Assembly: GCF_000787575.1 (NCBI RefSeq)
Contig: NW_012236516.1
Coordinates: 470,535-484,978 of the forward strand
Reading direction: 5' to 3'
Length of the DNA stretch: 14,444 bases
Source of the DNA: Acytostelium subglobosum
Lineage: Eukaryota
Part shown: positions 1-14,444 of the stretch, piece after piece
Layout of the letters: each line of letters begins with the position of its first letter
Position numbering within the stretch: the stretch's first letter is position 1
Notes under the pieces: model-generated
Told to the model about the DNA's origin: nothing
What the model saw: the letters and a program-made list of their open reading frames with translations, nothing else
Databases searched by the model: none
Made by a program: the position numbers and the translations under genes

Positions 1-212
1 AGGCCAACGCCTACCTGCAAAAGACACTGGAGGCACAGCGCAAGCGCAATGAGCAGGAGCTATTGTTGAAGGCTCAGTCAGACAAGGACAAAGAGGTCAA
101 CAAGCTGAAGGATCAACAAAACAGAGAGGAGGACAAGAAGAAGAAGGCAGTGCAGGAGAAGAAGAGAGTACAAGAGGCCATGCAAAAGAGTGCAGAGATG
201 TATGACCAATAA
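1..212 (+). CDS. 3' terminal fragment of an unknown, highly charged coiled-coil protein. Frame begins at nt 3 and the stop TAA is at 210-212.
   Basis: Open frame from the window edge reads ANAYLQKTLEAQRKRNEQELLLKAQSDKDKEVNKLKDQQNREEDKKKKAVQEKKRVQEAMQKSAEMYDQ*. The K/E/Q-rich heptad-like composition is typical of a coiled-coil tail. No domain recognised, and the 5' part lies outside the window. Confidence 0.45.
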   Translation, partial: ANAYLQKTLEAQRKRNEQELLLKAQSDKDKEVNKLKDQQNREEDKKKKAVQEKKRVQEAMQKSAEMYDQ

Positions 213-230
213 TAAAGTAATCAATCAATC

Positions 231-270
231 AACATCATCATCATTCCGACGATCAATGATGATGATGATG
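231..270. repeat. Perfect inverted repeat: (CAT)4-5 arm, 9-nt loop, (ATG)4-5 arm.
   Basis: aacatcatcatcatt-ccgacgatc-aatgatgatgatgatg. The stem is 13-14 bp with no mismatches and lies in the 128-bp gap between two convergent stop codons (212 and 341). Confidence 0.85.
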
Positions 271-340
271 ATATATATATATATGAAAGAGACGAACGAC
301 AAACGATCAAGATGATGTATTTGGTACAGGTACATGTTAT

Positions 341-1542
341 TTATTCGGATGTTACAGTGGCCACCCTCTTGTAGACGAGATACGAGATGAGTAGGAATAG
401 TACCACGATCGCAGTGTCAATGAATGCTGTGGACTGTCTGGTGATCGATGTGATCCTGGTGGGTGGTGGCCTCACTACGTTTGGCTTTGTCTCGACAACG
501 ACTGCTGCCGCCACCGCTGCCGCCTGGTCAGGTGCTCCCTGGACTTGTGCCTCAGCAACAACGACATCTTCGTCATGGGCAACAGCATTAGTTCTATGTA
601 CAAGCGTCGCCTGTTGCTGCTGTTGCTCTGGGTTGGACTCTATTGATGTTGTTGAAGTTGTTGTAGATGTAGTTGTTGGTTCTACTTGTGTATGTAATGA
701 TGATGAGGATGATGAAGGGTGCGCTGTATCTACGTGAGTGTCGGGTGAATGAACATGGGCATGTTGAGTGCCGTCCATGCTTGGGTCATCCTCGTCTGTT
801 ATCTTATCCTCTGTTGGTATAAGATGACTTGCTGCTGCTGGTGTCGCTGTTGCCGTTGTTGAAGTTGTAGTTGTCGTAGTAGTTGTTGATGTTGTTGCAT
901 TGGTATTTGATTGATTTGAAGTAGGCTGTACATTTGGCAATGCAGTCCTATTGTGAACGCCACACTTTGCGCACTTCCAATCCAAGCTCCTCTTTGCCAA
1001 CACTATTCTCTCCTCCTTTGTATAGTCGAGTGAGCCCACGGCACCCTTGCCCTCTGTCATCATAAAGCCAATGAGAGCAACCAACACTGTACGAACTATT
1101 GATCGGTTAATTGATGAATGAGTTAGTGATGTATATCGATACCAATGATGACCATTCATATACATACTGCTCCAAGATGGCATCCATGTCTCTGGATGAT
1201 GAGCTGAGATTGACAAACATATCTTTACATCAACGCTAAATCTTCCATTGGGCTGTGCATATGCTTATAAGTTAGTATTCATTCAATATCATATCAACTA
1301 TATGAGGTACTCACAGTTAATAAGACAATGTTGGGTGGCTTGAAGGGATAGTCTGGCGGCAGTAATATCCTGCCATGATAGATGCCACCTTCAAACTCTG
1401 TATCCTGTGCACCTCTAATTGTAAAGTGCCATTCAAACATATTATCCTCAAGTGGGAATGCCGTGTAATCTGGTGAGGAATCCTGCTTGATCTCCTGAGT
1501 CTCACGCATAATCCTCTTTAATGCAGAGTTGTTTGTATTCAT
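341..1542 (-). CDS. UBC6: Ubiquitin-conjugating enzyme E2 J1/UBC6-type, ER tail-anchored E2. Three exons on the minus strand: 1315..1542, 1168..1252, 341..1095. About 355 aa.
   Basis: Exon 1 (MNTNNSALKRIMRETQEIKQ...EWHFTIRGAQDTEFEGGIYHGRILLPPDYPFKPPNIVLLT) is a UBC fold with the HPN-less Ubc6 signature. Intron 1 runs GTGAGT...CAG (plus 1253..1314). Exon 2 is PNGRFSVDVKICLSISAHHPETWMPSWS, matching the Ubc6/UBE2J catalytic Cys region (RLCLS...HPDTWNPAWS). Intron 2 (plus 1096..1167) has a GTATGT donor, a CACTAAC branch and a AATAG acceptor. Exon 3 continues IRTVLVALIGFMMTEGKGAVGSLDYTKEERIVLAKRSLDWKCAKCG, matching UBE2J1 SLDYTPEERRALAKKS-DF-C-GCG. After a Thr/Ser/Gln-rich linker it ends in a C-terminal hydrophobic tail anchor, AIVVLFLLISYLVY. 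ATG is the complement of 1540-1542; the stop is the complement of 341-343. Confidence 0.85.
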
Positions 1543-2298
1543 TATTATGTTTTGTTATCCTTTAAATAAATAATATATAGAGAGATAGATAGATAGATAG
1601 ATAGAGATAATGAAGGGATTGTTTAATTGAGTTGGGTTGGTTAGATGTGAGTATGAAAAGGAGATTGAGTGCTCCACTCCTGGTTTGGTTGGTTTTCAGA
1701 AAAACGCACAACTTGGCTAGAGATGTGTGAGTGCCTCGTCACCCTGCTTTGCTGCGTTGTCGAACCATCTAATGTCAGTGTGTTGTTCAAAGATGTGTGT
1801 GTGTATGTACGTTTATTTATTTGTTTGTTTGTATAAGTTATAACAATGGTGTTGTATACAACGTTGTATACAAAATTGGCTATGGAATTGATTTTCCCAT
1901 TACTGGCCTTTGATCAAAGGCCTAAACTTTTAATTGAGATCAATCAAATTTATCATTGAATGTAATAAATGCTAAGAGTACATGTTGGGGTATTACCATA
2001 CCATCATCATCATTAAATGATTGGATACATCTTGAATCAAGATATGTTATCTGTCTGCTCTTGTTTATCCCGCTCTTTTTTCAAAATGTTGGAGATTATG
2101 AACCCTTTTTGGGAGTTCAAACACAAATGAAAGAACACACAAGTTCATCAAGTTGCTCACACACACCAATCGTTAAGTTATCAGCATGCTTTGAACATAT
2201 ACATATACTTTTGAAAAGATAGATAGATAGAAAATATATTATTGATATTTGATTGATTGTTATATATAGTTAGATAGAGCAGAGTGATAATAAGAAAT
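1543..2298. promoter_or_regulatory. Divergent (head-to-head) intergenic promoter region between UBC6 (minus strand) and ANP32 (plus strand). Contains two (GATA)n microsatellites.
   Basis: 756 bp separate the two start codons, 1542 on the minus strand and 2299 on the plus strand. The region is AT-rich with TATATA elements at 1573-1578 and 2261-2269. (AGAT)n runs sit at 1583-1609 and 2218-2232. Confidence 0.4.
1583..1609. repeat. (AGAT/GATA)n tetranucleotide microsatellite.
   Basis: agatagatagatagatagatagagata read directly. Confidence 0.9.
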
Positions 2299-3629
2299 AT
2301 GGAAAGTGTTATTCAAGCAAAGATTGGAAGTAGAGACCCAAAGGACATACAACAGTTGGCGTTTGATCTAAAACGAATTCAGAGTCTTGCAGAGCTAGCA
2401 CCCTGTCAACAGTTGGAGATACTATCACTCAACAACTGTTTCCTACAGTCAATCGATACACTACCTACATTACCAAAGTTAAAGAAGGTACATTCATTCA
2501 TTCAATCAATCAATCATAATGTATATCACATCACTAACATTCATTCATTCGATATACATTAGCTTGAACTAAATGACAATAAAATATCAACTGGATTGAA
2601 GGTGTTGGAGAATTGTGTAGCATTGGAATCACTTAGTCTAAGTGGCAATCTGATAAAGACACATGAGGACTTGGAACCTTTGGTATGATGAACAGCTTGG
2701 ATACATGTGGGATGACGATTGAATGAGTGTACTAATGCATGCACTACTACAACAGAGTCATCTAAAGAAGTTGAGATACTTGGACTTGTTTGGATGTCCA
2801 GTCACTATATTGCCAAACTACTCAAAGAACATATTCAAGTTGATACCATCTTTGATAGTATTGGATGGATTCAATAAGTATGGTCATCATCATCCTTTGG
2901 ATGACTTCAGACATGTATACGTGACTCTAACAATCAATCTAATCAATCAATCACAAATACAGACATGGACAAGAAGTAGACATGGAGGATGACGATGAGG
3001 AGGATATCGATGATGATGATCAAGAGGATGAAGGAGAATTTGATGATATCATAGATGATGATGAGGAGGAAGAGGATGATGAGAACCCAACTACAAATGG
3101 ACATGGTACAAATGGTGGACAACAAGAAGAGGATGATGAGGATGAAGAGGACGAAGAGGAAGAGGAGGAAGAAGAAGAAGAAGAGGAGGGCGACGAATCA
3201 GCAGAGGACCATGTACATGTCCCAACAACAACCACATCAACATCATCAACAACTACAACATCTACATCATCGACAACAACTACAACATCAACTGCACCAT
3301 CATCATCCAGCAAGAAGAAGCGACCTGCACAGGACTCTGATGAGTCGTCCAATGAGGACTCGGATCAGGACTACGTGCCCTCGGAGGAGAGCAGCGACGA
3401 GGAGGAAGAGGACGAAGACTCCATCTACGAAGAGGAGGAAGAGGAAGAATACGTCGATGACTATGGCGATGAGGACAAGCTGGTGGCACACTACAAGGCG
3501 CTGCGAGATGCCGGTGTCAAGCCTGGCGAGGAAATTGGAGATGACAGTGACGAAGACGAGGCAGAGGTTGGCAGCAAGAGGAAGATATCATCATCCTCCA
3601 ATCAGCCAACGAAGAAGCCATCACACTAG
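2299..3629 (+). CDS. ANP32: Acidic leucine-rich nuclear phosphoprotein 32 (ANP32/LANP) family protein. Four exons: 2299..2487, 2563..2682, 2756..2877, 2963..3629. About 365 aa.
   Basis: Spliced product ...TLPKLKK|LELNDNKISTGLKVLENCVALESLSLSGNLIKTHEDLEPL|SHLKKLRYLDLFGCPVTILPNYSKNIFKLIPSLIVLDGFNK|HGQEV-DMEDDDEEDIDDDDQEDEGEFDD... aligns with ANP32A [24 protein letters not shown]...[56 protein letters not shown] (LRR plus LRRcap). A very long poly-Glu/Asp tail and a poly-Thr/Ser stretch follow. The C-terminal KKKRPAQDSDESS...SKRKISSS reads as a basic NLS. Intron donors are GTACAT, GTATGA and GTATGG. Branch sites are TCACTAAC and TACTAAT. Exon phases are consistent. Stop TAG at 3627-3629. Confidence 0.8.
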
Positions 3630-4014
3630 TCCATCCTCCTGGCAACATCAATCAATGCACATGACTATTGTCATTCACTCAATCAATCAATCATTAATGA
3701 TGAAAAACACCATACCTACCCATTTGGGTTAGTGTTATAATTAAACAATATCCAGTTCCAAAGAACGTTGATCAATTATCCAGGATTGATGGATGTAAAT
3801 GACGAACTTCGTTTCAAACACCAAACTTTATTTTATTTTATTTTTTCAATTTGAGGTTACGTTTTGCGAGGATGGTGTGAGCTGGACTGAGGTATCCACT
3901 CGCGAATGGTGGTCTCGCCTCGCTGTGTGCGAGCAAGTGTGGATTGATGAAAGACACTCCAACAAGTAGTATTCTTCTTCACAGCTTAGGTTAATACACA
4001 CAACTCATCACACA

Positions 4015-4619
4015 ATGGTATGATTCAGGTCAACTAGATTGTCATCAGACTCAATCGATAGGATTAGGATTGGATTAAGGATAGGATGCGACATTCATAC
4101 ATGTTGGATATGTGATGGATGGATTGGGATATATCTCGCGCGCACGATACGAACAGCAGACAGATGACAGAGTGAAGATGTAAAGGATACATTGGCTAAT
4201 CAATTCATATCATGTTATAACATCAAACAATAGGCCAAGAGAACCAAGAAAGTCGGAATTGTTGGAAAGTACGGTACGAGATACGGTGCCTCTTTGAGAA
4301 AGCAGGTTAAGAAGATGGAGATTACCCAACACGCCACCTACACCTGCTCTTTCTGTGGAAAGGTAAAGATCGCGATCATCACATATGATGACACAACTGG
4401 CCTCCCCATCACCAATGGCATAACTCTAACACATCTTAATCAACACCAATCATCAATCAAATCAAACTAAAACAGGATGCTGTCAGAAGAGCTTCCGTTG
4501 GTATCTGGAGCTGCAGTGGATGCAGAAAGACTTTGGCTGGAGGTGCCTGGACCATGAGCACTGCCGCTGGTGCCACCGTCAGATCTACCATCCGTCGTCT
4601 TCGTGAGTTGAACGCTTAA
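4015..4619 (+). CDS. RPL37A: 60S ribosomal protein eL43 (L37a). Three exons: 4015..4017 (ATG only), 4234..4362, 4476..4619. 91 aa.
   Basis: ATG|GTATGA at 4015-4023, then ...CAATAG|GCCAAGAGAACCAAG gives [44 protein letters not shown]. Intron 2 runs GTAAAG...AAAACAG. Exon 3 is [47 protein letters not shown]. The match to L37a is near-identical, including the C4 zinc ribbon CSFCGK...CSGC. An ATG-only first exon is a common ribosomal-protein gene layout. Confidence 0.92.
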
Positions 4620-4699
4620 ACGCGCGAGCCTTCCTCCAACTTTAGAAGTAACTCCCTTTGTCCAAAGAAGAGTGTGTGTGTCTAAATTAATAAACCTTT

Positions 4700-5020
4700 G
4701 AATACCATCCTCTCTGGTTGTCCTTCTTCTTTCTTCCTTCCTGTCCATCCTTCCTTGTCCATCCATCCTTCAGTCATTCAACCTCCAGTTGGCAACTTGT
4801 ATTGTCAAAGTGCTGGAGTTTGTTTGCTTCGAAATGGACTATTTCCAACTTTGTAGCATGTGTGTGTGTGTGTCCTTTGCGAACCACTTTCCCCTTTCAA
4901 TTTCCCATTCAATGAACACCAACAAACAGATACACACACACTACACTTACTTACTCACTTATACAACTCACACTTACACATACTTACACTTACTACTTAC
5001 TTATATACTTATATTGGATA
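4700..5020. repeat. Low-complexity block between RPL37A and the next gene. It comprises a pyrimidine (CT/CCTT) tract at about 4705-4790, a (GT)7 run at 4858-4874 and an ACTTAC/CACA-rich stretch at 4915-5015.
   Basis: Read directly: ccttcttctttcttccttcctgtccatccttccttgtccatccatccttc, then atgtgtgtgtgtgtgtcc, then acacacacactacacttacttactcacttatacaactcacacttacacatacttacacttactacttacttat. Confidence 0.8.
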
Positions 5021-5029
5021 CGATGAGGA

Positions 5030-7784
5030 ATGTCTTGGAAACATGAATTGGAATCATTGGTCCGTGTGGCATCAATGCCTACTTCAAGATTGAAGAGTTT
5101 GGCACTTTCATTAAGATCACATATTGAGAAGAGTACATCTGTAAGTCAAGACAATCATGACAGATGTGAATGTCCAAATGATGGATCAATATAACATTCA
5201 GAGATCACTCACTCACTTCATATCATTGTATGCAGTATGTGAATTACTATATTGGCTCAGTGAATGAGTGTCTGAGACATTGCAATCCAGAACATATACT
5301 CAACTCTCTATATGCGATCGATGCCATAATGAGAGATCTGAGGCATTCTCCACAGACACAAATGTATGATACATTGATGATTTATTGAATGAGTGAGTGA
5401 TGGACACAAGGATGCTGACCACACATCTCCTCATTCTTTACATAGATACACGATGATGGAAGGTGAGTTGACAAATGTATTACTTGCCAATGAGAAAAAG
5501 ATATTGGAGACTATTCCCCAGGATTATTGTGTATGTTATATGGAAGTGTTAGATGGAATGGAACTCCAATCATTCATTAATCCTGGTAATCAATCAAATA
5601 ATAGACAAAGTTCATTAAGTTATTGGATATCTGGGTGAATAAGAAGTTGTTCCCGATGGAGTTAAATAGAAAGTGGATCAATAGGATCATGACAGACTTG
5701 GATGTGGAGTTGACCGAACCTACATCATCATCATCAGTGTCCAATCACCAACACAATCAAGACACAATCATGGCTAGGGCCATGACTAGGACTACAACTA
5801 CAACCACCTCGACCGCGACAAATGTTTCATCAATGATGGGCGACAGTCACAAAAGAAAGTTAAGCTCATCTGATGAGGATGAGGATGACAATCCATTGGA
5901 GTTTCTGATGGAAGACGATAGTGATGATAGTCAAGATGATAATCCAGATGTCGTGCGTGTTGGAATGCTGGCCAAATCCAGAGCAAAGAAAAGAATAAGG
6001 AAGACTGGCCTCACAAAACAACGGTCATCCGACCTCCTCGACATGTCCAGTCTCAACAACGTCCGTAACATGTCATTACATACCTCCCTACTCGACCTTC
6101 CCAATGAGATCATCAGCAAGATCCTCCTTGATCTCGATGTCCTGGAAATACTCCGCATCTCATTCGTGTCAAGGTATGTCATGCCGTGTCGTGTCAGCTG
6201 ATGGCGCGCCAACTAACATCAACCAATCAACAACCTAGGTTCTTCAATGAGTTCATTCGATATTGTACATTCTGGAGAGTGTTGAGCTTCAACAATGTGA
6301 TCATATCAGAGTTGTGTCTAAACACAACGATCAAGTCTTATGGACATTTGGTGGTCAAGTTGGATCTGTCATTCTGCAACTACGTCTCACACAGCTCAAT
6401 CAAGACCATTGTCAACAATTGCACACAACTCCAATCAGTGTCCATGTGCAGATGTCCACTGTCCGACGACGACATTGTCGAAGTGCTCAAACTGAAACAA
6501 CTTCGCAAGTTGAACGTATCACAATCCAACTACTCATTCTACATCCTTGACTGCATTCTCAACCACCGCGGTATCACAAACCTCAACATAGCGTATGTCC
6601 ATGGATACTGGAACATCACCATGGTCATACTCATTCTAACTCTACCCCACCATCACCAGTTGCAGCCATATGTTGTTGAATAGATTGTTTATGAAGTGCA
6701 CAGATAAGCTGCCGGCTGGATTGAGGAAGCTCAACATTGATTGCTACTGCTCCAACTTCTTTAGTTCGGTGGTCGGCGAGGCCGTCGAACAAATAATCAC
6801 AAACAATCAAGAGACATTGAAGATGGTCACACTCCACCATGCCCTGTCAATCGAGAAGATACCCAGAGGTGTCAAGCTGAGGACCACCAACCTCTGGAAG
6901 TACGTCAAGTTCAACGACTATGCCTCCACCAAGGAGGCCTTGCATGGCATCAAGAAGAAAGTGTTGGACAGGAGATATCACAATGGAAACACATCCATCT
7001 ACGTAAGCTCAATCAATCATTCATTCAATAATCAATCACTTACTCACTCACCCAATCAATCAATCCAACTTGTTTAGCAAGCATCAGAGGAGGGCAAGGT
7101 ACAACTGTTACAGTTGTTGATCAATGCTCGAGCGGACCATTCAATATGTAATTATTATGGAATATCTCCAATCATGGTATCCAAGGATATAACAACTACC
7201 AAGGTCTGGATATCGAGTGGAATCAAACCAAACTTACAAATAGAGAGTGAGTAGGATGTGGACTTGAACGCACATGGCCATGTCTAACTCATCCATCAAT
7301 CAATCACAGAGGAGTTCTTGGCAGTCATACCAATTTTGGAGAAGTATTACAAGTATTTAAAGTCCAACATACAAGAGCATCCATCAATCAATGAAGTACA
7401 ATCATCTGATGTCAATCTCATACTGACATTACTAAAGAATGAACAAAAGTATGCATTCAAGAGTGATGTCATCAGTCTTGCTCGTATACTATTGGCATCA
7501 TTCTTGAAGATACCATCATTGTTAAAGACGTATGTATCCTCCTCTACCTTCACACATAACGGCATCAATCATATGACTAACATAACAACAATGGTAATTA
7601 ATATAGTATGATCAATGGAGATAATCTACATCACAAACAACAACAACAACAACAACCAAACATTACCACACGATCATTGGTATTTAGTACTATTGGCAAT
7701 GATATATTCTTCCAGACATTGATGCCATATCTAAAGAAGGCACAACAGAAGATAGTTCTGTTGGACCTCCTCGAGTTGGAGTAA
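5030..7784 (+). CDS. Large multi-exon gene encoding an N-terminal CID (RNA polymerase II CTD-interacting, Nrd1/SCAF8/Pcf11-type) domain fused in frame to an F-box and Cys-containing LRR/ankyrin-like repeats. Proposed exons: 5030..5140, 5236..5363, 5446..5530, 5605..6173, 6239..6592, 6660..7002, 7078..7246, 7310..7529, 7607..7784. About 718 aa.
   Basis: Exons 1-4 give MSWKHELESLVRVASMPTSRLKSLALSLRSHIEKSTS|YVNYYIGSVNECLRHCNPEHILNSLYAIDAIMRDLRHSPQTQ|IYTMMEGELTNVLLANEKKILETIPQDYC|TKFIKLLDIWVNKKLFPMELNRKWINRIM... This aligns with the SCAF8/Nrd1 CID core SVEKFIQKCKPEYKVPGLYVIDSIVRQSRHQ...KIVRVLNLWQKNNVF. The same exon 4 frame runs through a poly-Thr linker and an acidic patch. A basic KSRAKKRIRK stretch follows, then a canonical F-box, LLDLPNEIISKILLDLDVLEILRISFVSR|FFNEFIRYCTFWRVL, with no stop. 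Exon 5 carries FBXL-type repeats (LDLSFCNYVSHSSIKTIVNNCTQLQSVSMCRCPLSDDDIVEVLKLKQLRKLNVS). Later exons are ankyrin-like (KVQLLQLLINARADHSICNYYGISPIMV). All junctions use GTAAGT/GTATGT/GTGAGT donors, TAAC branch motifs and AG acceptors, and every exon phase closes. Stop TAA at 7782-7784. The exon 6-9 boundaries and the single-gene interpretation are less certain than the CID and F-box exons themselves. Confidence 0.5.
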
Positions 7785-7878
7785 AGTACATTCTCTTCCA
7801 AGGTCAATTCATTCAGTCATTCGACCGGACATTGTCATTTAACAACGATCACGATCGCACATGGCATTGGCTAATTCC

Positions 7879-7922
7879 ATCACTTATTCATTCACTCATT
7901 CACTCATTCATTCATTCGTTCA
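7879..7922. repeat. CATTCA/CTCATTCA tandem low-complexity repeat.
   Basis: cattcactcattcactcattcattcattcgttcatc read directly. It belongs to the same repeat family seen in many introns of this window. Confidence 0.8.
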
Positions 7923-8313
7923 TCAAACCACGTGTGTCTCTTTAGCCACGTTGAGCGTTAACTATGGAAGCCCCTTATCCAAAGTCACACAACCAACAAG
8001 GCTCTTGCCCGGGCTTGTGATCTCCATCGTAGAACAAACCAGGTTCCCTCACATGTGATTTGACGATCGACATCAAGATCAACAACAGCAACCTTTTGTA
8101 TTATCATCATGGAACTTGGACGTGTCGGGGAATTGTTTGGATTAGATTCACACACATCCATGTCCCCACCCAGATCACTCTTTTGGCTAAAGATACCTAA
8201 TACCAGGGCTGCATCCTGATTTTCTAAAAATGAACGTCAAGGAATTGAAGGTGAGTTAGTGAGTTGGGGGAGCGAAGGAGGAGGTGAAGGGGTCTATTGA
8301 AAATTTGATGGCG

Positions 8314-8320
8314 TGAGTCA
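8314..8320. promoter_or_regulatory. Consensus AP-1/GCN4-type site TGAGTCA, about 260 bp upstream of the bZIP gene ATG. ACGTGG lies 8 bp downstream of it.
   Basis: gcgTGAGTCAttgtgcaACGTGGtcac read directly. Function not testable from sequence. Confidence 0.25.
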
Positions 8321-8575
8321 TTGTGCAACGTGGTCACTCACCTCAAATCCTCTCAAGCTACGTCTGCATCTCATTTATTTCAAATTTTCTCAAACAAATA
8401 CGCACACATCCTCACTATCTCTTTTGATTGAGCGTCTTGTCTCTCATTCATTCATTAATTAATTAATAATAATAATAATATATACCTATTACCAATAAAG
8501 AGATCCCTTAATAAATTATTATTATAATACAAACAAACAAACAAACAACATATATACATACACAACAAACAAACA

Positions 8576-10716
8576 ATGACAGAAGTATTCAATAATACAA
8601 TCACTGGATCATCCAATGATATTTGGTACAATTATCTGTCAGTTGGAGATAAAGATATTACAGGCAATTTAATTGTTGCCAATAATAATAACAATAATAT
8701 AAATAATAATAATTATAATAATATGTTAAACAAGTCATTGGACATGTTTGACGCATTCACAACAAATGCAAATGGTGGCTTGACATCACAGGCTGGCAGC
8801 ACAAAGACATCGATGGGCTTTAATCAGCCACCATCGTTCACAATGTACAACACTGGCGGATCACACTCCAATTCGCCAATCCCAATGCTAAACAACGACG
8901 GCACTACAAGCCCCACCTACTACCTCAACCTCAGCATGGGCGTCCCCGTCAACACTGTGACGGTCGACCCAGAGACAGTGCAGGAAATACCAATCCCAAT
9001 CCCACAGTTCACCAGCGAGCCACCCATCACAACATCGGCAGTGCCCTCGTCGTACTGTTCGCCATCGCCATCGAGCTCACATTCGAGCCCAATTCAAGAC
9101 TTCCAATATATGTCGCCACAATCTCCACAGCAACAACAGCAGCAACAACAGATGTCACCACAGCAACATCAACAACAACAATACTCCTCCTCTCCTCTTC
9201 AAGTCATCGAGACAACATACACACCAGACTATAACGTCGTCTTCAACTATGTACAAAAGCACACGCCCAAGTCCGACATGGTCCCATTGAACAATCCATT
9301 CCAATTGACCAATCAGCAACAAGTTGCCATTCCAATCCAGCAGCAACATCAACAGCAACCACAACAACAACAACAGAGCAACTCATTCAACAGGTATGTG
9401 TATCCCATGACATTGATTGACTTGTTACTAACATCTTGGCAACACCAGCAATGAATATGATGATATGCTCGACAAGCCATTCTCAAAGGACTACTTCTTC
9501 AATCAACTAAAGAGCGCAGTACCAGCCTTTGTTGAACCACAGGAGAATGCAATGAATGATGATCAAGCGTCAAACGACGACAGCAGCTCTTCACCAGAGT
9601 CTGATGGCGACTTGGCACTGTGCTCAAAGAAGAGAGGCCGCGAGGAGGTCATCGACCTGTCTGGCGCCACCATCCTCAACAAGGATCAGGTGCTCAAGCT
9701 GACATCTCGCGAGATCGAGGAGTACGTCTCCAAGCTGAAGCAGAACCACATCCTGTCGCCCAGCCAAGAGAAGGAGCTGAAAAAGCAACGCCGTCTAATC
9801 AAGAACCGCGAGTACGCCTCGCAGTCGCGCTCCCGTCGCAAGGTGTACGTCGAGTCGATCGAGTCCAAGCTCCAGCGTTCGGCCAATGAGAACGCCTCGA
9901 TCAAGAGCCAGCTCACCACCATGAAGGATGAGAACCGCGAGCTCAAGAAGCAACTATTCACTCTAACCCAAACCCTCAAGTCAAACCCATCACTAGCCGA
10001 AGCATTTGGTAAGGTCTTTTCGATAGGCAATGCCGGCTCTAAGAAGACAGCCGCCACTGTTTCCCTTTTTGTAAGTATCCAACGACCTCTCCACCTCATC
10101 CATTGTCCTCCTCCAATGAGCGCGGTACTAATACAAGTCCTCTTCCCAACCAATCAATTAGGTATTCTGTGTTCTATTTACATTAACCTTCCTGTTCCCC
10201 GTCCAACCAACCGCACATTTCCAACAACCATCAGGGTATGTACACCAACTCCTCACTCACTCATTCCAATCAATCAATCAGCGACTAACATTAATATCAC
10301 ACAGCACCGCATTCGTTCACCGTAACCTCTTGGACTTTGATATCAGCGAGCCAGTCAAAGTGACCTACGTCGACCGTACTCTACAACTAAAGAATCAAAT
10401 ACTGGATGAGACTAAAGCATTTGTATCCAACCTACTTGGCAATATCAACGGACTGTCAACAAACGATAAGAAGAAATACGAAGCCGACTACCTAAAGCAT
10501 ATCTCGGCCAAGTCCTCAGCCATGATGAGCAACTCCACTGCCCTCCACGTTCCATCCTCTCCAACAACACTATCTACCAGTGCTGCGCCCACGACCAGCA
10601 GATTAAGCACACAACGTCCAACTAAGAGACTGAGGACACACGTAATCGAGGAGCCATCTTCCCCACTGACATGCTCGTCTCCACTTTCCTCCTCAGACAT
10701 GTCTGATGATGAATGA
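8576..10716 (+). CDS. ATF6/CREB3/plant bZIP28-like membrane-tethered bZIP transcription factor. Four exons: 8576..9393, 9449..10070, 10162..10235, 10305..10716. About 641 aa.
   Basis: Exon 1 is N-, Q- and S-rich low complexity (a putative activation region) and ends AG|GTATGTG. The intron has a TTACTAACA branch and a CACCAG acceptor. Exon 2 carries ...LTSREIEEYVSKLKQNHILSPSQEKELKKQRRLIKNREYASQSRSRRKVYVESIESKLQRSANENASIKSQLTTMKDENRELKKQLFTL. This matches the ATF6 basic region [32 protein letters not shown] and bZIP28 KRRARLVRNRESAQLSRQRKKHYVEELE, followed by a leucine zipper. Exon 2 ends ...KKTAATVSLF|GTAAGT. Exon 3 encodes VFCVLFTLTFLFPVQP, a TM helix containing Pro. Exon 4 begins GTAFVHRNLLDFD, where RNLL resembles the S1P site RxxL/RHLL placed about 18 aa after the TM. 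A Ser/Thr-rich luminal tail follows. Stop TGA at 10714-10716. Confidence 0.75.
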
Positions 10717-10763
10717 ATAAAGTAATATAACTTGTATCATATAATATATCAAATCGTTTATTG

Positions 10764-12011
10764 TTAGAGTCTTTCGATTACTATTGCCGAGGCACCTCCA
10801 CCTCCATTGCAGATGCCTGCCACACCTATCTTGCCACCTCTCTTGTGGAGAATGTGTGTGAGGGTAGTGAGGATACGTGCGCCTGATGCACCAAGTGGAT
10901 GACCAAGTGCCACTGCACCTCCATTGACATTGACCTTGTCCAAGTTGATATTGAGCAGTTGTCCATTGGCAATTGGTACGCAAGAGAATGCTTCATTGAT
11001 CTCAAAGTAGTCGACTTGATCGATGCTGATGCCAGAGTTGGCGAGTGCCTTGGGGATGGCCAATGCGGGAGCCATGGGGAACTCGATTGGAGCACGTTCG
11101 GCATCGGCGAAACCAATGATCCTGGCCAATGGTTTGATTCCAAGTTCCTTGGCCTTGGACTCTGCCATAAGTATGATAGTGGCAGCGCCATCATTCAACT
11201 TGCTAGAGTTGGCAGGTGTCAGCACCCCATCCTTTGTGAATGATGGTTTGAGGTTTGGTATCTTCTCAAACTTTGCTCTCTTTGGTTCCTCGTCCTCCTT
11301 CACTATCAAGTCTGGGCCACCCTTCTGAGGTACTGGTACAGGTACAATCTCATCCACAAACGCTCCATTCTTCTGAGCTTCAATAGCTCTCGTGTAGCTC
11401 CTCACACAATACTCATCATTCTCCTGTCTTGTAATGTTCATCTTCTTTGAAGTGTCCTCTCCACATACTCCCTAACATGTCAACATCCATGTTAGTGATC
11501 AATAAAACAATCAATGAAGTTGAATCATACATACCATTGCAATGTCATCATATGCATCTGATAGGCCATCACGGACGAGTCCATCGATCATTGATACATT
11601 GCCATACTTGGCACCATATCTAAGTTTGTCGACGTAGTAGGGTACATTGGACATGGACTCGAATCCACCTGCAACAATCACTTTTGATTGTCCAAGTAGA
11701 ATTGATTGAGCTCCATACATCACACTCTTCATACCAGAAGAGCAGACCTTATTAACTGTTGTACATATTACACTATGAGGTAGACCTGCACCCAATGCTG
11801 CTTGACGTGCAGGTGCCTGTCCAAGATTGGCAGAGATCACATTACCAATGATTGCTTCATCCACTTGTTTAGGATCCAGACCAATACTATTCAATGCATG
11901 TTGGATTGACAATGATTGAAGTTTTGGTCCAGGAACAGTTGACAAAGTGCCTCCCAGTGCACCAATAGGTGTGCGATTGGCTGCGACAATAACAACCTGG
12001 TCTCCAATCAT
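10764..12011 (-). CDS. ERG10: Acetyl-CoA C-acetyltransferase (acetoacetyl-CoA thiolase). Two exons on the minus strand: 11535..12011 and 10764..11471. About 394 aa.
   Basis: Exon 1 is MIGDQVVIVAANRTPIGALGGTLS...CTTVNKVCSSGMKSVMYGAQSILLG...DAYDDIAM, with the thiolase N-terminal active-site Cys motif NKVCSSG. The intron has a GTATGT donor, a TCACTAAC branch and a TGTTAG acceptor (plus 11472..11534). Exon 2 is GVCGEDTSKKMNITRQENDEYCVRSY...NGGAVALGHPLGASGARILTTLTHILHKRGGKIGVAGICNGGGGASAIVIERL*, with the thiolase C-terminal motifs GHPLGASG and CNGGG. The start is the complement of 12009-12011 and the stop is the complement of 10764-10766. No obvious mitochondrial presequence, so a cytosolic ERG10 type. 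Confidence 0.92.
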
Positions 12012-12564
12012 TGATGATGTTCTGAAATATCTGGAAGTTATTTTAATCTACATGATTGATAGATTGATTGTCATGTCTTGAGTTAGTTAGTTTGGAACAC
12101 TGATTGGACGAATGATTGAAATAGTGATTGATATTTACAAGTGATTGTTTGTTATTTAGTATTGTTTTGGATAACATCTTATTTGTTATACAATTATCTG
12201 TTTATTATATATTTTGGAAAGGATTTAAAGAGTTGTATTTATAAACATATGTCCATCTTAATTTATACAACCTTGTTTGTTCAAATGGAATGGAACCAAA
12301 TTGATTCTCTTGACTTTCACACCCCACATGTCCACTTGGGCCTTGACATTCATTCCCAAATTAGGTCACATGATCAAACCAAACACACTCTCACAATCAT
12401 GTTGCCATCTTGTCCTCCATGTTTGAAGACCCAACCTGTAATAAAACAAAGGGACTATGTTCTGTCCTGGTTATAAATCAAATCACTTTAATGATCCACT
12501 GGAGCAGCCCAGTATTATGACTTGAAGTTCGAGCAAAGTGAGGTTTGTCTATCTATGTATCTGA

Positions 12565-13365
12565 TTATGGCTTGAGAGTGACGAGCTCATTCTCCTCGTG
12601 CATCTCCTTGATAATGTCAAAGCCACCGACTAGACTGCCATTGATGTAGAGTTGTGGATAGGTCTTCCAGTTGGAGTACTCCTTCAGACCCTCACGAACG
12701 GTGGGGTCCGACAGGATGTTGAACGAGTCGAATGTGAAGCCATCCTTGTTGAGAATGGCAACGGTCTTGCTGCTGAAGCCGCATTGTGGTGCATCGGGTG
12801 TGCCCTTCATAAAGAGCATGACTGGTGCTTTGTTGACCAGTGCGTGTAGACGTTCCTTTAGATTGGCCTTCTCCTTCTCCTCCTGTTGCTTGATGCGATC
12901 GAGTACCTCTTGAGATGGTGCTTCCTGTGCGTCAACCACAACGTCTGTGGCCTTTGATGAGAACTGCAATGACTTCATTGTGAGTGCTGATGGGTCTGCG
13001 CCAAGAACACTCTCTACAACAGCTTTATCCTTTATAAAGAAGTATGATGGTACTGACTTGATGTCATACTTTAATGATATCTCAGTTGCTTTCTCTGCTT
13101 CGATCTGTTTGTATCATTGTAATTGATTGATTGGTTGATTGATTGAATGATTGAGTGAGTAATGCAACTCTATATGTATCATCATCTTGCTACATACATT
13201 GGCAAACTTAAGCTTTGGACATTGAGTGGAGAGTTGTTGGACGATGGCATTCATTGATGCACATGGCTTTGACCAATCAGCCCAAAAGTTCAAGACAACG
13301 TACTTGTTGCTAGTCAGGAAGTCATTGAGCTCTGCCAATGTAGTAATAACTTGAGGTGAAACCAT
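12565..13365 (-). CDS. GRX3: Monothiol glutaredoxin of Grx3/Grx4/PICOT type, an N-terminal thioredoxin-like domain plus a C-terminal CGFS glutaredoxin domain. Two exons on the minus strand: 13198..13365 and 12565..13104. About 235 aa.
   Basis: Exon 1 is MVSPQVITTLAELNDFLTSNKYVVLNFWADWSKPCASMNAIVQQLSTQCPKLKFAN. The WAxWxxPC Trx-like motif with a single Cys matches yeast Grx3 FHTSWAEPCKAL. The intron has a GTATGT donor and a CAAACAG acceptor (plus 13105..13197). Exon 2 is IEAEKATEISLKYDIKSVPSYFFIKDKAVVESVLGADPSALTMKSLQFSSKATDVVVDAQEAPSQEVLDRIKQ...LVNKAPVMLFMKGTPDAPQCGFSSKTVAILNKDGFTFDSFNILSDPTVREGLKEYSNWKTYPQLYINGSLVGGFDIIKEM...*. It contains the CGFS active site and the WPTxPQLYI motif. Confidence 0.88.
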
Positions 13366-13921
13366 TTTGTATTTATATATTTATATATTTATGTATGTTA
13401 TATATGTTTAATTGTTTGAATAAATGAATGTACTTCATTCAAAGTGTTCGTCAATACCAACTTTTGAGAGATTCAAACACTTTTGTTGACAACTAAACAT
13501 GATGATGTTGGGGTCAAAGGTGGAATAACATTCCATTGACAGTCCTCCAACAAGCAGTAGTATTTAATTATACATCGACTTCAACCTTGACAACTCTGTC
13601 TCTTTTATGTTCATGCAATCACCCAACACTTGACATTTGATTAACAAACCAATACATTATTGTGATATGAGCAGGTCCAACAGCCTCAACAACATGAGTT
13701 TGTAGTAATGATATGTATACTAGCCAGTGTATGTGTAGTTGATCAAGTGCGTCAGATTGTGAATGAATGAGAGTAGTGCTGACGAGGCCTCCTTCGAACC
13801 CCATCACTCTCATTCACCCAAGCCCACTCCATCAGCAACATAATGCAGTCCCTCCACGTGCTTCATGTGTTCATTGTTAGATATACATAGAGATAATCAA
13901 ACAATAGTAATAATAGTAATA
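13366..13921. promoter_or_regulatory. Divergent intergenic promoter shared by GRX3 (minus strand) and the DUF393/DCC oxidoreductase gene (plus strand).
   Basis: About 555 bp lie between the ATG at 13365 (minus strand) and the ATG at 13922 (plus strand). The region is AT-rich, with tatttatatatttatatatttatg at 13371-13395. Confidence 0.4.
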
Positions 13922-14444
13922 ATGTTATCGTCATCCTATTCTCCTGCCAGTCCACCTCGTTCCATTCTTCTGTTTGATGGAGTGTGCAACTTCTGTGAAG
14001 GCGTCGTTCAATTCATTAGCCAGAGGGATACAGAGAGACGCTTCCATTTCCAAGCACTGCAGACTGAGAAAGGACATGAGATACTAGACTACTATCACCT
14101 ACCCAAGGATCTATCAACTGTCGTACTAATCGAAGAGGAGACTGGTACCTACTATCTCAAATCAACCGCCATTCTAAGAGTACTCTACTACCTCAAAGTA
14201 AGTCATCCTCCCCTCTCTATCTCTCGTTCACTCACTTGTCTAACTCAATCAATCAATCAATCAAACATACTAGTATCCATATCCAATGCTCTATCCATTC
14301 ATTTATATACCTCAATTCATTAGAGACTATTGTTATGCTACGTTTGCTCAGTATCGTTACAAGTTGTTTGGAAAGAAGGATACAGATCGTTGTATTGTCA
14401 ACAATCAATTGAAGACAATGTTCATCGATTGGAAGAGTCCATTC
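13922..14444 (+). CDS. DUF393/DCC-family putative thiol-disulfide oxidoreductase (YuxK-like), truncated by the window end. Exon 1 is 13922..14197 (possibly extending to about 14238). A second exon begins at about 14326 and runs off the window.
   Basis: MLSSSYSPASPPRSILLFDGVCNFCEGVVQFISQRDTERRFHFQALQTEKGHEILDYYHLPKDLSTVVLIEEETGTYYLKSTAILRVLYYLK matches the DCC family signature (LFDGxCxLCxxxVxFxxxRD...FxFxALQS...VLLVE.G....S.A.L.I.R.L), with a CxxC at CNFC. A GTAAGT donor sits at 14198. The downstream frame 14325..14444, DYCYATFAQYRYKLFGKKDTDRCIVNNQLKTMFIDWKSPF, matches the family C-terminus (..IARNRFKWFGKKDQC). The intron-exon junction in between is ambiguous. The first in-frame ATG at 13865 would add 19 aa, but 13922 was chosen because the A-rich context and the family N-terminus fit better. 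Confidence 0.6.

Follow-up and report, generated by a model that had tools for sequence, protein, structure and literature searches.

The locus at 5030-7784 on the + strand of the window (the whole 14,444-nucleotide stretch of Acytostelium subglobosum DNA analyzed here) raises the question of whether a single gene can join a Pol II CTD-interacting domain (CID) to an F-box and leucine-rich repeat (LRR) module, and what its product would do. To our knowledge, the partners that characterized CIDs bring to Pol II always belong to the RNA-processing or termination machinery. Ubiquitin ligases known to act on Pol II arrive otherwise, through WW domains, RING proteins, Elongin/Cul5, or ARMC5/Cul3. 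Rebuilt independently, the gene comprises nine exons with a stop codon at 7782-7784 and encodes 718 aa, the product length originally predicted; all eight introns are GT..AG and measure 63-95 nt. Exon 1 (5030-5140) encodes CID helices 1-2 (aa 1-37), and the start motif of the protein, M-S/G-W-K/R-x-E-L, is kept in aligned orthologs. The splice model, a PDB match, and alignments place the CID core, with its LYAIDAIMRDLRH motif, in exon 2 (5236-5363), and alignments place CID helices 5-6, with an invariant EKKI..P motif, in exon 3 (5446-5530). Exon 4 (5605-6173) is the bridging exon: a single open frame runs from the final CID helices (5605-5691) through a Thr-rich, acidic, and basic linker (5692-6084) into the F-box, of which it encodes the first half (6088-6173). 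The splice model puts exons 5-9 at 6239-6592, 6660-7002, 7078-7246, 7310-7529, and 7607-7784. A reading of exon 3 with a 19-nt intron (donor 5586) breaks the frame and was rejected; the 74-nt intron at 5531-5604 keeps the frame and falls at the same codon in three other genomes.

The original prediction held that the frame of the bridging exon runs from the CID to the F-box with no stop, and the rebuilt exon agrees: it is stop-free from TKFIKLLDIWVNKKLF in the last CID helix through LPNEIISKILLDLDVLEILRISFVSR in the F-box, while the other two frames of this span hold 9 and 19 stops. When the span was shuffled, the frame stayed open in 0 of 20000 trials for the window and in 0-1 of 20000 across four genomes. 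In each of the four genomic loci examined (the window and L001, L002, and L003), no stop interrupts the bridging exon, and the intron between the third CID exon and the bridging exon has an identical codon position. Once two published models had been corrected, the window, Cavenderia, and Heterostelium agreed in all three CID introns. Two spliced mRNA contigs from a relative of Polysphondylium violaceum (L005 and L006) contain the CID and the F-box in the same uninterrupted ORF. A poly(A) stretch closes contig L005, from which a 65-nt intron of the P. violaceum genome is absent; read from an upstream in-frame ATG, its ORF is 764 aa long, with CID helix 8 at about aa 194 and LPNE at about aa 321.

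These observations bear on a concern raised from the outset, that the two halves might be adjacent genes. Under this alternative, the locus would encode a short protein with the CID and, from the ATG at 5785, a second one with the F-box and LRRs, and the open linker would be coincidental, or the F-box isoform alone would be made. An in-frame ATG is indeed present at 5785, but the internal Met position is not conserved in alignments, and four genomes keep the bridging frame free of stops even though the linker sequence diverges. Moreover, the last CID helices and the F-box lie in one exon, so only a terminator within the linker could part them, and the spliced mRNA contigs of the relative span both domains. 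We consider the two-product alternative very unlikely. An F-box-only isoform might also be made from the ATG at 5785, but none of the observations requires it. With HMMs, the PDB profile, the fold, orthologs, and the mRNA of a relative in agreement on a single reading frame linking the two modules, we conclude that 5030-7784 is almost certainly one dictyostelid gene encoding a CID, linker, F-box, LRRs, ankyrin repeats, and a helical tail, with the fusion conserved.

At its N-terminus the protein carries a canonical CTD-interacting domain like those of SCAF8, Seb1, and Nrd1. In an HMM search of the 718-aa product, the CID and the F-box both scored above their curated cutoffs; Pfam CID PF04818 matched aa 20-127 with 28.2 bits (cutoff 23.9, E 2.4e-6), and the isolated domain scored 31.3 bits against the same cutoff. 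All five aligned family members matched the Pfam CID (best E 3.4e-9), and the CID of T. lacteum fell slightly under the PF04818 cutoff (21.6 bits versus 23.9). Compared with PDB sequences by phmmer, the N-terminal 152 aa matched the SCAF8 CID (E 1.5e-7, residues 6-130), and the family profile matched only CIDs in the PDB, most strongly those of SCAF8 (2.1e-11), SCAF4 (2.9e-9), and Seb1 (5.7e-7), followed by Nrd1 (2e-6) and Pcf11 and Rtt103 (both about 5e-5). Evidence on the fold comes from an AF2 model of the CID of the T. lacteum ortholog (pLDDT 94), for which the alignment included the window exons; the window CID shares 36-42% identity with the rest of alignment A3. CIDs made up all but one of the 45 best PDB matches of this model in Foldseek, and its match to SCAF4/8 had a target-normalized TM of 0.78-0.84 and an rmsd of 2.3-3.0 A. 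The CID assignment, made originally from the likeness of the sequence to the SCAF8, Nrd1, and Pcf11 CIDs, is borne out by Pfam, the PDB profile, and the fold match. A superhelical fold is common to the CID, VHS, and ENTH domains, which could favor a generic VHS/ENTH-type helical domain of membrane traffic in place of a CID. However, the significant matches are CIDs, and no VHS or ENTH family or structure appeared among the Pfam matches, the PDB profile matches, or the best 50 Foldseek matches, making a VHS/ENTH-type domain extremely improbable.

Residues that contact the CTD in known structures are largely retained. Y63 (5311-5313) and D66 (5320-5322), encoded in exon 2 together with R70 (5332-5334), are invariant in alignments A1 and A3 and kept in T. 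lacteum; in the alignment they correspond to the Tyr found stacked on CTD Tyr1 in every CID-CTD structure and to the conserved Asp (PMC5382271). In exon 4, K113 (5617-5619) aligns with SCAF8 Arg112, which forms a salt bridge with pSer2 (PMC3215212), and all six species have K or R there. S19 and K22, both in exon 1, are equivalent to Seb1 S22 and K25 (PMC5382271) and to the pSer5-contacting Ser and Lys of SCAF4/8, and are retained in most species. The T. lacteum positions equivalent to S19, K22, and K110 (5608-5610 in the window) are not conserved. Judged from these alignments, the conserved contact residues make recruitment by the phospho-CTD more plausible. We note that a CID fold is no guarantee of CTD binding, because the Nrd1 CID also binds CTD-mimic Sen1 NIM peptides (PDB titles 6o3w-y, 6gc3) and Ctk3 has a solved "non-canonical CID" (PDB 5ce7).

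The linker between the CID and the F-box is about 130 aa long and disordered. Its only element found in most orthologs is a basic motif (KRK, KKRK, RKRK, or KKRT, with QKRKL in Heterostelium), which in the window protein reads HKRKL (5848-5862) and looks like a candidate nuclear localization signal. The F-box that follows (aa 270-315, 6088-6290, interrupted by the intron at 6174-6238) matched Pfam F-box PF00646 at aa 270-311 with 32.1 bits (cutoff 20.5, E 9.5e-8), a match that takes in positions 1-42 of the 43 in the profile, and F-box-like PF12937 with 29.4 bits (cutoff 24.3). Directly behind it, in exons 5-6, lie Cys-containing LRRs (aa ~316-497, 6291-6903). By sequence, the LRRs of the window protein gave a weak Pfam match (LRR_Zer-1, E 0.021). 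A model of the ortholog from F-box to C-terminus (pLDDT 77 overall, with a modest 64-70 in the F-box part) placed an LRR solenoid of seven to eight strand-helix repeats right after the F-box. The best Foldseek matches of this model were FBXL2 (6o60), FBXL17 (6w66, 8uah), SKP2, COI1, D3, and TIR1, with KDM2A also among the matches; the matched receptors are SKP1-bound. The order first proposed, an F-box and then FBXL-type Cys-LRRs, is consistent with both the Pfam F-box and the LRR solenoid of the ortholog model.

Downstream of the LRRs is a probable ankyrin repeat region (aa ~498-564, 6904-7179). Ankyrin HMMs scored below their cutoffs in the window protein (Ank_2, 15.2 bits, cutoff 27.3; Ank, 13.5 bits, cutoff 21.1), orthologs have stronger precomputed Ank hits, and the corresponding region of the ortholog model matched DARPins and ankyrins. 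In the model, the C-terminal half as a whole is an FBXL-type LRR with ankyrin repeats after it. A conserved C-terminal region (aa ~585-718, 7240-7781) is supported by alignments A1 and A5 and is helical in the model. The original prediction did not include the ankyrin repeats or this helical region. We detected no RRM or other RNA-binding domain in the window protein with Pfam.

The architecture is maintained across much of the dictyostelids. Orthologs with the same domain order, each carrying both domains, were found in four other species, from Cavenderia, Heterostelium, Polysphondylium violaceum, and Tieghemostelium, and dictyostelid groups 1-3 retain the fusion, as does the P. violaceum lineage. 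The best match of the window protein in the searched collection was from Heterostelium album (51% identity), and an RPL37ae neighbor is common to the window gene and the Cavenderia and Heterostelium loci. The P. violaceum clade has a Ser-rich insertion of about 100 aa within a CID loop. Homolog searches detected no ortholog in D. discoideum or D. purpureum, so the function appears to be dispensable in part of the dictyostelids. A search with the F-box-to-C-terminus profile returned no further ortholog, only generic ankyrin/LRR proteins, and a word-indexed search with CID alignment A3 gave no matches, probably as the Ser-rich insertion in two of its members filled the candidate list. These homolog searches found no protein with both a CID and an F-box outside the dictyostelids.

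What the protein does can be approached through its parts. The F-box would bind Skp1 and thereby enter an SCF (Skp1-Cul1-Rbx1) ubiquitin ligase, and the CID, as in SCAF4/8 and Seb1, would dock this ligase on heptad repeats of the largest Pol II subunit that are phosphorylated at Ser2/Ser5. The LRR-ankyrin module would then pick the ubiquitylation target, either Rpb1 itself or a factor traveling with elongating Pol II. We put forward, as a proposal about evenly balanced between right and wrong, that the protein is a nuclear SCF substrate receptor docked by its CID on the phospho-CTD, with the LRR-ankyrin module choosing the target. The broader suggestion, that in dictyostelids outside group 4 an SCF receptor reads the CTD phospho-code through a canonical CID and ubiquitylates Rpb1 or CTD-bound factors co-transcriptionally, is more tentative.

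Two other functions have to be weighed. In the first, the CID would read a CTD-like phosphopeptide elsewhere, such as a Tyr-Ser-Pro-type degron or "NIM," and serve as a second substrate-binding module rather than as a Pol II dock. Phosphodegrons are the ligands that F-box receptors typically read, the pSer5-contact positions differ among orthologs, and the Nrd1 CID has been crystallized with Sen1 NIM peptides (6o3w-y, 6gc3). Nonetheless, every ortholog keeps the residues of generic CTD recognition (Tyr, Asp, and the basic residue that binds pSer2), and the nearest profile relatives are bona fide CTD readers, and for these reasons we regard this function as unlikely. In the second, the protein would bind both the CTD and Skp1 yet not be a degradative SCF receptor, acting instead in a non-SCF Skp1 complex, as a CTD-bound scaffold, or as a short-lived SCF substrate. 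Many F-box proteins have SCF-independent roles, and several work without Cul1; in this protein, the C-terminal ankyrin/helical region has no assigned partner. Some F-box proteins may also be substrates themselves (PMC9485057). The layout, in which the F-box leads directly into an FBXL-type LRR solenoid, is nonetheless that of a canonical receptor, and the structures that it matches best are those of active SCF receptors, which leaves the non-degradative role improbable in our judgment.

Three sets of known systems come closest to the proposed SCF receptor. SCAF8, SCAF4, Seb1, and Nrd1 have the same N-terminal family and fold and give the best profile and fold matches to the window-family CID; they have in common with it the Tyr and Asp as well as the basic residue that binds pSer2, and the pSer5-contact Ser and Lys are present in most species. 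These proteins, which pair the CID with an RRM, function in termination or anti-termination, whereas the window protein combines a CID with F-box, LRR, and ankyrin regions. Like the window protein, SKP2, FBXL2, and FBXL17 have an F-box followed directly by Cys-containing LRRs, but in the window protein the LRRs lead into ankyrin repeats and a family-specific helical tail, and we found no orthology to any named FBXL. KDM2A/B (FBXL11/10) are F-box proteins in which CxxC/PHD chromatin readers act as localization modules, and as in the window protein, the targeting domain lies N-terminal to the F-box. The CID may be a comparable localization module, although the N-terminal module of KDM2A/B is JmjC/CxxC/PHD and that of the window protein is a CID. 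Rsp5/NEDD4 (WW-HECT) is an E3 ligase recruited by the phospho-CTD. Yeast Asr1 (RING; PMC12270679) and ARMC5-CUL3, which acts on POLR2A (PMC10789052), likewise illustrate a ligase brought to Pol II by the phosphorylated CTD, the logic proposed here. Asr1, Rsp5/NEDD4, and ARMC5-CUL3 have no CID or F-box, while the window protein has a canonical CID as its putative CTD reader and would belong to the cullin-1 SCF class.

The architecture had been flagged as undescribed, and among the papers searched none combined an F-box with a CID, RPR, or CTD-interacting domain. If the proposed function is correct, it would tie cullin-RING ubiquitylation directly to a CID-type CTD reader, a connection not known before. 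A CID-F-box receptor would be a natural experiment in which a cullin-RING ligase reads the CTD code directly, and would offer a simple, genetically encoded handle on what is ubiquitylated on the elongating polymerase. The idea should be testable, since an ortholog is present in Heterostelium (Polysphondylium pallidum), which is genetically tractable.

An environmental intronless protein from an ENA metagenome (P0012/P0018), which has an F-box, LRRs, and ankyrin repeats, is CID-like by eye at its N-terminus (GVYVFDAICNTL; KLWIQKLLNHWWKHKYF), but a CID was not supported by Pfam, by an hhalign comparison with A3 (probability 1.6%), or by a phmmer search of the PDB, and we did not count it as a CID-F-box protein. 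The orthologs are labeled in databases as "hypothetical," "F-box domain-containing," or "ankyrin repeat-containing." Their precomputed Pfam lists lack the CID, which is partly why the architecture escaped notice. Additionally, three public gene models in the family are wrong, one with a retained intron, one with a skipped F-box exon, and one with a fusion to RPL28e.

The gene under study (5030-7784, + strand) was rebuilt from raw sequence as nine exons (5030-5140, 5236-5363, 5446-5530, 5605-6173, 6239-6592, 6660-7002, 7078-7246, 7310-7529, and 7607-7784) with eight GT..AG introns (63-95 nt) between them. This independent rebuild gave a product of 718 aa, the length originally predicted, and its best protein match is from Heterostelium album (51% identity). 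Short GTATGT/GTAAGT introns and Thr/Gln/Asn homopolymeric runs, together with the best protein matches, mark the window as dictyostelid. Intronic and intergenic DNA at 4700-5000, 7020-7080, and 7870-7930 is dense in short imperfect microsatellite-like repeats, with units of TCAA/TCAT (e.g., tcaatcaatcaatca, cattcattcactcattc), CA runs, and CTTA/CTTAC.

Evidence from several genomes and from transcripts supports a one-gene architecture. Exon 4 (5605-6173) encodes in a single frame the last helices of the Pol II CTD-interacting domain (CID), a Thr-rich/acidic/basic linker of 131 aa, and the first 28 F-box residues. As originally predicted, this frame lacks a stop across the CID-to-F-box span; the other two frames hold 9 and 19 stops, and the frame was open in none of 20,000 shuffles. 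At the loci of the Cavenderia, Heterostelium, and Polysphondylium violaceum orthologs, the exon that opens with the last CID helix likewise continues stop-free into LPNE...FVSR, with the linker poorly conserved. Just one linker element recurs across most orthologs: a K-R/K-K motif (HKRKL, 5848-5862), a putative nuclear localisation signal. The intron directly 5' of the bridging exon occupies an identical codon position in all four genomes, and the three CID introns agree in position and phase among the window, Cavenderia, and Heterostelium once the published models are corrected.

L005 (2501 nt) and L006 (2415 nt), JGI contigs drawn from separate samples, carry a P. violaceum-like gene as one unbroken open reading frame. 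Both join ...GATCATTGT|AAAAAGTTA... exactly at a 65-nt GT..AG intron of the P. violaceum genome and lack three more genomic gaps of 54-70 nt each, and L005 ends in AATAAA...poly(A). They are spliced mRNA contigs, polyadenylated in the case of L005. From an upstream in-frame ATG, the L005 frame encodes 764 aa; CID helix 8 falls near residue 194 and the F-box near 321. This ATG (MSSWRNKMFAAV...), 7 codons 5' of the called start, is the true start. The transcript check proposed with the original prediction was in this way carried out in a relative of P. violaceum rather than in A. subglobosum. It is very unlikely that the CID and F-box halves are separate genes, since the exon 4 frame is open, the orthologs are fused, and the spliced mRNA of a relative spans both domains. 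Alternatively, an F-box-only isoform might begin at the ATG at 5785. The contigs (L005 1-2501, L006 1-2415) are environmental, from samples 3300028160 and 3300028164, and come from a close relative of P. violaceum; being spliced mRNA, they indicate that these samples apparently contain eukaryotic transcripts.

The fusion is retained in five other dictyostelid sequences, namely Cavenderia fasciculata DFA_03334, H. album PPL_08088, P. violaceum CYY_005965, the JGI sequence near P. violaceum, and Tieghemostelium lacteum KYR01564.1. All share the order CID, linker, F-box, LRR, ankyrin, and conserved tail (T. lacteum was compared separately from the main alignment). Orthology is further supported by local synteny. 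The intron-split gene for ribosomal protein L37ae (4015-4618, + strand; stop 4616-4618) is the immediate upstream neighbour in the window and in Cavenderia; in Heterostelium it is also upstream, separated by a single gene (HSP70). Public gene models are wrong at the Cavenderia (L001 6001-8669), Heterostelium (L002 6001-10442), and P. violaceum (L003 6001-9843) loci: DFA_03334 retains an in-frame intron within the CID, PPL_08088 misses the F-box exon and begins with a spurious extension of ~190 aa, and CYY_005965 merges the gene with RPL28e, which lies downstream. In the P. violaceum clade, a CID loop between the LYIIDAIIR and EKKILE helices also carries ~100 aa of inserted low-complexity sequence rich in Ser and Pro (L003 ~6240-6580; aa ~75-170 of clade proteins P0003/P0004). 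This insertion is coding rather than intronic because it is present in mature mRNA.

Three families exceeded curated Pfam thresholds in the window protein: CID reached 28.2 bits against a cutoff of 23.9 (aa 20-127), F-box 32.1 bits against 20.5 (aa 270-311), and F-box-like 29.4 bits against 24.3. In a single-sequence search of PDB sequences, the N-terminal 152 aa matched the SCAF8 CID (E 1.5e-7, residues 6-130), followed by SCAF4, Pcf11, Seb1, and Nrd1. Five corrected N-terminal domains, each of which matched Pfam CID singly, were combined into a profile whose only significant matches among all PDB sequences were CIDs (SCAF8 2.1e-11; SCAF4 2.9e-9; Seb1 5.7e-7; Nrd1 ~2e-6; Pcf11 and Rtt103 ~5e-5). 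For the T. lacteum domain, AlphaFold2 with an alignment that included the window exons gave a model (mean pLDDT 94, pTM 0.88) that matched CIDs in all but one of its best 45 Foldseek PDB hits. SCAF4 and SCAF8 came first (target-normalised TM 0.78-0.84, rmsd 2.3-3.0 A), and no VHS or ENTH structures were among the 50 matches listed. Pfam, PDB profile, and Foldseek all support the CID originally proposed.

Residues that contact the CTD are also kept. Y63 aligns to the Tyr found stacked on CTD Tyr1 in every CID-CTD structure, and D66 to a conserved Asp (PMC5382271); neither varies in the family alignments, and both are present in T. lacteum. K113 aligns to SCAF8 Arg112, which salt-bridges pSer2 and is Met in Pcf11 (PMC3215212), and is K or R in six of six species. 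S19 and K22, aligned to the pSer5-contacting Ser/Lys of Nrd1, Seb1, and SCAF4/8, are present in most species, not in T. lacteum. The domain therefore belongs with the canonical CIDs of SCAF8, Seb1, and Nrd1 and is not a degenerate version.

Modelling of the T. lacteum ortholog from F-box to C-terminus (pLDDT 77 overall, 80-95 across the LRR part) predicts an F-box of three helices followed by 7-8 strand-helix LRRs, ankyrin-like helix pairs, and a helical tail. Its top PDB matches comprised SKP1-bound receptors (FBXL2, FBXL17, SKP2, COI1, D3, TIR1, and KDM2A), ZYG11B, which is a CRL2 receptor with LRRs, and structures of ankyrins and DARPins. Ankyrin matches in the window protein (aa 498-564) were under the Pfam threshold. 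The F-box score and the ortholog model together bear out the predicted F-box followed by FBXL-type LRRs, and the combined data show a single polypeptide in which a canonical CID is joined to an FBXL-type receptor.

The protein resembles an F-box receptor carrying a CTD-reader module, with the closest layout in KDM2A/B, F-box/LRR proteins with chromatin readers at the N-terminus. The nearest analogues of its proposed function are Rsp5/NEDD4, which uses WW domains, Asr1, a RING ligase brought by phospho-CTD (PMC12270679), and ARMC5-CUL3 (PMC10789052). From domain content, an SCF ligase docked on phospho-CTD is plausible: the F-box would bind Skp1, the CID would dock the SCF on CTD carrying Ser2P/Ser5P, and the target, either Rpb1 or a CTD-associated factor, would be chosen by the LRR-ankyrin module. 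The CID might instead recognise a CTD-like degron of another protein, in the way that Sen1 NIMs are read by the CID of Nrd1, or the protein might have a non-degradative or SCF-independent role.

The phylogenetic range of the SCF-receptor-like fusion appears narrow. When 1.84 billion representative proteins were searched by HMMER with a profile running from CID to F-box, only 16 matches reached E <= 1e-3. Among these, both parts occurred only in dictyostelid orthologs, and the remainder were stand-alone CIDs (P0006, P0014) or F-box-only proteins. Within their limited sensitivity, the three homolog searches that gave hits recovered nothing from D. discoideum or D. purpureum, suggesting that the gene was lost or diverged extremely in dictyostelid group 4; D. 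discoideum is apparently without the gene. Precomputed Pfam lists for the orthologs lack the CID, and their names are generic. Full-text literature searching found no paper joining F-box with CID, RPR, or CTD-interacting domain, and a Dictyostelium F-box inventory mentions neither CID nor CTD (PMC9485057). Within these limits the architecture is undescribed, as first suggested, although the sequences are public. An intronless environmental eukaryotic gene on an ENA contig (L004 4234-6642, ERZ27254846; proteins P0012/P0018) encodes F-box, LRR, and ankyrin; its N-terminal region resembles a CID by eye, but Pfam, hhalign, and PDB phmmer gave this no statistical support. The gene might represent a very distant relative of the family from outside the dictyostelids.

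Elsewhere in the window, a Gln/Asn-rich gene at 8576-10716 (+ strand) with a bZIP domain (Pfam bZIP_1 E 7.6e-10, ORF 9465-10325) is probably a multi-exon bZIP transcription factor. A long reading frame at 341-1216 (- strand), Thr/Ser/Gln-rich and of low complexity, includes the segment LDYTKEERIVLAKRSLDWKCAKCG and a C-terminal hydrophobic tail; it recalls the C-terminal portion of tail-anchored E2 enzymes of the Ubc6/UBE2J type, and the exon by itself has no Pfam match. Ordinary housekeeping genes encode an acetyl-CoA acetyltransferase (10764-12011, - strand; thiolase N and C domains in two exons), a glutaredoxin (12565-12978, - strand), and a DCC1-like thiol-disulfide oxidoreductase (13865-14323, + strand).
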